Origin: Candidatus Enterousia avicola
GTDB taxonomy: Bacteria; Pseudomonadota; Alphaproteobacteria; Rs-D84
NCBI GenBank assembly: GCA_018714345.1
Contig: DVNO01000021.1
Location: 4,683 to 68,682 of the forward strand
Reading direction: 5' to 3'
Length of the DNA: 64,000 nucleotides
In this document: piece by piece, positions 1 through 64,000 of the stretch
How positions within the stretch are numbered: the stretch's first letter is position 1
Layout: every line of letters begins with the position of its first letter
Translations under genes and position numbers: made by a program
The notes under the pieces: generated by a model
Database searches by the model: none
Told to the model about the DNA's origin: nothing
The model's input: only the letters and a program-made list of their open reading frames with translations

Positions 1-1
1 G

Positions 2-955
2 TATTTCGCAAAAAAATATCCTGATTATACTATCTTCAATTTGGATAAATTAACATATGCTGCAAACCTGGAAAACCTTAGCGAATGCAAAGGTATGCCT
101 AACTACAATTTCATAAAGGGCGATATATGCGATGCTAATTTAGTTAATGATATTTTTAAAGACTGTAAAATCCAAGGCGTAATTCACTTCGCAGCAGAAA
201 GTCACGTAGACAACTCTATAAAAGGTCCAATGACTTTCATAAACACAAACATTGTAGGAACAGCAAACTTACTAGAAGCTGCACGAGAAAACTGGATGGA
301 TGCACCATTTAAAACAAAAAAAGGACAAGAACAAAATAGATTTCACCACATCTCTACTGATGAAGTTTATGGTGCACTGGGTGAGTCCGGCTTGTTTACA
401 GAATCAACACCGTACGACCCAAGCAGTCCGTACTCTGCGTCAAAGGCATCATCTGATCATCTTGTAAGTGCATGGCACCGTACTTTCGGTTTAAATACGA
501 CTATATCCAATTGTTCCAATAACTATGGACCTAAACAACATCCGGAAAAGCTTATACCAAAAATTATTAGTAATTGCGTAAATGAAAAACCTATACCTAT
601 TTATGGTCGTGGTGAAAATGTACGTGACTGGTTGTACGTACTTGACCATGCTTATGCAATTGACCTAATTTTTCATAATGGTATTTCTGGTCAAACCTAT
701 AACATAGGTGGTCATAATGAAAGAACCAATATGCAAATTGTAAATACCATATGCCAAATAATGGATCAAAGAATTCCACGTAAAAACGGAAGGTATGCTG
801 ATCTTATAACGTTTGTTGCAGATAGACCGGGGCATGATTTACGCTATGCAATCGATGCAACAAAAATACGGAAAGCACTTGGTTGGAAGCCAACAGAAAC
901 TTTTGATAAAGGCATTATAAAAACTGTCGATTGGTATCTACAAAAGTTGCGCTAA
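2..955 (+). CDS. rfbB: dTDP-glucose 4,6-dehydratase (5' end cut by window edge)
   Basis: The reading frame is open back to nt 2 (YFAKKYPDYTIFNLDKLTYAANLENL). It has the extended-SDR catalytic YSASK (YxxxK) motif and an RfbB/RmlB-like sequence throughout. Confidence 0.85.
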   Translation, partial: YFAKKYPDYTIFNLDKLTYAANLENLSECKGMPNYNFIKGDICDANLVNDIFKDCKIQGVIHFAAESHVDNSIKGPMTFINTNIVGTANLLEAARENWMDAPFKTKKGQEQNRFHHISTDEVYGALGESGLFTESTPYDPSSPYSASKASSDHLVSAWHRTFGLNTTISNCSNNYGPKQHPEKLIPKIISNCVNEKPIPIYGRGENVRDWLYVLDHAYAIDLIFHNGISGQTYNIGGHNERTNMQIVNTICQIMDQRIPRKNGRYADLITFVADRPGHDLRYAIDATKIRKALGWKPTETFDKGIIKTVDWYLQKLR

Positions 956-985
956 AAAAACGCCGGTATTTACCGGCATTTTTTA
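956..985. terminator. bidirectional rho-independent terminator between convergent rfbB and lgt
   Basis: Hairpin gccggta-tt-taccggc (962..977) with an A-run before and a T-run after. Confidence 0.6.
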
Positions 986-1819
986 TTTACTAAGTTTCTT
1001 TCTAAACGCATATGTAAATATTACAGCACCAGCTATAAACATGATACCTGACAGTAATTGTCCCATGGTCAGTCCCCAACTAGTCAGGAAGCCTATTTGA
1101 ATATCGGGCGCCCTGAACTGCTCACAAAAAATTCTAAACGTCGCATAAAGCATACCCAAAATACCACCAAGTGCCCCAGGGAATCTACGTAAATTAGTAA
1201 ATCTATACAGACTGTACATTATTACAAATAAAATTATGCCTTCTAATGTGGCCTCGTACAATGGACTTGGGTGCCTGGGTAATTCTGATTGTCCAACAAA
1301 CACAACCGCCCACGGCACGTCTGTTACCCGCCCCATAACTTCCATATTTATAAAATTTGCTATGCGTCCAAAGAATAATCCTATTGGCGCAACTACTGCC
1401 ATTATATCCAACAGCTTAAACGCATTATCATATGTTGAACCATTCAGACTACCCGACTTTGTTCGATTCCACGCAAATAAAAATGTAGCGACTATAACGC
1501 CAACCAAACCACCATGAAAACTCATACCGCCATGCCATACAGCAAAAATTTCCAATGGGTGCGATAAAAAAAACGGTAAATTATAAAATAAAACGTACCC
1601 CAACCTGCCGCCAATTATCACGCCCAAAATAATAGCCGTTAATAAATCATCTAACTGCTTTTTATCCAGTTTAATTTGACTGCCGGGGTTTCTAGTAAAG
1701 TGCTTTATCATAAAATACCCGATTACAAAGGCGGCTATATAGGCTAGTGCATACCAACGTATATCTAAACCAAATACACTGAACGCCACCGGTGAAATCG
1801 GGTTAATAACTAATGCCAT
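983..1819 (-). CDS. lgt: prolipoprotein diacylglyceryl transferase
   Basis: 278-aa polytopic membrane protein with Lgt-type motifs (WHGGMSFHGG, FGRIANFINMEVMG). Confidence 0.9.
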   Translation of the reverse strand: MALVINPISPVAFSVFGLDIRWYALAYIAAFVIGYFMIKHFTRNPGSQIKLDKKQLDDLLTAIILGVIIGGRLGYVLFYNLPFFLSHPLEIFAVWHGGMSFHGGLVGVIVATFLFAWNRTKSGSLNGSTYDNAFKLLDIMAVVAPIGLFFGRIANFINMEVMGRVTDVPWAVVFVGQSELPRHPSPLYEATLEGIILFVIMYSLYRFTNLRRFPGALGGILGMLYATFRIFCEQFRAPDIQIGFLTSWGLTMGQLLSGIMFIAGAVIFTYAFRKKLSK

Positions 1820-1833
1820 AATTTGTTACAAAC

Positions 1834-2055
1834 TTATTTAGTATCATACCTTGAAAGAAAGCTTTCTATATTATGTATAATTTCTTCAATGTGATGCTTT
1901 TTCTTTACATCGGTTTCTGTTTCTAATCTCTTTTTTGCTTTTGCTAAGTCACGTTTCATCGCGGCATTAACTTCGTCTTTATCGGTATCAAAATCTCTTT
2001 TAACACCATTTTTTAGTCTTCTGTCTTGAAGTTCCCGCTCTACTTTCCTTACCAT
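1834..2055 (-). CDS. hypothetical small charged protein
   Basis: 73-aa Lys/Glu/Asp-rich ORF 14 nt upstream of lgt on the same strand. No recognisable motif. Confidence 0.4.
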   Translation of the reverse strand: MVRKVERELQDRRLKNGVKRDFDTDKDEVNAAMKRDLAKAKKRLETETDVKKKHHIEEIIHNIESFLSRYDTK

Positions 2056-2130
2056 TTTTTTACCTCTTGTTTTACTTGAATTACGCCTTTTATTATATTA
2101 TATATTAGGGTAACTAACAAGGAGAAAAAA

Positions 2131-2871
2131 ATGGCAGTAAAAAATATTGCTTTGAAAACCAAGGCTCCTGAGACTGATAAACGTGAAAAGTCTGGTGGCT
2201 TGGAATTATACCTAAAAAGAATTTTTGCATTGATGTTTGCAGCTGTTGGCGTAACTGCCTTGGCCGCATTCTTAACAATGGCGACACCTTTATGGACGCT
2301 ATTGTTTACAGAGACAGGCTTGTCTGCACTTTACTACATTTTGTTATTTGGCGGTTTGGCCTTGTCCATTTGGGCGCAGGTTCGCGCATTTAGCTTTAAG
2401 CCATCCGTAGGTATCTTACTGCTGATGCTTTATGCCGTAATGATGGGCGTTGTTCTGACACCTTTGTTATTAGTTGCGGTTACCGGTAACCCTTATACAA
2501 TTCTGTCTGCATTTATAATATCTGCGGTCATGTTTGCGTGTATGGCGTTATTCGGATACAAAACAGTTAAAGACTTATCTTTCTTGGGCATATTCTTATT
2601 CATCGGAATGATAGGCTTAATATTGGTTGGCTTAGCATCGTTTATATGGCCTGCACTGGTTGGCGGCACATTCGGTACAATTGTATGCTTAGTCGGCGTG
2701 CTAATTTTCGCCCTGTTTACTGCGTATGACATGCAGACGTTAAAGCGTGCTTATGCCGTATTAGGCGATGGCAACCAGAAAAATCAGCTGGCTGTATTGG
2801 GGGCATTACATTTGTACATCTCGTTCGTCGCAATGTTCCAGTATATATTGAGCTTGCTAAACAGAAATTAA
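2131..2871 (+). CDS. Bax inhibitor-1/YccA family membrane protein
   Basis: 246 aa with about 7 hydrophobic helices. The overall pattern and C-terminal region are typical of the BI-1/YccA family. RBS aaggagaaaaaaATG. Confidence 0.8.
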   Translation: MAVKNIALKTKAPETDKREKSGGLELYLKRIFALMFAAVGVTALAAFLTMATPLWTLLFTETGLSALYYILLFGGLALSIWAQVRAFSFKPSVGILLLMLYAVMMGVVLTPLLLVAVTGNPYTILSAFIISAVMFACMALFGYKTVKDLSFLGIFLFIGMIGLILVGLASFIWPALVGGTFGTIVCLVGVLIFALFTAYDMQTLKRAYAVLGDGNQKNQLAVLGALHLYISFVAMFQYILSLLNRN

Positions 2872-2876
2872 AAAAA

Positions 2877-3071
2877 ATGGAGAAAAAAATGGCTTATAAA
2901 ATAGATCCTGCTAAATGCATCGGCTGTCATACTTGTATGGGTGCATGCCCTGTTATGGCTATCTCTGCTGGGGCCGATGGCAAATGCGTGATAGATCCTG
3001 CAAAATGTATATCTTGTGGAACGTGCGCAGCAGTATGTCCTGTTGCAGCAATTGCACCAGATGTAAAATAA
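2877..3071 (+). CDS. 2x[4Fe-4S] ferredoxin
   Basis: 64 aa with two CxxCxxCxxxCP motifs (CIGCHTCMGACP, CISCGTCAAVCP). Confidence 0.8.
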   Translation: MEKKMAYKIDPAKCIGCHTCMGACPVMAISAGADGKCVIDPAKCISCGTCAAVCPVAAIAPDVK

Positions 3072-3087
3072 AAACGTCACATGTTTA

Positions 3088-3112
3088 AACGGGGGAATTT
3101 CCCCCGTTTTTT
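3088..3112 (+). terminator. rho-independent terminator after ferredoxin
   Basis: Hairpin aaacggggg-aattt-cccccgttt followed by a T-run. Confidence 0.65.
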
Positions 3113-3182
3113 ATTTTTAATAATAGTTGCAAAAAGGTAAATTCTGTATAACAATTGCTCAGTAAAAACTAGGGGATAAAAA

Positions 3183-4553
3183 ATGCCAGCAAAAACAGTA
3201 AATGATATAGTCGCTTTATGCAAACGTCGTGGTTTTATTTTCACAGGTTCTGAAATTTATGGTGGTTTGGGTGGCGCATACGATTATGGTCCATATGGCG
3301 TTGAATTAATGAAAAACATAAAGAACGCTTGGTGGAATGCCATGATATATTCCCGTAATGATATAGAAGGCTTGGATGCCGCACTTATAAGCAATCGTTT
3401 AATGTGGAAATACTCTGGGCACGAAGGCAGTTTTTCTGATCCATTAGTAGAGTGCAAAAAATGTGGTGCACGTATGCGCCAGGATAAAATGAAAGATCCT
3501 ACTAAATGCGATAACTGTGGCAGTACAGACCTTACAGAACCACGCGCATATCAGTTGATGATGGGACTGTCTATTGGTGCGACTGCGGATGGTGCAATCA
3601 ACGCATACCTTAGACCAGAAACGGCAACGACAACGTATGTAAACTTCAAAAACGTATTAGACGCTTGCCCGCATAAATTACCTTTTGGTATTGCGCAGAT
3701 TGGTAAGGCGTTCCGTAATGAAATTTCTCCACGTGGATTCGTATTCCGTATGCGTGAATTCGAACAGGCAGAAATGCAATACTTCATCAATCCAAAAGAT
3801 GATGAAAAGTACTTTGAAATGTGGAAGCAAATTCGTATGGCTTGGTGGGTAGATACTTTGGGAATACCAGCCGAAAAATTACGCTTCACGCCACATGAAA
3901 AGTTGGCACACTATGCAAAAGCAGCGGGTGACATTGAATATGAATTCCCAGATGGCTTTGACGAAGTTGAAGGCGTTCACAACCGCCAAGACTTTGATTT
4001 GGGTTCTCATACAAAGAGTCAAAGTGAATTCAATATTCAGGCCAATGTTATGGAAAATAAAGACAGTACTACAAAATTGGCTTACAGCGACCCACAGACA
4101 GGCGAAAGCTTTGTTCCTTTTGTAATTGAAACTGCTATGGGTGTAAACCGTGCTATGTTGGCAGTTATGCTGGATGCATACACAGAAGAAGAATTACCAG
4201 ACGGTAAATCACGCGTGGTATTAAAGCTGAAACCTGCATTGGCACCTGTAAAAGCAGCTGTTATTCCATTGGCACGCAATGTACCAGAATTAGTAACAAT
4301 TGCGAATAATATTGAAAACGATTTACGTAAATTGAATATAGGACGCATTGAGCTAGAAAATTCTGGTAATATCGGAAAGAATTACCGTCGCCATGATGAA
4401 ATTGGTACACCAGTTTGCATCACTGTTGACCACCAAACATTAGAAGACAATACAGTGACATTGCGTTATCGTGATTCTATGGCACAAGAACGAGTAGACA
4501 TTAATGACGTACCTGCAAAAGTGATGGAAATAATTACTAAAAACGAAAAATAA
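3183..4553 (+). CDS. glyQS: glycine--tRNA ligase, single-chain (alpha2) type
   Basis: 456 aa. N-terminus KRRGFIFTGSEIYGGLGGAYDYGPYG plus class II motifs (FRNEISPRGFVFRMREFEQAE) typical of dimeric GlyRS. Confidence 0.9.
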   Translation: MPAKTVNDIVALCKRRGFIFTGSEIYGGLGGAYDYGPYGVELMKNIKNAWWNAMIYSRNDIEGLDAALISNRLMWKYSGHEGSFSDPLVECKKCGARMRQDKMKDPTKCDNCGSTDLTEPRAYQLMMGLSIGATADGAINAYLRPETATTTYVNFKNVLDACPHKLPFGIAQIGKAFRNEISPRGFVFRMREFEQAEMQYFINPKDDEKYFEMWKQIRMAWWVDTLGIPAEKLRFTPHEKLAHYAKAAGDIEYEFPDGFDEVEGVHNRQDFDLGSHTKSQSEFNIQANVMENKDSTTKLAYSDPQTGESFVPFVIETAMGVNRAMLAVMLDAYTEEELPDGKSRVVLKLKPALAPVKAAVIPLARNVPELVTIANNIENDLRKLNIGRIELENSGNIGKNYRRHDEIGTPVCITVDHQTLEDNTVTLRYRDSMAQERVDINDVPAKVMEIITKNEK

Positions 4554-4557
4554 AAAA

Positions 4558-4579
4558 GCGCCCTTTTGGGCGTTTTTTT
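4558..4579. terminator. bidirectional terminator between glyQS and the convergent 565-aa gene
   Basis: Hairpin gcgccc-tttt-gggcgt flanked by an A-run and a T-run. Confidence 0.6.
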
Positions 4580-6275
4580 ATTCTGTTGTTGTCATATTTG
4601 GAATAAACACCGTATCGTTATATTTACTCAAATATCTTGTACCAGTTGCACAATATACTTTATTTAGCGAATCCTCATATTCACGAACAGCTGTAGTCCA
4701 ACGATTTTGAATATCTAATTGCGCCCCTTGATATGCAGAAAAACCGCCCAAAGCACCGCCAACACCAGCACCAATCAAAGTACTTTTTAAACGTGCTTTG
4801 TTACCATAGTCGATTAATCCACCGTCACTTGCCTCGACCTTCATAGGATAAAAGTTCTGTATATCTAAACCAGTTGAATTTTGTAAATCATAAGCATCAC
4901 CAGTAGTAGAACGCCCATAAATTTCAGCCGTTGCCCCATACTTTTTCTTCCACTCTCTCCAATCAGAACTATTCATGCCAAATGCTTTATCTCTCATTTT
5001 TATCATTGCAGGAACTTGTCTGTCTACGCGGGCCGCGCTGGACACTTTCGCAAAAATACCTTTAGATGTATCAACATTTTCTGTAGAACCGTCTGCTGGA
5101 ACAAAACTTATCTCATTTTTATCGTTTATTGCCATAAAGTATTGATACTTGGAATCTGACAGTATCGTTTGAAACTGTTGTTCTTCTATCGATTCAATAT
5201 CAATGTTTGGATATGCGTCCAATTTTATAGAAACTAGCGTCTCCGCCTTGCATCCAGTTGAATTTTTATTACATACATACGTGACAGCATTAGAAATATC
5301 ATAATAAGCCTGTTCATCAGGCGTTAGTGGGGTAGACTCAGCAACATACCCCCATAAACAAGTAGTATTCTCACCAGTTGGCAGTTTACAATCTTCTATT
5401 CGTAAAACAGAATCACCCGTTGCAACAATATTCCCAACGACGCTCCCTGCGGCAGCATTAACACCTGTTGACAAGATTACATCACCTGCAACCTTACCCG
5501 CATAAGAATTGCCTGCCATTAATGCAGCACCTGTTACGCCACCTATTATAGAACTTTGAATTTTTTCCTTGCCAGTTCCAAACAAACTGTCACTGCCCCT
5601 TTCGCCTTCCCCGACTATATTTCCCGCAAGAGCCCCAAGTACTGTACCAGCAGCTATCTTTAAGCCTGCATTTTGTTTCTGCTCTTGATTTAACTGCTTC
5701 TCTACATCTTCCATCGTCGGTTCGGCGTCCGCAGGGAATGTAAAACTTTCAACCGCCTGAACTATCATACTTGATTCTGGAAACGAGCTAATATTGCACT
5801 TAAATGTATCGCCAGCCGCTAATTTTGCCCGCGCCAAAACTAAATCCGAGCCATCAGCTGCAGCCTGATACCCTCGTAACTCTACGACCGCAACACACGT
5901 ATCAGAAATACCAGCCTTGGATCCTAAACTAGGTGAATCCCACTCAAATTCACCAGTCGGGTATATCATGGAACACTGTTCTAGCTGATTAAATGCAACT
6001 GGGGAATCGGCATCACCACTTTTTATTTGCTCTACCAGCGTCTCGTCAGCAACACGTACAGGCAAATTGTTTTCTGTATCTTCGGACGCAGTCGTTGCTA
6101 TTGGCGTTGTAACCGCATTTATATCAGGATTTTGTAATGCATTAACCTGCCGATAAGCCTCGGCATAACTACGTGAATGATTACCAACACGCAAACCTGC
6201 ATCTGCGTACATTGGCGTCATTCCAATTAATGCAGCAAATAAAGAATAATGAATAATTGAACGACTTGACTTCAT
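4578..6275 (-). CDS. secreted hypothetical protein with glycine-zipper-like segments
   Basis: The start is taken at an internal Met that gives a signal peptide (MKSSRSIIHYSLFAALIGMTPMYADA). Three Gly-rich zipper-like stretches are present (GTVLGALAGNIVGEG; IGGVTGAALMAGNSYAGKVAG; LIGAGVGGALGGFSAYQG). No enzyme motif seen. Confidence 0.5.
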   Translation of the reverse strand: MKSSRSIIHYSLFAALIGMTPMYADAGLRVGNHSRSYAEAYRQVNALQNPDINAVTTPIATTASEDTENNLPVRVADETLVEQIKSGDADSPVAFNQLEQCSMIYPTGEFEWDSPSLGSKAGISDTCVAVVELRGYQAAADGSDLVLARAKLAAGDTFKCNISSFPESSMIVQAVESFTFPADAEPTMEDVEKQLNQEQKQNAGLKIAAGTVLGALAGNIVGEGERGSDSLFGTGKEKIQSSIIGGVTGAALMAGNSYAGKVAGDVILSTGVNAAAGSVVGNIVATGDSVLRIEDCKLPTGENTTCLWGYVAESTPLTPDEQAYYDISNAVTYVCNKNSTGCKAETLVSIKLDAYPNIDIESIEEQQFQTILSDSKYQYFMAINDKNEISFVPADGSTENVDTSKGIFAKVSSAARVDRQVPAMIKMRDKAFGMNSSDWREWKKKYGATAEIYGRSTTGDAYDLQNSTGLDIQNFYPMKVEASDGGLIDYGNKARLKSTLIGAGVGGALGGFSAYQGAQLDIQNRWTTAVREYEDSLNKVYCATGTRYLSKYNDTVFIPNMTTTE

Positions 6276-6341
6276 CTCTCTCGCCCCGCCTTTCGTTATA
6301 CAATCCGTATAACCGTCCCACAACACATAAAAACAAATACG

Positions 6342-7436
6342 CTAGAATTGTAATCTCAACCTAACGCCAAGGTCAATGGTGTTCAAACGACCGCTTTCGT
6401 ACCAGTTGGTATAATGATAAACACTATCATAATTCGCTGGATATTCGCCACCAGCACCGTCACCCAACCATTCTGTCTGGGAAACAATGATACTACCAGA
6501 CGTTCTTACCTGACCTAAGTTCATATATCTTACAAAGAAATCTATCTTTATGCCACCGTCCATTTCAGTGGTTAAGCCGCCTTCAAACATGAAAGCCAGT
6601 TGTTCCATAGTTCCACCATTGTGATATGCATAAACATCAGAAATACCAGTCAAGTCCCCTGGACCCGCAACGCTTGGTTCCATTTCTGAATAAAACGTAT
6701 TATCATAAACCACATAATCAGCAATTGTATTTAAAGATATACCAGCACCGACACCAACATATGGGCGTAACATACCACCCGCCAAATATCCGGTATAGGC
6801 GTCAATGTTATAGTACAAATTCAACATGGTAACATTTGATGTTATTGCACCACCATCAACAGTTGCATCAACATAACCACCAACACCGTCAGCAGACTTA
6901 ACCATGCTGGGATAAGAAATACCGCTATAACGCAAATAGCTAAAGTCAACGCGCAAATCATTATTAATTGACGCACCCACAGACAACTGCAATGGAATTA
7001 CAGTATCTGTATCAAAATCAGCCTCTTGGAAAGCACCAGGAACAAACTGCCCATACTCTTCGTTCATATAATCAGACAGCATCGACCCACTTACACTAGC
7101 TGAATAACCTGCAGACAAGCCAATATATAACCCACTATCTGCCAAACGATCAAAATCAGACGGTTGATAATATTGCCGACCAGCAGCAGTTGTATAAGAC
7201 TGCGTCACATTCGAACCGACCTGAGGCAAAGCCCCCGTCACACGCGTCGTACTTGCCGCATTTGGATTAGCCGTTTGAACCAAAGTCCCACTTGTCGTCG
7301 GCAACAAAACAACCTGTCCAGCTGCATTTGTCCCCTGATAACCACTGTATACTGGGTAAATAGCGGCGGCATCAGCCCCACCAGACGTACCAAAAAATAT
7401 ACCCGTCAATGCCGCAAGAATGCCGACTTTTCTCAT
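6342..7436 (-). CDS. outer-membrane beta-barrel protein (putative)
   Basis: The start is set at MRKVGILAALTGIFFGTSGGADA (signal peptide, RBS ggaaagg). Alternating aromatic/Gly-rich strands and a C-terminal GVRLRLQF ending in Phe, as in OMPs. Confidence 0.6.
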   Translation of the reverse strand: MRKVGILAALTGIFFGTSGGADAAAIYPVYSGYQGTNAAGQVVLLPTTSGTLVQTANPNAASTTRVTGALPQVGSNVTQSYTTAAGRQYYQPSDFDRLADSGLYIGLSAGYSASVSGSMLSDYMNEEYGQFVPGAFQEADFDTDTVIPLQLSVGASINNDLRVDFSYLRYSGISYPSMVKSADGVGGYVDATVDGGAITSNVTMLNLYYNIDAYTGYLAGGMLRPYVGVGAGISLNTIADYVVYDNTFYSEMEPSVAGPGDLTGISDVYAYHNGGTMEQLAFMFEGGLTTEMDGGIKIDFFVRYMNLGQVRTSGSIIVSQTEWLGDGAGGEYPANYDSVYHYTNWYESGRLNTIDLGVRLRLQF

Positions 7437-7573
7437 TGCCTTTCCATTTTCCTTTTTGCTTATTATATCATAAAAAAAGCCCTGATAAAAGTATTTAGTA
7501 AAAATCAAACCATAAAAAATCCCCCACATGTTAGTGGGGGTGTGTCCAATATATTGTTATACTAATCTATTTC

Positions 7574-8590
7574 TTAGAATTGTAAGTTCAAGCGAACACC
7601 AACTTCTGCCTTTACGTCAGAACCGTTCTGAGAATTCGCATGCGCTGTATCAAATGTGTATTCACCATACAACGCAACCTGAACCGCGTCTGTCAATTGA
7701 TTTGCAACAGACAAAGATACGATGTATTCATCAAATCCATCGTTCATGTCAGACAGTTGAGAAATCAGAGTATTAGCAAACAGCTGACCAGCAGGATTTG
7801 TCAATTCTGTTGACAAGCTCTTTACACCATTATCAGCATGATGATTGTATTTAAAACCACCACCAAATGACCATCTATCCGTCAACTGATAGAACGCATT
7901 CAAACCAAAGTTAATTTCAGTAGTAGATTTCAAATCAACAGAAATTTCTGATGGAACACCCAACGCAGAAACAGGAATCAAACCCATACCTGGAACAGGC
8001 GCAACCAACCCAGAAACATCGATAACGTTGTTATCGCTGCCGAAAGTTTTCAAAACTTCTACAAACGCACTTGTTGTTAACTTTGACCATGTCTTACCAA
8101 AGCGAACACCAACGTCTGCACCCCAACGACCGTTGGAATAGTTATCATATTTAAAACCAGATGCCATTGTGTAAGAACCACGCATCTTGTTTACACCACC
8201 CAAGTGAGCGTCTGCGTAGATATCCAATACAATATTATCTGTTGTTTCAATTGGGCGCCAAATCAGACCTAAACGACCATGATTTAAGCCCTTGCGGTCA
8301 ATGTCGTCCGCCTGAGTATATGCAAAGGAACCACGAATAGCCAAGCTATCTGTGATACCATAGCCCAAATCTTCTGTTACACGCCAAATTGGGAACTCTG
8401 TTGCCCCAGCATGGCCTTTTAGTTTATTTGCATCTGTGTCATCTGTAACTTTGTACATAACACCCGCACCCGTCTTTGAATAAAAATCACCAGATTCTGG
8501 CAAGTACAACGGGTTTTCCAAATTAGCTGCCATCGCAGGTGTCGCCAAAACGGACGCTGCAACCGCTAATTTTAAACTTTTTTTCATCAT
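7574..8590 (-). CDS. outer-membrane beta-barrel/porin-like protein (putative)
   Basis: Signal peptide MMKKSLKLAVAASVLATPAMA. Beta-strand periodicity and a C-terminal GVRLNLQF very like that of the upstream neighbour. Confidence 0.6.
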   Translation of the reverse strand: MMKKSLKLAVAASVLATPAMAANLENPLYLPESGDFYSKTGAGVMYKVTDDTDANKLKGHAGATEFPIWRVTEDLGYGITDSLAIRGSFAYTQADDIDRKGLNHGRLGLIWRPIETTDNIVLDIYADAHLGGVNKMRGSYTMASGFKYDNYSNGRWGADVGVRFGKTWSKLTTSAFVEVLKTFGSDNNVIDVSGLVAPVPGMGLIPVSALGVPSEISVDLKSTTEINFGLNAFYQLTDRWSFGGGFKYNHHADNGVKSLSTELTNPAGQLFANTLISQLSDMNDGFDEYIVSLSVANQLTDAVQVALYGEYTFDTAHANSQNGSDVKAEVGVRLNLQF

Positions 8591-8625
8591 TTAACTCCTT
8601 GTTTGTTAGATGAAATACCACAGCC

Positions 8626-8676
8626 CCCATTATTGGCAAGACTGGGGATCGAATCCATACCACCCATTATTGGCAA
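8626..8676. repeat. 14-bp direct repeat cccattattggcaa x2 upstream of the OMP gene
   Basis: Exact copies at 8626..8639 and 8663..8676, in the divergent intergenic region between 7574..8590(-) and 8831..9370(+). Confidence 0.7.
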
Positions 8677-8830
8677 TAGTATGTTGTTTGCGATACGACC
8701 GCTGTATAGGATGCTACATTATAAGAATAAAGTCAAAATAATTTTCATATTTGACAAAACCTTGAAATGTGCAAATATTGCTCTATACTAATATAAGTGG
8801 ATGACGTATTAATATCCAAAGGAGGCACGC

Positions 8831-9370
8831 ATGATGGATGATTTTGATAAAAACATGCAGGTAATAGCGGGTGCAGATTCACAGCAAAATCAAGAACTGC
8901 AACTGTCTGACGCAGATAAAAAGAAACTGTCTGAGCAGTATTTTAAATTATTCTTGAATTTGACCTATACAAATTGGTTGCGTGGCAAGACGCTGGGGCA
9001 AGCATGGTACACAGCGTTGTCTCAACTGGAACAATTCATAAAGAACAAAAAAAGCCATAACCCTGCCTCTTTATATTTACGTCAGGTTTTTGCCGCCCAT
9101 AAGACAAAGTGGGCTCAGGTCATGATGACAAATAAACATCACGATGAGGTATTAGACGTAAAGCCCGAATTAAAGCAAAAGTGGACTCAGCGTGCGGCAC
9201 AAAACACGACCAGCGCATTGAATGCATTGAACGAAATTGAAAAGTCTTATACAAAGCCTCAGGAAAGTGACAAAAAGCACGCGAACAACGAATTAAAAAT
9301 TGCCGCGGATAAAATGCAATTGATGATTATGTTGCAAATGAAGAAAAATCAAAAAGGCATGGCCGCATAA
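8831..9370 (+). CDS. hypothetical protein
   Basis: 179-aa ORF with a good RBS (aaaggaggcacgcATG). Predicted helical and Lys/Gln-rich, with no recognisable motif. Confidence 0.5.
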   Translation: MMDDFDKNMQVIAGADSQQNQELQLSDADKKKLSEQYFKLFLNLTYTNWLRGKTLGQAWYTALSQLEQFIKNKKSHNPASLYLRQVFAAHKTKWAQVMMTNKHHDEVLDVKPELKQKWTQRAAQNTTSALNALNEIEKSYTKPQESDKKHANNELKIAADKMQLMIMLQMKKNQKGMAA

Positions 9371-9397
9371 AAAAAATCCCCGTCATGGGGATTTTTT
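9371..9397. terminator. bidirectional terminator
   Basis: Hairpin atcccc-gtcat-ggggat with flanking A-run and T-run, between convergent genes. Confidence 0.6.
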
Positions 9398-10640
9398 ATT
9401 TTTGTTTATAAGCCAACACATAAGGCACAAACTTATCCGTATTTTCGGCTTTTATCCATGAACGCGGAATTATCAGACTATTATGTTGCCCCGCAGACAT
9501 CTTTGGCAACACCTCATTATTCTTGGCATTTATTATTTGGGGTAAAATAACCGGTATACCATCCGCCACCCCAGGCAGTACAAAAGTTATTTCATCCCCT
9601 GCTTTGATTTCATTTCTTAATTCTAATGTTATTTTTTCGTCATCCGTAGCCGTTATAACACCAGCCGCATGATATGCTGATGTAGAACGCGTTGTTTCAT
9701 AGTTATGTGCGTCGGGGCCTAAATTACCGTCAAAGAAAGCCGTCGTATAACCACGCGTTTCCAACCTATTTAGCTCGTCCATGAAAGGCGTTGGGTCAAA
9801 ATGTTCCGGGTCTTGTGCATAAGCATCCAGCGCACCACGATATGCGTGCACTACACTGCCAACATAATATTCACTACGATTGCGTCCCTCTATTTTCAAT
9901 GAATCTGGTTTTGATTCTATCACTTCACGCAGACGTGGCATCAAGCATAAATCTTTAGAGTTCATAATATACGCGCCACGCTCATCTTCCTCAATCGGCA
10001 TTTCTATTCCAGATTCGCATTCACGTAATATTACGTCATATTTCCACCTGCACAACTGCGCACACGCGCCACGATTCGCTGGACGACCTGTAATAAAATT
10101 AGACAACAAACAACGCCCAGAATAACTCATGCACATTGCGCCATGCACAAATATTTCAAGTCCTACATCTGGGCACTTTTCCCTAATAATTTTAAATTCA
10201 TCATGAGAAACTTCACGCGCCAAAACACACAACCTTGCCCCGGCACGTTGCCAAAACTTTACAGATTCAGCCGAGCATATATTAGCTTGGGTAGAAACAT
10301 GTATTGGTACATCTGGATGATGTTCCCTGACCCACATCATGACCCCAGGGTCTGCGACTATCAACGCATCTGGTTTTAAATAATTTATAGTTTCACTGAC
10401 GCGCGGCATATTGACGAAATCCCGCTCGTGAGCAAATAAGTTAAACGCAAGGTAAACCTTTTTACCTGCGGCATGAGCAAGTTCTATTCCCTGTTTTACT
10501 TCTTCTGTCGTTATTTTTGCACGTGCCCGCATAGAAAACCCCGGCAAACCGGCATAAATAGCATCTGCACCATATAAAATGGCGGTTTTAAAGGCATCCA
10601 GCGTTCCGGCTGGGGCTAATAGTTCTGGTAATTTAGTCAT
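9396..10640 (-). CDS. U32 family peptidase-like protein
   Basis: 414 aa. The N-terminus PELLAPAGTLDAFKTAILYGADAIYAG and a Cys cluster (CMSYSGRC..C..LC) are typical of the U32 family. Confidence 0.8.
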   Translation of the reverse strand: MTKLPELLAPAGTLDAFKTAILYGADAIYAGLPGFSMRARAKITTEEVKQGIELAHAAGKKVYLAFNLFAHERDFVNMPRVSETINYLKPDALIVADPGVMMWVREHHPDVPIHVSTQANICSAESVKFWQRAGARLCVLAREVSHDEFKIIREKCPDVGLEIFVHGAMCMSYSGRCLLSNFITGRPANRGACAQLCRWKYDVILRECESGIEMPIEEDERGAYIMNSKDLCLMPRLREVIESKPDSLKIEGRNRSEYYVGSVVHAYRGALDAYAQDPEHFDPTPFMDELNRLETRGYTTAFFDGNLGPDAHNYETTRSTSAYHAAGVITATDDEKITLELRNEIKAGDEITFVLPGVADGIPVILPQIINAKNNEVLPKMSAGQHNSLIIPRSWIKAENTDKFVPYVLAYKQK

Positions 10641-10698
10641 AATACCTATATTTTTTACAGTTATTTTGATAATGCAAGTATTTTATGAATTTTTTATC

Positions 10699-10727
10699 TT
10701 GAAATTATAAATCATACAATGTATAGT
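10699..10727 (+). promoter_or_regulatory. sigma70-like promoter of the (now split) chromosomal tRNA-Thr
   Basis: TTGAAA (10699..10704), 17-nt spacer, TATAGT (10722..10727), ending 10 nt before the tRNA 5' end. Confidence 0.45.
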
Positions 10728-10737
10728 AGAGCACGTT

Positions 10738-10778
10738 GCCAGTTTAGCTCAGCTGGTAGAGCATCTGATTTGTAATCA
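10738..10778 (+). pseudogene. 5' half of chromosomal tRNA-Thr(UGU), interrupted in the anticodon loop (attL side)
   Basis: gccagtttagctcagctggtagagcatctgatttgtaatca comprises the acceptor 5' strand, the D-arm, the anticodon-stem 5' strand tctga and the loop. tRNA similarity stops after 10778. Confidence 0.85.
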
Positions 10779-10817
10779 TCGGTACGGCTATTATGTACGG
10801 CAACGCACAACAATTTT

Positions 10818-10839
10818 TCGCAGTTTTCTGCGATTTTTT
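10818..10839 (+). terminator. rho-independent terminator just inside the island left end
   Basis: Hairpin tcgcag-tttt-ctgcga followed by tttttt. It lies 40 nt after the truncated tRNA half. Confidence 0.45.
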
Positions 10840-10892
10840 ATTACCATAATCATCACAACATTTTTGCAAAATATGGTATTTTTTTGAAATCA

Positions 10893-10912
10893 CTGGACCA
10901 AATTTGGACCAT
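10893..10912. repeat. 20-bp motif ctggaccaaatttggaccat (inverted copy of 21303..21322)
   Basis: It is the exact reverse complement of atggtccaaatttggtccag at 21303..21322. Candidate arm-type recombinase/RDF site. Confidence 0.75.
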
Positions 10913-10977
10913 AAATTACATCCCAAACAGCCCGTTAAAAATTGCATTTCGAACATCAAATAAAAAATTTTTTTCGT

Positions 10978-10994
10978 GGTCCATTTTTGGTCCA
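10978..10994. repeat. related motif ggtccatttttggtcca
   Basis: Same half-sites (ggtcca / tggtcca) with a 5-nt A/T spacer, in direct orientation relative to the right-end copy. Confidence 0.6.
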
Positions 10995-11025
10995 ATAAAA
11001 AATATTTTATGTTTAAAAATTATAC

Positions 11026-11053
11026 TTGATTTACAACCCAGAATAGGTATAAT
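11026..11053 (+). promoter_or_regulatory. sigma70-like promoter of the island-borne tRNA-Thr
   Basis: TTGATT (11026..11031), 16-nt spacer, TATAAT (11048..11053), ending 9 nt before the tRNA 5' end. Confidence 0.5.
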
Positions 11054-11062
11054 TTGGGCATC

Positions 11063-11138
11063 GCCAGTTTAGCTCAGTTGGTAGAGCGGCTGATTTGTAA
11101 TCAGTAGGTCGTTGGTTCAAATCCGACAACTGGCACCA
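11063..11138 (+). tRNA. tRNA-Thr(UGU), complete, island-encoded
   Basis: 76-nt cloverleaf: acceptor gccagtt/aactggc, D-arm agctcagttggtagagc, anticodon stem gctga/tcagt with loop ttTGTaa, T-arm ggttcaaatcc, encoded CCA. Confidence 0.9.
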
Positions 11139-11143
11139 GGATT

Positions 11144-11167
11144 TCCGCGGACTTCGCGGATTTTTTT
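11144..11167 (+). terminator. rho-independent terminator of the island tRNA-Thr
   Basis: Hairpin tccgcg-gactt-cgcgga followed by ttttttt. Confidence 0.6.
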
Positions 11168-11267
11168 ATTTTTCATATTTTGGAAATACCACGATAAAAA
11201 TTGATTATTTTTACATGAAAAAAAGCATTCTTTTTACTGGTGCCGCAAATCAAACACGACAACCATA

Positions 11268-11275
11268 GGGGGGGG
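11268..11275. repeat. homopolymeric G8 tract
   Basis: ataGGGGGGGGtat in the 362-bp non-coding stretch between the island tRNA and the res stop. Confidence 0.9.
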
Positions 11276-11500
11276 TATAGGGTACGCCCCATAGATTTTT
11301 TAACCATCGGCACACCTGTCACACTGTCACGGGTAAATTGGATATGATGGGGTAAATAACAATGACCGCGACAGTCACATTGTCGTGGCCGACGTCAAAC
11401 AAAAATGATTTTATGCCACCGTCATACCATAAAACAGCAAAAACGCGCTGTCGGCCATTTGTCGCATTTTATAAACAGGTCGAAAAAAATTATAATACAA

Positions 11501-14440
11501 TCATTCAAACAATGCCCCCGTGGCACGCCCGCGTGTCAATCGGCAAAAATCTAATATTTCTTTTATCCCGGCATTTTTTTCGCGCCAATTGTAAAACATT
11601 TCATCAGTTAACAAAGAATACACCCACGTGGAATCCATCCTGTTATTTGGTGCCAATTCATTGATCTTTGATATCCAATCCATTGCGCCAATTTCTTTAC
11701 TTTTTACATCTGGATTTTTGGCCATGTTGCTGCCTTTGGTTTCAACAACATAAATATTATTTCCAATTTTCAATATAAAATCTGGATAATACGTGGCCAA
11801 CATTCCATCAGAACGTAAATATCTGAATCTTGCAAACAAATGCTTGTTTTCGTTAATTTTTATAATTCGTTCAACATGGGCATCTGCATCACAGGCCAGC
11901 AAGAAATCTCGTTCCAAGCCACCTTTGTTTGATGGATAAAAAGTTTTTTCATATATAGATTTCTTTATATCCAACGCATAATTTTCGCGCCCAATTAATT
12001 GTTTAATTTCGGAAAAATAACGTTTTTCAATAATGGCATCATGTACATCAATATTATTATGCATTTCATAAATTGCCTTTGATAATTCTGTCATCGTGTG
12101 TTTTATTATTTCTGTATTTGATAATAATAATACGCGCCAATTTCCATCCTGTAATGGATCAAATGGTTGACCAAATAATTTTGTACGGACAAATTTGTCT
12201 ATTGCAGATATCAACAAATTTTGGTCTATTTGCATCAGCGGCATTTCTGTTCTGTGTCCGTTTGATGCAACTTTTGCAAAATTAGATGTAATCGCCCGCA
12301 GCATTTTTTGCAAATATTCATTATATGATTTTGCATTAAATAAATCGCCACGAACCTTGTATTCGCCAAACTGGGTTTTTACTTGCATTTCTGTGCCGAC
12401 AAAGCGTTCTGCATTATCGTGTGGCACCATTTTCTTTAATTGTTCCAGATTCCATCCTGACAAAGGCTGCATATTATCCACAGAAATGATCGAACCATTG
12501 AGAGTTTCTTCACGTTCCTTGATAATTTGTGGCCAAAACATGTCATAATCTGCATAATTATTTTTTAATCCCACAGTTATCATATCCCCAACAGAACTGG
12601 CATCGGTTGGTCTGTCTTTTGTTTCGGAAACAACCAAACTGTTATCCAAATCTTCATAAAAATCTTTAAATGCAGGATGTTCCACAACAAATAAAGTATC
12701 AAGATAATTTAACGGTTCTCGTTTCAGGTCATATATATTATGTCTGTTGTCCGCTTTGATAGCATCATAATCACGGCCACGCCACATTAAACGCAGACCT
12801 CGTCCCAAAACCTGTTCCAACAAGATGGGCTCCTGGGTGGAACGCAACGGAACAATTACGCAAATATTGTTTACATCAAATCCCTCACGCAACATAAGAA
12901 CACTGACTACAACCTTAGGTTGTATTTGACTATCCAGATTGAACAAACGTTGCTTTAATGCGTTCCAATCAGCCGTTTTTAATTCACCCTTTTTATTTGA
13001 ATCTATTTGCATAATATCATCGGGTGCCAAACCTTCGGATTGTAGAAACTCACATACAAATGGTGATACATTTGTATCTTCACATATAACCATCATTTTT
13101 GGATGTTTTGTTGGATCATGTTTTACAAAATCTTCTTCTAAAATTTTTAATCGCGACAATCCGGCTCGCAACATCAATCGCTGGCCATCAGACAGGCCAA
13201 TTACTTTATTGCTGCTGTTGCGCACAGAACGAAATTCTATATCTGCATTTGCCAAACTGGCGATTTCTTTGCGTTCATCCAAAACAAATGTTTTAACAAG
13301 CCCTGTACGCATGGCAACAGATAATTCAAAATTAACAACAATATGCGAAAAATAATGTTTTACCTTATTTTTCTTGCTGCCGCTGGTATCGTATGGCGTT
13401 GCCGAGAAATCAATCTGTATAAAATTACTTTTTAATGCATTTGATAGAACGTTTAAAGATTTCTGCCATTCAACTTCGTGTATTACACCATAGGTTTTGT
13501 TTTCATGAATATGGTGCGCTTCATCATTGAATACACACAAATCGGGCAATCCAGATAAATATTCAAGTATTCCACCACGTAAAAATCTGTCATCCAATGC
13601 ATCTAATGAATTACCCGCCGAAATCCCTGGTGTCAATGGCAATAAATCATTCACAATATTTTTTGTGTCCGATAAATCAACCCCGTTTATATGTAAATCA
13701 TCTTCATTATCTTCATTTTTATCATCTGAATCAACCAACGCATGCCAATTGGTTATCGCAATCAAACCATCGCCAGTTGTTTTATGTCCGATTTCTGATT
13801 TATCTGCCACGGAATTTTGTACAAAAGAATAAATGTCCTGACGATATTTTTCGGGCAGGAATAAATCTTCATTCTTTTTTAAATCCGATGTTTCAAAATT
13901 TCTGACCCCAGGTTCTGTTTCTTTGCCCAAAAAGGCATCCAACAAGCGTTCATATACAATTAACCCAGGCGCAACCAATAAAAAATTTTTAGTATATTTG
14001 ACATCAGCACTTGTCGGCATATATTTTGAGTTCAAATATTGCCACACCATCAATGCGTTCAACACCCATGTTTTTCCGGTGCCGGTCGCCATTTTTATAC
14101 AATATTTGGTCAGATTATATTTATCGGCACACGTTATCCCTAAAAAATCGTTATCAACAAATGGTGTTGCGACAATTTGTCCGATTGCCGAATACATATC
14201 GGATACAGATTTTGATTTCAGAACTTCATGAACATATATTGTGTTCAAAATTGCCTGGCGTTGTCCGTCATGAAAATTTCTTTCACGAACATCACAAAAC
14301 ACAGGTTCAAACCAATATCGCAACAAATCCGCCGTTATCGGTGATACCGCGTTCAAAAACTGCCCAGATTCCCATTCTGCGTTCACAATGGACGATAATT
14401 CAGCCGCAAATTTTAATGGAATATCACGTGTGCCAATCAT
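11501..14440 (-). CDS. res: Type III restriction enzyme Res subunit (SF2 helicase plus C-terminal PD-(D/E)xK nuclease)
   Basis: Walker A MATGTGKTW, DEAH box VFNDEAHHI, motif VI-like QVLGRGLRL and a C-terminal nuclease-like YYPDFILKIGNNIYVVETKG. I prefer the start at Met9 (14440), which forms an ATGA overlap with the upstream ORF stop. The longest ORF starts at 14464. Confidence 0.85.
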   Translation of the reverse strand: MIGTRDIPLKFAAELSSIVNAEWESGQFLNAVSPITADLLRYWFEPVFCDVRERNFHDGQRQAILNTIYVHEVLKSKSVSDMYSAIGQIVATPFVDNDFLGITCADKYNLTKYCIKMATGTGKTWVLNALMVWQYLNSKYMPTSADVKYTKNFLLVAPGLIVYERLLDAFLGKETEPGVRNFETSDLKKNEDLFLPEKYRQDIYSFVQNSVADKSEIGHKTTGDGLIAITNWHALVDSDDKNEDNEDDLHINGVDLSDTKNIVNDLLPLTPGISAGNSLDALDDRFLRGGILEYLSGLPDLCVFNDEAHHIHENKTYGVIHEVEWQKSLNVLSNALKSNFIQIDFSATPYDTSGSKKNKVKHYFSHIVVNFELSVAMRTGLVKTFVLDERKEIASLANADIEFRSVRNSSNKVIGLSDGQRLMLRAGLSRLKILEEDFVKHDPTKHPKMMVICEDTNVSPFVCEFLQSEGLAPDDIMQIDSNKKGELKTADWNALKQRLFNLDSQIQPKVVVSVLMLREGFDVNNICVIVPLRSTQEPILLEQVLGRGLRLMWRGRDYDAIKADNRHNIYDLKREPLNYLDTLFVVEHPAFKDFYEDLDNSLVVSETKDRPTDASSVGDMITVGLKNNYADYDMFWPQIIKEREETLNGSIISVDNMQPLSGWNLEQLKKMVPHDNAERFVGTEMQVKTQFGEYKVRGDLFNAKSYNEYLQKMLRAITSNFAKVASNGHRTEMPLMQIDQNLLISAIDKFVRTKLFGQPFDPLQDGNWRVLLLSNTEIIKHTMTELSKAIYEMHNNIDVHDAIIEKRYFSEIKQLIGRENYALDIKKSIYEKTFYPSNKGGLERDFLLACDADAHVERIIKINENKHLFARFRYLRSDGMLATYYPDFILKIGNNIYVVETKGSNMAKNPDVKSKEIGAMDWISKINELAPNNRMDSTWVYSLLTDEMFYNWREKNAGIKEILDFCRLTRGRATGALFE

Positions 14441-15054
14441 GTTATTTTCCTTTTTTGTTGCCATTTTGTGCGTTTCCCCAGAACGGCGTTCATATTTCTA
14501 CGAATAGTTTCAAATGTATAATTTAACTCCATCATTACCGAACTGTTTTCATAACCATAAATAATTTGTTCGCATTCTTGACATTGCTGTACGGGCGTGT
14601 TTTCTGTTTGGTTATACAATGTGTCACAAGCCTGCTGAATGCGTTGACATATTTTCATAATAGCATCAAACGACTTTATAGATTCTTCTCCCCAATAAAT
14701 CGCAACCTTGTTCCGCAAATTAAAAAAGATTTTAAATTTATCTTTATTTTGTTCCATACGAAATAACGGGATTAATATATCAATGCGTTTTGTATTTATC
14801 GGCAAAGCACGTTCCTGATAATATTTTAATGCACTTTTTCGCTCTGTATTGTTTCTACTTGGCGAACAAATAAATTTGAACAAATCTTCTATCTCTAATA
14901 CCCCAGCTAAAACTTCACCAGCCACATCCATTTTTGCTTTGGTTAATGTTGAGGATTTCCATTTAAATGCCACATATGCGGCCACCCCAGTAAAAAACGC
15001 CATTGATACATTACAAACAATATTTATATTATCAGGTGTAATAATTTCACACAT
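14437..15054 (-). CDS. hypothetical 205-aa protein with N-terminal TM helix, embedded between mod and res
   Basis: The ORF starts 5 nt after the mod stop (RBS gaggtg 8 nt upstream) and its TGA overlaps the res ATG (ATGA). One hydrophobic helix (VSMAFFTGVAAYVAFKW). I recognise no motif. Confidence 0.6.
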   Translation of the reverse strand: MCEIITPDNINIVCNVSMAFFTGVAAYVAFKWKSSTLTKAKMDVAGEVLAGVLEIEDLFKFICSPSRNNTERKSALKYYQERALPINTKRIDILIPLFRMEQNKDKFKIFFNLRNKVAIYWGEESIKSFDAIMKICQRIQQACDTLYNQTENTPVQQCQECEQIIYGYENSSVMMELNYTFETIRRNMNAVLGKRTKWQQKRKIT

Positions 15055-15059
15055 AATAC

Positions 15060-17054
15060 CTACACCTCTATAATTGCCTGGGATTCAAAACCGAACACAT
15101 CAACCGCCTTGACGCAAATTGTGCGTTTGCCGGGAACCTTATCCACAATCAATTCGGCGGAATGTGTCACACGCAATTCATCGCTGTCGTTGGCGGTGTT
15201 TTCACGATAATCTTGCCATACACTGCGAAATGTATGCCCGTCATAATCCGGATCAATTGACCAATATTCAATTAAATCAAATGGCTTTTCTGCCATAATA
15301 TTTTGAACCACTGCTTTACTGTCGTCATCCAATGGCAAACAATCCGGTGACAGTAAAACATAATTATCCAATTCGATAACCAGTTTTTCTTTGCCATCTT
15401 GGTTGGCTGATAAAACACGTGGCTGTTTCAAAGTCAAATATTGCAGCGATGTAAAACGTATTTTTTGATTGTTTACCCAATCGCGATAATCCTTTTTGCG
15501 CAGCATATCCAGCAAATCTGGTGGAATAACCAAAACTTCTATTTCATTTTTAGGTAATTTTGATAATTTATCGCCAATATCAAATGAAAAATTCCACCCC
15601 AAAACAATAACCTTTTTCCACCCACCCATAAAAGATTCACGCAGTTCCATTGCACGCTTTATCGTGCCGGCATTTGTTATCTTGTTTGGACTGTCAACAA
15701 TTACCAGTGTTCTGGTGTCCCGCATATAACCAATATTCGTTGGCGCATCGGCATTATCAAATGGCAATGCACCATATAAACGCATTACCACACGCGCCAA
15801 ATCGGATACACGTTTGTATTGCCGGTCGGATAAAAATGCCTCGCGCGAATAATCACCAATGGAATGGTACAGGAATGGTTTGCAATTGGGGATATCAATC
15901 AACCGTTTGCGCATAATCATAACAGATGGTTTGCCAATATCGGATGTTATCCATCGCCGACCCAATTTTTCCGCCACCGCCGCCGTGGTACCCGACCCAC
16001 CAAAGAAATCCGCCACAATGGAGTTTTTATTGGACGCTATTTCTATAAGCATTTGTGCCAACCCCTCTGGTTTTTGTGTTGCATACCCAACGCGTTCTGA
16101 TGATAAATTTAATACTGGACGCATATTATATTGTTCAATACCAGCGTCTTTAACTATCCATGGGGCACCTTCAAATACGTCTCTTAATATAGTATCCACA
16201 TAATACCTGCCTTTTTCATCTTGTTTTGACCCCATAAAAGGTTTTTCTAAGTATTGACGTTCAATTTGACTGTTTAACGAAAAAGAAGCTGTTTGTTTGC
16301 AATAAAATAGAATTGTGTCATGTTTTCTTGGTAATGCCCCATTTCGTGAGGCGCCCCCACTCCTGTACGACCAAACAATCTCATTCACAAAGTTATTCTT
16401 ACCAAAAATATCATCCATTATTACTTTTACATAATGGCCGGCGTGCCAATCGCAATGCACATAAATTGAACCTTGGTCGGACAATAATTCACGCATTAAA
16501 CACAGGCGTGGATACAGCATTTTCAAATATGATACCGTGCCATCCGCCCATGTATCGGAATACGCAAACTGCTCCAACACCGTTGGTTTTTGTTCGATGT
16601 CACCATTTGGTAAGTTTATTTTTGTTCTGTAATCTGCCTTGGAATCAAATGGTGGGTCAATATAGATTAAATCAATTTTGCCGCGCATACTTGGCAATCC
16701 AGTGGCAGGGTCGCCGCTTAACAATGCCTGCATTGCAAACAGGTTATCACCATGAATTAAACGGTTAAACCAACCGTCTGTATCGCATGAATTCATGTTA
16801 TCCGGTGGGCAACATGCACGAATTTCACCGCGAAACAAACCACTTTCATCACGTGCCGGCAAAACATATTCATTCGTTTGCAGCATCATTTTATTATCTG
16901 ACTGCGCACGTGCCAAAATACGTTCCACTTCTTTTTTACCCTGTGCCACGATTTCCGGCAACATGTCTATCAATGACTTCGGCATCATTACCCCCGTTTT
17001 TGCAAACAAAAAACCGCCAACGGGATAATGGCGGTCGGGGAGTTCATAAATCAC
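15060..17054 (-). CDS. mod: Type III-like DNA methyltransferase Mod subunit (beta-class N6A/N4C)
   Basis: Motif [11 protein letters not shown] precedes motif [25 protein letters not shown] (beta-class order). A further about 290 aa follow motif I at the C-terminus. An alternative start at Met23 (16988) is possible. Confidence 0.85.
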
Positions 17055-17289
17055 CTAAAAGATAGATCCCGCCAGTTTTCGGGAAACCCTATTTTATATA
17101 CTGACGGCTCCCCGACCAAACTGGTGGGGACTACAATAAAAGACGCTTTCGCGCCCTATTGGCGGATACAGCATTATTATTAATGCCGCTTTTAGGTAGG
17201 CTTATGACGGCCCCGAATCCAATTCCCATTGAATTCAACATACATTTTACACCAAATTTTCCAAAAATCAAATACCCGAGGATACGGGT

Positions 17290-17299
17290 GGGGGGGGGG
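17290..17299. repeat. homopolymeric G10 tract (C10 on the mod strand)
   Basis: cgggtGGGGGGGGGGatatg, 236 nt upstream of the longest mod ORF start, in the 387-bp intergenic region. Confidence 0.9.
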
Positions 17300-17391
17300 A
17301 TATGTTTAATATACGCCCGTCATGTGGTGGTTTATATCACAATATATACAGGTGTTGGGATCAGGCGGACGAATATGGGTGGGGGATAATG

Positions 17392-17428
17392 CCAAAACAT
17401 CGGCTGCACCGGATAACTGGCACAGCCG
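17392..17428 (-). terminator. possible terminator after the DUF3631-like gene
   Basis: Hairpin cggctg..cagccg (17401..17428). On the minus strand it is followed by atgtttt. The T-run is weak. Confidence 0.35.
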
Positions 17429-17441
17429 ACCAACATAACAC

Positions 17442-18878
17442 TTAATACGGAATATCCGGCAAATCCGAAATGTCATCGTCTGATAGTTCCGTCACACTAT
17501 TTTCGGCAAAAAATTGTTCTGCCCGTTTAAAGGCGACATTAAGTGTGTCGTCATTGTTGCCTTTGGCATCCGGCGTATCAGGATTATTGGTTTGCACTAG
17601 TGCGGATTCGGATGCATCATCTGCTGAATCCGTGACCCCGTTACACGCCACGCTAGACGCGTCCTGTGTTGTCACGGGGTCACATACAATTTGGGGTACA
17701 TAGCGTTCAAAGGCATCTGTAAATGCCGCGCGTGCATATCCGCGTTTTATTTTGTTGCCGATGCGGACCTGTTGGGGTCTGATATCAAAATCCCGCAGCA
17801 TACCAGCCAAGGTTATACTGGTTAACACCATTTTCCCATATTCTTTATCTGCCCATGGACGGGTTTCAAATTGATACAAGTGCCTTAATAATTCATCTGT
17901 TGCCAAGAAATCTGCACCCGTGTTTTCAAAAACCTGACTAATATCCGCCAATAATTGAATCGGTCGGGTTTCAACATCATCCGACATGGGACATAAACGC
18001 GCCGCAGCATGTGCTAATTCAGATACCAAATCAGGCGATATATGGTGCGCGATTGCGAATAATGGTTCCCAAATATCTGCCTTGCGACCATTCAGAAAAT
18101 TTGGCACATCTGGGAATATTTCGGATATCGCATTAACATTGTCCATCATATACCGCATACACATGCTTTGCAATTGTGTGGTCTGTGGCTTTACTAGACG
18201 CTCGCGCAGCTTTTCAACGCATCTGTCATGCGGACCAGCACGCCGCATAACAATGGTGATACTGCGATCCATTATTGTTGCGTCTCGGTTTCCAATGCCT
18301 GCAATTGCCATTGCACCATAACAATCAAATGTCTTGGTGGCATAATCATTTTTAGTTGCAATGGTACGCAATACTTTGCCGCCACGCTTATATCCTGCAT
18401 TCACAATTCCACGGATTTCATTATTTCCGTTAATATAGGTATCCGCCTCATCTATTAACAGCGTTGGATGCCAAGCCGCGATAGTGCGAAATATTCCGGA
18501 CGCGGTTATGCTGGATATATTTACAGGACTATATGTGGTCAATTCCAACAATTGCAACAACTGTGTTTTACCACATTGTGGGGCCGCAGATTTAATACAC
18601 AGACGTGGCGAATAATCAAATGCATTAACAGCATATGTATGCAACGCCCAGAAGGCCAAAACAATTGATGCCCCATCCGGCAAAACCAAATATCGTTCGT
18701 ATAGAGCACGCAATTTCTGGACCAATTCCAGCCCGTTCACGGGCTCATCCCAGGCATCCAGCATGGGTATGCCGGAATCTGGTTGATTTTTAGTTTCAGG
18801 ACGGTTAAAATAACCTTGAACATTTGGGGAATTAGTGGATGCCGCCGCCACAGTTCCCTTTTCTTTTTGCTCTACCAT
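17442..18878 (-). CDS. DUF3631-like P-loop protein (island replication/mobilisation candidate)
   Basis: 478 aa with Walker A-like APQCGKTQLL, Walker B-like TLLIDEADTYI and IVNAGYKRGG. From memory this resembles DUF3631 proteins of integrative elements and satellites. Acidic C-terminal tail. The start overlaps the upstream stop (TAATG). Confidence 0.55.
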   Translation of the reverse strand: MVEQKEKGTVAAASTNSPNVQGYFNRPETKNQPDSGIPMLDAWDEPVNGLELVQKLRALYERYLVLPDGASIVLAFWALHTYAVNAFDYSPRLCIKSAAPQCGKTQLLQLLELTTYSPVNISSITASGIFRTIAAWHPTLLIDEADTYINGNNEIRGIVNAGYKRGGKVLRTIATKNDYATKTFDCYGAMAIAGIGNRDATIMDRSITIVMRRAGPHDRCVEKLRERLVKPQTTQLQSMCMRYMMDNVNAISEIFPDVPNFLNGRKADIWEPLFAIAHHISPDLVSELAHAAARLCPMSDDVETRPIQLLADISQVFENTGADFLATDELLRHLYQFETRPWADKEYGKMVLTSITLAGMLRDFDIRPQQVRIGNKIKRGYARAAFTDAFERYVPQIVCDPVTTQDASSVACNGVTDSADDASESALVQTNNPDTPDAKGNNDDTLNVAFKRAEQFFAENSVTELSDDDISDLPDIPY

Positions 18879-19117
18879 TATTTACCTCCTTTGATTCTAC
18901 CGGTTGAACTGGGATTGGTTGCGACCCATTCAAAGAATTTGATTTCATCAATCAAAATCTTTGCACCGACCCGATGGATAACTTCCATATCGTTCAGCCC
19001 GTTAAACGGCGCATGGAAGATTAAATCCCGCAGCGACCCGACTGGGAACGCTGGGTGCTTTTTCGCGAATTGCGGCACGGTTAAGTACCGTGGAACATCT
19101 GGGTTAAAAACTGCCAT
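18878..19117 (-). CDS. small HTH DNA-binding protein, excisionase/AlpA-like (putative RDF)
   Basis: 79 aa with an HTH-like segment LTVPQFAKKHPAFPVGSLRDLIF. Its position (upstream of the replication-like gene, in an integrase island) is typical of Xis/AlpA. Confidence 0.5.
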   Translation of the reverse strand: MAVFNPDVPRYLTVPQFAKKHPAFPVGSLRDLIFHAPFNGLNDMEVIHRVGAKILIDEIKFFEWVATNPSSTGRIKGGK

Positions 19118-19266
19118 TTTTCACTCCTGTTTTTAAATTATTGAGTTTCAAGAGACATCGTTGTCGTCTATTGAATAATACAAATATAGGATTTGGCAGT
19201 GCTTAAAGCATCCTAGTTAGCGAAAACGCTTTTTAACGCCTACGATGCGCAAAAATCTGGGATTTT

Positions 19267-20118
19267 TTATTTAAAACCTTTTTTGAAACGCAAAATATTT
19301 TGACCGCGTTCCAACTTTAAACGCTTAACAAATTCGCTGGCTTTTTGGGGGCTGAGGCCAAAATCAGTCCTGATACGATCTTTTAATTGCAGAATACTAC
19401 TACAATCATCATATCTGCCACGATCATATTCATCAACGAACCATTTATATAATTCATCAAAATTCGTGTTTTTTTGGCGATGTTTGCCAGTTGCCTGATG
19501 ATGTGCGCGCGTTTCGATTTCATTTTTTGTTAAAACATGTAAAAATTCATTTGTCAGTATTCTTATTTGTTTAACAGAAACGCACGATACGGCCAATTCG
19601 CGGCAAATATACAACACTAGCGCAGAATAAAGAACTTCGGGATAAATCGGATTCTTTGACTCGATAAATTCAAAATCCTTTTTAAAAAATCTGCGTAAAT
19701 ATACTTTTAAACTTTTGGGAATCCATGTTGGCGACAAATCCGACATGCGCACACTGGTTGAATTTTTAATGTATGGTTCTGATTGTCGATGTTTATTAAT
19801 CAATTCTTCTGGCAAATGTTTGCGACATCCCATTTGCAAGATTGCACGCGATAGATACGGAAAGACTGTTATTGTATTGATATTAGCAATATCATCGGGA
19901 AATTCTGATTCTATTAAATAAAAACAACCCCTCAATAACTTATTTAATTTTATTATTTCCGAACGGGAAATGCTTGTATAGTCCTCTCTGCCAAACAATA
20001 TTCGGAAAGATAAGGACAATAATTTGCTGTAATACCGTTTATTATCCTGACAAAACACACCGCCCGAGGCAAAATCTGATTGTCGCAGTGGTGTATATTT
20101 AATCTGCACCATTGTCAC
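19267..20118 (-). CDS. hypothetical protein coupled to the integrase gene
   Basis: 283-aa ORF whose start overlaps the integrase 3' end by 20 nt. No motif recognised. Confidence 0.5.
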   Translation of the reverse strand: MTMVQIKYTPLRQSDFASGGVFCQDNKRYYSKLLSLSFRILFGREDYTSISRSEIIKLNKLLRGCFYLIESEFPDDIANINTITVFPYLSRAILQMGCRKHLPEELINKHRQSEPYIKNSTSVRMSDLSPTWIPKSLKVYLRRFFKKDFEFIESKNPIYPEVLYSALVLYICRELAVSCVSVKQIRILTNEFLHVLTKNEIETRAHHQATGKHRQKNTNFDELYKWFVDEYDRGRYDDCSSILQLKDRIRTDFGLSPQKASEFVKRLKLERGQNILRFKKGFK

Positions 20119-21166
20119 CCCCGAATATTTTTGCGTTCATGCTGGCAACGACACTGCTTTTATGCGCATCAGACAGGTGTGCATATCGCCGCACCATTGA
20201 CAATGTTTTATGCCCCAATACCGCCGCAATTTCATTGGGCGTTGCGCCATTCATGGCCAAATAACTGGCACAAGTATGCCGCAAATCATGAAAACGAAAA
20301 TCCGATAAGCCTGCCCGCTTGACCGCAGTGTTCCAACTGCGTTTTATGTCACATGGACCAGAATTGTTTTCATTTGGAAACACCCAAACATCTGATTTGC
20401 GGTTGTTATACAAATTACGCATTAACCCCAGCGCAGGCCCCGTTATAGGTACCCCACGCATTTCGCCATTTTTTGTATGTTCCAACACTGCCCAACCGCT
20501 TTTTAAGTCAACATCAGACCATTTTAGTGATAACAGTTCCATACGCCGCGCACCTGTTGAAATTGCCAAAATAATAATTGTATAAAGCGATTTATTACGC
20601 GATTCTTTGGCTGCATCCAGCAACCGTTCGCGTTCAATATCACTTAAATAACGAACGCGACCCCTGTTTTCGCGTTTGTGTTCAACACGCGACACCGGAT
20701 TAATATCAAGCCACCCCAATGATTTAACGCCATAGGATAACGCGCAACTGAGTGCCGCCAGATACCGATTTAATGTTGCAGGGCTTTTGGTCCGGCCACC
20801 ATACTTTATTTTTGCAATTTGGTTTAATGTGTGTGTTATAATGGCGGATGTCAATGAATGCAGTTTTACACCCTCAATAAATTTACGCCATTCTTCCAGT
20901 TGAAACTTTATATTACGCGCAGACCGCAATTCACATTCTGCCAAATGCGTTTCATATTCGTCAAACAATTCGCCGACAGTGCGGTTATATGCAGTCAAAT
21001 CAGGAATATGCTTTTGGTCACGCAATTCGTTTTCTGTTTTAATTGCCCATTCACGCGCCAATGTTTTACTGGAAAATGTGGCTGTGCGGATAAGGTTGCC
21101 CTCTACCCGAACACGCGCCCGATACTTGAAACCGTCTTTTGTCCTGCGTTTTTCAAAAGTTGCCAT
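20099..21166 (-). CDS. int: tyrosine recombinase / phage-type integrase
   Basis: 355 aa with catalytic residues in order: TGARRMEL (Arg), HDLRHTCAS (HxxR), LGH, RRYAH (Tyr). N-terminal SAM-like/arm-binding region. Confidence 0.92.
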   Translation of the reverse strand: MATFEKRRTKDGFKYRARVRVEGNLIRTATFSSKTLAREWAIKTENELRDQKHIPDLTAYNRTVGELFDEYETHLAECELRSARNIKFQLEEWRKFIEGVKLHSLTSAIITHTLNQIAKIKYGGRTKSPATLNRYLAALSCALSYGVKSLGWLDINPVSRVEHKRENRGRVRYLSDIERERLLDAAKESRNKSLYTIIILAISTGARRMELLSLKWSDVDLKSGWAVLEHTKNGEMRGVPITGPALGLMRNLYNNRKSDVWVFPNENNSGPCDIKRSWNTAVKRAGLSDFRFHDLRHTCASYLAMNGATPNEIAAVLGHKTLSMVRRYAHLSDAHKSSVVASMNAKIFGGDNGAD

Positions 21167-21302
21167 CTGTTGAATCCTGTTTTTCAGAGATAATACAACA
21201 ACTTACAGCAAATGTCAAAAACATACAACAGATTCACAATCTGTGGGACGGTATATAAAAAATACAATAAAATCAATAGGATACGCTTTTATAATATTGA
21301 AA

Positions 21303-21322
21303 ATGGTCCAAATTTGGTCCAG
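21303..21322. repeat. 20-bp motif atggtccaaatttggtccag (partner of 10893..10912)
   Basis: Exact inverted copy of the left-end motif, lying between int and attR. Additional tggac(a/c) half-sites follow at about 21366 and about 21437. Confidence 0.75.
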
Positions 21323-21530
21323 TTGTCTAAAATCAACATATAAAAATACTCGGAATTCTGACTGTTTGGACACAAAATCCACACACACAAATTATGTATA
21401 AATTTATTGCAAAGTATTGTAAAAAATGTCCCAGAAATGGACAGAACACATCAAAAAATGACAGAAATAACGCATAAAAACGCGACAAAACAGGGATTAA
21501 TCAAGGCACCAAATTGAGCCAATGTCAATG

Positions 21531-21575
21531 TTTGTAATCAGAGGGTCGTTGGTTCAAGTCCGACAACTGGCACCA
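21531..21575 (+). pseudogene. 3' half of chromosomal tRNA-Thr(UGU) (attR side)
   Basis: tttgtaatcagagggtcgttggttcaagtccgacaactggcacca comprises the anticodon loop/3' stem tcaga, variable loop, T-arm, acceptor 3' strand and CCA. It is complementary to the 5' half at 10738..10778. Confidence 0.85.
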
Positions 21576-21584
21576 GAATAAAAA

Positions 21585-21615
21585 AACGGGTTTCTAAGAA
21601 CCCGTTTATTTTTTA
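21585..21615. terminator. original tRNA-Thr terminator (bidirectional)
   Basis: 8-bp stem aacgggtt / aacccgtt with a 6-nt loop, an A-run before and a T-run after. Confidence 0.65.
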
Positions 21616-22122
21616 CTTTTTACCTTTCCCTTTTGACTTTTTTGTCTTGTTACGCCTTTTTGCAACAGGCTCTTCTTCTGCATCCATATCGTCATACTCT
21701 TCATAATCTGCATCAACCTTATTCATTTCGTCCAGAACTCTTTTCGCCTTTGGATTTTTATCTGCATATCTTTTTAAACCTACCATCAATGCAGCTGTTA
21801 TTAACTTTTCTAAATCCCCAGAAGATACACTTTCTGATACTCGTTCTTTCACATTTTCTGCAATATTTTTCATTGCATGTGTTGCTTTATAAAACAACGT
21901 ATGGCGACGACGAACATGGTCGATTATGTCCATTATCCACATGACTATTAAAAAAACTATCATCGGAACGGCAAAGCACATTATAAAATATTTAAAAACA
22001 TTTGCGTCACAAAATGAAACACCAAACATAGCATCACATACGCGCTGACTTTGTAACAAAATTACAACTAAGATTTCGTATAATGCAACAATGGTTAAAG
22101 TAATTTTGGCTTTTAAAAACAT
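21613..22122 (-). CDS. hypothetical membrane protein
   Basis: 169 aa with two N-terminal hydrophobic helices and an acidic then Lys-rich C-terminal tail. Confidence 0.5.
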   Translation of the reverse strand: MFLKAKITLTIVALYEILVVILLQSQRVCDAMFGVSFCDANVFKYFIMCFAVPMIVFLIVMWIMDIIDHVRRRHTLFYKATHAMKNIAENVKERVSESVSSGDLEKLITAALMVGLKRYADKNPKAKRVLDEMNKVDADYEEYDDMDAEEEPVAKRRNKTKKSKGKGKK

Positions 22123-22143
22123 GTTTTTCTCCTTTTTATGTTA

Positions 22144-22896
22144 TTAATCTTTCTGCCCAGGAATAAATCTTATTCCTAATAAAACAGACCAATCGTTCCG
22201 GTGCCAATCCCCAGCTATTCTTTTCCCAATTCTTGTCCAAACACCAGTCGTGCGATTTAACATCGTACCAACCTCGCCTTCGACCAAATATTCTACCCTG
22301 CCGTCTTCGTTATTTATCCATACCTGTGGGTCCAAAGCCGCCCACCAACCGTTATTTGATAAATACCCCATTAACAAACGGACCTGTGTCTGATTCGTGT
22401 CTTGGTATTTTTCTTTGTCCAGGTTATAAAGTGATATAAACTGCTTGCCAACCAGCGCCGTAAAAAAATTCGCACTAAAAGCGTACACATATGCCAAGGT
22501 CGGGTCAAAAGTATACTGCCGCGTTCCAAGCGTATCTGACGTTGCTGTAGGCAAAACAAATTCCGTGGCACCAATAATAACATTTCTTCCAAATCTATAT
22601 TGGGCACGACCACGCACCCTTAAATCGCCAATACCGGCGTCAGAAATACCGTAACCAGAAAAATGGCTTAATGGCAATTCAAAATTTATACCGAATGCTT
22701 TGTATAACTCTTTATCATATTTCAACCCCAATGTCGTGACAGACGGTTTCCCGTCTACATCCATAACATTCAAACTTGGCAATAATTCCATTTTTGTTAC
22801 GTTATCCGCTGGGTTTACACCTTTCACAGCACTATCAGCAAAAGAACAAACTGGTATCAAAGTTAATGTCCCAAAAACAATTAAAAATTTTTTCAT
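22144..22896 (-). CDS. putative outer-membrane beta-barrel protein
   Basis: The start is set at MKKFLIVFGTLTLIPVCSFA (signal peptide, RBS aggaga). Alternating beta-strand pattern with aromatic residues near the C-terminus. Confidence 0.5.
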   Translation of the reverse strand: MKKFLIVFGTLTLIPVCSFADSAVKGVNPADNVTKMELLPSLNVMDVDGKPSVTTLGLKYDKELYKAFGINFELPLSHFSGYGISDAGIGDLRVRGRAQYRFGRNVIIGATEFVLPTATSDTLGTRQYTFDPTLAYVYAFSANFFTALVGKQFISLYNLDKEKYQDTNQTQVRLLMGYLSNNGWWAALDPQVWINNEDGRVEYLVEGEVGTMLNRTTGVWTRIGKRIAGDWHRNDWSVLLGIRFIPGQKD

Positions 22897-23006
22897 GCAA
22901 AATTCTCCTGTCTTGTATACATTCTTTACTAAAAAGTAAAAAATGTCAGCAGGAACAAAAACCCGCCATAAAACTGGCGGGTTAATACTTTGCATTCCAT
23001 ATAAAA

Positions 23007-23822
23007 TTAATCTGATGTAACCGGCGCATCTTCACTGCCATATTCTGGGGCTTGTTCCGCCCCTGTTGCGCTTTCTGACGCAGCAGCATTTTCTGCTTCC
23101 TCCTCAGCTGCTGCGCGAGCCTCTTCAGCACGCGCCGCATTCTCTATCTGAAGTAATTGCTTTTCCAACGCTGTTCTTTCCGAAGACTTATACCCTGTTT
23201 CTGCGGCTTCATCAGTTTCTACTTCCGCATTATCTTTCGTATCTGACACAGCAGGATTTATCAAGTTATCAAATATTTCTTTAGATGCCTGCATCCCCGT
23301 CATATCACGAGCCAACAATTTGCTGCCTGGGCCTGGGAAGAACCACTCATCAAGCTTAACAGCCGTTAATTGCATAATTGGACGAGTACGTGCATTTTCC
23401 ACCCAAGGTGCTGGACGTGGTGCATCTGAATAATACCATAAAGCACACCAATAAACTATGCCCATAACGACTATACCACGTATAATTCCAAAGATTATTC
23501 CAAGTGTTCTATCCGTTACTTTCATAATGCTGTTTTGGATTTTTTCGCGCAAACGCTGGTTGAAGAAACCAACCAACATCAATATAACAAAAAATACTAT
23601 GAAGTATGATGCGACCAACGTACCCACAGTAGATTCGGATAAATCAAACCAGCCTTGTAATAATTTATCTAGCATTGGTGATATAAATCTTGCAGCAAAT
23701 GCGGCAATTACCCATGACAACGTAGCAACGGTTTCAAAGATACCACCACGAATACTTGCCCAAACCGTGGACGCAACTATCACACCAATGTAAATATAAT
23801 CCAACGTTGTTAAATCAAACAT
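23007..23822 (-). CDS. cvpA: CvpA family membrane protein with acidic C-terminal extension
   Basis: The N-terminal 4-TM region resembles CvpA (DYIYIGVIVASTVWASIRGGIFE...). The C-terminus is Ala/Glu-rich. Confidence 0.75.
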   Translation of the reverse strand: MFDLTTLDYIYIGVIVASTVWASIRGGIFETVATLSWVIAAFAARFISPMLDKLLQGWFDLSESTVGTLVASYFIVFFVILMLVGFFNQRLREKIQNSIMKVTDRTLGIIFGIIRGIVVMGIVYWCALWYYSDAPRPAPWVENARTRPIMQLTAVKLDEWFFPGPGSKLLARDMTGMQASKEIFDNLINPAVSDTKDNAEVETDEAAETGYKSSERTALEKQLLQIENAARAEEARAAAEEEAENAAASESATGAEQAPEYGSEDAPVTSD

Positions 23823-23841
23823 GCAATCTTCCTGTTACTTA

Positions 23842-24426
23842 TTATTTTTTCTCTTTCCGTACCAAAACAACACCCAATATCACAATAAGTGCAACTAGCA
23901 AAATGTAGAAGTAGATAGATGAATTCTGGTCAATTTTTTCATTTTTTTTTTCGTTTACTATTTCTTCTGATGAGGATTCGCTATATTCACTAACCGCCTT
24001 TTGACGATCTGCATGCTGTTTACGAAATTCATCTGGATTGGCTTCAAATGCTTTCTTATTGTCTGCCGCAATTTTCTTATCTTCTTCTGACAAATCTACT
24101 TCAACCGCGTCACGCAATTCCTGCTGCATAAAATCTGCATAACCTTGGAAGCATTTATCGCCAACAACTATAACAGGAACCCCACCGCTTTTATAATTAC
24201 ATTTTTCCAGAACTTCACGAAATTTTGGTAGATTGGTCTTATCCATAACATTTATCTGAACAACCCGCAAATTTGGATATTCGTAGACCATCTTATTTAC
24301 AAAAAACTCGCGCGCATGATGGCAATGCGGGCAAGATGGCGAATAGTACATCGCGATATCTGCAGCTGATGCGGCACCAAAACAAAAAATTCCTGCGATA
24401 AAACCTAAAATGGATAAGCGCTTCAT
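23842..24426 (-). CDS. thioredoxin-fold protein (CPHC), signal peptide plus C-terminal anchor
   Basis: The start is set at MKRLSILGFIAGIFCFGAASA (RBS aaggag). Redox motif YYSPSCPHCHHA. C-terminal TM segment IYFYILLVALIVILGVVLV. Confidence 0.6.
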   Translation of the reverse strand: MKRLSILGFIAGIFCFGAASAADIAMYYSPSCPHCHHAREFFVNKMVYEYPNLRVVQINVMDKTNLPKFREVLEKCNYKSGGVPVIVVGDKCFQGYADFMQQELRDAVEVDLSEEDKKIAADNKKAFEANPDEFRKQHADRQKAVSEYSESSSEEIVNEKKNEKIDQNSSIYFYILLVALIVILGVVLVRKEKK

Positions 24427-24575
24427 TATAAATCTCCTTTTCTTACCCCAGATTATAAAAACCTGACCCCACAGGTGCAAGCCATTTTTATCAATATAAT
24501 CAGAAAAAAATCTATTGTTTTTTTACCGTTAATACTCAAAATAGTATAAACAATATATAACAAAGGAGATTATAA

Positions 24576-25163
24576 ATGTTTTCTTTATCACAATTTCCAC
24601 TACAATTTGAAGAAACATCTTTAACCCCATATATGTCTGCCGAGACATTGCAATGTCACCATGGCAAGCATCTGGCGACATACATAAAAAACTTGAATGA
24701 TTTAATGCAAGGAACCGTATATGAAACATTGCCGTTGGATGAAATTATAGTAAAGTCAGCTTCTGATGAAACCGCAAAAAAAATATTTAACAATGCGGCC
24801 CAAGTTTTCAATCACGATTTCTTTTTTAGATGCCTAGCCAAAGATGACGGCAAAGAAATTCCAGAAGAGATTATAGCTGCGTTCGGCAGTAAAGATAAGC
24901 TCTTTTCAGAATTTAAGTCTGCCGCGGCCGGTGTATTTGGCAGTGGTTGGGCTTGGTTAGTTAAAGACTCCGATTCTATAAAAATTATGACAACAGCGAA
25001 CGCAGATACTCCGATAGCACACGGCATTAAACCACTATTAGCTTTAGATGTTTGGGAGCATGCTTACTATCTGGATTATCAAAATCGCCGTGTAGATTTT
25101 ATAGATGCATTTTTACAACACATGGTAAATTGGGAATTTGTAAAAGAAAATTTACAAAAATAA
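24576..25163 (+). CDS. sodB: Fe/Mn superoxide dismutase
   Basis: 195 aa with HHGKH, FNNAAQVFNHDFFF, GSGWAWL and DVWEHAYYLDYQNRR motifs. Confidence 0.9.
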   Translation: MFSLSQFPLQFEETSLTPYMSAETLQCHHGKHLATYIKNLNDLMQGTVYETLPLDEIIVKSASDETAKKIFNNAAQVFNHDFFFRCLAKDDGKEIPEEIIAAFGSKDKLFSEFKSAAAGVFGSGWAWLVKDSDSIKIMTTANADTPIAHGIKPLLALDVWEHAYYLDYQNRRVDFIDAFLQHMVNWEFVKENLQK

Positions 25164-25188
25164 AAATGGGGGTCTCCCCATTTTTTTA
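25164..25188. terminator. bidirectional terminator after sodB
   Basis: Hairpin atggggg-tc-tccccat followed by a T-run. Confidence 0.6.
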
Positions 25189-26577
25189 TTTTACATATCT
25201 ATCATATATTACCGGGGTCTTATTAATCGTATATATTCTGTCATTTATTTCCCGGTTATACCAAACATATAACACATTCACCACGTCATTTGTATCCCAA
25301 GGATTCGCCCAACCTATTACCTGACGTTGGGTATTATGTGGAAAGACCGTATGAAAGGTATTGTCAAAGACCTGTGAATAATCGTCACGGAAAGATTGAC
25401 TAGCTATTATATTCATTATTAAAATTCCGTCATTCGCAACACGAGATTTTACACGTTGCATGAACTCTGCCGTTATAAAGCCTTCTGGCACCTGAAAAGA
25501 ATTAGAATATACATCCAATAGTATTAAATCATACTTTTCTTTTGTGTTTTTTAGGTATTGACTTGCATCCTGAACAATAAACTTTTTATTTGGTGTCAAT
25601 GGCTTACCTAAAAAGTACTTCTCAGAAATTTCCTGCAAAGTATGTTCTATATCAACAAAAGTGTAATCATTGCGGGCATCTTCTAACCCTGCAGTAAAAC
25701 CACCAGCACCAAGCACCAGTATTTTATAAACTCTGTCAGTAGGTAATGTGTATATGAAGAGCCCATTTAAATAGTCAATATATTCTGCGTTTATATTTCT
25801 TCTTTGATTATGCACGGACATCGGCAAACCATTCATGTACAATATCCTTGTTCCATCTGTATGTTTTGTCACAGAAATCGTAGAGTTTGCATTATTTACC
25901 AAAATACCAAATTGCTTTCTTTGCACATAGTCACTATTAACAAAGACCGTTGGCACCAAAATAATTCCACACAACAATATTACCCACCATCTAGGCCGGG
26001 TAACTATTGCCGCAAAAGAAGCCAAAGATATTATTAGTATTACTGTATGATTTACCCCAACAAATGGCATTAAAAGTAACGTTGTTAACAACGAACCTAA
26101 AACGGAGCCAATTGTATCCCACGCCATAATGTTACCAGTATAATTAGTGTTGTATTTATGTAACAATCTTGATAGCAGGGTTGTGTTAAAACCAAATAAG
26201 AACGGTCCGACTGACAATAATAAGAATGAAAATATAAATGTCTGCAAAACGCTGGAAGTTATACCCCAATTATACAGCCATACGAAATAGTCAGCAACAA
26301 GTGGGAAGCTGGAAGCCAAGAATGCAAATAAAGCTATTACAATAAAACTAGAAGATAATATAGTTCTGATATTTTTAGTGCGTATTTTTTCAGATGACCC
26401 AAGGAAATACCCCAATGACATAAAACCTAAGAATATTCCCATTATGATACTTGTTATAACTGCACTAGAACCGACCCAAAAAGAAAGTTGTCGCAACACG
26501 ACCAATTCAAAAGAAAGACTTACATAACCATTCAAAAAAATTAAAAAGATTAACCAAATACGTAACTTACGAGACAT
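25186..26577 (-). CDS. fused polytopic membrane / spermidine synthase-like methyltransferase-fold protein
   Basis: 463 aa with about 7 N-terminal TM helices, then a Rossmann-like ILVLGAGGFTAG and DLILLDVYS. Confidence 0.55.
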   Translation of the reverse strand: MSRKLRIWLIFLIFLNGYVSLSFELVVLRQLSFWVGSSAVITSIIMGIFLGFMSLGYFLGSSEKIRTKNIRTILSSSFIVIALFAFLASSFPLVADYFVWLYNWGITSSVLQTFIFSFLLLSVGPFLFGFNTTLLSRLLHKYNTNYTGNIMAWDTIGSVLGSLLTTLLLMPFVGVNHTVILIISLASFAAIVTRPRWWVILLCGIILVPTVFVNSDYVQRKQFGILVNNANSTISVTKHTDGTRILYMNGLPMSVHNQRRNINAEYIDYLNGLFIYTLPTDRVYKILVLGAGGFTAGLEDARNDYTFVDIEHTLQEISEKYFLGKPLTPNKKFIVQDASQYLKNTKEKYDLILLDVYSNSFQVPEGFITAEFMQRVKSRVANDGILIMNIIASQSFRDDYSQVFDNTFHTVFPHNTQRQVIGWANPWDTNDVVNVLYVWYNREINDRIYTINKTPVIYDRYVK

Positions 26578-26644
26578 TCTTTTTCCCCCTGTCTAATACA
26601 AGGCGAATGCTAGTAAAAAAATATTTGCAGTTCAAGTGCGAAAA

Positions 26645-26947
26645 CTACCTTGTATGCAAAAAGCGAACATCGTCAAACTCGGGATATCTACTGAACATAG
26701 CCGTTGCAAATGGGCACATAGTTATAATTTTACATTTTTTCTTTCGTGCAAAATCTGCGGCCTGACGAACAAGATTTAAACCAACCTTTTCATTTCTGTA
26801 TTTTTCGGATACGCCCGTATAATCTATTATTATCTTATTTCCTCCGACACGAACAAACGTTATTTCACCAATATGATGACCATCGTAAGTCGCATAAAAA
26901 CCTTGACCGTTTGGGAAGATATCATAAGTGATTTTTTCATCCGTCAT
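26645..26947 (-). CDS. small GNAT-fold N-acetyltransferase (YjdJ-like)
   Basis: 100 aa. The pattern ...IIIDYTGVSEKYRNEKVGLNLVRQAADFARKKKCKIITMCPFA is typical of short GNAT proteins. Confidence 0.65.
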   Translation of the reverse strand: MTDEKITYDIFPNGQGFYATYDGHHIGEITFVRVGGNKIIIDYTGVSEKYRNEKVGLNLVRQAADFARKKKCKIITMCPFATAMFSRYPEFDDVRFLHTR

Positions 26948-27019
26948 ATTAAATACCCCCGTATAAAGATTATAACACGGGGGCGGTATCTGTATAAATC
27001 GGATTGTTATCCAACTTAT

Positions 27020-27952
27020 TTATTTTATCACATCATAATTTTTGCGAATAATTTTTCCGCTGCGTCGCAATGCTGATGCTTCAGAAGCTGATAACTTCGG
27101 TTTAATAGTCGCAATCACACCATTTGAACCTACTATACGTGGCAAAGACATAGCTACCATATCACTGGCCGTACCTGATACACAGCTGACCGTTAATATT
27201 CTGTGCTCGTCATTTATTATGCAGCGCAATAAATCTGCCGCCGCCGCACCAATTCCATCCCACGTAGCACCACGTCCACGAATTATTTCGTATGCTGCAT
27301 TCCTTACCCGATGTTCAATAGTGTTTCTTGTGGTTGCGGGTAAAGATATTTTCATTTGCTTGCAAAAATCATCCAAAGCCACCGCGCCAACTGTTGCAGA
27401 CGTCCAATCTACAACGCTGCTGTCACCATGTTCTCCAACAACATAGGCATTTATCGACTGTGTTGAAACATCCAATTGACGTGACAATATCGTACGTAAC
27501 CTGGCTGTATCTAACATCGTACCAGTTCCAATAACTTTTCCCGACGGTAATTTAGACAACTTCGTTGCCAGCATAACCATTACGTCCAAAGGATTTGTAA
27601 GAATTATTATTCTTACTTTCTTTGCATCTACATTTGCCATTACATGTGGAATAATATCTTGGATTACACCAGCATTCTTATTCAATAAGTCCATCCGTGT
27701 TTCGCCCGGTTTCTGATTCGCACCCGCCGCAACTATTACAATATCACTACCACGAATACCGCGATAATTACTGACAGCACTAATCTTTACGTCAAAACCG
27801 AAACTTGCAGCATGTCCCAAATCTTCCGCGGCAGCACGCGCACGAATACCGTCCCTATCAAATAAAACAATTTCATGAACAAAACCTGTGTTCTTTACAG
27901 CAGTTGCAACAGCAGAACCAACCGTACCTACACCTATTATCGCTATTTTCAT
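27020..27952 (-). CDS. ldh: L-lactate dehydrogenase
   Basis: NAD motif MKIAIIGVGTVGSAV. The substrate loop AGANQKPGETRMDL has Gln at the LDH/MDH discriminating position. Catalytic GEHGDS. Confidence 0.8.
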   Translation of the reverse strand: MKIAIIGVGTVGSAVATAVKNTGFVHEIVLFDRDGIRARAAAEDLGHAASFGFDVKISAVSNYRGIRGSDIVIVAAGANQKPGETRMDLLNKNAGVIQDIIPHVMANVDAKKVRIIILTNPLDVMVMLATKLSKLPSGKVIGTGTMLDTARLRTILSRQLDVSTQSINAYVVGEHGDSSVVDWTSATVGAVALDDFCKQMKISLPATTRNTIEHRVRNAAYEIIRGRGATWDGIGAAAADLLRCIINDEHRILTVSCVSGTASDMVAMSLPRIVGSNGVIATIKPKLSASEASALRRSGKIIRKNYDVIK

Positions 27953-28018
27953 ATTCTCTCGTCCTTTTTATTTTTACTGATATATTATATCATAAAAAAT
28001 CGCCCATGCGGGCGATTT

Positions 28019-29455
28019 TTAATACGATTTTGCTACATAAACATATTCAGGATTTTTATCATCAAGACATCTGCGTGATATCTTATACTTTTCCATCAAA
28101 CCATCAAACTCTGCATTTTGAGTCAATTCGTTCTTGATACGGAAAAATCCTATTCTGCCGTCCGCTAATGCAGCTTCCAATTCTGCCAAGTCAGCAACAT
28201 CATGTATCATAGTCTTGTTACGTTCGACAACTGCATTATACATATCGTGTTGCATCTGGTTTAACGTGGCAGTTATATTCTGTAACAACTCTGTATCAGT
28301 AATCGTGCGCTTTGAAGACTTTCCTAAATCACGACGCGTTACCGTAACTGTATTTTCTTCCATTTCACGCGCACCAATTTCTATGCGTAATGGAACACCA
28401 CGTTTAATCCATTTCCACATCTTGTCCGGTGCACGCATATCAGAAGCATCAACTAAAACACGAATACCTATATTACGTAGCTGTTCAGCCAACTTTTCTG
28501 AGTACTCGTTCAATGCTGCTGCATTTTCATCGCGTGTAATTGGAATAATTACAACCTGATACGGTGCAATAGCTGGTGGCAAAACCAAACCGTCATCATC
28601 AGAATGGGTCATAAACAAACTACCCATCATACGTGTAGATACCCCCCAAGATGTTGTCCATGCATGTTTCAATTGACCATCAGTACCTAAGTATTGAATA
28701 CCAAAGGACTTAGAAAAATGCTGACCTAAATCATGGGACGTACCCGCCTGTAAAGCTTTACCATCTTGCATAATATGCTCTAACGTGTAAGTATGGTCTG
28801 CACCAGCAAAGCGCTCTTCTGGTGTTTTTTCACCCATAATAGACGGTATGGCCAAGACCTCTCGCATATAGTCCCCATATAACTTATGCATTTTCCTAGC
28901 ATCAGCATTTGCTTCTTCATGGGTGGCAAATGCGTTATGACCTTCTTGCCAATAGAACTCTGATGTACGCAAAAACAAGCGTGGCCGCATTTCCCAGCGC
29001 ATCACATTTACCCATTGATTTAATTTCAATGGCAAATCACGATACGACTGCACCCAACGAGACATCGCATCACCAATAATAGTTTCTGACGTCGGGCGAA
29101 TGACGTATGGTTCCGTCAATTTAGCATCTGGGTCAGGCTGTAAGACACCGTCAATTGCTTTTAATCTATAATGCGTCACAACTGCCGCTTCTTTCGCAAA
29201 ACCTGCAACATGTTCCGCCTCTTTATTAAAAAAATTAATAGGTATCAATAGTGGAAATTGAGCGTTCTGAACCCCTTGGGCTTTAATGCGTTTATCAAGT
29301 TCATCTCGCATTAATTCCCAAATTGCCCACCCATAAGGCTTTATCGTCATACAACCGCGAACAGGTGCATTTTCTGCCAAATCTGCCGCCGTAATCAAGT
29401 TCTGATACCATTCACTAAAATTTTCCGCACGCGTCGGTGTAATCGCTGTTTTCAT
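28019..29455 (-). CDS. proS: proline--tRNA ligase, archaeal/eukaryote-like type
   Basis: 478 aa with no INS editing domain. N-terminus FSEWYQNLITAADLAE..PVRGCMTIKPYG and a C-terminal extension ending ...VYVAKSY (terminal Tyr). Confidence 0.9.
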   Translation of the reverse strand: MKTAITPTRAENFSEWYQNLITAADLAENAPVRGCMTIKPYGWAIWELMRDELDKRIKAQGVQNAQFPLLIPINFFNKEAEHVAGFAKEAAVVTHYRLKAIDGVLQPDPDAKLTEPYVIRPTSETIIGDAMSRWVQSYRDLPLKLNQWVNVMRWEMRPRLFLRTSEFYWQEGHNAFATHEEANADARKMHKLYGDYMREVLAIPSIMGEKTPEERFAGADHTYTLEHIMQDGKALQAGTSHDLGQHFSKSFGIQYLGTDGQLKHAWTTSWGVSTRMMGSLFMTHSDDDGLVLPPAIAPYQVVIIPITRDENAAALNEYSEKLAEQLRNIGIRVLVDASDMRAPDKMWKWIKRGVPLRIEIGAREMEENTVTVTRRDLGKSSKRTITDTELLQNITATLNQMQHDMYNAVVERNKTMIHDVADLAELEAALADGRIGFFRIKNELTQNAEFDGLMEKYKISRRCLDDKNPEYVYVAKSY

Positions 29456-29470
29456 ATTAAAATCTCTTTA

Positions 29471-30301
29471 TTATTTTTTTGCTTTCTTATCTTTTAATTC
29501 CATGTATTTATCGGAAACTATCTTTTGCAGCGTCTCCGCAATCTGCTTTCTATCCATACCCGCAAGGGGTGGTGGTGTTAAAACGGTTAGCTCTACCAAA
29601 AAGCCACCCAGCATCATTATATGAAATACCTGACCAAACGCACTGCGCTCATGCGAACACAATGGTCCCATATCCTGCTTTGCATTCGCAAAATATCCAA
29701 AGTGTTCCGCCAAGTCTTCGTCACTAATAACACTACCGTCACGATACCTATAATTCATTACCATCGGTTGTACAATAACATCCGAATTCTCAACAAAATT
29801 AAATAGTGTACTTTTAAAAGGCTTTACATATGCCCCGTTAGTGGTCGTTCCTTCTGGAAATAAAAATACAGGATAAGAAACCTTAGATAAAGTTTCTTGC
29901 ACTTGCTTCAAAGCTTCTATCGCATGCGATGGTCTGCGATCTACAAAAACAACACCAAACTTACGTGCCACCCAACCAACAAGTGGCCAAGCTTCTATAT
30001 CTTTCTTCGCAACAAAACTGCCGCCAAACGCAACTGGAAATGTAGCTATTTCAAATATAGAAATATGATTGGATATCACCAATAACGGTCTGTGCTTTGA
30101 TATTTTCCCGTGTACACGTATCTTTATTCCAGATAGAATTAATAAAATCTGCATAAAAATTCCCATATACCAAACGGAAACTTTCCCGCGCGGTAAAAGT
30201 AAAATTATGGGTAATTGAATGACAACCATTACCCAGAACGCAGCAAACTTTACTGCAGCACCAGCCGTATTAAAAATATTCTGCTTTCTAACCTGCCCCA
30301 T
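29471..30301 (-). CDS. olsA: lysophospholipid/lyso-ornithine-lipid O-acyltransferase (PlsC family)
   Basis: Acyltransferase motifs NHISIFE and FPEGTTTNG. The start overlaps the stop of the upstream OlsB-like gene (TAATG). Confidence 0.65.
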   Translation of the reverse strand: MGQVRKQNIFNTAGAAVKFAAFWVMVVIQLPIILLLPRGKVSVWYMGIFMQILLILSGIKIRVHGKISKHRPLLVISNHISIFEIATFPVAFGGSFVAKKDIEAWPLVGWVARKFGVVFVDRRPSHAIEALKQVQETLSKVSYPVFLFPEGTTTNGAYVKPFKSTLFNFVENSDVIVQPMVMNYRYRDGSVISDEDLAEHFGYFANAKQDMGPLCSHERSAFGQVFHIMMLGGFLVELTVLTPPPLAGMDRKQIAETLQKIVSDKYMELKDKKAKK

Positions 30302-31257
30302 TAGTCGCGTTCCTCTTCTTCTTTAGAGTCATCTATATATTCCGCGTCAGCTGCATCTTCCCGTAATAAGAATTCAAAAAATGCCCTTACTACTTTAAAC
30401 GATCCGGTCACAGGCCATAACATTATTTTCCCTACAGTCTTTAAAGTACCATCTTTCTCGCCCAAATCACCTAAGGCATTTTCACGCCCCAAAAAGTGTT
30501 TCTGATATGCGGCATCAATATTCCGAGTCTGCATCATTACAAAAACATCATAAGAATTAAATGGTTTGTCTATAAAAACACCCTTACCAAAAGTTGCCCC
30601 CAGACGCAAATACCCCTTTATAAGCGGCGTCATCTGACGACGCGCATCTGCATCATCTATAAACTCGCGCGGGAGTATATTCATCCTGGCAAGTTTTGGA
30701 TTCACACCATCTGCAAAATTTTCTGGTAAAACAGTTGCCCTTAATCTTAATGGTGTCAAATGGTTATAATACAAATAAGATATTGCCTGTGCTGATTCCA
30801 CAGATTTTGTTCCAACCCATGAAGCCACACCAAATAATATTTCTATTTTTCTACGTACTATATATTCACCAAGCCCTGCCCACAGCATTCTCATAACCAG
30901 CGCATTCTCGCGATATGCCTTGTCAACACATGCCCTGGACATTTCTGCAATATTTCCGTTATATTTCTTTATCTTTGAAATATTAAATTCTGATTCTGTA
31001 TAAAAACCACCCATTTTCTCGGCAGCATTTCTATCAATTATTCTATATGTACCAACTATCTTTCCATTATGAAAAACTGCTAAATATTCTGCATATCTAT
31101 CGAAAGCATCGTATTCTTCACGCAGATTACGTTGCTCTTCCGTGGCAGACGCCCCCTCTTCTTCTACGAAAACGTCATAACGCAACTGACGTACCTGGCG
31201 ACGTTCTTCCTTGTTTCTTGTTAAACGAACTTCATAATCTCGGACTTTGATAGCCAT
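30301..31257 (-). CDS. olsB: GNAT-type N-acyltransferase, OlsB-like (ornithine lipid synthesis)
   Basis: 318 aa. RQLRYDVFVEEEG...DAFD...IVGTYRII...FYTESEFNI matches the hemolysin-like/OlsB acyltransferase pattern. It is paired with a PlsC-family gene. Confidence 0.6.
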   Translation of the reverse strand: MAIKVRDYEVRLTRNKEERRQVRQLRYDVFVEEEGASATEEQRNLREEYDAFDRYAEYLAVFHNGKIVGTYRIIDRNAAEKMGGFYTESEFNISKIKKYNGNIAEMSRACVDKAYRENALVMRMLWAGLGEYIVRRKIEILFGVASWVGTKSVESAQAISYLYYNHLTPLRLRATVLPENFADGVNPKLARMNILPREFIDDADARRQMTPLIKGYLRLGATFGKGVFIDKPFNSYDVFVMMQTRNIDAAYQKHFLGRENALGDLGEKDGTLKTVGKIMLWPVTGSFKVVRAFFEFLLREDAADAEYIDDSKEEEERD

Positions 31258-31324
31258 AAATATATCCTTTATAAAACCAAATATATCTAAAGAATATCAA
31301 AGTAACCCCATGTTTTCAATTAAT

Positions 31325-32413
31325 TTATTGCTTTAATTCATCCGCCAATGTGGCGACTGCTAATGCGTACCAATTAGAACTATTCCACCTTTTTATGCGA
31401 TAAAAATTAGGATATGTAAGATACGCATATATAGCTGGTTGTGGTGCAACATCTGTATCAATAGCATTTGGATCAACGCTTACTGATGACGCAGCCGCAG
31501 CAATAGCTGCCGCACGCTGTTCTTGAATTAGCTTTATATCCCCAACTAAACCAGCTGTCATATCAGCAATAGGTATAGGCGACCCGTCTTCGTTCATTAC
31601 ACCCATTCTAGCCCAATCTGCCAATGGCTTCTTTGTCTTGCCGTCTAATAAAGAAACATCAAAATTAGCCGGCAGCAAAACACGACTAACTATTTTTTCA
31701 TTCGGATTCCAGCCCATCTTATGTAAATAATTTCCTGCACTAAACATGGCATCGCCAACACTATGAATTATATCTACCCTGCCATCACCATTGCCGTCCG
31801 CACCGTACTGCTGTAAAGTCGTCGGAATAAACTGAAAGTGCCCCATTGCCCCAGCCCAACTACCACGAATATCATTTATATCTAAACCGTTCTTATCCGC
31901 TATTTTCATAAGTGCTAACAACTGATTTCCAAAGAAAGTTTCCCGACGCCCTTCATACATTAATGTTAAAAAAGCATCCGTTAATTTATGTGCCGCACGG
32001 TATTCCCCGTAATTAGACTCTAATCCCCAGAAAGCCAGAATAACATGTGGCTGAACACCATACTTATTTTCTACGCGCGAAAGCATCGTCGGGTATGTGA
32101 CCCGCATCTCTTTCCCTTTGGCTATTCGCTTAGAATTTACAGTCCTTGCAAGATACTCGTCCAACGTTAATGTGAACTCCGCCTGATTTCTGTCGCTTTT
32201 CACAATTGCTGGTATAAAAGCTGGATATTTTAAAGTTGCATCAATGACTTCTTTTGAAATGTTCTGATTTCTTGCACGCACACGAACGTCATCTAAAATC
32301 CCGTACCATCTATCTACGTCAAAAACACCACCGTCTGCATACACAGAACAGATTGGTACAAAAACCAACATGACCACGCCAATCAGGCGCGTGAAAAATT
32401 TTGTCTTTTTCAT
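31325..32413 (-). CDS. lytic murein transglycosylase (MltB/SLT_2 family)
   Basis: Signal peptide, then ILAFWGLESNYG (catalytic Glu) and GAMGHFQFIPTT motifs. Confidence 0.8.
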   Translation of the reverse strand: MKKTKFFTRLIGVVMLVFVPICSVYADGGVFDVDRWYGILDDVRVRARNQNISKEVIDATLKYPAFIPAIVKSDRNQAEFTLTLDEYLARTVNSKRIAKGKEMRVTYPTMLSRVENKYGVQPHVILAFWGLESNYGEYRAAHKLTDAFLTLMYEGRRETFFGNQLLALMKIADKNGLDINDIRGSWAGAMGHFQFIPTTLQQYGADGNGDGRVDIIHSVGDAMFSAGNYLHKMGWNPNEKIVSRVLLPANFDVSLLDGKTKKPLADWARMGVMNEDGSPIPIADMTAGLVGDIKLIQEQRAAAIAAAASSVSVDPNAIDTDVAPQPAIYAYLTYPNFYRIKRWNSSNWYALAVATLADELKQ

Positions 32414-32425
32414 CGTACGCCTCTA

Positions 32426-33919
32426 CTAAAATGAATATTTTAAACCAACATGCAACCCAAAAGACTGCCACGTTGCATGATCTAACTGATCGCTGATGTA
32501 TACCGTTTCTGCAGGAACTGTCTCTAAAATCGGTAACCCATTATCATCCAAAATATAGTAACCATTTTCATCAACAAGCCAAGTTGTATACTCTGCTAGA
32601 TATAACTCACCACCAATATGCCCCACGTAGAACAAATCTGTATCAACTTTTATCGCCAATTGCATGCGATCGGAAATTCGATAGTTATATTCCATCTCGG
32701 CTGCATAAGAGTACGCACCATTGCTACCCTCATCAATAAAGCTTGGATTCTGCTGCCAATCTGTTCTATTTGGCCATGTACCTTCAGAAGAATATTTAGG
32801 CAATCCGACTTGGAAATAAAAGCGCAACTTGTCCGCCAACGTCATTTGCTTTTCAATTTCCAACCCAATATAAAAACCAGACCATGTGGTGTTGTATATA
32901 TGTGTAGTGCCCTCTACTATAACTGGCCCATCTCCACCAATTATAACGCATTCACCAGAATCAACACCCCACGGAACATAACCCATATCAGGATTATAAT
33001 CACCCGTTACTAAACTTGTACCCAACCCAAGAATGCTGCCAGAATTGGTTGTCTGAACCAGCTTTATATCTTCTGGAGACATACAAACCTGATACCAATC
33101 CTCTGGTGCAGCAACGTTTATAGGAACAGAATAATAATTTCCCTCTAAGTCACCATAAACATAATCACCATTGTTCGTCATCAATGGCAAGAATATACCT
33201 GGGTTCGGATAATAATGATCCGACATTTCTAAGTTATGATTGAATATTTCATATCCAAAAGATGGGGAAAGTTTCCAACCACCGAAATCCCATACGTGTC
33301 TGGCACCGATTCCCAGTTTTAAATGGTTAGTACGACCAGTTTGGTCACCAACAGAAACCGTAAATATCCCATCCTGCGGCTTTGATGCGTCATACGGCTC
33401 CAAGTCATAATCCATGGACATCCCGCCATGCGACATGAATCCCATACTGTATTCGCCATACGCAAACATATCAAAATTGCGAACGCTAAAATTATGCTCT
33501 ACCCCGACACCAATCTCGTTAAAAACCATATCGTCCCATTCAAGGACTGAATTTACACCAGTTTTAAACTCAAAATCTGCAAAACGACGCGTATATGTGG
33601 CATAAACATTTGTCTTGTCTTCACTTGGCACCGCAATACCATTAACCGTCATTGCACCCGCGCTAGAATTTACAACAGGACGTGGAACCTGGTAAGAATA
33701 CGTTTGGCTGCCAACTATTTGTTTATTCCCAGACTGCCCCACATACTTGGTATACCCTTGACTTGCATACTGACCATAGGCCGTCTGATTGGCATTCATA
33801 GAGTTATTAGACTGATAATAAGAAGGCACCCCTTCGTTTGACGCAAACGAAGCCATGGGAACCAACAGTCCACATAAAAAAGCTAACCTTCCTGTCTTCA
33901 TACCTACATTGTTGAACAT
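32426..33919 (-). CDS. putative outer-membrane beta-barrel protein
   Basis: Signal peptide (..LLVPMASFA). Aromatic-rich alternating strands. C-terminal GLHVGLKYSF ending in Phe. Alternative start at Met7 (33901). Confidence 0.5.
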   Translation of the reverse strand: MFNNVGMKTGRLAFLCGLLVPMASFASNEGVPSYYQSNNSMNANQTAYGQYASQGYTKYVGQSGNKQIVGSQTYSYQVPRPVVNSSAGAMTVNGIAVPSEDKTNVYATYTRRFADFEFKTGVNSVLEWDDMVFNEIGVGVEHNFSVRNFDMFAYGEYSMGFMSHGGMSMDYDLEPYDASKPQDGIFTVSVGDQTGRTNHLKLGIGARHVWDFGGWKLSPSFGYEIFNHNLEMSDHYYPNPGIFLPLMTNNGDYVYGDLEGNYYSVPINVAAPEDWYQVCMSPEDIKLVQTTNSGSILGLGTSLVTGDYNPDMGYVPWGVDSGECVIIGGDGPVIVEGTTHIYNTTWSGFYIGLEIEKQMTLADKLRFYFQVGLPKYSSEGTWPNRTDWQQNPSFIDEGSNGAYSYAAEMEYNYRISDRMQLAIKVDTDLFYVGHIGGELYLAEYTTWLVDENGYYILDDNGLPILETVPAETVYISDQLDHATWQSFGLHVGLKYSF

Positions 33920-34012
33920 ATTCTAACATAAAAATCATTTATATGAAAAGCAATTTTTTGAAATTATCATCAAATACTGGATTTCTAGACTCTTTTGTAT
34001 AAAATCATTCTT

Positions 34013-35074
34013 ATGAATTCAACTTATTACAATATATACATACACGTTCCTTTTTGCATGTCAAAGTGCAACTATTGTGCTTTTTTCTCGCGGGCTTGTG
34101 CGAAACCTGATTGGGAAACGTACACAAAAAACATAAAAGAAGAACTCTTATATTGGTCAAAAGTCCTGGGGCGCATTAATGTATCAACTGTATTTTTTGG
34201 TGGGGGAACCCCGTCTCTTATGCCGACAGCATCATTTAGTGAGATAATTGCAGATATATACAAACTTTTTGAACCGACAGGCGATTGCGAAATTTCTTTT
34301 GAAGCGAACCCCGGAACCATAGATGAAAAAAAGCTTGATAGCTTTATAGCTGCCGGCGCAAACAGGATATCTATCGGTATTCAAAGTTTAGATGACGATA
34401 AGTTAAAATTTTTAGGGCGGCGACACGATACCAAAACCGCACTTAAAATTCTAGAAACTGCACTTAAAAAGAATATTCGGGTATCTGCTGATTTTATATA
34501 TGGCCTACCTGGTGAAGACACAAAATACATTACTCAATTATGCAAAGACATAAATCGACTAGGATTAACGCATTGCTCTTTATACGAACTAACAATAGAA
34601 CCAAATACTCCTTTTGGTAGACAGAATTTACAAATGCCATCTAACGAAGAAATGGCCGATATGTACCTAGCCATATCAGAAACACTTGGTTTGCCACGAT
34701 ACGAGGTTTCAAACTATGCCGTTAATGGTCAAGAATGTCGCCACAATCTAAATGTCTGGGATGGTGCGCCATATATAGGTATCGGCAAAGGTGCGGCCGG
34801 TCGTGTACTAATTGACAATCAATGGTACGAGCAAATGGGTGGCGGTGAAAAATTTGAAAAGATATCTGACGAGACTCGCGCCGAAGAAAGACTGATTACA
34901 GGGCTACGTCAAACACGTGGTGTTTATCTTGACAACAATGTAAAAAAAATAATAAATATGGACTACGTACAAAAACATCCAGACTTGTTGCAACAAACGT
35001 CTGACAATAGAATTGCTGCCACAAAAAATGGGATATTGATTTTGGACGATTTAATACTAAATCTAATGAGGTAG
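34013..35074 (+). CDS. hemW: radical SAM HemN-like protein / heme chaperone HemW
   Basis: IYIHVPFCMSKCNYCAF (CxxxCxxC), GGGTPS, and a HemN C-terminal-like domain. The start is set at the first ATG; the ORF-track start is a TTG at 33995. Confidence 0.8.
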   Translation: MNSTYYNIYIHVPFCMSKCNYCAFFSRACAKPDWETYTKNIKEELLYWSKVLGRINVSTVFFGGGTPSLMPTASFSEIIADIYKLFEPTGDCEISFEANPGTIDEKKLDSFIAAGANRISIGIQSLDDDKLKFLGRRHDTKTALKILETALKKNIRVSADFIYGLPGEDTKYITQLCKDINRLGLTHCSLYELTIEPNTPFGRQNLQMPSNEEMADMYLAISETLGLPRYEVSNYAVNGQECRHNLNVWDGAPYIGIGKGAAGRVLIDNQWYEQMGGGEKFEKISDETRAEERLITGLRQTRGVYLDNNVKKIINMDYVQKHPDLLQQTSDNRIAATKNGILILDDLILNLMR

Positions 35075-35077
35075 TTT

Positions 35078-37072
35078 ATGCAAAGTAAAGTTCTGAATAT
35101 TATCGGAATAATTGCAGTAGCGATTGCAGTCATTTCGGCATATTTTATCACAAGACCAAAGGAGAAAGTTATGAACATGGGCATAAAAGAAGAAAATATG
35201 GATTTATCGGTAAAACCTGGTGACAATTTCTTTGACTATGCAACTTTGGGATGGCGACGTGTAAACCCGATACCTGACGATTATACACGATATGGTGCTT
35301 TTGAAATTTTACATGATACAAACTTAAAACGAGTCCGTGAAATTGCAGAAACAGATAATGGGAAAATAGGCACTTTGTATTCTGTTGCAATGAACGAAGA
35401 TAAATTAAACGCAGAAAAAACAACCCCTGTAAAAAAATATCTAGACGAAATAGATGCTATAAAATCTAAATCTGAAATACCGACTTATTTGGGTAAAATG
35501 CATAAATTCTCGTCTGCGTTTTGGGCAGATGGTGTTGCGCTGGATGAAAAAAATAGTGAATATTACTTATACAATATCGGCCAAGGTGGTATTGGTTTGT
35601 CCAGAGATTACTTTTTTGATGATGATAAAAAGTCTGTTGAAATTCGTAAAAAGTATCGCGAATTTATCGCAAAGCAGACTAAAAACTTTGGGCTTTCTAT
35701 AGATGCAGATAAACTGTACGCATTGGAAGAACGTATGGCTAAATCATTCTATCCAAAAGAAAAACTGCGCGACCCGAATGCAAACTATCATAAAATGACT
35801 CTTGCAGAGGTAAAAGAAAACTTTTCTGCTTTTGATTGGGACGCTTACTTAAAGGCGCGCGGGGCAGATGCCGCAAAAGAAATAAATATAAATCAACCGG
35901 AAGCTATCACAGAATCAATCGCAATTATTAATGATACAGATTTAAACCTGATTAAAGATTATCTGAAATATCGCGTAATTAGCGCTGCAGATACGGTATT
36001 GGATGATACTACATATGAAATTTCCTTTGATTTTTATAATCGAACTATGGCGGGGCAAAAAGAGCAAAAACCACGTTGGAAACGTGCTGTCGCTTTGCTG
36101 GATGGTTCTTTGGGCGAAGAAATAGGAAGACTATATGTCAATAAATACTTTTCTGCCGATGCGAAAAAGCGCATGCAGCAACTAGTAAAAAACTTACAAC
36201 GCGCTTTGGGAATTCGTATAGAAAACCTATCATGGATGTCAGATGAAACAAAAGCGCAGGCACTTGAAAAATTAAATACATTTAAAGCAAAAATTGGCTA
36301 CCCAGATAAATGGCGCGATTATTCAAATTTGAATATAAGTGCAGACATATCACTATGGGAAAATGTTGTACGTGTTTCAGAATTTGAAGATGCCTTCTGG
36401 CTTGAAAAAATCGGAAAAAAGCAAGACCCCACCATATGGTATATGAACGCACACGAGGTAAATGCGTATTATGACCCTTCAACTAATGAAGTCTGTTTCC
36501 CAGCAGGAATATTGCAATACCCATTTTTTGATATGTCTGCAGATGACGCGTTTAATTACGGTGCAATTGGTAGTGTTATAGGCCACGAAATGACACATGG
36601 ATTCGACGATACTGGAAGACAATTTGACAAAGATGGAAACTTGCGGGATTGGTGGACTGCGGCCGATGCAGAAAACTTTACAAAACGTGCTGACGTGATG
36701 AAAGAATTTTTCAACAAAATAGAAATTACGCCAGACGTTCACGCAAATGGAGAATTCACATTAGGTGAAAATTTAGCGGATTACGGTGGCATAACTGTAT
36801 CTTATACTGCGTATAAAAATTTTGCTACACCGACCGAGACAGTAAACAGCCTATCTGCAGACCAGCGCTTTTTCATAGCCTATGCTGGTGTTTGGGCGCA
36901 AAACATACGCGATGCCGAAGCATTACGTTTAACAAAAATGGACGAGCATTCTCTTGGTCAATGGCGTGTTAACGGCATATTACCACACATAGACGCATGG
37001 TACGAAGCATTCAATATCACACCAAACGCAAAACTGTATGTGGCCCCAGAAAAACGCGTAAAAATATGGTAA
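35078..37072 (+). CDS. M13 family zinc metallopeptidase (PepO/neprilysin-like)
   Basis: N-terminal anchor, HEMTHGFD (HExxH), ENLADYGG (ENxADxGG), C-terminal ...RVKIW. Confidence 0.85.
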   Translation: MQSKVLNIIGIIAVAIAVISAYFITRPKEKVMNMGIKEENMDLSVKPGDNFFDYATLGWRRVNPIPDDYTRYGAFEILHDTNLKRVREIAETDNGKIGTLYSVAMNEDKLNAEKTTPVKKYLDEIDAIKSKSEIPTYLGKMHKFSSAFWADGVALDEKNSEYYLYNIGQGGIGLSRDYFFDDDKKSVEIRKKYREFIAKQTKNFGLSIDADKLYALEERMAKSFYPKEKLRDPNANYHKMTLAEVKENFSAFDWDAYLKARGADAAKEININQPEAITESIAIINDTDLNLIKDYLKYRVISAADTVLDDTTYEISFDFYNRTMAGQKEQKPRWKRAVALLDGSLGEEIGRLYVNKYFSADAKKRMQQLVKNLQRALGIRIENLSWMSDETKAQALEKLNTFKAKIGYPDKWRDYSNLNISADISLWENVVRVSEFEDAFWLEKIGKKQDPTIWYMNAHEVNAYYDPSTNEVCFPAGILQYPFFDMSADDAFNYGAIGSVIGHEMTHGFDDTGRQFDKDGNLRDWWTAADAENFTKRADVMKEFFNKIEITPDVHANGEFTLGENLADYGGITVSYTAYKNFATPTETVNSLSADQRFFIAYAGVWAQNIRDAEALRLTKMDEHSLGQWRVNGILPHIDAWYEAFNITPNAKLYVAPEKRVKIW

Positions 37073-37073
37073 A

Positions 37074-37102
37074 CAAAAAACCGGCAAATGCCGGTTTTTT
37101 TT
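37074..37102. terminator. bidirectional terminator
   Basis: Hairpin ccggc-aaat-gccgg (37081..37094) with flanking A-run and T-run. Confidence 0.65.
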
Positions 37103-37431
37103 CAATGATGACTAATAAAATGCAAAACTATACTAACAATGAATATTATGGTTATTACTAATAATATCAACTTTTGAACATGGTGACTATGCGAGCCATG
37201 ACATTGTTCACAATCACAGTGACAGTCACGAACAACCAAAAACCATGATAAACATAACATTAACCCAGAAAAAACAAATAACCATGGTTCAAACCAATGT
37301 GGAATAAATTCAGCATGAGCAAACTCTGGCGCAACTAAACCAACAACAGATAATACTATCGGCAACACACAGCAAAACAAATGTGGTAATAGACTTGCAA
37401 TAATTCCTAACTTAACAGCTTTATTTTTCAT
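37102..37431 (-). CDS. small Cys/His-rich membrane protein (MerC-like?)
   Basis: 109 aa with 4 hydrophobic helices, CC in TM1 (HLFCCVLPIV) and a CHCDCEQCHGSHSHH loop. The family assignment is tentative. Confidence 0.4.
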   Translation of the reverse strand: MKNKAVKLGIIASLLPHLFCCVLPIVLSVVGLVAPEFAHAEFIPHWFEPWLFVFSGLMLCLSWFLVVRDCHCDCEQCHGSHSHHVQKLILLVITIIFIVSIVLHFISHH

Positions 37432-37463
37432 GATGAATTCCCCGACGCAGGCTTGTTACCCGC

Positions 37464-37482
37464 TGGTATCCCCAACAGGAAT
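37464..37482. repeat. 19-bp direct repeat of the tRNA-Arg 3' end
   Basis: tggtatccccaacaggaat is identical to 37575..37593, which is the 3' acceptor/T-stem of tRNA-Arg on the minus strand. Confidence 0.85.
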
Positions 37483-37574
37483 ACTTCGTCACCTTGCAAA
37501 ATCACCTAACGGTGACCGGCGTAATTCCGCCTTTTTGCTGCGGTTCGAACCTTCCACACAGGCTCGCTTCCTGT

Positions 37575-37650
37575 TGGTATCCCCAACAGGAATCGAACCT
37601 GTATCAAAGGTTTAGGAAACCTCTATTCTATCCAGTTGAACTATGGGGAC
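37575..37650 (-). tRNA. tRNA-Arg(CCU)
   Basis: The reverse complement folds as acceptor gtcccca/tggggat, anticodon stem gaggt/acctt with loop ttCCTaa, T-arm acagg-ttcgatt-cctgt, and encoded CCA. Confidence 0.9.
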
Positions 37651-37742
37651 AACGAACTATATTTTATTCACAGATTTTAATATTGCAAGTTGTAATATTG
37701 ACTTGTATAATACCCCGCGTCAAAATAAAAGGAAAGGAATTC

Positions 37743-38681
37743 ATGGGAAATAGATTAATAGGTTATGGTTCTTATTTACCAGAAAAAATAGTAAATAATC
37801 ATGATCTTGAAAAAATAGTCGACACTTCCGACGAATGGATTGTTCAACGTACGGGTATGCGGGAACGGCATTTCGCAAAAGATGACGAAACTGTCGTAGA
37901 TATGGCAACAATTGCTGCTCAAAGGGCTTTGGAAAACGCTCATCTATCAATAAATGATATTGACATGTTGATTGTTGCAACGACATCCCCAGAACTGGAC
38001 TTCCCATCAGTTGGTGTTCAAATATTAGGCAGACTTGGTGCAACAAATAACGCACCCGCATTTGATGTTCGTGGGGCGTGCACCGGTTATATTTACGCAC
38101 TGCATTGCGCACGTGCTTTCTTTACTGCTGGTATGCATAAAAGAATTATGATTGTCGGTGCAGAAAAAATGACTCGCTTTATTGACTGGAGCGATCGAAG
38201 CACAGCAGTACTTTTCGGCGATGGTGCTGGGGCTTTAATATTTGAGCATTCTACATCAAGTTATTCGGGTATAATTGATACGGTTGTAATGTCTGATGGT
38301 AAAGAAATGGGCATGTTATACGGTACACCAGATCATCACATAATGATGAACGGACCAGAGACATATAAAAAAGCCGTAACTCTTATGCCAGAGGCAGCAA
38401 ATTATATTATGGAGCATGCAGGAATTACCGCTGATAATGTTGATTGGATTGTTCCACATCAAGCTAATTTGCGCATTATTCAAAGTGGCGCACAACGTCT
38501 TGGGTTCCCGCTAGAAAAAATTTTAGTCACAGTGGACAAACATGCTAATACAAGTGGCGCATCAGGAGTACTTGCATTGGCCTATGCTTTTGATAATAAT
38601 ATAATAAAGAAAGGACAGCTCGTCTTATACCCTGCATTCGGCAGTGGTTTAACGTGGGGCGCAGCATTAATTAGGGTATAA
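37743..38681 (+). CDS. fabH: 3-oxoacyl-ACP synthase III
   Basis: The start is set at MGNRLIGYGSYLPEKIVNNHDLEKIVDTSDEWIVQRTGMRERH (RBS aaaggaaagg). Active-site Cys context RGACTGYIYAL, plus HQAN and GSG motifs. The upstream part of the long ORF overlaps tRNA-Arg and is not coding. Confidence 0.9.
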   Translation: MGNRLIGYGSYLPEKIVNNHDLEKIVDTSDEWIVQRTGMRERHFAKDDETVVDMATIAAQRALENAHLSINDIDMLIVATTSPELDFPSVGVQILGRLGATNNAPAFDVRGACTGYIYALHCARAFFTAGMHKRIMIVGAEKMTRFIDWSDRSTAVLFGDGAGALIFEHSTSSYSGIIDTVVMSDGKEMGMLYGTPDHHIMMNGPETYKKAVTLMPEAANYIMEHAGITADNVDWIVPHQANLRIIQSGAQRLGFPLEKILVTVDKHANTSGASGVLALAYAFDNNIIKKGQLVLYPAFGSGLTWGAALIRV

Positions 38682-38684
38682 AAA

Positions 38685-38972
38685 ATGGCTACTATAACCA
38701 GAAATGATTTTGCAAACCGTTTGCGTGAACGTTTCGGTCTGACAACAGCTGATGCGTTTAAGCTGGTCGATATAGTTTTTGATGAAATCAGCGAATCTTT
38801 GATTCATGGTGAAGAAGTAAAATTTGCTGGCTTTGGCAGTTTTAAGATTTTAACCAAGGCTCAAAGAATGGGACGTAATCCAAAAACTGGCGAACCAGCT
38901 GTAATATCAGCTAGACGGGTTGCTTCTTTTAGACCAAGTAATGAATTTAGAAAAAGGGTCGCAAAAAAATAA
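38685..38972 (+). CDS. ihfA: integration host factor alpha subunit (HU/IHF family)
   Basis: 95 aa with GFGSFKILTKAQRMGRNPKTGEPAVISARRVASFRPS. It lies immediately after fabH, as in many Alphaproteobacteria. Confidence 0.8.
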   Translation: MATITRNDFANRLRERFGLTTADAFKLVDIVFDEISESLIHGEEVKFAGFGSFKILTKAQRMGRNPKTGEPAVISARRVASFRPSNEFRKRVAKK

Positions 38973-38980
38973 TAAAAATG

Positions 38981-39004
38981 CCGGCAAATGCCGGTGTTTT
39001 TTAT
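38981..39004 (+). terminator. rho-independent terminator after ihfA
   Basis: Hairpin ccggc-aaat-gccgg followed by tgtttttt. Confidence 0.6.
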
Positions 39005-39062
39005 TTATTGATAAATTGTGTGCACACAGTTAATATTATCTTGAAATAAGAAAGGATGTGGC

Positions 39063-40148
39063 ATGAAAATATACGAACAAACAGAATTAGATTTTAAAGA
39101 TGTGTTGGTAAAACCAAAACGCTCGTTCATAAATTCTAGGTCAGAGGTAGAAATAACACGAGAATATAAATTCAAATGGTGTCCAAGAAAAATAGTAGGC
39201 ACTGGTATAATCTCGTCTAATATGGCAACTGTTGGAACATTTGAAGTTGCAAAACACATGATGCAAAATAAAATGTTTTGTTGTCTTCACAAACACTATC
39301 CAGTTGAAGATTTAATAAAATTTATAACTGAAAATGATTGTCGCGATTATATATTTCTTTCGATGGGATTGCGAGAAGAAGACTATGCAAAAATAGAAAA
39401 AATTCTTACAGAATTTCCCGACAAATGCCGGAATATTTGCATAGATGTACCAAACGCTTATATCCCACGTGTAAAGGAACTGGTTATAAAAATGCGCAAA
39501 CAGTTTCCCGACATTTTATTAATGGTTGGCAACGCTGTAACGGCAGAATTAGTAGAAGACTTGATTCTGTCTGGCGCAGATATTGTTAAATGCGGCATAG
39601 GCAGTGGCAGTGCTTGTATAACCCGCAGAATAACCGGTGTTGGCCGGCCACAGTTATCTACTATTTTTGAATGTGCAGATACCGCCCATGGCATTGGCGG
39701 AATGATATGCAGTGATGGCGGCGTGGTTTATATCGGAGATATATGTAAAGCATTCGGTGCTGGTGCGGATTTCGTAATGATGGGCGGCTTTTATGCCGGC
39801 TGTGAAGAAGCCGCAGGCGACATAATAGAAAAAACTTACCTGACAGATCAGATTGATACTGAGACTGGTGAAAGACTGAAAACAACAAAAAAGTTCAAGA
39901 TTTTTTATGGTATGTCTTCTGAATACGCCCAGAACAAACACTATCATGGTATGCCAAAATATCGTGCAAGCGAGGGTCGCGTTGTAGAGGTTCCTTTAAA
40001 GGGTTCTATTGACAGAATGAATCAAGACATACTTGGTGGCCTGCGCTCTTACATGACATACATAGGCGCAAGACGCTTAAAAGACGTTTCGAAATGCACG
40101 ACTTTTTATAGGGTAAATACTCAATTAAATACCGTTTTTGGAGAATGA
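39063..40148 (+). CDS. guaC: GMP reductase (IMPDH/GMPR family)
   Basis: 361 aa with LDFKDVLVKPKRS...SRSEVEI, NMATVGTFEVA, VKCGIGSGSACITR (catalytic Cys loop) and GADFVMMGG. No CBS insert. Confidence 0.8.
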   Translation: MKIYEQTELDFKDVLVKPKRSFINSRSEVEITREYKFKWCPRKIVGTGIISSNMATVGTFEVAKHMMQNKMFCCLHKHYPVEDLIKFITENDCRDYIFLSMGLREEDYAKIEKILTEFPDKCRNICIDVPNAYIPRVKELVIKMRKQFPDILLMVGNAVTAELVEDLILSGADIVKCGIGSGSACITRRITGVGRPQLSTIFECADTAHGIGGMICSDGGVVYIGDICKAFGAGADFVMMGGFYAGCEEAAGDIIEKTYLTDQIDTETGERLKTTKKFKIFYGMSSEYAQNKHYHGMPKYRASEGRVVEVPLKGSIDRMNQDILGGLRSYMTYIGARRLKDVSKCTTFYRVNTQLNTVFGE

Positions 40149-40176
40149 AAAAAGCCCCGTAAAAAGGGGCTTTTTT
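40149..40176. terminator. bidirectional terminator
   Basis: Hairpin gcccc-gtaaaaa-ggggc with flanking A-run and T-run. Confidence 0.6.
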
Positions 40177-41767
40177 AAACGAACTTTTCTGGAACCAGAT
40201 TCGTTATTATTTTAAATGCGCGACGAAAAACAGATGTATCTGGGCTATGATGATATACACGTGGTTTCTTATCACCAGGGCGCATTCCAGTCCAAACAGG
40301 CGAATCATCTTCTATCGTTACACGCCACGATGTCTTTGTGTCTTGGATTATCATTTCTCTTAGCTTGTTCGCAAATTCTTTACTTTCAAAAATAGCCACG
40401 TTCTCTGTGTTATAGTATGCACTACGTGGGTCTAGGTTAAAACTGCCTATCCAAGAAATATCATCGTCAAACACTATGGTTTTGCTATGCAGAACAGAAA
40501 AACTTGATTGTTTACGCTCTCTATCATGCTCTTTGCCACGTAAGTTTTCCGCAGAAAGCATAAACTCATAAACGTCTGCACCAGATTCTATCAATTGCTT
40601 TCTGTATTTTTCCCACTTTGCGTAAACAGTAGGCGCATTCGTAGATGCCAAAGAATTAGTAACTATCGTCATATGAACACCAGATTTTTCTTCGTGCAAC
40701 ATATGCTCTAAACCACCCTCGCCAGGAACAAAATATGCGGCAGACATATAAACCGAATCTTTGGTTCTATCCCACAAATGCTGTAATGCCTGAATTATAT
40801 CACCACGATATAATCCTTTCTCTTCCATCGTCATTTCTACTTTAGAAGGTGGGTCCGCTAAGAACTTTCCATGCCCCCAACTGAAATCAAAATTTTTCTT
40901 CTTGTACTCGTTCTGTGCAAGAGAAATAATTTTATTATACTCTCTTATTGCCTCGGCACTTTTCTCTTCTATCTCGTCAAACTTTTTTTCAAGTTTTCTT
41001 AGCTCTCGTTTTGATTTAGCCTTTGGAAATACAGACGCAGGAATTGCTAAATGATAATTCCAATACTCGTCAAAACTTGCCGTTGCATATTTCGTCATGT
41101 CCCCTATGAACAAAACGTCTGTGTCGGAAAAGTTAGAAGCCGTTTCAGGATAGAAATAATTACTGCCAACGTTACGCCCACCTGTTATATAGGCAACGTT
41201 ATCAACTATGAATAACTTGTTATGCATTCTGGAATTTAAGCGGTTAAAATCCAATAAAAACTGTGGGTAATACAAAAGTTTTGCACGATTGGCAACAGGA
41301 TTAAAAACTTTCACTTCTATGTTAGGATGCTGGTTTAACAACATAACATCGACTATGTCAGATTTTGTGCCATAGTCGTCTAGTAAAATTCTTATTTTTA
41401 CACCACGGTCGGCCGCACGCTTTAATTCCCCTATTAAAACCCTCGAAGAAAAGTCATTACTGTAAATGTACGTCTGTAAATCTATCGTTTTGGTTGCCAT
41501 ACGTGCAAAAGCCGCACGAATCACAAACGCAGATAAACCGTCTTCGATTAGCGTTGCACCACTTATTTCTGGATCTTTCGAAAGCTCTTTTGAATAGCAC
41601 TGAGCTATTGGTGTTTCCATAGGATTATAATTGAAATCTGAGGCGGTAACTTTTGGGCTATAATTTGACAACCTCTCGTCTGTGGTAGAAATAGGTATAG
41701 TCGTGCACCCCATAAAAGGAAGAGTAAAAATAAACAAAGAAACCTTTTTTAACAAGGACAATTGCAT
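40175..41767 (-). CDS. phospholipase D / cardiolipin synthase-like lipoprotein (two HKD motifs)
   Basis: The start is set at MQLSLLKKVSLFIFTLPFMGC (lipobox). HKD motifs HNKLFIVDN..GGRN and LHSKTIVFDD..GSFN. Confidence 0.8.
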   Translation of the reverse strand: MQLSLLKKVSLFIFTLPFMGCTTIPISTTDERLSNYSPKVTASDFNYNPMETPIAQCYSKELSKDPEISGATLIEDGLSAFVIRAAFARMATKTIDLQTYIYSNDFSSRVLIGELKRAADRGVKIRILLDDYGTKSDIVDVMLLNQHPNIEVKVFNPVANRAKLLYYPQFLLDFNRLNSRMHNKLFIVDNVAYITGGRNVGSNYFYPETASNFSDTDVLFIGDMTKYATASFDEYWNYHLAIPASVFPKAKSKRELRKLEKKFDEIEEKSAEAIREYNKIISLAQNEYKKKNFDFSWGHGKFLADPPSKVEMTMEEKGLYRGDIIQALQHLWDRTKDSVYMSAAYFVPGEGGLEHMLHEEKSGVHMTIVTNSLASTNAPTVYAKWEKYRKQLIESGADVYEFMLSAENLRGKEHDRERKQSSFSVLHSKTIVFDDDISWIGSFNLDPRSAYYNTENVAIFESKEFANKLREMIIQDTKTSWRVTIEDDSPVWTGMRPGDKKPRVYHHSPDTSVFRRAFKIITNLVPEKFV

Positions 41768-41970
41768 AACCTTTCTTTTTATTGCCGGTTTAATATACAA
41801 TATACGCAAAAATCTGTCAATTTCATTAAAAAACTGTACAACAAGAAGTAAAACCCATCCCTTGAAAGCACTAAAATAAATATGAAAAAATAGTTGATTG
41901 TTCTATTTTTTCATTTGCGTGATTTTGTGCAATATGATAAAATTATCTGTAATAGAAGGGAAGTTTTAGC

Positions 41971-44346
41971 ATGAAAAGATTAGTTGCTGTACTTAGTAGT
42001 TTACTTGTTTTACCAGCTTTTGCCGAGGTTGCACCTGAATATTACTATCAAGAATTGATGGCTCAATATGCAGATGAAATGCCTGTGACAGAGTTTGTAG
42101 AAGAAGAAGTGGCAACAGAACCGACTGAGGCAGAAACTAAGGATAACACCCCTGTTGTTCCTGCGGCAGTTAGTCCAAGAACGGCAACAGGTCGTGCAAC
42201 AACATCACGTGCTATAACGTCTGCGACGACATCTTCTGCTCGTAATGTGGCATCACGCAATATTTCTAATGCAACAACTGCAAGAACTGTTAGCGCACGA
42301 CCATCGACAGTGTCCAGCACTACAACAACGACACGTCCGACAACAACCGCTTCACGTAGCGCAGTTAACCGAACGACTGGGGCAACAACTACGGCCCGCT
42401 CGACCGCTGCAACAACAGTTACCAATCGTCCAGCAACAACAGTTCGTTCAACTGGCACAAAAACAACGGCAGCAGCTCAGCAGAATTTAACAACAAGAGC
42501 GTCGGGCACGAATACTAACAATACTGCACGTGCTTCTATTGTCCAGACAGATACAGTTAACACACCTTTGTATGTCAGCAGCAGGGTTGGCGTTAACAGC
42601 ACATCAAATGTTTCAACACGTGTGCCAACAATTCGCGTAGGTTCAACGACAACAACTACCAATACGACAGAATCTACATCTTCTGCGACATCAATAGATG
42701 AATTGGCGCAGTTGACGGACTATTGCAAGGCTCAGTACACTGCCTGTATGGATAACTTCTGTAATGTTTTGGACGATAATCAGGGGCGTTGCAGCTGCAG
42801 TGCAAATTTATCTAATTATGCTGAAACAGAAGACGCACTAAAGAAAGCAACAGAAAGTTTACAAGATGTTGCGCAACAAATTCAATATATTGGCTTAACG
42901 TCTGATGAAGTTGAATCTTTGTTCACACAGACAGAAGCCGAATTAGAAATGCAGACAAGTACAGACAGCAGTCAGTTAAAAAATTCTTTGGATAAGATAA
43001 AAGATATGATTGTCGAGGTACAGGGTGGGACATCTACATCTTCCAATACGGGGCTAAGTTTTGATTTGTCTGGATTGTTAGATTTTTCAATCGATAGTAC
43101 AGGTTTCGATTTAAGCTCATTCTTAGGAATGTCGTCTAATACCGGCAGCATAAGCAATCAACGTGGTGAACAGCTTTACAAAACAGCAACTGCACGCTGT
43201 AAGGCATCGGTATTAAACAGTTGCTCTGCCCAAGGCGTCGATATAAATGTTATAACAAATTCGTACGATTTGGAAATAGATAAGGCATGTATAGCATACG
43301 AAAGATCTTTAACAGAATCTAACGACCAAATGGCATCAACGGTTCGCAACGCGAAAAGCGTTTTACAACGTGCTCGCCTATTAGTCGCCCAACAGAAAAA
43401 TGCTTATGATTTACGTGAATGCGTAAGCGAATTAGACAACTGTATGCAAGATGACTTCGTTTGCGGTGATGATTATGAAAACTGCCTTGATCCAACCGGA
43501 AAATATATCGTTAACGGGGAAATTGTCGTCGGCAGCGAACCCGGCAAACCATCGGACACAAGTGCGTCAATATATCAAATGTGGTCATATAAAAACGGAA
43601 CCAAGAATGCTTGGACCGATGGCGGAACACTTGGTGAATACATAGACTCAACCGTTACCGCATCACTTCCTAGCCAAAGCACAACGTCAAGTATATCAGA
43701 ATACCTACAAAACAAAATAGGTTATCATAGTGATTCAGATGGGAAAAATTATGGTATGTGCGTATCTGTTCTAAATAAATGTCAAGACATTACATATACT
43801 GGCACAGGTCAAAACGCAAAATATAACCCACAAAACAACGTAATAAAGGAATATTTGAACAGAACATTGGTACAAATAAAAGCTGCTCAGGATACAGTAT
43901 TATCAGATTATGCAGAAGATTGTATTACGGACGTATCTTCTTGCTTGGCCCAGAATAATTACAATTCTACCAATCCGGTTACTACAACAATTGCGATAAA
44001 TGCTTGCAAATCTGTAATAACTACATGCATGTCAGTAAATGGTGCCGAGGGTCAAACAGAAGCGGAATGGGTAGGCAACATGCTGAATAGCGCAACTTGT
44101 CCATCGGGTTCACAAGGCACATACCCGAACTGCCTATGCGATGGAAATAAGGCTTATATGCCATCTAAAAACGAATGTTGGGCTTGTCCAGAAGAACATG
44201 GCCACAATTCCTCTGATAACAAACCACCATCCTGTAAATGTGCCCAAGGTTATACATACGACCTATCAACAAATAAGTGTGTTATGAGCAAAGCGGAAGT
44301 GTCAGGCAGTATAAAAGATGATGATTTAGAAATTAAAACACCATAA
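41971..44346 (+). CDS. secreted protein with Thr/Ser/Arg/Ala low-complexity region and Cys-rich C-terminal part
   Basis: Signal peptide MKRLVAVLSSLLVLPAFA. About 180 aa of T/S/R/A repeats (aa about 60-240). Many paired Cys afterwards, including CPSGSQGTYPNCLCDG..CWACPEE..CKCAQGYTYDLSTNKC. Confidence 0.6.
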   Translation: MKRLVAVLSSLLVLPAFAEVAPEYYYQELMAQYADEMPVTEFVEEEVATEPTEAETKDNTPVVPAAVSPRTATGRATTSRAITSATTSSARNVASRNISNATTARTVSARPSTVSSTTTTTRPTTTASRSAVNRTTGATTTARSTAATTVTNRPATTVRSTGTKTTAAAQQNLTTRASGTNTNNTARASIVQTDTVNTPLYVSSRVGVNSTSNVSTRVPTIRVGSTTTTTNTTESTSSATSIDELAQLTDYCKAQYTACMDNFCNVLDDNQGRCSCSANLSNYAETEDALKKATESLQDVAQQIQYIGLTSDEVESLFTQTEAELEMQTSTDSSQLKNSLDKIKDMIVEVQGGTSTSSNTGLSFDLSGLLDFSIDSTGFDLSSFLGMSSNTGSISNQRGEQLYKTATARCKASVLNSCSAQGVDINVITNSYDLEIDKACIAYERSLTESNDQMASTVRNAKSVLQRARLLVAQQKNAYDLRECVSELDNCMQDDFVCGDDYENCLDPTGKYIVNGEIVVGSEPGKPSDTSASIYQMWSYKNGTKNAWTDGGTLGEYIDSTVTASLPSQSTTSSISEYLQNKIGYHSDSDGKNYGMCVSVLNKCQDITYTGTGQNAKYNPQNNVIKEYLNRTLVQIKAAQDTVLSDYAEDCITDVSSCLAQNNYNSTNPVTTTIAINACKSVITTCMSVNGAEGQTEAEWVGNMLNSATCPSGSQGTYPNCLCDGNKAYMPSKNECWACPEEHGHNSSDNKPPSCKCAQGYTYDLSTNKCVMSKAEVSGSIKDDDLEIKTP

Positions 44347-44374
44347 AAAATCCCCATAAAATGGGGATTTTTTA
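44347..44374. terminator. bidirectional terminator between the 791-aa gene and mraZ
   Basis: Hairpin atcccc-ataaaat-ggggat with flanking A-run and T-run. Confidence 0.65.
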
Positions 44375-44391
44375 TTGCTTAACAAAAACTA

Positions 44392-44835
44392 TTAAATCAC
44401 AAGATTTGGGCGAGATGCGCGCAGGTTATTTAAGGAATTGTCCTGGACTTTCTTAAATTCATCTGGATTCCATATCTGAAAACTGTTTCCACGGCCAACA
44501 AACAATGCACTATCCTTAATACCAGCATGTTTTAATAAATCTTCTGGTATAACTATACGCCCCGTCACATCAAATGCCAATGGTCGTGCATCAGCAAATA
44601 ACAATGCAGACAAATCATCAAGGTTACTATCAAAAACACCCATTTTGTCTGTTGCTGATGCCAGTTGCTCCATCCTGGACATCGACAGACCTTCTATACA
44701 ATTATGTGTAAAAGAACGGTATAAAACAACACCAACAAACTTTTCTGACGCAACTGAAGCCCGGAAAGACGCAGGAACAGATATGCGCCCTTTGGTATCC
44801 AAACGATTTTCATAAGATGAGAGAAACAATGACAT
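44392..44835 (-). CDS. mraZ: transcriptional regulator MraZ
   Basis: 147 aa with two SpoVT/AbrB-like halves: LDTKGRISVPASFR and DVTGRIVIPEDLLKHAGI. Confidence 0.85.
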   Translation of the reverse strand: MSLFLSSYENRLDTKGRISVPASFRASVASEKFVGVVLYRSFTHNCIEGLSMSRMEQLASATDKMGVFDSNLDDLSALLFADARPLAFDVTGRIVIPEDLLKHAGIKDSALFVGRGNSFQIWNPDEFKKVQDNSLNNLRASRPNLVI

Positions 44836-44889
44836 TTTCGGTCCTTGTTTTGGGCTTCTACCCCAGTGCCTTTCCTTAGCTTCACCAGA

Positions 44890-44918
44890 AATTTAGCACG
44901 GCATTTTATGGTTGTCAA
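44890..44918 (-). promoter_or_regulatory. putative mraZ promoter
   Basis: On the minus strand: TTGACA (44918..44913), 17-nt spacer, TAAATT (44895..44890), about 55 nt upstream of the mraZ ATG. Confidence 0.45.
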
Positions 44919-44952
44919 TGACAATTTATAATCATTTTATGGTATTTTATGG
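44903..44952. promoter_or_regulatory. three attttatgg (ccataaaat) boxes, candidate MraZ operator
   Basis: Exact 9-mers at 44903..44911 (inside the promoter spacer), 44934..44942 and 44944..44952 (10-bp phasing). A near copy (tattttatgc) lies at 45000. Confidence 0.4.
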
Positions 44953-45212
44953 TTTTACAAGTAAAATCATACTATTTTTAAATAAAATAAAAATAATTGT
45001 ATTTTATGCTTGACGCGCGATTCGTTTTTGTTCTAAGATGTTTGTATAGACAAGGAGAAAAGATTTTAAAGCCTCAGAAAACCGCTAAAATACTGGGGTT
45101 TTAACAAAAAAAGCAAAATAATCGAGAAATCAAATCTAATTTTTGTAAATACTTATGTACATACAAAAAAATAGTAGATTTTTCACAAAAACCCGAAAGG
45201 AGGGACCGCACA

Positions 45213-45548
45213 ATGTCAAAATCTATAAAAGAAATTATGATTGCTTTAAATCAAGTTTTAACAACTACGGTTTGGGTTAATGAAGACAGACAGATTATTT
45301 CCTTGGCCGATGAATTACAAATTGGCCATAACAATGCACCACGCTCAATAGAAGACTTACCTCGTCCATCTTTGGTCGGTGCGTATGTATCCTTACAAAT
45401 AAGAACAGATAATTTTGACGTAGCCGCAGAAACGTTGGAGACAAAAACATTAGCTTTACGTGTAAAAGAAATGGTTTTTGCAGAAGCGAAAAAGATAATG
45501 GATGCGGCAGACGTAACTGTCACAAGCAAAGTAGCTCGCGCCGCATAA
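45213..45548 (+). CDS. hypothetical protein
   Basis: 111-aa ORF with a strong RBS (gaaaggagggaccgcacaATG). No recognisable motif. A hairpin terminator follows at about 45616..45650. Confidence 0.45.
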   Translation: MSKSIKEIMIALNQVLTTTVWVNEDRQIISLADELQIGHNNAPRSIEDLPRPSLVGAYVSLQIRTDNFDVAAETLETKTLALRVKEMVFAEAKKIMDAADVTVTSKVARAA

Positions 45549-45651
45549 GACATAAAAAATCGCGGTCTATTCGGGCTAAAAAAGTTTCTGGGGAACCAGA
45601 AGGAAGGGGGAAGTTACCGGCAAGTAATTGCCGGTAATCATTTTTATATAG

Positions 45652-46716
45652 TTATTCTTGCGTAACTATCTCGTCCCTAATTTTTGAGACAGACGCAGCA
45701 CGCGCTGCAATAACGTCGTTCAAATTGGCGCCAGTTAAATCTGACGCGTATTTTATAGAATTTGCAAATGCCAATGCGTCACTATTTCCATGAGTTTTAA
45801 CTGCAAATCCCTTTAAACCTAAAAACGTCGCACCTGCATAGGAACGCGGGTCTATCTTATTCTTCAAACGCTTAAATACGTGCACCAAGAAAAATGCACC
45901 TATTATTGCAAGTATTGACTTTTTTAAGTTATCTACAAGTACACGCTTTATAAGCTTCGCAGTACCTTCTACTGTTTTTAAAACTATATTTCCGGTAAAA
46001 CCATCCGTAACAACAACTTGAACATTGCCGCCACCAATATCATTACCTTCTACAAAACCTATATACTCGTATGGCAACTCATCTTTATGCTCTGTTAAAA
46101 GTTTATTTAACTTCTGCAGAGTCTCATTACCTTTTGTCGCTTCTTCACCTATGTTCAAAACGCCGACTTTAGGTCTGGACATTTTCCCAATTACTTCTGC
46201 GTATACACTGCCAAGAATAGCAAAGTCAAACAAGTCTCGCTCGCCACACTGGACGTTGGCCCCCAAGTCTAGCACAACCACACGGGAATCACCACCACCA
46301 GATGGCAACATCGTTGTAATTGCAGGTCTTGAAATTCCATCTATTGTTTTTAGCGCCAATTTGGACAGGGACATTAATATTCCCGTGTTCCCCGCACTAA
46401 CTACGGCAGCAGAATTCCCTTCCCTGACGTCTTTTATTGCCATATACATCGATGTATCCTGAGAGTGACGTATAACATCACGAACCTTGTCCGTTCCCTT
46501 AATAACACCAGGTGCATCAATTACTTCGCAATTACGTGCGACACGTGGGTACTTAGCCAACAAAGGGTTTAAAACCTTTGTCTGACCAAATAGACGGAAG
46601 AACACCTTATCCTCACCATTTTGGTATAAAAACTGGTTCATACCACCTAAAACAGCATTGGGGCCTTTGTCACCGCCCATTGCGTCAATTGCTATAATTT
46701 TCTTTTCTGCTGACAT
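45652..46716 (-). CDS. plsX: phosphate acyltransferase PlsX
   Basis: 354 aa with IAIDAMGGDKGP, VSAGNTGI and VVTDGFTGNIVLKT motifs. Confidence 0.9.
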   Translation of the reverse strand: MSAEKKIIAIDAMGGDKGPNAVLGGMNQFLYQNGEDKVFFRLFGQTKVLNPLLAKYPRVARNCEVIDAPGVIKGTDKVRDVIRHSQDTSMYMAIKDVREGNSAAVVSAGNTGILMSLSKLALKTIDGISRPAITTMLPSGGGDSRVVVLDLGANVQCGERDLFDFAILGSVYAEVIGKMSRPKVGVLNIGEEATKGNETLQKLNKLLTEHKDELPYEYIGFVEGNDIGGGNVQVVVTDGFTGNIVLKTVEGTAKLIKRVLVDNLKKSILAIIGAFFLVHVFKRLKNKIDPRSYAGATFLGLKGFAVKTHGNSDALAFANSIKYASDLTGANLNDVIAARAASVSKIRDEIVTQE

Positions 46717-46788
46717 GATACAATTAAAAAAAGCAGAACCGGTTCATAAGTGCATGCCCCAAGTTCTGCCTTTAATCCTTTTAGTATA

Positions 46789-46938
46789 TTATTTTGCACC
46801 ACAAGCTGGACATACATGATGAGGACGCTTCTTCTCGCCACATGTCTTGCATACCGTGCAAGGCATCACAGACAATGCATCATGTGAACGACGCTGTGCT
46901 GAACGTGCTTTACTTGTTTTACTTTTTGGCGTTGCCAT
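46789..46938 (-). CDS. rpmF: 50S ribosomal protein L32
   Basis: My own translation, below the ORF-track cutoff: MATPKSKTSKARSAQRRSHDALSVMPCTVCKTCGEKKRPHHVCPACGAK (49 aa, CxxC..CxxC zinc ribbon). It sits directly upstream of plsX. Confidence 0.85.
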   Translation of the reverse strand: MATPKSKTSKARSAQRRSHDALSVMPCTVCKTCGEKKRPHHVCPACGAK

Positions 46939-47069
46939 TTCTTTATCCTTTTATTTACGGTTAAGTATTTTATTATAATCTTTCTCTTTTGCAAGGAAAA
47001 CTTTACTGTTCAACCGGTACGCCGCCCAAGGCATTTTTCGCAGCCCTAAGCGACGTTTTTATGCCCACG

Positions 47070-50000
47070 TTAGATATCCAACAACTGCTGTTGAGCGTTA
47101 CCCTCACGTGCAAGCTTTTCTGCTTTCTCTTCTTCCTTGGCGATTTCACGAACACGACGGACATACGCACCAGTACCAACAGGTATCAAACGACCAACTA
47201 TTAAGTTTTCGTTTATACCAACCAGTTTATCTGTTGCACCACTTATCGCTGCGTCTACCAATACTTTTGTCGTCTGTTGGAACGATGCATTGGATATGAA
47301 CGAACGACTTGTCAAAGATGCGCGTGTCAAACCTACCAATACCTGAGAAGATTCTGCAGGTCTGCCACCATCGTGTATTACCCTTGCATTTTCTTCTTCA
47401 AAATCAACACGGTCTACAACCTGCCCCATCAAGAACCCTGTATCGCCAGGATTGGTAATCTCAACACGGCGTGTCATCTCTCGTATCAGAATTTCAATAT
47501 GCTTGTCGTTGATTGACACACCCTGCAAACGGTAAACTTGCTGAATCTGTTCAACCATAAACGTAGCCAATGCTTTCTGACCTAAGATACGCAAAATGTC
47601 TTGTGGTACAGGATCTCCATCAACCAGCTTGTCCGCCTTCTTAACGACGTCACCGCTACGGACCAACAAGTTAGTACCCTTTGGCACAGCATATTCTACT
47701 GGCGCCGTACCGTCTTCTGGCATGATACGGATAATGATTTTTGATTTTGCATCTTCCAATTCAATCGTTCCGTCAACCTCTGCTAGTAACGCTGGGTTCG
47801 CAGGACGACGAACTTCTAACAGTTCGTTAACTCGTGGTAGACCACCGGTAATATCGCCCGTACGCTTCGTTTGTACTGGAATACGCGCCAAAACATCACC
47901 AGCCGCAACAGTAGAACCATTCGACACATTCAGGATAGAATACATAGGTAATAAGTATTCAGCAATTTTCTTGCCACCCAATGATATTACCTGCCCCTTT
48001 TCGTCAACCAATGTTATTGCCGGATTCAGAGCTTTCTTTGTATTAGCTTTCCAGTTTATAACCTTGCGAGAAACAATACCCGTCGTAGAATCTACTTCTT
48101 CCTGATATGATACGTTCTCAATCAAGTCTTGGAACTGAACTATACCGTCTTTTTCAGCGATAATTGTGTTGGCATATGGGTCCCATTCTGCAACCTTTGC
48201 ACCTTTTTCGACCTTGTCCCCATCATTTACAATCATCATTGCGGCATATGGCAACTTTGTTGTAAATAATTTTTCGCCCTTGTCATCCACAACAGACAAT
48301 TCACCGTTACGTGACAGAACTACAATACGACCAGCCGAGTTCTTAATCGTATTAACACCAGACAATTTAATCGTACCAGCGACAGGAACTTCAATATAGT
48401 GACTTTCTGCCCCACCAGACGCAACACCACCAATGTGGAAGGTACGCAACGTCAACTGAGTACCAGGTTCACCAATTGACTGACCCGCAATAACACCGAC
48501 CGCTTCACCTACATGAACCAATGCCTGACGAGACAAGTCCATACCATAGCACTTTGCACACAAACCATCACTGCAGCAAGTCAATACACTACGTACATCG
48601 ACACTTGGTAAACCAGATTCATTAATCTTACGTGCCGCAACCTTCGTTACCAACTCGCCCGCAGGAACGATTACTTCCTTAGTAATTGGGTGAACAATAT
48701 CATGTGCCGCTGTACGTCCCAAAACTACGTCACCCAATGGAACTGCCAATGTGCTGCCCTGATATACTGGTTTCGCTGTAATGTATTCCGTTGTACCACA
48801 GTCATGTTCTGTAATAACGGTATTCTGCGCCAATTCAACCAAACGACGTGTTAAATAACCAGCGTCAGCAGTCTTCAAAGCCGTATCCGACATACCTTTA
48901 CGCGCACCGTGAGTTGACGTAAAGTATTCCGCCATTGTCAGACCTTCCTTAAAGTTCGAAATAATAGGAACTTCAATAATAGATCCGTCTGGTTTCTGCA
49001 TCATACCACGCATACCAGCAACCTGCTGAATCTGACGTTTTGAACCACGCGCACCTGACAAAGCCATCATCAAAACAGAATTCCAATGATCACCCGTTGT
49101 CTTACCCAGCGCAGCATATGCCAAGTCACCAATCTTATCCGTTGTGTTCTGCCACAAGTCAATCAACTTATTGTGCTTTTCACCACCAGATAACAAACCG
49201 TTTTGGTATTGTTCATTAATTTCTTCAGCTGCTTTTTCTGTTTCTTCAATAATGACTTTCTTTTCTTCTGGAATAACGATGTCCTCGTAACCAATAGAAA
49301 TACCACTGCGTGCAGCCTGTTCAAAACCAGTATCTTTCAAAGCGTCTGCCAACAGAATCGTTGCCTTATCACCACAACGTTCATAAGTAGTCGCCAACAA
49401 AGACTTGATTTCACCAACTGGCATAACTTTATTCACCAAATCAAACGGCATGTTTTCAGACTTTGGTAACAATTCACCCAAAATCATACGACCTGCTGTT
49501 GTCTTGTAAATTTTACCGTTTATACGCGCAACAATAGGCGTGTGTAATGTGATAGACTTATTTTCCAAAGCCATCTTTACTTCGTCCATATTTGCAAAAC
49601 GTGGCGATTTGTCTGTGTGTTCACCGTTTATCAAAGAGATATAGTAAACACCCAAAACCATGTCTTGTGATGGAACAATCATAGGTTCACCGTTTGCAGG
49701 TGACAATATGTTGTTAGAAGACAACATTAATGTACGCGCTTCCAATTGTGCTTCCAATGAAATTGGAACGTGTACAGCCATCTGGTCACCGTCAAAGTCG
49801 GCGTTAAATCCCTTACATACCAATGGGTGTAAACGAATAGCCTTGCCTTCAATCAAAACAGGTTCAAATGCCAACATAGACAATCTGTGTAGAGTTGGCT
49901 GACGGTTCAACAATACAGGATGTTCATGAATAACCTTTTCCAAGATTTCCCATACAACATCTTCACCGTTTTCAACCATCTTACGCGCTGTCTTTAACGT

Positions 50001-51179
50001 ATTAGCATAATCACCAGCCATTAAACGTGCAAAAACAAATGGTTTAAACAATTCCAATGCCATAGTTTTTGGCAAACCAACCTGATGTAATTTCAAAGAT
50101 GGTCCTGACACAATAACACTACGGCCAGAATAATCAACACGCTTACCTAACAAGTTCATACGGAAACGTCCAGACTTACCACGTAAAGAATCTGACAGAG
50201 ACTTTAATGGACGGCGGTTCTGAGAAACCATAGGACGTGCCTTGTGTCCGTTATCAAACAAAGAATCTACCGCTTCCTGCAACATACGCTTTTCATTGCG
50301 CACGATAATTTCAGGTGCGTGCATTTCTATAAATCTTTTCAAACGATTGTTTCTGATGATTACACGACGGTACAAATCATTCAGATCAGATGCCGCGACA
50401 TGTCCCGCATCCAATGTAACCAACGGACGCATATCTGGTGGAATTACAGGTATAACGTCTGGCAACATCCAAGCAGGGTCCGTTTTAGAATCCAAAAATG
50501 CTTCAACCAGCTTCAACTGCTTTATTAAGCCTTTACGCTTTGAATCAGACTTCGTTTCAGCCAATTCTGCGCGTAAACGTGTACGCTCGTCACCCATGTC
50601 AAGATTTGCTATTATGCTGCGAATTCCTTCTGCACCTATACCTACGTGGAATGCGTCTGCACCAAATTCCTCAACAGCTTTCTGATATTCATCTTCACTG
50701 ATAACATCATATTGCTTCAAGCTTGTTAAGCCTGGTTCAATAACAATATAGGCATCATAAGAAATAACCTGCTCTAACTTTTTCTGAGGTAAATTATTCA
50801 ACAATGTCGCAATTTTACCTTCGCGCAAGAACCACGTGTGTGCAACAGGCATTGCTAACTTAATGTGCCCCATACGTTCACGACGTACGTTTGATGGTCC
50901 AACTTCTACACCGCAACGTTCGCAAACTACACCACGGAACTTTATTCTTTTATACTTTCCGCACGCACATTCATAATCCTTTACAGGACCAAAAATCTGC
51001 TGACAAAACAATCCCTCTGGCTCTGGTTTCAGAGAGTGATAATTAATTGTTTCTGGTTTTTTTACTTCACCATGAGACCAAGAAAGTATTTCTTCCGGTG
51101 ACGCAATCGTAATGCGTAACGCGTCAAACTGTTCCTTGGTTTCTATCTGTCCAAATATCTTCTGCAACATATTGGTCAT
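47070..51179 (-). CDS. rpoC: DNA-directed RNA polymerase beta' subunit
   Basis: 1369 aa with a zinc-binding CxC..CxxC near the N-terminus and the catalytic NADFDGDQM motif. Confidence 0.97.
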   Translation of the reverse strand: MTNMLQKIFGQIETKEQFDALRITIASPEEILSWSHGEVKKPETINYHSLKPEPEGLFCQQIFGPVKDYECACGKYKRIKFRGVVCERCGVEVGPSNVRRERMGHIKLAMPVAHTWFLREGKIATLLNNLPQKKLEQVISYDAYIVIEPGLTSLKQYDVISEDEYQKAVEEFGADAFHVGIGAEGIRSIIANLDMGDERTRLRAELAETKSDSKRKGLIKQLKLVEAFLDSKTDPAWMLPDVIPVIPPDMRPLVTLDAGHVAASDLNDLYRRVIIRNNRLKRFIEMHAPEIIVRNEKRMLQEAVDSLFDNGHKARPMVSQNRRPLKSLSDSLRGKSGRFRMNLLGKRVDYSGRSVIVSGPSLKLHQVGLPKTMALELFKPFVFARLMAGDYANTLKTARKMVENGEDVVWEILEKVIHEHPVLLNRQPTLHRLSMLAFEPVLIEGKAIRLHPLVCKGFNADFDGDQMAVHVPISLEAQLEARTLMLSSNNILSPANGEPMIVPSQDMVLGVYYISLINGEHTDKSPRFANMDEVKMALENKSITLHTPIVARINGKIYKTTAGRMILGELLPKSENMPFDLVNKVMPVGEIKSLLATTYERCGDKATILLADALKDTGFEQAARSGISIGYEDIVIPEEKKVIIEETEKAAEEINEQYQNGLLSGGEKHNKLIDLWQNTTDKIGDLAYAALGKTTGDHWNSVLMMALSGARGSKRQIQQVAGMRGMMQKPDGSIIEVPIISNFKEGLTMAEYFTSTHGARKGMSDTALKTADAGYLTRRLVELAQNTVITEHDCGTTEYITAKPVYQGSTLAVPLGDVVLGRTAAHDIVHPITKEVIVPAGELVTKVAARKINESGLPSVDVRSVLTCCSDGLCAKCYGMDLSRQALVHVGEAVGVIAGQSIGEPGTQLTLRTFHIGGVASGGAESHYIEVPVAGTIKLSGVNTIKNSAGRIVVLSRNGELSVVDDKGEKLFTTKLPYAAMMIVNDGDKVEKGAKVAEWDPYANTIIAEKDGIVQFQDLIENVSYQEEVDSTTGIVSRKVINWKANTKKALNPAITLVDEKGQVISLGGKKIAEYLLPMYSILNVSNGSTVAAGDVLARIPVQTKRTGDITGGLPRVNELLEVRRPANPALLAEVDGTIELEDAKSKIIIRIMPEDGTAPVEYAVPKGTNLLVRSGDVVKKADKLVDGDPVPQDILRILGQKALATFMVEQIQQVYRLQGVSINDKHIEILIREMTRRVEITNPGDTGFLMGQVVDRVDFEEENARVIHDGGRPAESSQVLVGLTRASLTSRSFISNASFQQTTKVLVDAAISGATDKLVGINENLIVGRLIPVGTGAYVRRVREIAKEEEKAEKLAREGNAQQQLLDI

Positions 51180-51252
51180 ATATTTTGCTCCTTTCAGTCG
51201 CTAAAAGCTTTTCTTGACCGATACCTTTAAGTATGGGTACCGGTCAAAGTCA

Positions 51253-54200
51253 TTAGTCTATTTTCTTTGGTGTTAACGCCAAACCTAACCCGCGCAATTC
51301 ACGTACAAACACGTTAAACGCTTCTGGTGTACCAGTCTGGAAATCGTTGCTGCCCGATATAATCGCTTCGTACATCTTTGTACGCCCAACTATATCATCC
51401 GACTTTACAGTCAACATTTCACGCAACAGGTGAGCTGCACCATGAGCTTCCAATGCCCACACTTCCATTTCACCTAAACGCTGACCACCCATATGGGCCT
51501 TACCAGACAACGGCTGTTGCGTTACCAACGAATAATTACCAATAGAACGTGCGTGAATCTTTTCATCAACCAAGTGATGCAGTTTCAGCATGTACATTAC
51601 ACCAACTGTTACAGGACGAGCAAACTTTTCACCAGTCATACCATCATACAAAGTAAACTGCCCTGATTCTGGTAATTTCGCCAATTTCAACATACGCTTG
51701 ATGTCTTCTGACGTCGCACCATCAAATGTTGGTGTAGCCATAGGAACACCGTCTTTCAACAGCGCAGCTTCTGCACGGACGTCTGTGTCGGTCATCTTGT
51801 CAAGCTTTTCGGCCATGTCTTTACCGTAAACCTTGCCCATCACCGCACGTAAATCATCCGTTACAGCACGTTTCTGCTTTACTTCTTCCAAAACAGCACC
51901 AATCTGTTGACCCAGTGTACGCGCAGCCATACCAAGGTGTGTTTCCAAAATCTGACCTAAGTTCATACGACTAGGCACACCTAATGGATTCAATACCAAA
52001 TCAACTGGCGTTCCGTCTTCCATATAAGGCATGTCTTCAATAGGCACAACCTTTGATACAATACCCTTGTTACCATGACGACCAGCCATCTTATCACCAG
52101 GCTGCAACTTCATCTTATGTGCAATGTATACTTTCACTTCTTTCAGTACGCCTGCACCCAAAGAATTCGTCTCTGTTGCCTTGGCTATTTCTGCATCTGC
52201 CTTTTCATTCAGTGCTTTCAACTTAGCCACGTGCTGTTCACGTAGTTCATCAATCTTTGCCTGTGCTTCTTTGTTGCGAACAACAATCTTCTTCACATCA
52301 GCAGGTTTGATACCTTCAAAGACTTCCTGTGTAAGTTTCTTGCCTATAAATGGCTTTAAACTTCCAGTACCGCTGTCAATAACCTGACCTTCTGCAATTT
52401 GGAAAATCTGATCCGCAAAGCCGCGCTCTATAATAGAAGTTTCTTCTTCGCGATCTTTGTTTATTTTCTCTATCTTTTGCAGTTCAATCATCTGTGTGCG
52501 CTCGTCTTTCTTTACACCATGACGTGTCAAGACGTTAACACCAATTACAGTACCTTCTTCGTTCGGACCTACACGCAAAGATGTATCTTTTACGTTAAGT
52601 GCTTTTTCACCAAAGATGTTACGCAATAACGCTTCTTCTGGTGTCAACAAGGTCTCGGATTTTGGAGATACACGACCTACCAAAATATCACCCTGTTTTA
52701 CACGTGCACCAACATAAATAATACCAGATTCATCCAAGTTCTTTAACGCTTCTTCACTGACGTTTGGAATATCACGTGTCAGACTTTCTGGCCCTAATTG
52801 AGTATCACGAACTTTAAATTCTTTCTCGACAATCTTTATAGACGTAAACACATCATCACGTGAAATGCGTTCGGAAATAACGATAGAGTCTTCATAGTTA
52901 TATCCACGCCATGGAACGAATGCCACCAAGACGTTGCGTCCCAAAGCCAATTCTCCGTAATTCATAGAAGAACCGTCCGCGATAATGTCGCCAGCAGAAA
53001 TACGATCACCTACTTTTACCAATGGTTTCTGGTGAATCAATGTTTCACTGTTGCTACGTTCAAACTTTTCCAAATTGTAAATATCAACACCCGTCACAAC
53101 ATTGCGGCTGTTCATACATTTTACAACGATACGGTTCGCATCAACAGATTCAACAACACCACTGTGCTTTGCAGCAACACCAGTTCTTGAATCACGTGCA
53201 ACTTCACGTTCGATACCTGTTCCAACTAATGGTGCCTGAACACGCATCAAAGGAATCGCCTGACGCTGCATGTTAGATCCCATCAACGCACGGTTCGCGT
53301 CGTCATTTTCTACGAAAGGAATCAAACCTGTTGCAATTGATACCACCTGACGTGGTTCAACGTCGATAAGGTCAATTTCTTCTTTCGGAACCATTGTAAA
53401 TTCACCATCTACACGTGCCGTAACAACGTCTTCTGCTAAGACTCCATTAGACGTTGTAGGTGTATTACCTTGCGCTATCTTATGCCCCAATTCCTCGTCA
53501 GCGGTCAGATATACCATCTTGTCTGTAATTTTGCTGTTTTCAACAACATAGTATGGCGTTTCAATAAATCCGTATGGATTTACACGAGCATACGTTGCCA
53601 AGTGGTTAATCAAACCAATATTCGCACCTTCTGGTGTGTTAATTGGGCAAAGTCTTCCATAGTGAGTTGGATGAACGTCTCGGACGTCAATACCCGCACG
53701 ATCACGGTTCAAACCACCAGGACCTAATGCAGAAATACGACGCTTGTGTTCCAATTCAGACAATGGATTATACGCATCCATAAACTGTGACAACTGTGAG
53801 GTTCCCAAGAACTCTGATACCAAGGACATCAATGGTTTTACATTGATAACATCCTGTGGTTGCATATTGGCAATGTTCGGAGAAGACAAGCTTTCACGAA
53901 CCAGACGTTCAATACGAACCATACCTGTGCGGAATGTCTGTTCTAACAATTCACCAACTGTACGAACACGACGATTTGATAAGTTATCTATATCATCAAC
54001 CGTGTCTTTGTGATCAATTATGTTGGTAAGTGTTTTCAATACCGCCAAGAAATCTGACTTCGTTAATAAACGTTCATCTTCTGGTTTTTTGCCAGAATCT
54101 ATCTTTAAACGCTTATTCATCTTAAAACGACCAACAGCCGACAAATCATAATATGCTGGGTCAAAACCTTGACGCATAAACAAGTTAATCGCTGCCTCTA

Positions 54201-55392
54201 ACGTTGGACGTTCACCAGGACGAATAATGTTATAGATTTCAATCAAAGCTTCTTCACGATTTACTGTCTTATCCGCAATCAATGTATTGCGCATATGGGC
54301 AGAAATTGTAGTATTGTCTATGGCTATCAAAGATATTTCTTTGACATTCATCTTCTCTAAGTCAGCAATAACATCTGGCGTGATTTCTGTACCAGAACGA
54401 TACAATACATTACCTTCTGCATCCAAAATCGGATCAAACAAATATTCGCCAATCAAAGAATCTTGAACAATTCCAAAATCTTTGGAAGCGTTCATAACCT
54501 TTGACAAACGCTTTGCGTTCATACGATCGCCCTTAGACGCTAATGGCTTTTTGTCTTTTGGATTAATTAAATCATAATTCAAACGATACTTATCCAGACT
54601 TTCAAAAGATGCCGTCTGACCAATCCACATATTCCCATCGAACTTCAAAGGAATCTTCTTGTAGAACACGTTCAAAATTTCTGTGTCATCCATTCCACGA
54701 ATTGTCGGTTTACGTGGATCTGCCTGCCACTTCTTTTCATCTTCTGCACAAGGCAAGCAACGCAACAGAACAGTTGCTGGAATCTTACGACGACGGTCAA
54801 TACGAACATAAATAACGCCCTTAGATTCTTCAAAATCAATCCAGCTACCATGTTCCGGAATGATACGAGCTGTATAAGTAATCGGGTTTCCTGCGATTTT
54901 TGCTTCCTTGGTTGTGGCGAACACTACACCTTGGGCACGATGCATCTGAGAAACAATTACACGTTCCACACCAGCAGCAATGAAACTACCACGGTCTGTC
55001 ATCAAAGGCACTTCGCCCATAAATATTTCTTGTTCTTTAATATCGCGCAGCGTTTTCTTGCCGTCTTCTGCGATATCCCACAAAATCAATCTCAGCTTCA
55101 GCTTCAACTTGCTAGAATAATTCAAGTTGCGCAGCATACATTCTTTCTCGTTATAGACAGGTTTGTCTAATGTATATTCAACGAATTCCAAATCTGCAAT
55201 GCCTGCATAGTCTTTGATTGGGAACATAGATGAAAATACATTCTGCAGACCAATATTCTTTCTGTTCTGCGGATCAACGTCTGCCTGCAAGAAATCTTTG
55301 TAAGAATTATATTGAATTTCAACTAAATCAGGAAGCGGAGTTTGCAAAAAACTTTTTCCAAAAGATTTTCTGAATTTCTGGATAATTGCCAT
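51253..55392 (-). CDS. rpoB: DNA-directed RNA polymerase beta subunit
   Basis: The start is set at [13 protein letters not shown] (RBS aaggat). Rif-region and [12 protein letters not shown] motifs present. The ORF-track start at 55434 adds 14 unlikely residues. Confidence 0.97.
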
Positions 55393-55552
55393 TGGTATCA
55401 ATCCTTTTTTTTGTGCGTTTTGCAAACGAAACAATTTCTATATGTTTTATACGCCTTTGTGCCCACCTAGGGAAAAATCCCCAGATGGGCGGCGTTCGCG
55501 CAGTAATATACTGCGACTTAAATGTTCTGGAACAACTAGGTTCCAAGGTGAA

Positions 55553-55921
55553 TTATTTCAATTCTACCTTTGCACCTGCCGCTTCCAACGTAGCTTTCAT
55601 CTTTTCAGCTTCGTCTTTAGCAACAGCTTCTTTAACTGCCTTTGGTGCGGATTCTACCAATGCTTTGGCTTCGCCCAAACCTAAACCAGTCATTTCTTTA
55701 ACGGCTTTGATTACTGCTAATTTGTTAGCACCAACTTCAGCCAGAACGACGTCAAATTCGCTCTTTTCTTCTGCAGCAGCACCTGCAGCTGGACCAGCAG
55801 CAACTGCAACAGCAGCAGCAGCGCTTACGCCCCAAGTTTCTTCCAACGCTTTGGACAGTTCAACTGCTTCCAAAACGGTCAATTTTGACAATTCGTCAAC
55901 TAATTTTTGAATGTCTGCCAT
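55553..55921 (-). CDS. rplL: 50S ribosomal protein L7/L12
   Basis: 122 aa with an Ala-rich hinge and C-terminal [19 protein letters not shown]. Confidence 0.95.
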
Positions 55922-55970
55922 TTTTTTAGCTCCTATTCAGTAAATCAGAACTTTAACGTTCTGGTTATTT

Positions 55971-56447
55971 TTAATTCTTTTTTCCATACTCTGCGGAAAC
56001 GCGAGCCAAACGCGATGCTGGTTCAACCAAGATACGCGCAATAGTACCACGAATTTCCAACAGGGACGGCAGTTTGGATAATTGCAAAATATCGTCTTTG
56101 CTCAGAACCCCTTCATCCATCTTACCACCAACAATTGTCAAGTTTGGATGTGCATCTGCAAACTTTGCCAATACTTTGGTAACCGCCAAACCATCAGTTG
56201 CAACAGCAACAGCAGTTGGACGCTTCATCATTTCGGATACGGGTTCAAAGTCAGTGTCTTTTAACGCCAACTTCATCAAACGGTTTTTGACAACTTTGAA
56301 TACAGAAACCAATGGGCGTAATTCATTACGCAATGCTTCCATTTCTTTTACAGTCAAACCATGGTTTTCAATAACGAAAACACCGTTCGCTTCTTTCAAG
56401 GACGATTGCAACGCTGAAATCAAATCTGATTTTTCTTCGCGTCTCAT
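55971..56447 (-). CDS. rplJ: 50S ribosomal protein L10
   Basis: 158 aa, upstream of rplL. Typical L10 N-terminal pattern (REEK..LI..L...L......V....GLTV.EM..LR). Confidence 0.9.
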   Translation of the reverse strand: MRREEKSDLISALQSSLKEANGVFVIENHGLTVKEMEALRNELRPLVSVFKVVKNRLMKLALKDTDFEPVSEMMKRPTAVAVATDGLAVTKVLAKFADAHPNLTIVGGKMDEGVLSKDDILQLSKLPSLLEIRGTIARILVEPASRLARVSAEYGKKN

Positions 56448-56656
56448 ATCTTTACCCTTATCTGCAAGATTCTGAACCTAAATTCAAAATCCCTGTTTTG
56501 TTAAACTTTCCATCCAACGTTCCCGTCGGGTGGGGCCTGCTTCTGCCCCAAAGAATCTTTTCTTTGTCTATGATGGCAATTAAGTCCATTTCTGGGCACC
56601 ATCAGTCTCGGACAGAAATCTGTACGCGGTAAGGAAATTTCCCCACCGCGATTTCA
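56448..56656 (-). promoter_or_regulatory. structured rplJ 5' leader (candidate L10 autoregulatory leader)
   Basis: 209-nt untranslated gap between rplA and rplJ with GC-rich paired segments (e.g. ggggcagaagcaggcccc on the minus strand) in AT-rich DNA. The location matches known L10 leaders. Confidence 0.4.
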
Positions 56657-57331
56657 TTATTTTATATCAACCTTTAATCCAGGTCCCTGAGTCGTCGCAA
56701 CAGCGGCACCCAAAATGTACTGACCCTTTACGGATGCAGGTTTTACTTTCTTTAGCTGTTCAACCAATGCATTTACATTTTCAACCAATTTATCAGTTGC
56801 AAATGACATTTTACCTACACCGGCGTGAATGATACCCTTCTTTTCCGCACGATATTCAATCTGACCAGCTTTCGCAGTCGCTACCGCTTCTGCAACATTG
56901 TTCGTAACCGTACCCAATTTTGGATTCGGCATTAAACCTTTTGGTCCCAAAATACGTGCAATTTTTGACATCTTTGGCATCATATCTGGTGTTGCAATTA
57001 CACGGTCAAAATTAATTTCACCCGCTGCAACTTTTTCAATCAGATCTTCACCACCAACAACGTCAGCACCAGCTTTCTTCGCTTCATCTGCCGCGTTTAC
57101 TGTAAACACAGCAACACGAACTGTTTTACCTGTGCCATTTGGTAAAGATACCATACCACGAATGTTTTGATCTGCTTTGGTAACATCAACACCCAAACGG
57201 ATAGCTACTTCCAAAGTCTCATCAAATTTCTTCGATGTATATTCACGCAATGCTTCAATAGCTTCGGCTAAAGAATAAACTTTGTCTTGGTCCAATTTTG
57301 CCCAAGTCTGCTGTCTTTTTGTAGCTTTCAT
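56657..57331 (-). CDS. rplA: 50S ribosomal protein L1
   Basis: 224 aa with FDETLEVAIRLGVD and LGPKGLMPNPK. Confidence 0.95.
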   Translation of the reverse strand: MKATKRQQTWAKLDQDKVYSLAEAIEALREYTSKKFDETLEVAIRLGVDVTKADQNIRGMVSLPNGTGKTVRVAVFTVNAADEAKKAGADVVGGEDLIEKVAAGEINFDRVIATPDMMPKMSKIARILGPKGLMPNPKLGTVTNNVAEAVATAKAGQIEYRAEKKGIIHAGVGKMSFATDKLVENVNALVEQLKKVKPASVKGQYILGAAVATTQGPGLKVDIK

Positions 57332-57334
57332 ATC

Positions 57335-57769
57335 TTATTCCTCCACCTTTACGCCCATCGAACGGCATTGACCCGCAACAATATTCATAGCAGATTCAAT
57401 GGTAGAGCAATTCAAATCCGGCATCTTATTTTCAGCAATCTCGCGAATTTGTGCTTTGGTTATTGTACCAACAAAATCACGACCTGGTTTATGAGAACCA
57501 ATTTTCAGCTTCAACGCCTTTTTAATATAGTACGATACAGGTGGCAGTTTCATAATAAATTCAAAACTGCGGTCCGTATAAACAGTAATAATGCAAGGAA
57601 TTGGCATTCCTGGTTCTTTATCAGCCGTTTTATCGTTAAACTGTTTGCAGAACTCTGCAATGTTTACACCAGCAGCACCCAACGCCGGTCCAATTGGTGG
57701 CGCAGGATTAGCCTGCTTCGCGGGGACAACTAGTTTAACAATCCCCTTTAATTCTTTTTTTGCTGCCAT
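57335..57769 (-). CDS. rplK: 50S ribosomal protein L11
   Basis: 144 aa with PAKQANPAPPIGPALG and NIAEFCKQFN. Confidence 0.95.
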   Translation of the reverse strand: MAAKKELKGIVKLVVPAKQANPAPPIGPALGAAGVNIAEFCKQFNDKTADKEPGMPIPCIITVYTDRSFEFIMKLPPVSYYIKKALKLKIGSHKPGRDFVGTITKAQIREIAENKMPDLNCSTIESAMNIVAGQCRSMGVKVEE

Positions 57770-57864
57770 TTTTATTCACTCCATTTTTTTGGTTAGTGTT
57801 TGTGGTTCGATGTGGCGCATCTACCACAGGATTTTTTAAGAATCTTTCTCAAAAATCCAAAAAC

Positions 57865-58044
57865 TTACTTTTTATTTTCTTTCGTCTTTGCTATCACCGT
57901 ATCTACAAAAGCACGCCTTTCTTTAGCAAACTTTTCAACCATCTCTTTCGTTTCGGGCTTCTGACGCCATCTTTCTAGCGCTTCAATTAACTCTTGCCTA
58001 GAAAACCTTACAACCAACCTTCCTGTCAAATCCCGATATACCAT
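57865..58044 (-). CDS. hypothetical 59-aa protein between nusG and rplK
   Basis: My own translation, below the ORF-track cutoff: MVYRDLTGRLVVRFSRQELIEALERWRQKPETKEMVEKFAKERRAFVDTVIAKTKENKK. The ATG lies 3 nt after the nusG stop. It has a strand-then-helix look (RHH-like?). Confidence 0.4.
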   Translation of the reverse strand: MVYRDLTGRLVVRFSRQELIEALERWRQKPETKEMVEKFAKERRAFVDTVIAKTKENKK

Positions 58045-58046
58045 AC

Positions 58047-58580
58047 TTAAACCCTTTCAACCTGCGTAAAGTCTAGCTCTACACTGGTTTCACGACCAAA
58101 TACCAATATTGTCGCCGTCATCTTCTGCTTTACATTATCAACTTCTGCAACAACACCATTAAAGCCCGTAAATGGCCCGTCTATTACATGAACTTCTTGA
58201 CCAACTTCGTAAGTAACATCTTCTGTAACAACACTGCCTTCTTCAACCTGCTTTAACAAGCGACGCGCCTCTTCCTCGCTTACTGCAATAGGCTTATTTT
58301 TTGCACCCAAAAACATAACTACCTGAGGCATCAATTTCACTAACGAAAACGTTTCGTTATTCATAATCATTTGGACAACAATATAGCCAGGGAAAAATTT
58401 CTTCTCTGTTTTTACACGTTTTCCAGCTTTTATCTCGGTAATTTCACGCGTAGGTACCAAGATTTCACCAAAGTACGCATTCAAACGACGTTTATCTATC
58501 TGCTCACGCAAACCACGCGCAACTTTGTCTTCGCACCCGGTATGAACGTTCACAACGAACCACTGCATTTTGTCTTCCAT
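58047..58580 (-). CDS. nusG: transcription termination/antitermination factor NusG
   Basis: The start is set at MEDKMQWFVVNVHTG (RBS aaggaag). NGN domain plus C-terminal KOW (GQEVHVIDGPFTGFNGVV). Confidence 0.9.
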   Translation of the reverse strand: MEDKMQWFVVNVHTGCEDKVARGLREQIDKRRLNAYFGEILVPTREITEIKAGKRVKTEKKFFPGYIVVQMIMNNETFSLVKLMPQVVMFLGAKNKPIAVSEEEARRLLKQVEEGSVVTEDVTYEVGQEVHVIDGPFTGFNGVVAEVDNVKQKMTATILVFGRETSVELDFTQVERV

Positions 58581-58599
58581 AATAACTTCCTTTGCCCGT

Positions 58600-58779
58600 T
58601 TAGAAAATCCAACCAACCAGCGCGTTCAAAACACTATCAATAACAAAAAAGAACAACGCCGCCAAACCAGAAAATACCAATATCATTATAGTCGCACGAA
58701 TAACACTATCACGTGACGGCCACACTATCTTAAACCACTCGCTACGAACAGATTTGATATATTCTAGTACTTTTTTCAT
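58600..58779 (-). CDS. secE: preprotein translocase subunit SecE
   Basis: My own translation: MKKVLEYIKSVRSEWFKIVWPSRDSVIRATIMILVFSGLAALFFFVIDSVLNALVGWIF (59 aa, single TM, VxxExxKVxWP-like motif). It lies between tRNA-Trp and nusG. Confidence 0.8.
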   Translation of the reverse strand: MKKVLEYIKSVRSEWFKIVWPSRDSVIRATIMILVFSGLAALFFFVIDSVLNALVGWIF

Positions 58780-58842
58780 AAAAAAATTACCTATATTTCA
58801 ACTAAAACCTTAAAAAGCAACCGTCGTCACTTCTAAGATTTC

Positions 58843-58916
58843 TGGCAGGGGCAGAAGGAATCGAACCCTCATCCGCGGTTTTGGAGACCGATATTCTACC
58901 GTTGAACTATGCCCCT
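58843..58916 (-). tRNA. tRNA-Trp(CCA)
   Basis: The reverse complement is aggggcatagttcaacggtagaatatcggtctCCAaaaccgcggatgagggttcgattccttctgcccctgcca. It occupies the canonical position upstream of secE. Confidence 0.9.
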
Positions 58917-59143
58917 ATTTAACTGTAAACTACCCGTCTTGCATACCACTTGACCCCGCAGTCTGGGTAAAGATAGCACACATAAACAGAAAATCAAGCG
59001 GAAATTATTATACTTTTTTTAAAAACTGTCTGCAAGCAAAAACTGTAAAAACATTTTATTAAATTATGTTTTTAGTGCACTTTTTACTTGCGTACAACTA
59101 TAATTTTTTTCTACAATCTCTACAATTAAGGGAGAGATTTTAG

Positions 59144-59821
59144 TTGTCAAACCGTTTAGAACCGCCAATTTTACTATCAAGACTACTTGCTTTCGTATTT
59201 GCCGCAATGCTGGTTGTGTTGGGCGTACTTGGGGTAACTTTGTACAATATGTACCCGTTGGATAGACCACAAATATTCTTCCTGATGTCGGAACCTAAAA
59301 ACGATTTACAGATACGCTTATACAAAATGGTTCCAAATGACGAAAATATGAATATATACAAGCGCTCGTTCATTCGGGAATATATTCGCGCAAGGAATGA
59401 AGTTGTTCCAGATGCAAAAGAAATGCGCACAAAATGGAATAACGAGGTAGATGGTGTCGTCTATACATGGTCAACCCCAGAAGTTTATAACGCTTTTACC
59501 CAGACAAACATGTGGAAGGCATGGATGAGTGGGGTGCCAGATTTTGAATTTTCTTGTTCTGTTGAATTTGACAATGGCGCCGTTGAACCGTTAAATGAAG
59601 AAAATGATGAATATGCGATAAAATTTAGGTATTTTTGTGCAGATAGTAATAGACAGATGGACAAAAAAGAGTATAAAATAAAGATAAAGTTAGATATGGG
59701 CGAAGGGACAGAAATGAAATGGTCCGATCGCTTTAATAACCCGTTGGGTATTCGCGTTTCAGAATATACAGTAGAATCTGGAAATGGGGACCCGCTTAAT
59801 ACTGGTTATCTGGAAGATTAA
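59144..59821 (+). CDS. virB8: type IV secretion protein VirB8-like
   Basis: 225 aa with a TTG start (RBS aagggagag), an N-terminal TM (LLAFVFAAMLVVLGVLGV), a periplasmic domain and a C-terminal NNPLGIRVSEYTV resembling the VirB8 NPxG signature. Confidence 0.7.
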   Translation: MSNRLEPPILLSRLLAFVFAAMLVVLGVLGVTLYNMYPLDRPQIFFLMSEPKNDLQIRLYKMVPNDENMNIYKRSFIREYIRARNEVVPDAKEMRTKWNNEVDGVVYTWSTPEVYNAFTQTNMWKAWMSGVPDFEFSCSVEFDNGAVEPLNEENDEYAIKFRYFCADSNRQMDKKEYKIKIKLDMGEGTEMKWSDRFNNPLGIRVSEYTVESGNGDPLNTGYLED

Positions 59822-59833
59822 TAAAAGTATAAA

Positions 59834-61381
59834 ATGGAAGGAATAGGTATGACACTAGCAAAGGCATTCAAGTTAAACGTATCCATTATATGTCTGACAA
59901 TGCTGTGTGGCGGCACATTGCATGCTGCGGGGGTAAATTACGGTATACAATCAGCGTGGGATAATCCAAATGCAAACATGGCTGCAGGCAGTACTAAACC
60001 AGGATATGCACAACTTTCTTGGTCAAAGGGCAGTGTTCTTCCTGTAAAATTACGTAACGGGATGACAACATTGATAACCTTGCCAACGGGTGAAAAAATT
60101 GCCGATGCAGTTATAGGAAACGATGGGCTGTTTTCAATAGACGCTACAATTGGCGGCAGCACCATGTATATAACCCCGGTAACAAGCAATCAGGGTTCCG
60201 ACACAAATTTAATTGTTACGGGTGAGTCTGGGAATAAATATTTATTTTATCTTCGTAGTGAACCATCTAATTCTAGTGAGATAACTTATTCACAGGTTGA
60301 TGTATCGTTGGAAGATGGGTCATCTATTGCTAATTCAGGTACAGCAACTAATGCAACTGGTGGCTCTTCATCAATATTTAAAAAAGTTTCCAATGCTACA
60401 AATACAGTTGGTGTAGACGGTGAAGACTATGGTTGGATAAAGTCTATGAAAATAGACCCGTCAGAATTTAGATTCGACTTAGATATATACGTACCTAATC
60501 CAGACGATTATGTAATAGCACCTGAACGCGTATGGCGCGACCAGATATTTACTTATATCGATTTCGGCGACAAGGTTATTTCCATGACGCAGCGTCCGGT
60601 CGTATCACTATTGATTGAAGGTGGTGAATCACCTGTCAGCTTCCGGACAGACGGTGAAGACGGTCGTTTGTTAATTGTAGAAGCAGTCGGGGATATGGTT
60701 TTACGTAGTGGTCAGCGTATTGTTTGTATAAAGAAGCGTGAAAAGCCGTTCTTGATTGCCGATACAGCTTCCGTAATGGCGTTGGCAGAAGCAAATGTTG
60801 CGCAAAGTATAATGTCGGGTCAATCGCTTAATAATATCGCTTACACAGCAGATGTTAATGCGATAAATGCATCAGCGAATGGCTATACTACAACACCTAT
60901 GCTGGTTGGGAACTTACCAACTGGTACGACAAGTGGTTATTATGCACCCGCTGGTTACGCATTACCAACTGCGACATATGGTACTTCAAGCAACACAACC
61001 CTGTCGATGATACCGACAGAACGTTTGACTGCGGGGTCTTTCTTGCCACAATCGAATATTCCATTGATAACAAGTAATCAGACGGGCGTGGCGATAGAGT
61101 TAAAATCAGATACTTCAGTAAAAGCACTTGATGAGTATTGGGCTAATTTATTAGCAAAGTTTAGCGGCGATAATGGACAAGGCTTGTTGACCCCTTATAA
61201 AGACATGGTTTTCTTTGCGGTTGACGAACAAGGGGTCGGGGATTTAGGCTCAGAATCATCAACAGGGCGCCTGTATCGTCTGCGTATAGGACCGCTGTCA
61301 GATGTAAATACAGCGCAAGAGTTATGCAATAAGTTAACTGACTTTAGTGGTACAACGTGTAGTGTTGTTAGAGTTCAGTAG
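59834..61381 (+). CDS. virB9: VirB9/TrbG/CagX-like T4SS protein with SPOR-like C-terminal domain
   Basis: Signal peptide. VirB9 N-domain pattern (VKLRNGMTTLITLPTGEKIADAVIGND...YITPV...TNLIVTGESGNKYLFYL). VirB9 C-domain pattern (VWRDQIFTYIDFGD..RPVVSLLIEGGESPVSFRTDG..LLIVEAVGDMVLRSGQRIVCIKK). The last about 90 aa resemble SPOR (LYRLRIGPLSDVNTAQELCNKL..CSVVRV). Alternative start at 59849. Confidence 0.7.
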   Translation: MEGIGMTLAKAFKLNVSIICLTMLCGGTLHAAGVNYGIQSAWDNPNANMAAGSTKPGYAQLSWSKGSVLPVKLRNGMTTLITLPTGEKIADAVIGNDGLFSIDATIGGSTMYITPVTSNQGSDTNLIVTGESGNKYLFYLRSEPSNSSEITYSQVDVSLEDGSSIANSGTATNATGGSSSIFKKVSNATNTVGVDGEDYGWIKSMKIDPSEFRFDLDIYVPNPDDYVIAPERVWRDQIFTYIDFGDKVISMTQRPVVSLLIEGGESPVSFRTDGEDGRLLIVEAVGDMVLRSGQRIVCIKKREKPFLIADTASVMALAEANVAQSIMSGQSLNNIAYTADVNAINASANGYTTTPMLVGNLPTGTTSGYYAPAGYALPTATYGTSSNTTLSMIPTERLTAGSFLPQSNIPLITSNQTGVAIELKSDTSVKALDEYWANLLAKFSGDNGQGLLTPYKDMVFFAVDEQGVGDLGSESSTGRLYRLRIGPLSDVNTAQELCNKLTDFSGTTCSVVRVQ

Positions 61382-61412
61382 TCTTACTTAATGCTTATAA
61401 GTGCGAGATAAT

Positions 61413-63848
61413 ATGAATAAGTTTAAACAGCAAATTTCTGACCTTAGAAAAAACACGCCGAAGCACGTGCAGTGGTTGCTTTTGGCGGCGGCTTTTGTTG
61501 TAGTATTAATACTGCTGACGTTATTGCTTACCAAAAAAGAAGAAGAAAAAATAGAAAACTCAGATGATGTTGCGATAACGTTAAATGTCTCGCCAGATAC
61601 AATTGAAATGACCAATGTAATTATTGGGGAATCTCAGACTGACACACTTACTGTATCCGCAAGTGCACCCGTCAAAATTATGGACGTAAGACTATCTGAG
61701 GATGCAAAAGGTTTGACACAAACAAATACATGCACGAACAGGGGTAAAGTAGATCAAACTACATCTTGTTCAATAGATTTAACCTATAAACCTGTGGAAT
61801 ACGAAGATGCACATGCTGCTGCGGTGTATATAGATTGGAAAGATGTTAACAGCCCAGACATAATGAAGAATACTGATAAAGTAGTTGTTGTGTTGGGCGC
61901 AAAAAAAATTGAATTACCCGAGCCAGAGCCAGTTGTAGAACCTGAACCTGTGGTGGTGCCAGAACCAACTTATAAAGAAGAAATAAAGGAAGATTTGGAG
62001 GTAATAGCACCATCAACTTCTTTTGTACCGGACCCAGCCCCCGTAAGCATACCCGAAGTTGAAGAAGAACCAACCGGCTATGTAAGACCGCCCGAGGCCT
62101 GTTCAGATTTTGCTATGCCGGGATATAATTTATCTGGTGTACAAAGTGGTTGGATTCGTCCACTTGGTGGAACATATTATTACTATCCATTTTCTGATAA
62201 AAACTGTGAAAATCCAACAGGTGTTTATAACCCTGATAACGGTATCATAACGGATATAAATAATAATGCACAAAAAATAGGTACTGATGCAGAGCATATT
62301 GGTTATACCACAATACAGAATGGCACTTTGCCACAGTTATCTAATCCAGCAACGACGGAAACAGTTAACAAAGCAACGGAATTGACAACAGAAGAATTGA
62401 TGGCCATGACGCCTTTGGATAGTGAAACTAAACAGCCGGGAATACAATGGGGAACAGCACCAGCGCCAGAAATACTTGTTGGGACAAGTGGTACAGCAGT
62501 ATTTTCATCTGACCCGTATGATAGAAAATTTGTGCTTCGTCAATACAAACCAATTCCTGCAACAATAGTGTCAGAAGTTCGCGCAGATCCATCACTGTAT
62601 GGTTGTGACGCAGCTGGTAATTGTACTTCGCAAACATTACCTGTTCGTGCAACCGTGGATAGAAATGTTTATGCGGATGATGGCAGAACGATTGTTATAC
62701 CAACGGGGACATTAATGCTTGGCTATGTAACGGGTGAATTGCCGGGACCTTATAAATCTATTGGACGTATGGATATTAAATGGTATCAGTTCATATTGCC
62801 AAGTGGTGTTGAGTTCAACTTCGACAATAATAATGCACCGTTTTCTGGCGATTCACAGGGCCGCCAAGGTGTTCCAGGGCACGGCAGTACGGATTATGTA
62901 GAACAGCTGGTTATGCCAATGTTAACTGCAATTGTGCCAGCAGCGGTAAATATGATTGCGCCTATTTCTGATGCTTTCATAAATCAAATTGATTTGGATA
63001 ACAATACAGTTGTGCAATCTGGTACAATTCGTTCATCTGAACTTGCAAAGAATGAAATTATTACGGCTTGGAATCAGGTTGCGCAGAAGTTAATTGTAGA
63101 TGCAATGGATAATACAATTCCGCCATTTTCAATCGCTGCAGGAACACGTATAACAGTTTATTCTCCATCTGATTTAGTTATAACGTGTGGTAATGATGAT
63201 AGTAAAGAATGCTCAGTTAATAAAGTAAGTGCAGCTTCGGGAAAAGAAAACAGAAACATGCGAAATGATGCATGGCGTCAAAATATCCCAAAAGTCAACT
63301 ACGGAGATTCCTCTTGGGTTGGCCAGGTGCGCTCTTTCAATCTCGAAAAATATTGTGCAACAGATTCTGATGGTTTGTGGGATATAAATCCAAAGACTAC
63401 AGCGGGCGAAATTGCACAATCTGGTTATGATTACAGAACTGTTTTAGCATATTGCCAATCACTGAATTATCAGGCAATCAACAATGCTAGACAGGATGCT
63501 TATTATCAGAATCAGCAGAATACATTTTCCAATACTTATGGAAGTGCCACTTCGTCTGGTTCGAGTAATACAATTACAGGACTAACTGGCATTACTGGTA
63601 GTAAAGAGTACAATGAAAATGTTTTGGGATTGACTTATGGTGAAGATGGTACGACTATCCAAAATCCTTTCGTTGATAACTCTTCTGAAACTGCGACAGA
63701 AACAACAGAAGGCGTTATCACTTGCGAAGGCGGTGTATTACCAGACGAATATGGCTGCTGTCCTGGCGAAATTTATACCGACATGGGCGAGCAAGGCTTT
63801 AATTGCTGTCCAGAAACTGGTGGTGATTGTTTCCCGCCTATACTATAA
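61413..63848 (+). CDS. virB10: VirB10/TrbI-like T4SS protein with N- and C-terminal extensions
   Basis: N-terminal TM, then a Pro-rich spacer (LPEPEPVVEPEPVVVPEP). TrbI-core pattern (PVRATVDRNVYADDGRTIVIPTGTLMLGYVTG...GRMDIKWYQFILPSGVEF...DSQGRQGVPGH). About 230 further aa end in a Cys-rich tail. The ORF-track start is a GTG at 61401. Confidence 0.7.
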   Translation: MNKFKQQISDLRKNTPKHVQWLLLAAAFVVVLILLTLLLTKKEEEKIENSDDVAITLNVSPDTIEMTNVIIGESQTDTLTVSASAPVKIMDVRLSEDAKGLTQTNTCTNRGKVDQTTSCSIDLTYKPVEYEDAHAAAVYIDWKDVNSPDIMKNTDKVVVVLGAKKIELPEPEPVVEPEPVVVPEPTYKEEIKEDLEVIAPSTSFVPDPAPVSIPEVEEEPTGYVRPPEACSDFAMPGYNLSGVQSGWIRPLGGTYYYYPFSDKNCENPTGVYNPDNGIITDINNNAQKIGTDAEHIGYTTIQNGTLPQLSNPATTETVNKATELTTEELMAMTPLDSETKQPGIQWGTAPAPEILVGTSGTAVFSSDPYDRKFVLRQYKPIPATIVSEVRADPSLYGCDAAGNCTSQTLPVRATVDRNVYADDGRTIVIPTGTLMLGYVTGELPGPYKSIGRMDIKWYQFILPSGVEFNFDNNNAPFSGDSQGRQGVPGHGSTDYVEQLVMPMLTAIVPAAVNMIAPISDAFINQIDLDNNTVVQSGTIRSSELAKNEIITAWNQVAQKLIVDAMDNTIPPFSIAAGTRITVYSPSDLVITCGNDDSKECSVNKVSAASGKENRNMRNDAWRQNIPKVNYGDSSWVGQVRSFNLEKYCATDSDGLWDINPKTTAGEIAQSGYDYRTVLAYCQSLNYQAINNARQDAYYQNQQNTFSNTYGSATSSGSSNTITGLTGITGSKEYNENVLGLTYGEDGTTIQNPFVDNSSETATETTEGVITCEGGVLPDEYGCCPGEIYTDMGEQGFNCCPETGGDCFPPIL

Positions 63849-63880
63849 AAATCCCCCGCTAAATCAGCGGGGTATTTTTT
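63849..63880 (+). terminator. rho-independent terminator after virB10
   Basis: Hairpin ccccgct-aaatc-agcgggg followed by tatttttt. Confidence 0.65.
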
Positions 63881-64000
63881 AACAATTGAAAGTAATAAAA
63901 GGAGTACTATATATGAACCCGTAAAGTAATGTCTATCATATTTCACAAATGCGCCATAATGGCGCATTTTTATTTGTACGAATTTATTAAAAATTAATTT

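What the first reader, a model, noticed from the sequence alone, without database searches (positions are those of the whole stretch)
10738..21575. Integrative island splits tRNA-Thr(UGU) in the anticodon loop and brings its own complete replacement tRNA instead of restoring the target
Seen in sequence: 10738..10778 is a tRNA 5' half (acceptor gccagtt, D-arm, anticodon-stem strand tctga, loop tttgtaa). 21531..21575 is the matching 3' half (tcaga, variable loop, T-arm ggttcaagtcc, aactggc-a-cca), followed by its own terminator. Joined through one copy of the 10-bp direct repeat tttgtaatca, they make a 76-nt cloverleaf with anticodon UGU. The two halves co-vary in the anticodon stem (tctga/tcaga). 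The complete tRNA-Thr(UGU) at 11063..11138, which lies 284 bp inside the left end, uses gctga/tcagt and differs at roughly six other positions (D-loop, variable loop, T-loop). It also has its own -35/-10 and terminator. It is therefore a distinct, imported gene and not a rebuilt target. A third copy of the 10-bp core sits inside the island tRNA (11094..11103). Established knowledge: tyrosine-integrase islands often target tRNA genes, including the anticodon-loop sublocation, but attP normally carries the displaced tRNA segment so that a hybrid intact gene is regenerated at one junction. Here neither junction is regenerated. Inference: the element inactivates the host isoacceptor gene and compensates in trans. 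If no other UGU gene exists, non-precise loss of the island would be costly to the host. I am not aware of this disrupt-and-replace design being commonly described.
Basis: partly seen in the sequence, partly recalled or inferred. Interest (0 to 1): 0.78.

Follow-up and report, generated by a model that had tools for sequence, protein, structure and literature searches.

The report
Island splits tRNA-Thr, carries replacement
A 10.8-kb mobile island has cut the host's threonine tRNA gene in two and carries its own working copy instead of repairing it, a design already shown in temperate phages in 2024 ("tRNA-dependent lysogeny") and seen here in a non-phage restriction-modification island.

Summary
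Window 10779..21540 is one 10,762-bp insertion into the anticodon loop of tRNA-Thr(UGU), bounded by the 10-bp core tttgtaatca. A contig of the same or a sister species has the empty site. Its intact tRNA is 76/76 identical to the joined halves. Neither junction encodes a tRNA.

The island carries a complete tRNA-Thr(UGU) with its own promoter and terminator. This tRNA travels with the island into a host with a different tRNA allele. It is identical to the native allele of a sister host lineage.

An 18-bp motif found nowhere else in the window flanks the core on both sides, like arm-type integrase sites. A relative (integrase 75% identical) is classical: its attP supplies the tRNA 3' half. In the window, the homologous 35 nt have decayed, but the terminator and motifs behind them remain. 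So this form descends from a canonical one.

It was shown experimentally as tRNA-dependent lysogeny in actinobacteriophages (mBio 2024) and has been noted in Lactobacillus and Sinorhizobium prophages. What differs here is a non-phage element (integrase, DUF3631, Type III restriction-modification) in an uncultured, probably alphaproteobacterial host. Compensation and essentiality are inferred, not shown.

The parts
10699..10727 (+). Native promoter of the split host tRNA-Thr(UGU) (TTGAAA-17-TATAGT), still upstream of the orphan 5' half
   Evidence: the same sequence lies upstream of the intact tRNA in empty-site contig L119
10738..10778 (+). Host tRNA-Thr(UGU) 5' half (positions 1-41, including core copy 1 at 10769..10778); this is attL
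   Evidence: 100% identical to the 5' part of the intact tRNA in L119
10779..10813 (+). Decayed relic of an island-supplied tRNA 3' half (the P3 slot of a formerly classical attP)
   Evidence: Alignment A3. It is 18/35 identical to the intact 3' half at the homologous position in classical relative L123, while the flanking terminator slot is 76% and the spacer-plus-motif region 60% identical. Taken alone the similarity is weak (162 of 5000 shuffles reach it); the argument rests on position and flanking homology.
10818..10840 (+). Relic intrinsic terminator (tcgcagttttctgcga + T-run), homologous to the terminator behind the 3' half in L123
10894..10911 (.). Putative arm-type integrase site, P' arm (TGGACCAAATTTGGACCA), +116 from the core
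   Evidence: 3 sites in 64 kb, 0 expected by chance; aligned with the motif in L123
10977..10994 (.). Putative arm-type integrase site, P' arm (TGGTCCATTTTTGGTCCA), +199 from the core
11026..11053 (+). Promoter of the island-borne tRNA (TTGATT-16-TATAAT)
11063..11138 (+). Complete island-borne tRNA-Thr(UGU); contains core copy 2 at 11094..11103
   Evidence: ARAGORN; Rfam tRNA model 75.2 bits; identical over the 56 nt covered in L007's island; 76/76 identical to the native tRNA of sister lineage L122
11144..11170 (+). Terminator of the island tRNA
   Evidence: resembles the CCGCGG-stem terminator behind the 3' half in L123 (by eye; 55% identity in the three-way alignment)
11501..14464 (-). Type III restriction enzyme (res)
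   Evidence: Pfam ResIII; PADLOC REase_III
14437..15054 (-). 205-aa ORF of unknown function between mod and res
   Evidence: no significant family
15060..17054 (-). Type III methyltransferase (mod)
   Evidence: Pfam N6_N4_Mtase; PADLOC MTase_III, 1.4e-81
17442..18878 (-). DUF3631 protein of the conserved island backbone
   Evidence: conserved next to int in L005, L007, L010, L125, L129
18878..19117 (-). 79-aa backbone ORF (a possible excisionase or regulator; no family hit)
   Evidence: the role is inference only
19267..20118 (-). 283-aa backbone ORF of unknown function
20099..21166 (-). Tyrosine integrase; R207, K232, H293, R296, H319 and Y328 are invariant among 18 homologues
   Evidence: Pfam PF00589, 6.7e-34; alignment A1
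21304..21321 (.). Putative arm-type integrase site, P arm (TGGTCCAAATTTGGTCCA), -227 from the core
   Evidence: invariant block in the P arms of six relatives
21526..21540 (+). Conserved CAATG followed by core copy 3 (21531..21540); this is attR
   Evidence: CAATG or CATG precedes the core in the window, L007, L005, L124 and L123
21541..21575 (+). Host tRNA-Thr(UGU) 3' part (positions 42-76)
   Evidence: 100% identical to L119
21584..21614 (+). Native terminator of the host tRNA
   Evidence: sequence read; the same hairpin follows the intact tRNA in L119, though its T-tail differs slightly

Best explanation
Window 10779..21540 is a 10,762-bp integrative island. It encodes a tyrosine integrase, three backbone ORFs including a DUF3631 protein, and a Type III restriction-modification system. 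It inserted by site-specific recombination into the anticodon loop of the host's tRNA-Thr(UGU). Its attP shares only the 10-bp core tttgtaatca with the target, so integration splits the gene and neither junction rebuilds it. The island supplies a complete tRNA-Thr(UGU) with its own promoter and terminator, 284 bp from the core. This tRNA is inferred to replace the lost function in trans. The element therefore works like phage 'tRNA-dependent lysogeny', but on a non-phage island.

Shown here: the insertion point, the split, the lack of reconstruction at either junction, the intact island tRNA with expression signals, its co-transfer with the island, and motif sites on both sides of the core.

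Inferred: that the integrase binds those motifs, that the island tRNA is expressed and needed, and that precise excision restores the host gene.

Origin: the attP descends from a canonical one that carried the tRNA 3' half. After the island acquired a whole tRNA gene (an allele native to a sister host lineage), that 3' half decayed.
For: Empty site: L119 has the intact tRNA, 76/76 identical to the join, and is colinear with the excised window across the junction. L120 also reads through the junction.

No tRNA at either junction, and a clean tRNA after in-silico excision.

The integrase is intact with its catalytic residues conserved.

The 18-bp motif occurs only three times in 64 kb (0 expected by chance). 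All three sites lie within about 230 bp of the end cores, on both sides.

The P arm is homologous in six relatives, with a conserved CAATG next to the core.

The island tRNA scores 75.2 bits against the Rfam tRNA model, versus 72.6 for the intact host allele. It has a promoter and a terminator.

The same island in L007 is 99.5% identical over the tRNA-res-mod part and has an identical tRNA over the 56 nt covered. It sits beside a host 3' half with a different acceptor strand.

The tRNA is identical to the native allele of sister lineage L122.

Classical relative L123 has a perfect 45-bp repeat of core plus 3' half. The window's P' arm is homologous to it throughout, with the 3'-half slot decayed to 51% identity while the terminator slot is 76%.

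The same arrangement occurs in four assemblies.

The mechanism has experimental precedent (PMC10865867).
Against: There are no expression or fitness data. The genome-wide copy number of tRNA-Thr(UGU) is unknown, so the split might be tolerated without compensation. No attP circle or excision junction was found in any collection. A complete attL of this split type was seen only in the window's own organism, because related contigs break inside the tRNA repeat. No excisionase was identified. The relic 3' half is not significant as an isolated sequence match.
Confidence: 0.8

Rival explanations
1. Classical island. The element is 11104..21540, the complete tRNA at 11063..11138 is the regenerated target (host 5' half plus island 3' half), and the 5' half at 10738 is an unrelated leftover or local duplication.
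For: There is a 45-49-nt direct repeat of core plus 3' half between 11094 and 21531 at 92% identity. That is what a classical island looks like, and relative L123 has exactly that layout.
Against: The empty site L119 lacks 10779..11062 and joins the 5' half directly to the 3' half. Segment 10779..11062 is the island's P' arm: it is homologous to L123's and contains two of the three motif copies. The 27-43 pair covaries within the outer halves and within the inner tRNA but not across them, and the hybrids have T.T or G.A mismatches.
Confidence: 0.03
2. The split is real, but the island tRNA is ordinary cargo rather than a compensator. It might, for example, counter tRNA-cleaving defences or adjust codon supply. 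The host would survive because it has another tRNA-Thr(UGU), or because another isoacceptor covers ACA.
For: Gene copy number could not be determined. Roles of phage tRNAs in countering tRNA-cleaving defences are discussed in PMC10865867.
Against: The island tRNA has exactly the anticodon of the gene it destroys and lies 284 bp from attP. The decay of the formerly restoring 3' half is what relaxed selection after gaining a replacement would produce. Two other candidate split loci in the same integrase family also carry a cognate tRNA: Ser-GCU with Ser-GCU in L015, and Thr-CGU with Thr-CGU in L058.
Confidence: 0.12
3. Composite history. The present structure arose in two or more steps, for example a remnant of an older island's attP region followed by later capture of an attL-type tRNA cassette. 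In that case it may no longer move as one unit.
For: The island contains two '3' half plus terminator' modules, one decayed and one intact. L010 and L129 show a third architecture at the same core.
Against: The comparison with the empty site fits one insertion bounded by one 10-bp duplication. The integrase is intact. The same backbone occurs with different cargo and in different hosts, which suggests recent mobility. A stepwise origin of attP does not conflict with present-day movement as a unit.
Confidence: 0.05

Closest known systems
tRNA-dependent lysogeny of actinobacteriophages (Fionnbharth K4, Cluster L, Gaia, BrutonGaster and others; Guerrero-Bustamante & Hatfull, mBio 2024, PMC10865867)
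   Same: A tyrosine integrase uses an attB inside a tRNA gene. The common core is only 8-17 bp (10 bp here). No functional tRNA is formed at attL or attR. [quoted passage not shown] Putative arm-type sites flank the attP core. Close relatives use the canonical, tRNA-restoring form at the same site (Boilgate versus Fionnbharth there; L123 versus the window here).
   Different: This element is not a phage: it has no structural, lysis or repressor genes, and its cargo is a Type III restriction-modification system. The host is an uncultured, probably alphaproteobacterial lineage, not Actinobacteria. The target is tRNA-Thr(UGU). The tRNA lies 284 bp from the attP core rather than elsewhere in the genome, and it still contains a perfect copy of the core. 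It is 100% identical to a sister host's native allele, whereas Fionnbharth's tRNA is 88% identical to its nearest known relatives. A recognisable relic of the 3' half remains in attP. The requirement for the tRNA is untested here.
Canonical tRNA-targeting genomic islands with anticodon-loop crossover (Williams 2002; Islander database, PMC4383910)
   Same: The integrase family is the same: most of the 80 surveyed relatives have a complete tRNA 100-500 bp upstream of int, and about ten also show the displaced fragment running from position 30-33 to the 3' end. The crossover is in the anticodon loop. The displaced 3' fragment marks one island end.
   Different: The defining restoration of the target by island sequence does not happen. 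An orphan 5' half is also left, which canonical islands never leave. Int lies next to the displaced fragment, on the opposite strand to the tRNA.
Prophages that inactivate a tRNA and carry a replacement, noted bioinformatically: Lo5R7ANS-like prophages in Sinorhizobium meliloti (tRNA-Leu(UAG), PMC11476347) and Lj965 in Lactobacillus johnsonii (cited in PMC10865867)
   Same: The target tRNA is disrupted in its central part. The replacement tRNA carried by the element resembles alleles from other bacteria rather than the host's own. One of these precedents is in Alphaproteobacteria.
   Different: Those elements are intact prophages. Here the element is a small restriction-modification island, and the empty site, a classical sister element and the decayed relic are all documented.

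Membership tests
tRNA-dependent lysogeny (PMC10865867) | A tyrosine integrase recombines attP with an attB overlapping a host tRNA gene | tested here: met
   PF00589 integrase; insertion in the anticodon loop shown by the empty site
tRNA-dependent lysogeny (PMC10865867) | The short common core (about 8-17 bp) means no functional tRNA is reconstructed at attL or attR | tested here: met
   10-bp core; ARAGORN finds nothing at either junction
tRNA-dependent lysogeny (PMC10865867) | [quoted passage not shown] | tested here: met
   tRNA-Thr(tgt) at 11063..11138, with promoter and terminator
tRNA-dependent lysogeny (PMC10865867) | The element's tRNA is required for viability of integrants (the host tRNA is essential and single-copy) | not testable with these tools
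   Only 64 kb plus neighbouring contigs are available, so the whole-genome tRNA count and genetics are out of reach
tRNA-dependent lysogeny (PMC10865867) | The element is a temperate phage that establishes lysogeny | tested here: not met
   Seven ORFs of at least 79 aa (plus a doubtful 100-aa ORF at 11362..11664). PHROGs hits are limited to integrase, methyltransferase and helicase. The cargo is a Type III restriction-modification system. The best phage relatives of int and DUF3631 are about 31% identical. It works like the family but is an island, not a prophage.
tRNA-dependent lysogeny (PMC10865867) | Arm-type integrase-binding sites flank the attP core | tested here: inconclusive
   An 18-bp motif lies at -227, +116 and +199 from the core and nowhere else in the window. 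It is conserved in relatives. Binding was not tested.
Canonical tRNA-restoring genomic island (Williams 2002 / Islander) | Crossover within the tRNA gene (anticodon-loop sublocation) | tested here: met
   The core covers tRNA positions 32-41
Canonical tRNA-restoring genomic island (Williams 2002 / Islander) | Island sequence regenerates an intact target gene at one junction | tested here: not met
   No tRNA at attL or attR. Only a decayed relic (51% identity) occupies the 3'-half slot. Sister element L123 does meet this feature.
Canonical tRNA-restoring genomic island (Williams 2002 / Islander) | A displaced tRNA fragment marks the distal end | tested here: met
   The 3' half at 21531..21575

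The most novel reading that the evidence does not exclude
Within one integrase clade, the same 10-bp core in tRNA-Thr(UGU) is used by three attP architectures. The first is canonical 3'-half restoring (L123). The second is split plus a trans tRNA (the window, L007). The third has a promoter plus a whole tRNA or its 5' half fused to the P arm next to int (L010, L129). The most novel reading is that these islands capture whole tRNA genes from attL junctions by imprecise excision. This would free them from having to match each host's 3' half and so widen their host range. The captured tRNA keeps a perfect attB core inside the island, so the integration hotspot would move into the element itself. 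Candidate split-and-replace loci for tRNA-Ser(GCU) and tRNA-Thr(CGU) in distant members of the integrase family (L015, L058) hint that the design recurs across phyla in non-phage islands.
Probability: 0.2. Interest if true: 0.6.

Novelty: new member of a known kind. Interest (0 to 1): 0.42.

Why it matters
The finding extends a recently described integration strategy beyond temperate actinobacteriophages. Here it is used by a small, non-phage restriction-modification island in an uncultured Gram-negative lineage. This implies that island-mapping tools which assume the target tRNA is regenerated will mis-delimit such islands.

The finding also speaks to a question the 2024 paper left open: which form came first. 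Here the attP still holds a decayed 3' half with its terminator and arm motifs in place, and a sister element has the intact canonical version. The direction in this clade was therefore canonical to tRNA-dependent.

If the tRNA is single-copy, the island is also hard to lose imprecisely, which would help stabilise the defence cargo it carries.

Tried and rejected
Viral-contig scan with a degenerate pattern matching attB, attP, attL and attR: it returned only generic tRNA-Thr genes and unrelated classical attPs.

Metagenome scan for the attL/attP 19-mer: ten chance hits inside unrelated coding sequence. JGI data contain no close relatives of this integrase (sources).

Testing the relic 3' half as an isolated match: weak (162 of 5000 shuffles; about 2 SD above the island background). 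I accept it only because of positional homology with L123. I found no relic of a 5' half on the P-arm side.

Reaching the far junction of the L010-type island through its HsdR: the sister contig L129 ends just short of it.

L043's apparent orphan 5' half: rejected as a scaffolding artefact, because it abuts an N-run.

Contig breaks inside the tRNA 5' half in L002, L007 and L128: these fit a repeated 5' half but were not used as proof.

No excisionase, and no family assignment for the 79-, 205- and 283-aa ORFs.

Host taxonomy: the only hint is that integrase relatives are named as Alphaproteobacteria MAGs.
Full report
OBSERVATION. A tRNA 5' half lies at 10738..10778 and a matching 3' half at 21531..21575. 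The 10-bp core tttgtaatca is present at 10769, 11094 and 21531. ARAGORN finds only the internal tRNA-Thr(tgt) at 11063..11138. After in-silico deletion of 10779..21540 it calls a 76-nt tRNA-Thr(tgt) at the join, and neither junction as it stands gives a tRNA. The joined tRNA and the island tRNA differ at six positions in all (16, 26, 27, 43, 44, 59). The 27-43 pair is T-A in the joined halves and G.T in the island copy. Both possible hybrids are mismatched there (T.T or G.A).

THE SPLIT IS A REAL, SINGLE INSERTION. I looked up contigs encoding the flanking peptidase U32 gene and its close homologues. L119 (peptidase 99% identical, same gene order on both sides) has an intact tRNA-Thr between the two flanking genes. 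That tRNA is 76/76 identical to the in-silico join. The excised window aligns to L119 as one colinear block across the junction: 11.2 kb at 96.8% identity. L120 also reads through the junction. The occupied arrangement recurs in four assemblies, and a 10-bp repeat cannot cause a mis-assembly. So 10779..21540 (10,762 bp) entered as one piece with a 10-bp duplication.

WHAT THE ELEMENT IS. All its genes are on the minus strand:
- a tyrosine integrase next to the right end (PF00589; R207, K232, H293, R296, H319 and Y328 invariant among 18 homologues);
- 283-aa and 79-aa ORFs of unknown function;
- a DUF3631 protein;
- a Type III restriction-modification pair, mod and res, with a 205-aa ORF between them.

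There are no phage structural or lysis hits. The best relatives of int and DUF3631 in sequenced phages are about 31% identical. Island GC content (39.5%) matches the flanks. The same int-DUF3631 backbone carries Type I restriction-modification cargo in L005, L010 and L129, and other cargo in L123. It is a small integrative island with swappable defence cargo, not a prophage.

ATT SITE ANATOMY. The 18-bp motif TGGWCCANNTTTGGWCCA occurs three times in the 64-kb window, with 0 expected by chance. The sites are 227 bp left of the right-hand core and 116 and 199 bp right of the left-hand core. In the circular form they would flank one core on both sides, as arm-type sites do. The P arm is homologous in six relatives, with an invariant block at the motif and a conserved CAATG abutting the core. 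This places the left island boundary at 10779, not at 11104.

THE ISLAND tRNA. It scores 75.2 bits against the Rfam tRNA model, compared with 72.6 for the intact host allele. It has a sigma-70-like promoter (11026..11053) and a terminator (11144..11160). In L007 the same island is 99.5% identical over the tRNA-res-mod part. Its tRNA is identical over the 56 nt the contig covers. The displaced host 3' half there has a different acceptor strand, atccggc rather than aactggc. So the tRNA travels with the island. It is 76/76 identical to the native tRNA at the syntenic locus of a sister host lineage, L122 (peptidase 88% identical), but the flanking sequences differ. It is an imported allele from a related host.

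ORIGIN. The wider integrase family is canonical. Among 80 loci from species-representative genomes, most have a complete tRNA 100-500 bp upstream of int on the same strand. In about ten, the displaced fragment runs from position 30-33 to the 3' end.

In the window's own clade, L123 (integrase 75% identical) is canonical at the same core. It has a complete tRNA at one junction and a perfect 45-bp repeat of core plus 3' half at the int-proximal junction. Its arm motifs lie about +129 and +211 from the core, behind the 3' half and a terminator.

The window's 10760..11062 aligns to this arrangement throughout. Identity by segment is: core 10/10, 3'-half slot 18/35, terminator slot 22/29, spacer plus motifs 60%. 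The terminator hairpin survives at 10818..10833. So this attP once supplied the 3' half and has since let it decay. That is what relaxed selection would produce once a whole tRNA gene was on board. The 2024 paper lists this as one of several possible scenarios and leaves the question open.

A THIRD ARCHITECTURE, UNRESOLVED. In L010 and L129 (integrase 74% identical), the last 90 nt or so of the P arm are replaced by a promoter plus a complete tRNA-Thr. The 3' flank of that tRNA is the same host terminator that follows the displaced half in L123. I could not reach the far junction.

KNOWN OR NEW. The design is published. In 'tRNA-dependent lysogeny', attP and attB share only about 10 bp, no tRNA is rebuilt, and a phage-encoded cognate tRNA is required for viable integrants. 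This was shown by genetics in mycobacteriophages and found in several clusters. Canonical and tRNA-dependent forms occur among close relatives (PMC10865867). The paper also cites Lj965 of L. johnsonii. S. meliloti prophages that inactivate tRNA-Leu(UAG) and carry a replacement have been reported as well (PMC11476347). I found no report for a non-phage island, but absence from this library is weak evidence.

MECHANISM, WITH STATUS.
- Shown: the insertion site, the split, the non-restoration, a complete promoter-equipped cognate tRNA, its co-transfer with the island, and conserved motif geometry.
- Inferred: integrase binding to the motifs; strand exchange within the anticodon-loop part of the core; expression of and need for the island tRNA; restoration of the host gene on precise excision (both halves remain 100% identical to the empty-site allele).
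- Inferred benefit: the element need not match each host's 3' half. With the window host, a hybrid would carry a mismatch at positions 27-43. With the L007 host, the acceptor stem would be mismatched (inferred).

RIVALS. The canonical-island reading with a boundary at 11104 is contradicted by the empty site and by P'-arm homology. 'Cargo tRNA without compensation' cannot be excluded without a genome-wide tRNA count. It is made less likely by the cognate anticodon, the position next to attP, the decayed relic, and cognate pairs in two further candidate loci, L015 and L058.

VERDICT. The novelty claim is not: this is a new member of a known kind. Its added value is that it is a non-phage example with a documented empty site, a canonical sister element and a molecular relic that gives the direction of evolution. 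Interest 0.42.

Noticed in passing
L010:9571-10000 and L129:2848-3277: In islands whose integrase is 74% identical to the window's, a sigma-70-like promoter plus a complete tRNA-Thr(UGU) replaces the last ~90 nt of the P arm right next to int. The tRNA's 3' flank is the same host terminator that follows the displaced 3' half in classical L123. Either attP here carries a promoter plus 5' half (or a whole captured tRNA gene), or this is a deletion derivative.
   Followed up: partly
L015:9684-9722 and L015:16492-16580: The host promoter and tRNA-Ser(GCU) 5' part end right after the anticodon arm and run into a T-run, followed by an integrase 47% identical to the window's. A complete tRNA-Ser(GCU) of a different allele (covarying anticodon stem) lies 6.5 kb inside. 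This is a candidate second split-and-replace island; the contig ends before the far junction.
   Followed up: partly
L058:2295-2327 and L058:5252-5327: The host promoter and tRNA-Thr(CGU) 5' half are broken after the anticodon loop, followed by int (36% identical) and a 508-aa ORF. A complete tRNA-Thr(CGU) of another allele lies on the opposite strand. No displaced 3' half was found within 10 kb.
   Followed up: partly
L049:9626-9681 and L049:9811-9884: A 56-nt 5' fragment of tRNA-Gln(CUG), 100% identical, lies 185 bp upstream of a complete copy that precedes int. It is either an orphan 5' fragment with a T-loop breakpoint or a local duplication.
   Followed up: no
window 10699..10840: The orphan 5' half keeps its native promoter and is now followed by the relic terminator. 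A roughly 100-nt chimeric transcript (tRNA 5' half plus relic) may therefore be made in island carriers.
   Followed up: no
window 11094..11103: The island tRNA keeps a perfect copy of the core, and most of the anticodon stem, 325 bp from the attP core in direct orientation. The island therefore carries an intact attB-like site. This could allow alternative integrase products or the docking of further islands.
   Followed up: no
L007:6871-9329: In the host carrying the 90%-identical integrase, a 790-aa gene lies between the displaced 3' half and the conserved flanking gene. The 3' half has acceptor strand atccggc, so the tRNA-Thr locus is variable on that side.
   Followed up: no
L005:393-6112: An integrase identical to the window's sits on a backbone carrying Type I (HsdM) rather than Type III restriction-modification cargo. 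The P-arm sequence near the core also differs. Cargo swapping on one integration module appears to be recent.
   Followed up: partly
L121:7600-8320: In a related island-free host, a 102-aa ORF sits just downstream of the intact tRNA. It is bracketed by two copies of the same terminator-like hairpin (aaaaagcagcctttcggctgctcttttt), which suggests a small insertion at the tRNA's 3' side.
   Followed up: no
L047 (int at 10001; tRNA-Val(GAC) at about 19044-19119, minus strand): A Vampirovibrionales MAG shows the same inverted orientation as the window clade: int next to the displaced 3' fragment, with the complete tRNA at the far end on the opposite strand. The layout there is canonical and restores the tRNA.
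   Followed up: no

Follow-up and report, generated by a model that had tools for sequence, protein, structure and literature searches.

We asked why a gene for a small membrane protein should lie between the two genes that make up a Type III system of restriction-modification (R-M). In Type III systems, Mod and Res form a Mod2Res complex; cleavage is ATP-dependent and needs two inversely oriented unmethylated sites, and Mod hemimethylates. The window, i.e., the 64,000-nt stretch of a Candidatus Enterousia avicola contig (DVNO01000021.1) that was analyzed, holds a mod-res pair with a third gene, ORF-X (hereafter X), in the middle. The initial annotation saw in this three-gene operon the most plausible undescribed system of the window; our results point instead to an ordinary mod-res pair carrying an optional cassette from a promiscuous family.

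Organization of the mod-X-res locus

The three genes are all on the minus strand and tightly coupled, as read from the sequence. The features are as follows:

15060-16988 (longest ORF to 17054), minus strand: mod, Type III beta-class N6/N4 DNA methyltransferase
15063-15068, minus strand: GAGGTG, Shine-Dalgarno-like hexamer within the last mod codons
14437-15054, minus strand: ORF-X, embedded cassette encoding a predicted 205-aa single-pass membrane protein
14437-14440, minus strand: ATGA, in which the X stop and the res start overlap
11501-14440, minus strand: res, Type III restriction subunit, 979 aa

The mod stop codon TAG (15062-15060) is followed by 5 nt and then by the X ATG at 15054, with GAGGTG (15068-15063) located 8 nt upstream of this start codon. 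The X TGA (14439-14437) shares bases with the res ATG (14440-14438). The cassette encoding X is 618 nt long and fills exactly the junction between the mod stop and the res start, with translational coupling kept on both sides; X would be co-expressed with Mod and Res. Every sequence-level statement of the initial annotation about this coupled operon, i.e., the 5-nt gap, the GAGGTG, and the ATGA, was confirmed.

Identity of Mod and Res

Alignments of Mod homologues start at residue 23/24 of the longest ORF and the ATG at 16988 is preceded by GGGGG; therefore, mod likely starts at 16988 and encodes a protein of ~642 aa, 17054 being merely the GTG of the longest ORF. In the 642-aa Mod, DPPF (starting at nt 16658) lies at residue 111 and FGGSGTT (nt 16004) at residue 329, which is the beta-class order recognized earlier. 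Mod matched PF01555 (1.8e-39) and the PADLOC model MTase_III PDLC03633 (1.4e-81, residues 87-664), and the Mod family profile matched EcoP15I Mod (4zcf) at 6e-27. From the non-alignable nt 685-970 in the comparison with locus L001, we infer a variable TRD at ~aa 229-323 of the long Mod ORF. The C-terminal ~290 aa of Mod had been flagged as extra and unaccounted for; they are a conserved feature of the Mod family and not an anomaly of this locus, as the C-terminal ~300 aa are conserved in both bacteria and archaea, with many invariant alignment columns, and PDLC03633 spans this region to the last residue.

Another in-frame res start, at 14464, would give a longer protein than that at 14440. Relatives conserve M[IT]G[TP]RDIP solely from the second ATG (14440), and the res start is therefore likely 14440, as annotated initially. 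The SF2 helicase motifs GTGKT (residue 120, nt 14083) and DEAH (residue 306, nt 13525) and the C-terminal PD...ExK nuclease motif YPDF...VETKG (residues 885-901, nt 11785-11737) were all confirmed. Res matched PF04851 ResIII (8e-13) and PADLOC REase_III (2e-20); the match to the NCBIfam BPTD_3080-family endonuclease (1.6e-54) was below the cutoff of that model, and the nuclease domain matched the RE_endonuc profile weakly (PF19778, E = 0.025). Judged by these motifs and profile matches, mod and res are a canonical Type III R-M unit.

The X gene and its protein family

Comparison of X with a 65%-identical orthologue yielded pN and pS values of 0.215 and 0.70 (dN/dS ~0.12), and an exhaustive HMMER search recovered 91 cluster representatives of similar length. 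X is therefore a real gene under purifying selection and not a chance ORF; a lack of such selection had been named at the outset as something that would refute the initial reading. Phage and plasmid collections contain almost no members of the family. No Pfam or PADLOC match was obtained among 40 family members, nor was there one in NCBIfam, PHROG, or PDB (sequence and fold search). The PADLOC models were those of v2.0.0, a set outside which the later PDC models (145 PDCs) lie. The initial annotation could name no motif in X, and with respect to these databases the X family is indeed previously unannotated.

X family proteins are ~200 aa long, with a short external N-terminus, one membrane helix, and a predicted cytoplasmic helical bundle of ~170 aa. 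In X, the helix spans ~aa 10-31 (nt 15027-14962) and is predicted to be N-out/C-in; across 40 family members, the flanking K/R residues averaged 0.7 on the N side vs 4.0 on the C side. The juxtamembrane stretch is Lys/Arg-rich (consensus W[RK]xE.IGKKKIELA). No second TM helix was found: outside this helix, the highest Kyte-Doolittle average over 19 residues is 0.90. The N-terminal hydrophobic helix, which was noted at the outset, is conserved throughout the family; meanwhile, the Cys-containing stretch noted with it (QQCQECEQ) is present in X but reads QQRQEYEQ in the orthologue, i.e., it is not conserved. Structure prediction, proposed in the same annotation, gave a confident, all-helical AF2 model (pLDDT 80.7, pTM 0.70). 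Its structural neighbors were merely generic helical bundles, the weak ones being uncharacterized phage proteins that include one from the HP1 int-cI moron region. We recognized no catalytic, pore-forming, DNA-binding, or regulatory motif in X, and no Walker motifs were visible in the family alignment.

Variability of the mod/res junction

A gene-neighborhood search recovered three independent mod-X-res units (window/L017, L001, and L075/L076), so that the linkage of X to mod and res, on which the initial annotation had staked its reading, does recur. Across these units, X is 41-65% and Res 60-82% identical. The third unit (L075/L076) sits on a different mobile element and diverged in parallel, with identities of 41% for X, 63% for Mod, and 60% for Res. 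Among 31 Res-related loci, X was present in L017 and L001 only, and the X-bearing systems are grouped around one subclade of the Res tree. In ~24 of the 31, the mod stop abuts or overlaps the res start without a middle gene. The family thus shows the two-gene arrangement with mod upstream of res; the window pair is interrupted by X, yet it is co-directional and coupled.

Closely related loci differ in what the junction holds. It is empty in L018, whose Res is 96.7% identical to that of X-bearing L001, whereas in L019, L021, and L023 it holds an unrelated Y+Z insert consisting of a 2-3-TM protein and a small ORF. L022, with a Res 99.1% identical to that of Y-bearing L021, again has an empty junction. 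The insert boundaries are exact, and the flanks are 88-93% identical. These alignments indicate that the mod/res junction is a variable slot within the same subclade. Since mod and res are intact in near-identical relatives without X, X is, on this comparison, dispensable for the R-M enzyme.

Every Type III example of X rides a mobile element. In the window, this is a 10.4-kb tRNA-Thr integrative island, which contains the following in addition to mod-X-res:

11063-11139, plus strand: tRNA-Thr(TGT), the 3' half of which (11094-11139) is attL of the island
17442-18878, minus strand: DUF3631 protein (Pfam DUF3631, 4.6e-36)
18878-19117, minus strand: 79-aa ORF
19267-20118, minus strand: 283-aa ORF
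20099-21166, minus strand: tyrosine integrase (Pfam Phage_integrase, 6.7e-34; PHROG integrase, 1e-69)
21531-21576, plus strand: attR, 46 nt partially copying the 3' end of tRNA-Thr (43/46 identities with 11094-11139)

Genomic contexts of X homologues

Distant relatives of X are nested in Type I operons in the order hsdM-X-hsdS (L003-L014, L065-L069), and in several of these X directly follows the methyltransferase gene (L065-L069). The cargo around the Type I-embedded homologues comprises Fic/RhuM, Thoeris, PemK, and AAA_15/21. Other homologues neighbor Type II systems of various kinds on tRNA-Asn islands, which differ in R-M cargo while their X remains 82-87% identical. The enzymes co-encoded with X homologues include HNH, Tsp45I-like, and Type IIG enzymes, HsdMS/R, and Mod2Res. 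In one lineage (L049/L050), the X start overlaps the stop of a retron RT_VI gene (match 1e-74), and in another single lineage a TIR gene lies 6 nt upstream. L077 has X on an integrative element without R-M and L062 in a non-defense neighborhood; no obvious defense neighbors were seen for these two members or for L048. We tallied contexts manually over 27 X clusters, ~23 of which were informative: R-M genes were immediately adjacent in ~16 of these (~70%), including 13 nested in an R-M operon, a frequency that may be biased by sampling mostly from gut and rumen metagenomes. By this tally, the X family behaves as a cassette that is optional but strongly prefers R-M loci.

Candidate roles of X

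The initial annotation argued from the tight coupling that X is a stoichiometric or regulatory third component. Such a subunit or dedicated regulator would be a stoichiometric binding partner of Mod2Res, required for proper restriction, methylation, or assembly. Coupling on both sides of X, the mod-X-res order kept in three lineages with parallel divergence, the position after the methyltransferase gene in Type I loci too, and the existence of further three-gene Type III variants (PMC8259958) are what such a role would lead one to expect. However, most of the related systems have two genes only; in relatives whose Res is 96.7-99.1% identical, X is missing or an unrelated cassette takes its place; X homologues are found with Type I or Type II systems, next to a retron RT or a TIR gene, and in places without R-M; and X evolves faster than either mod or res. 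We therefore consider a third subunit very improbable. X might otherwise be a generic R-M auxiliary and not an independent defense, e.g., a membrane tether that places restriction complexes near DNA-entry sites, or a restriction moderator for establishment or restriction alleviation when an island enters a new host. The ~70% adjacency to Type I, II, and III R-M genes, the constancy of X as the R-M cargo changes on tRNA-Asn islands, the restriction of Type III examples to mobile elements, where establishment control matters, and the protein-interaction-like appearance of the predicted helical bundle are all consistent with this role. It is nevertheless doubtful, as one small protein would have to recognize a whole series of structurally unrelated enzymes, the contexts with a retron RT, a TIR gene, or no R-M are at odds with it, and X has no discernible DNA-binding or regulatory motif.

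Slightly less doubtful, though still unlikely, is that X is mobile-element cargo without a mechanistic link to restriction, i.e., an entry or superinfection exclusion protein of the island, an addiction toxin, or a neutral hitchhiker in tolerant, expressed junctions. The junction takes unrelated Y+Z cassettes and empties readily, the GC content of X (33.5%; GC3 29%) is below that of mod (41%; GC3 38%), and the contexts of L077 and L062 and the phage proteins among the weak structural neighbors could be read in this way. Against it speak purifying selection on X, its persistence in one slot while Res diverged to as little as 60% identity, and its repeated nesting specifically in two types of R-M operon, where start and stop codons overlap. 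Taken together, we favor the explanation that X is an optional embedded accessory defense cassette, probably a membrane effector or sensor and not a third enzyme subunit (probability about 0.55). Among the functions first listed for X, an abortive-infection effector thus remains the most plausible, whereas the third-component reading finds partial support at most. As a second, independent defense layer alongside R-M, X would most likely be a membrane-anchored sensor or effector of the abortive-infection type that acts autonomously or is released by an attack on the R-M layer; RonA of Ronin and PrrC of EcoprrI serve as analogies. In this model, a cue derived from a phage or from R-M would be sensed by the cytoplasmic bundle, and the membrane would be compromised through oligomerization of the TM helix. 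Near-identical X copies adjoin unrelated Type II enzymes, which argues against a specific physical "guard" interface between X and the R-M proteins and favors autonomy.

Comparison with known systems

In the Ronin decoy/abortive system, HsdMS cages the TM effector RonA, which has 61 aa and a single TM, is linked to hsdS-hsdM without hsdR, and is toxic alone and neutralized by HsdMS (Silas et al., bioRxiv 10.1101/2023.04.06.535777). The same work reports that Type III EcoR22I couples to cell death. Both RonA and X are small, have one predicted TM helix, and lie tight against R-M methylase or specificity genes, and a Ronin-like logic may apply to X, in which a membrane effector silent beside R-M would be unleashed when restriction is attacked. 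We did not assign X to Ronin: compared by description only, RonA lacks a large cytoplasmic domain, whereas X has 205 aa with a ~170-aa helical domain, and RonA pairs with hsdMS without hsdR, whereas X lies inside complete, nuclease-containing Type I or III systems or beside Type II. PrrC is an anticodon nuclease nested in the Type Ic EcoprrI operon, dispensable for restriction and serving as a backup abortive-infection layer (cited in bioRxiv 10.1101/2023.04.06.535777). X likewise is an accessory gene between R-M genes that would be co-expressed with them; however, PrrC is a soluble ABC-ATPase/anticodon nuclease, whereas X is predicted to be membrane-anchored and shows neither ATPase nor nuclease motifs, so that PrrC/RloC was also rejected as an identity. 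The same applied to SLATT/2TM-type effectors, given the one hydrophobic segment of X and its lack of a Pfam match.

Membrane effectors are known partners of clade 3 retron RTs; in the type VI retrons described, the partner is a small HTH protein (Mestre et al. 2020, PMC7736814). In the L049/L050 lineage, the X homologue at the stop of the type VI (clade 3) RT gene occupies an effector-like position, whereas the retron type IV membrane effector is 2TM and X has one TM helix. Neither an RT nor a retron ncRNA was found near X in the window, and X here was not taken for a retron effector. Murray et al. (2021, PMC8259958) described three-gene variants of Type III in which an added gene 5' of mod, conserved in >500 genomes, encodes an SF2 helicase-like ATPase and is dispensable for in vitro cleavage. 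These variants share with the window a Type III mod-res pair and a linked extra gene; their extra gene encodes a large soluble ATPase upstream of mod, whereas X encodes a small membrane protein, lies between mod and res, and occurs in a minority of one subclade.

A parallel in arrangement is provided by "guilt-by-embedding" HEC/PDC candidates, which Payne et al. (bioRxiv 10.1101/2024.01.29.577857) found within Hma, BREX, DISARM, and Type I R-M systems, Type III hosts lying outside their survey, and by TgvAB, which lies inside a V. cholerae Type I operon (PMC11411939). Like X, these are co-directional cassettes nested in multi-gene defense operons, with both embedded and non-embedded homologues. 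X is nested co-directionally in complete host systems in the window, L001, L075/L076, L003-L014, and L065-L069, and it is optional, with empty or alternative slots in relatives and homologues in Type II, retron RT, and TIR contexts. X may overlap with one of the 145 PDCs.

Organization of the mod-X-res operon and its genomic island

We read the junctions of the three co-directional genes directly from the sequence. X denotes the 205-aa ORF that separates mod from res.

Genes of the operon (window positions, strand)
15060–17054 (-): mod, longest ORF
14437–15054 (-): X, 205 aa
11501–14464 (-): res, longest ORF

The mod stop codon TAG (15062–15060) is followed by 5 nt and then by the X ATG at 15054, with GAGGTG at 15068–15063, 8 nt 5' of this ATG. 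At the other end, the X TGA shares bases with a res ATG in ATGA (14440–14437). Both junctions were therefore borne out as the initial annotation had described them. They are too tight to leave room for promoter-like sites, and a promoter and terminator scan returned promoter-like sites at chance level (29 found, 26 expected), with none interpretable at mod/X or X/res. Relatives do not preserve the in-frame start at 14464 but keep M[IT]G[TP]RDIP from the second ATG, indicating that res spans 11501–14440 and encodes 979 aa. Likewise, alignments of Mod homologues begin at residue 23 or 24 of the long ORF and a GGGGG run precedes the ATG at 16988, suggesting that Mod is probably 642 aa long.

Judged by their sequence matches, mod and res are an ordinary Type III pair. 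Mod matched PF01555 in Pfam and the PADLOC model MTase_III PDLC03633 (1.4e-81, with coverage through the final residue), and a profile of 13 Mod family members matched EcoP15I Mod (4zcf) at 6e-27; DPPF lies at residue 111 and FGGSGTT at residue 329. Res matched ResIII in Pfam, REase_III in PADLOC and, below the family cutoff, the NCBIfam BPTD_3080 restriction endonuclease family, and carries GTGKT at residue 120, DEAH at residue 306 and YPDF...VETKG at residues 885–901. In a comparison with a 75%-identical orthologue, the variable stretch of mod was nt 685–970 (about aa 229–323), where the target-recognition domain is expected. The C-terminal region of about 300 aa, regarded earlier as unaccounted for, proved to be a highly conserved domain of the Mod family in bacteria and archaea (window 15060–15980, residues ~360–664 of the long ORF), with sequence blocks invariant between Alphaproteobacteria and Methanobacterium. 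Pfam and PDB gave no match for this domain, and its single-sequence model (pLDDT 41.8) was too low for use.

The operon is carried on a 10.4-kb integrative island (11094–21576) at tRNA-Thr(TGT), whose gene occupies 11063–11139. The island ends in a 46-nt imperfect direct repeat (11094–11139 and 21531–21576, 43/46 identical), the second copy being a partial copy of the tRNA-Thr 3' end. Besides the three operon genes, it carries genes for a DUF3631 protein and a tyrosine integrase, together with a 79-aa ORF and a 283-aa ORF of no family. tRNA was the only RNA family in the window, and when plasmids were searched for near-identical DNA with the island, only the tRNA matched. An uncultured gut proteobacterium MAG (contig CASFOK010000001.1, locus L017) is the nearest record and carries the same island.

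X belongs to an unannotated family of membrane proteins

We compared X with its 65%-identical orthologue P0002 and obtained pN 0.215, pS 0.70 and a dN/dS of about 0.12, values by which X is a gene under purifying selection. Searched exhaustively with HMMER, 1.8 billion representatives yielded 91 X-family proteins at E ≤ 1e-3, almost all of them 195–230 aa and matched end to end. Aligned to one another, they share a hydrophobic helix at the N-terminus, an invariant Trp and the basic motif W[RK]xE.IGKKKIELA, with several conserved helices after these. X itself had no match in Pfam, NCBIfam, PADLOC or PHROGs, and no Pfam or PADLOC match was accepted among 40 family members; a YqgU match in 1 of the 40 (E = 0.0011) fell below the cutoff and was considered noise. 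Against PDB, the family profile found only apolipoprotein-like low-complexity helices, nothing meaningful. AlphaFold2, run on a 29-sequence alignment, gave a confident all-helical model (pLDDT 80.7, pTM 0.70) with a single long helix over residues 7–62 followed by a bundle. A Foldseek search with this model returned nothing at E < 0.001 in PDB or BFVD; its best matches were four-helix bundles of a generic kind and a pair of uncharacterised phage proteins, and we claim no homology to them.

Each of the 40 members has one hydrophobic segment only; the flanking Lys/Arg counts across them are 0.7 before the segment and 4.0 after it. This asymmetry predicts an N-out/C-in topology, which would place the helical domain in the cytoplasm. 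The Cys-rich stretch, which had been pointed out as a feature of X, is not conserved in P0002, and a metal site was rejected on this ground.

The GC content of X is 33.5% (GC3 29%), lower than that of mod (41%, GC3 38%) and of the island integrase and DUF3631 genes (44–45%), and nearer to that of res (36%, GC3 31.5%). No match was found by tblastn of X and a central family member against phage and plasmid collections, and an IMG/VR scan for the family yielded one partial match.

X is linked to the Type III system and dispensable in its relatives

The initial annotation proposed X as a third component of the system. Linkage of X to mod and res does recur: the 65% orthologue stands in the same mod-X-res order (L001), and this order is shared by L075/L076, the nearest outgroup at about 41% identity. 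The latter unit rides a different mobile element with serine recombinases, and L075 and the window are 41% identical in X, 63% in Mod and 60% in Res. In a neighbour-joining tree of Res, the X-bearing systems bracket one subclade. These observations fit long-term co-inheritance.

Other observations speak against a core role. A genome scan with Res retrieved 31 loci with Res 45–98% identical, from gut Alphaproteobacteria, Bacteroidales, Methanobacterium, Aurantimicrobium, Betaproteobacteria and Acidobacteriota. mod lies directly 5' of res wherever the flank is present, and about 24 of the 31 loci are two-gene pairs, with the mod stop immediately next to the res start or overlapping it; only L017, whose island is in essence that of the window, and L001 carry X. 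The junction is empty in L018 (TAA-AG-ATG), L020 and L022. In three close relatives, the identical mod/res junction is occupied by a cassette of two other ORFs, Y (125–129 aa, 2–3 TM helices, unrelated to X) and Z (47–58 aa).

Y+Z cassettes at the mod/res junction
L019:6489–6999
L021:6435–6978
L023:6435–6978

Z overlaps Y and is Pro/Lys-rich with SP[DN]VPK..LKP repeats. Neither had a Pfam match, and Y had no PHROG match either; they could be a toxin/antitoxin-like or effector pair. Within the X-bearing subclade, the mod stop and the res start mark the precise limits of homology, the flanks having a DNA identity of 88–93%. The Res proteins of L001 (X) and L018 (empty) share 96.7% identity, those of L021 (Y) and L022 (empty) 99.1%. 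Near-identical Res proteins with and without an insert in this variable slot indicate that X is optional and that cassette turnover is recent. X is probably an optional embedded cassette and not a subunit.

X did not differ from its L017 counterpart at any of 618 nt, compared with 32/1950 nt in mod and 58/2940 nt in res (1.6–2%). We made little of a recent transfer of X, because this identity is part of a broader low-divergence block (about 13000–15250) spanning the 5' half of res as well as X. The block may be a recent recombination tract, or may be due to chance.

X homologues in other defence contexts

X proteins were clustered at 80% identity into 27 clusters, and contexts were assigned by hand. 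R-M genes adjoin X directly in about 16 of the about 23 informative clusters, 13 of these having X nested in the R-M operon, in a sample biased towards gut and rumen metagenomes. Distant members (19–30% identical) lie between hsdM and hsdS inside Type I operons, their stop and start codons often overlapping those of the neighbours; L066 and L069 have hsdM-X-hsdS overlapping at both ends, exactly as mod-X-res. Known cargo surrounds the Type I-embedded X, namely Fic/RhuM, NTase_sub_bind, Thoeris ThsA/ThsB, PemK and AAA_15/21 genes. Loci L011–L014 are one chromosomal Type I operon 3' of DUF2207 and gyrB genes in related gut bacteria; these same cargo genes vary there between hsdM, hsdS and hsdR, and the operon is a hot spot for defence cargo.

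A metagenome scan also found X members adjoining Type II systems.

Type II neighbours of X
C5 MTase, N6/N4 MTase and HNH REase
Tsp45I REase and MTase
Eco57I-like or Type IIG-like enzymes

Several of these are on small tRNA-Asn islands (L051–L060, e.g. L055:4297–10862), in which an ORF of about 75 aa (MKYKHFREIEPSNKTDF...) is conserved. X is 82–87% identical at the nucleotide level among them and the adjoining R-M cargo (HNH, Tsp45I, Eco57I-like) is completely different; by this comparison, X is the constant element and the R-M system the variable one.

In one lineage, an X homologue and a preceding retron type VI RT gene (PADLOC RT_VI, 1e-74) overlap, the start of the former with the stop codon of the latter.

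Retron RT with X homologue
L049:327–1966
L050:6714–8639

These loci may represent a retron with an X-type membrane effector. In L050, a 106-aa ORF beginning MLGNTLRLL... precedes the RT, the expected place of the small HTH protein in the described type VI composition (PMC7736814). Genes for a phage-like SAM synthetase and a ParB-N6/N4 methyltransferase come after RT/X. In Mesorhizobium sp. (GCA_040323735.1, L078:7135–8627), an X homologue of 208 aa lies 6 nt 3' of a DUF1883-TIR gene (286 aa), and the two are a candidate two-gene TIR/membrane-protein pair. L077 and L062 have no clear R-M link.

Some X homologues in gut Type I operons and at one non-embedded locus directly follow a gene of a second unannotated family, p, with a 4-nt overlap. 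p proteins are 170–205 aa, with one N-terminal TM helix and then WQG..Q..QHNL.L.E.R..FW.

Genes of family p
L004:5197–5814
L006:3909–4424
L009:7444–8004
L015:7468–8004

In L015/L016, the p-X pair lies near a Type II system. Most X loci are without p, and p was rejected as an X paralogue (hhalign probability only 9%).

Possible function of X

The data show a membrane-anchored protein with a cytoplasmic helical domain, inserted for translation from the R-M operon mRNA. We suggest that X would provide an additional defence layer, on account of three published cases. Defence genes make up most of the genes embedded in defence operons (10.1101/2024.01.29.577857); RonA, a single-TM protein adjoining hsdMS, is a caged membrane effector freed by anti-restriction proteins (10.1101/2023.04.06.535777); and PrrC (10.1101/2023.04.06.535777) and TgvAB (PMC11411939) lie nested within Type I operons. 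Two further observations fit a membrane effector or sensor: the mod/res junction alternatively holds the unrelated small membrane protein Y, and X homologues occupy effector-like positions after the retron RT and the TIR gene. That near-identical X proteins lie beside unrelated Type II enzymes argues against a specific R-M interface and for autonomy. Taken together, we favor X as an optional embedded cassette that is not a subunit and acts as a defence effector or sensor (probability about 0.55); the assignment as effector or sensor specifically is tentative, at slightly below even odds. The family, whose members neighbour every type of R-M system as well as a retron RT and a TIR protein, is a candidate generic effector/sensor module.

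A bolder proposal, which we consider unlikely, is that the family is a class of membrane-anchored 'restriction guard' effectors that is widespread and has so far escaped recognition. The helical bundle would monitor the co-encoded module (Type I/II/III R-M, retron RT or TIR), and phage inhibition or activation of that module would lead X to set off membrane-based abortive infection. If so, the Ronin/PrrC logic would reach Type III systems and the mod/res junction would be a site dedicated to docking membrane effectors that can replace one another (X or Y+Z). If, on the contrary, X is inert, the tRNA-Thr island simply carries a plain Type III system and a gene that hitchhikes with it.

Accessory genes within R-M operons are a known phenomenon, mainly in Type I. 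A three-gene Type III variant has been described with an extra SF2 ATPase 5' of mod (PMC8259958), whereas X lies between mod and res. The X protein family, its presence at the mod/res junction of Type III systems and the exchange of cassettes there appear to be new, although newer PADLOC models may already include the family as an uncharacterised candidate. Should X, the favored embedded cassette, be a defence effector, prokaryotic immunity would gain a new family of single-gene systems that act at the membrane; Type III operons, too, would host embedded second-line defences, beyond Type I, BREX, DISARM and Hma, at a precisely defined, cassette-exchanging junction. The relatives with Res 97–99% identical form a natural near-isogenic set carrying X, an unrelated membrane cassette or an empty slot, and these three states make the question of X directly testable.
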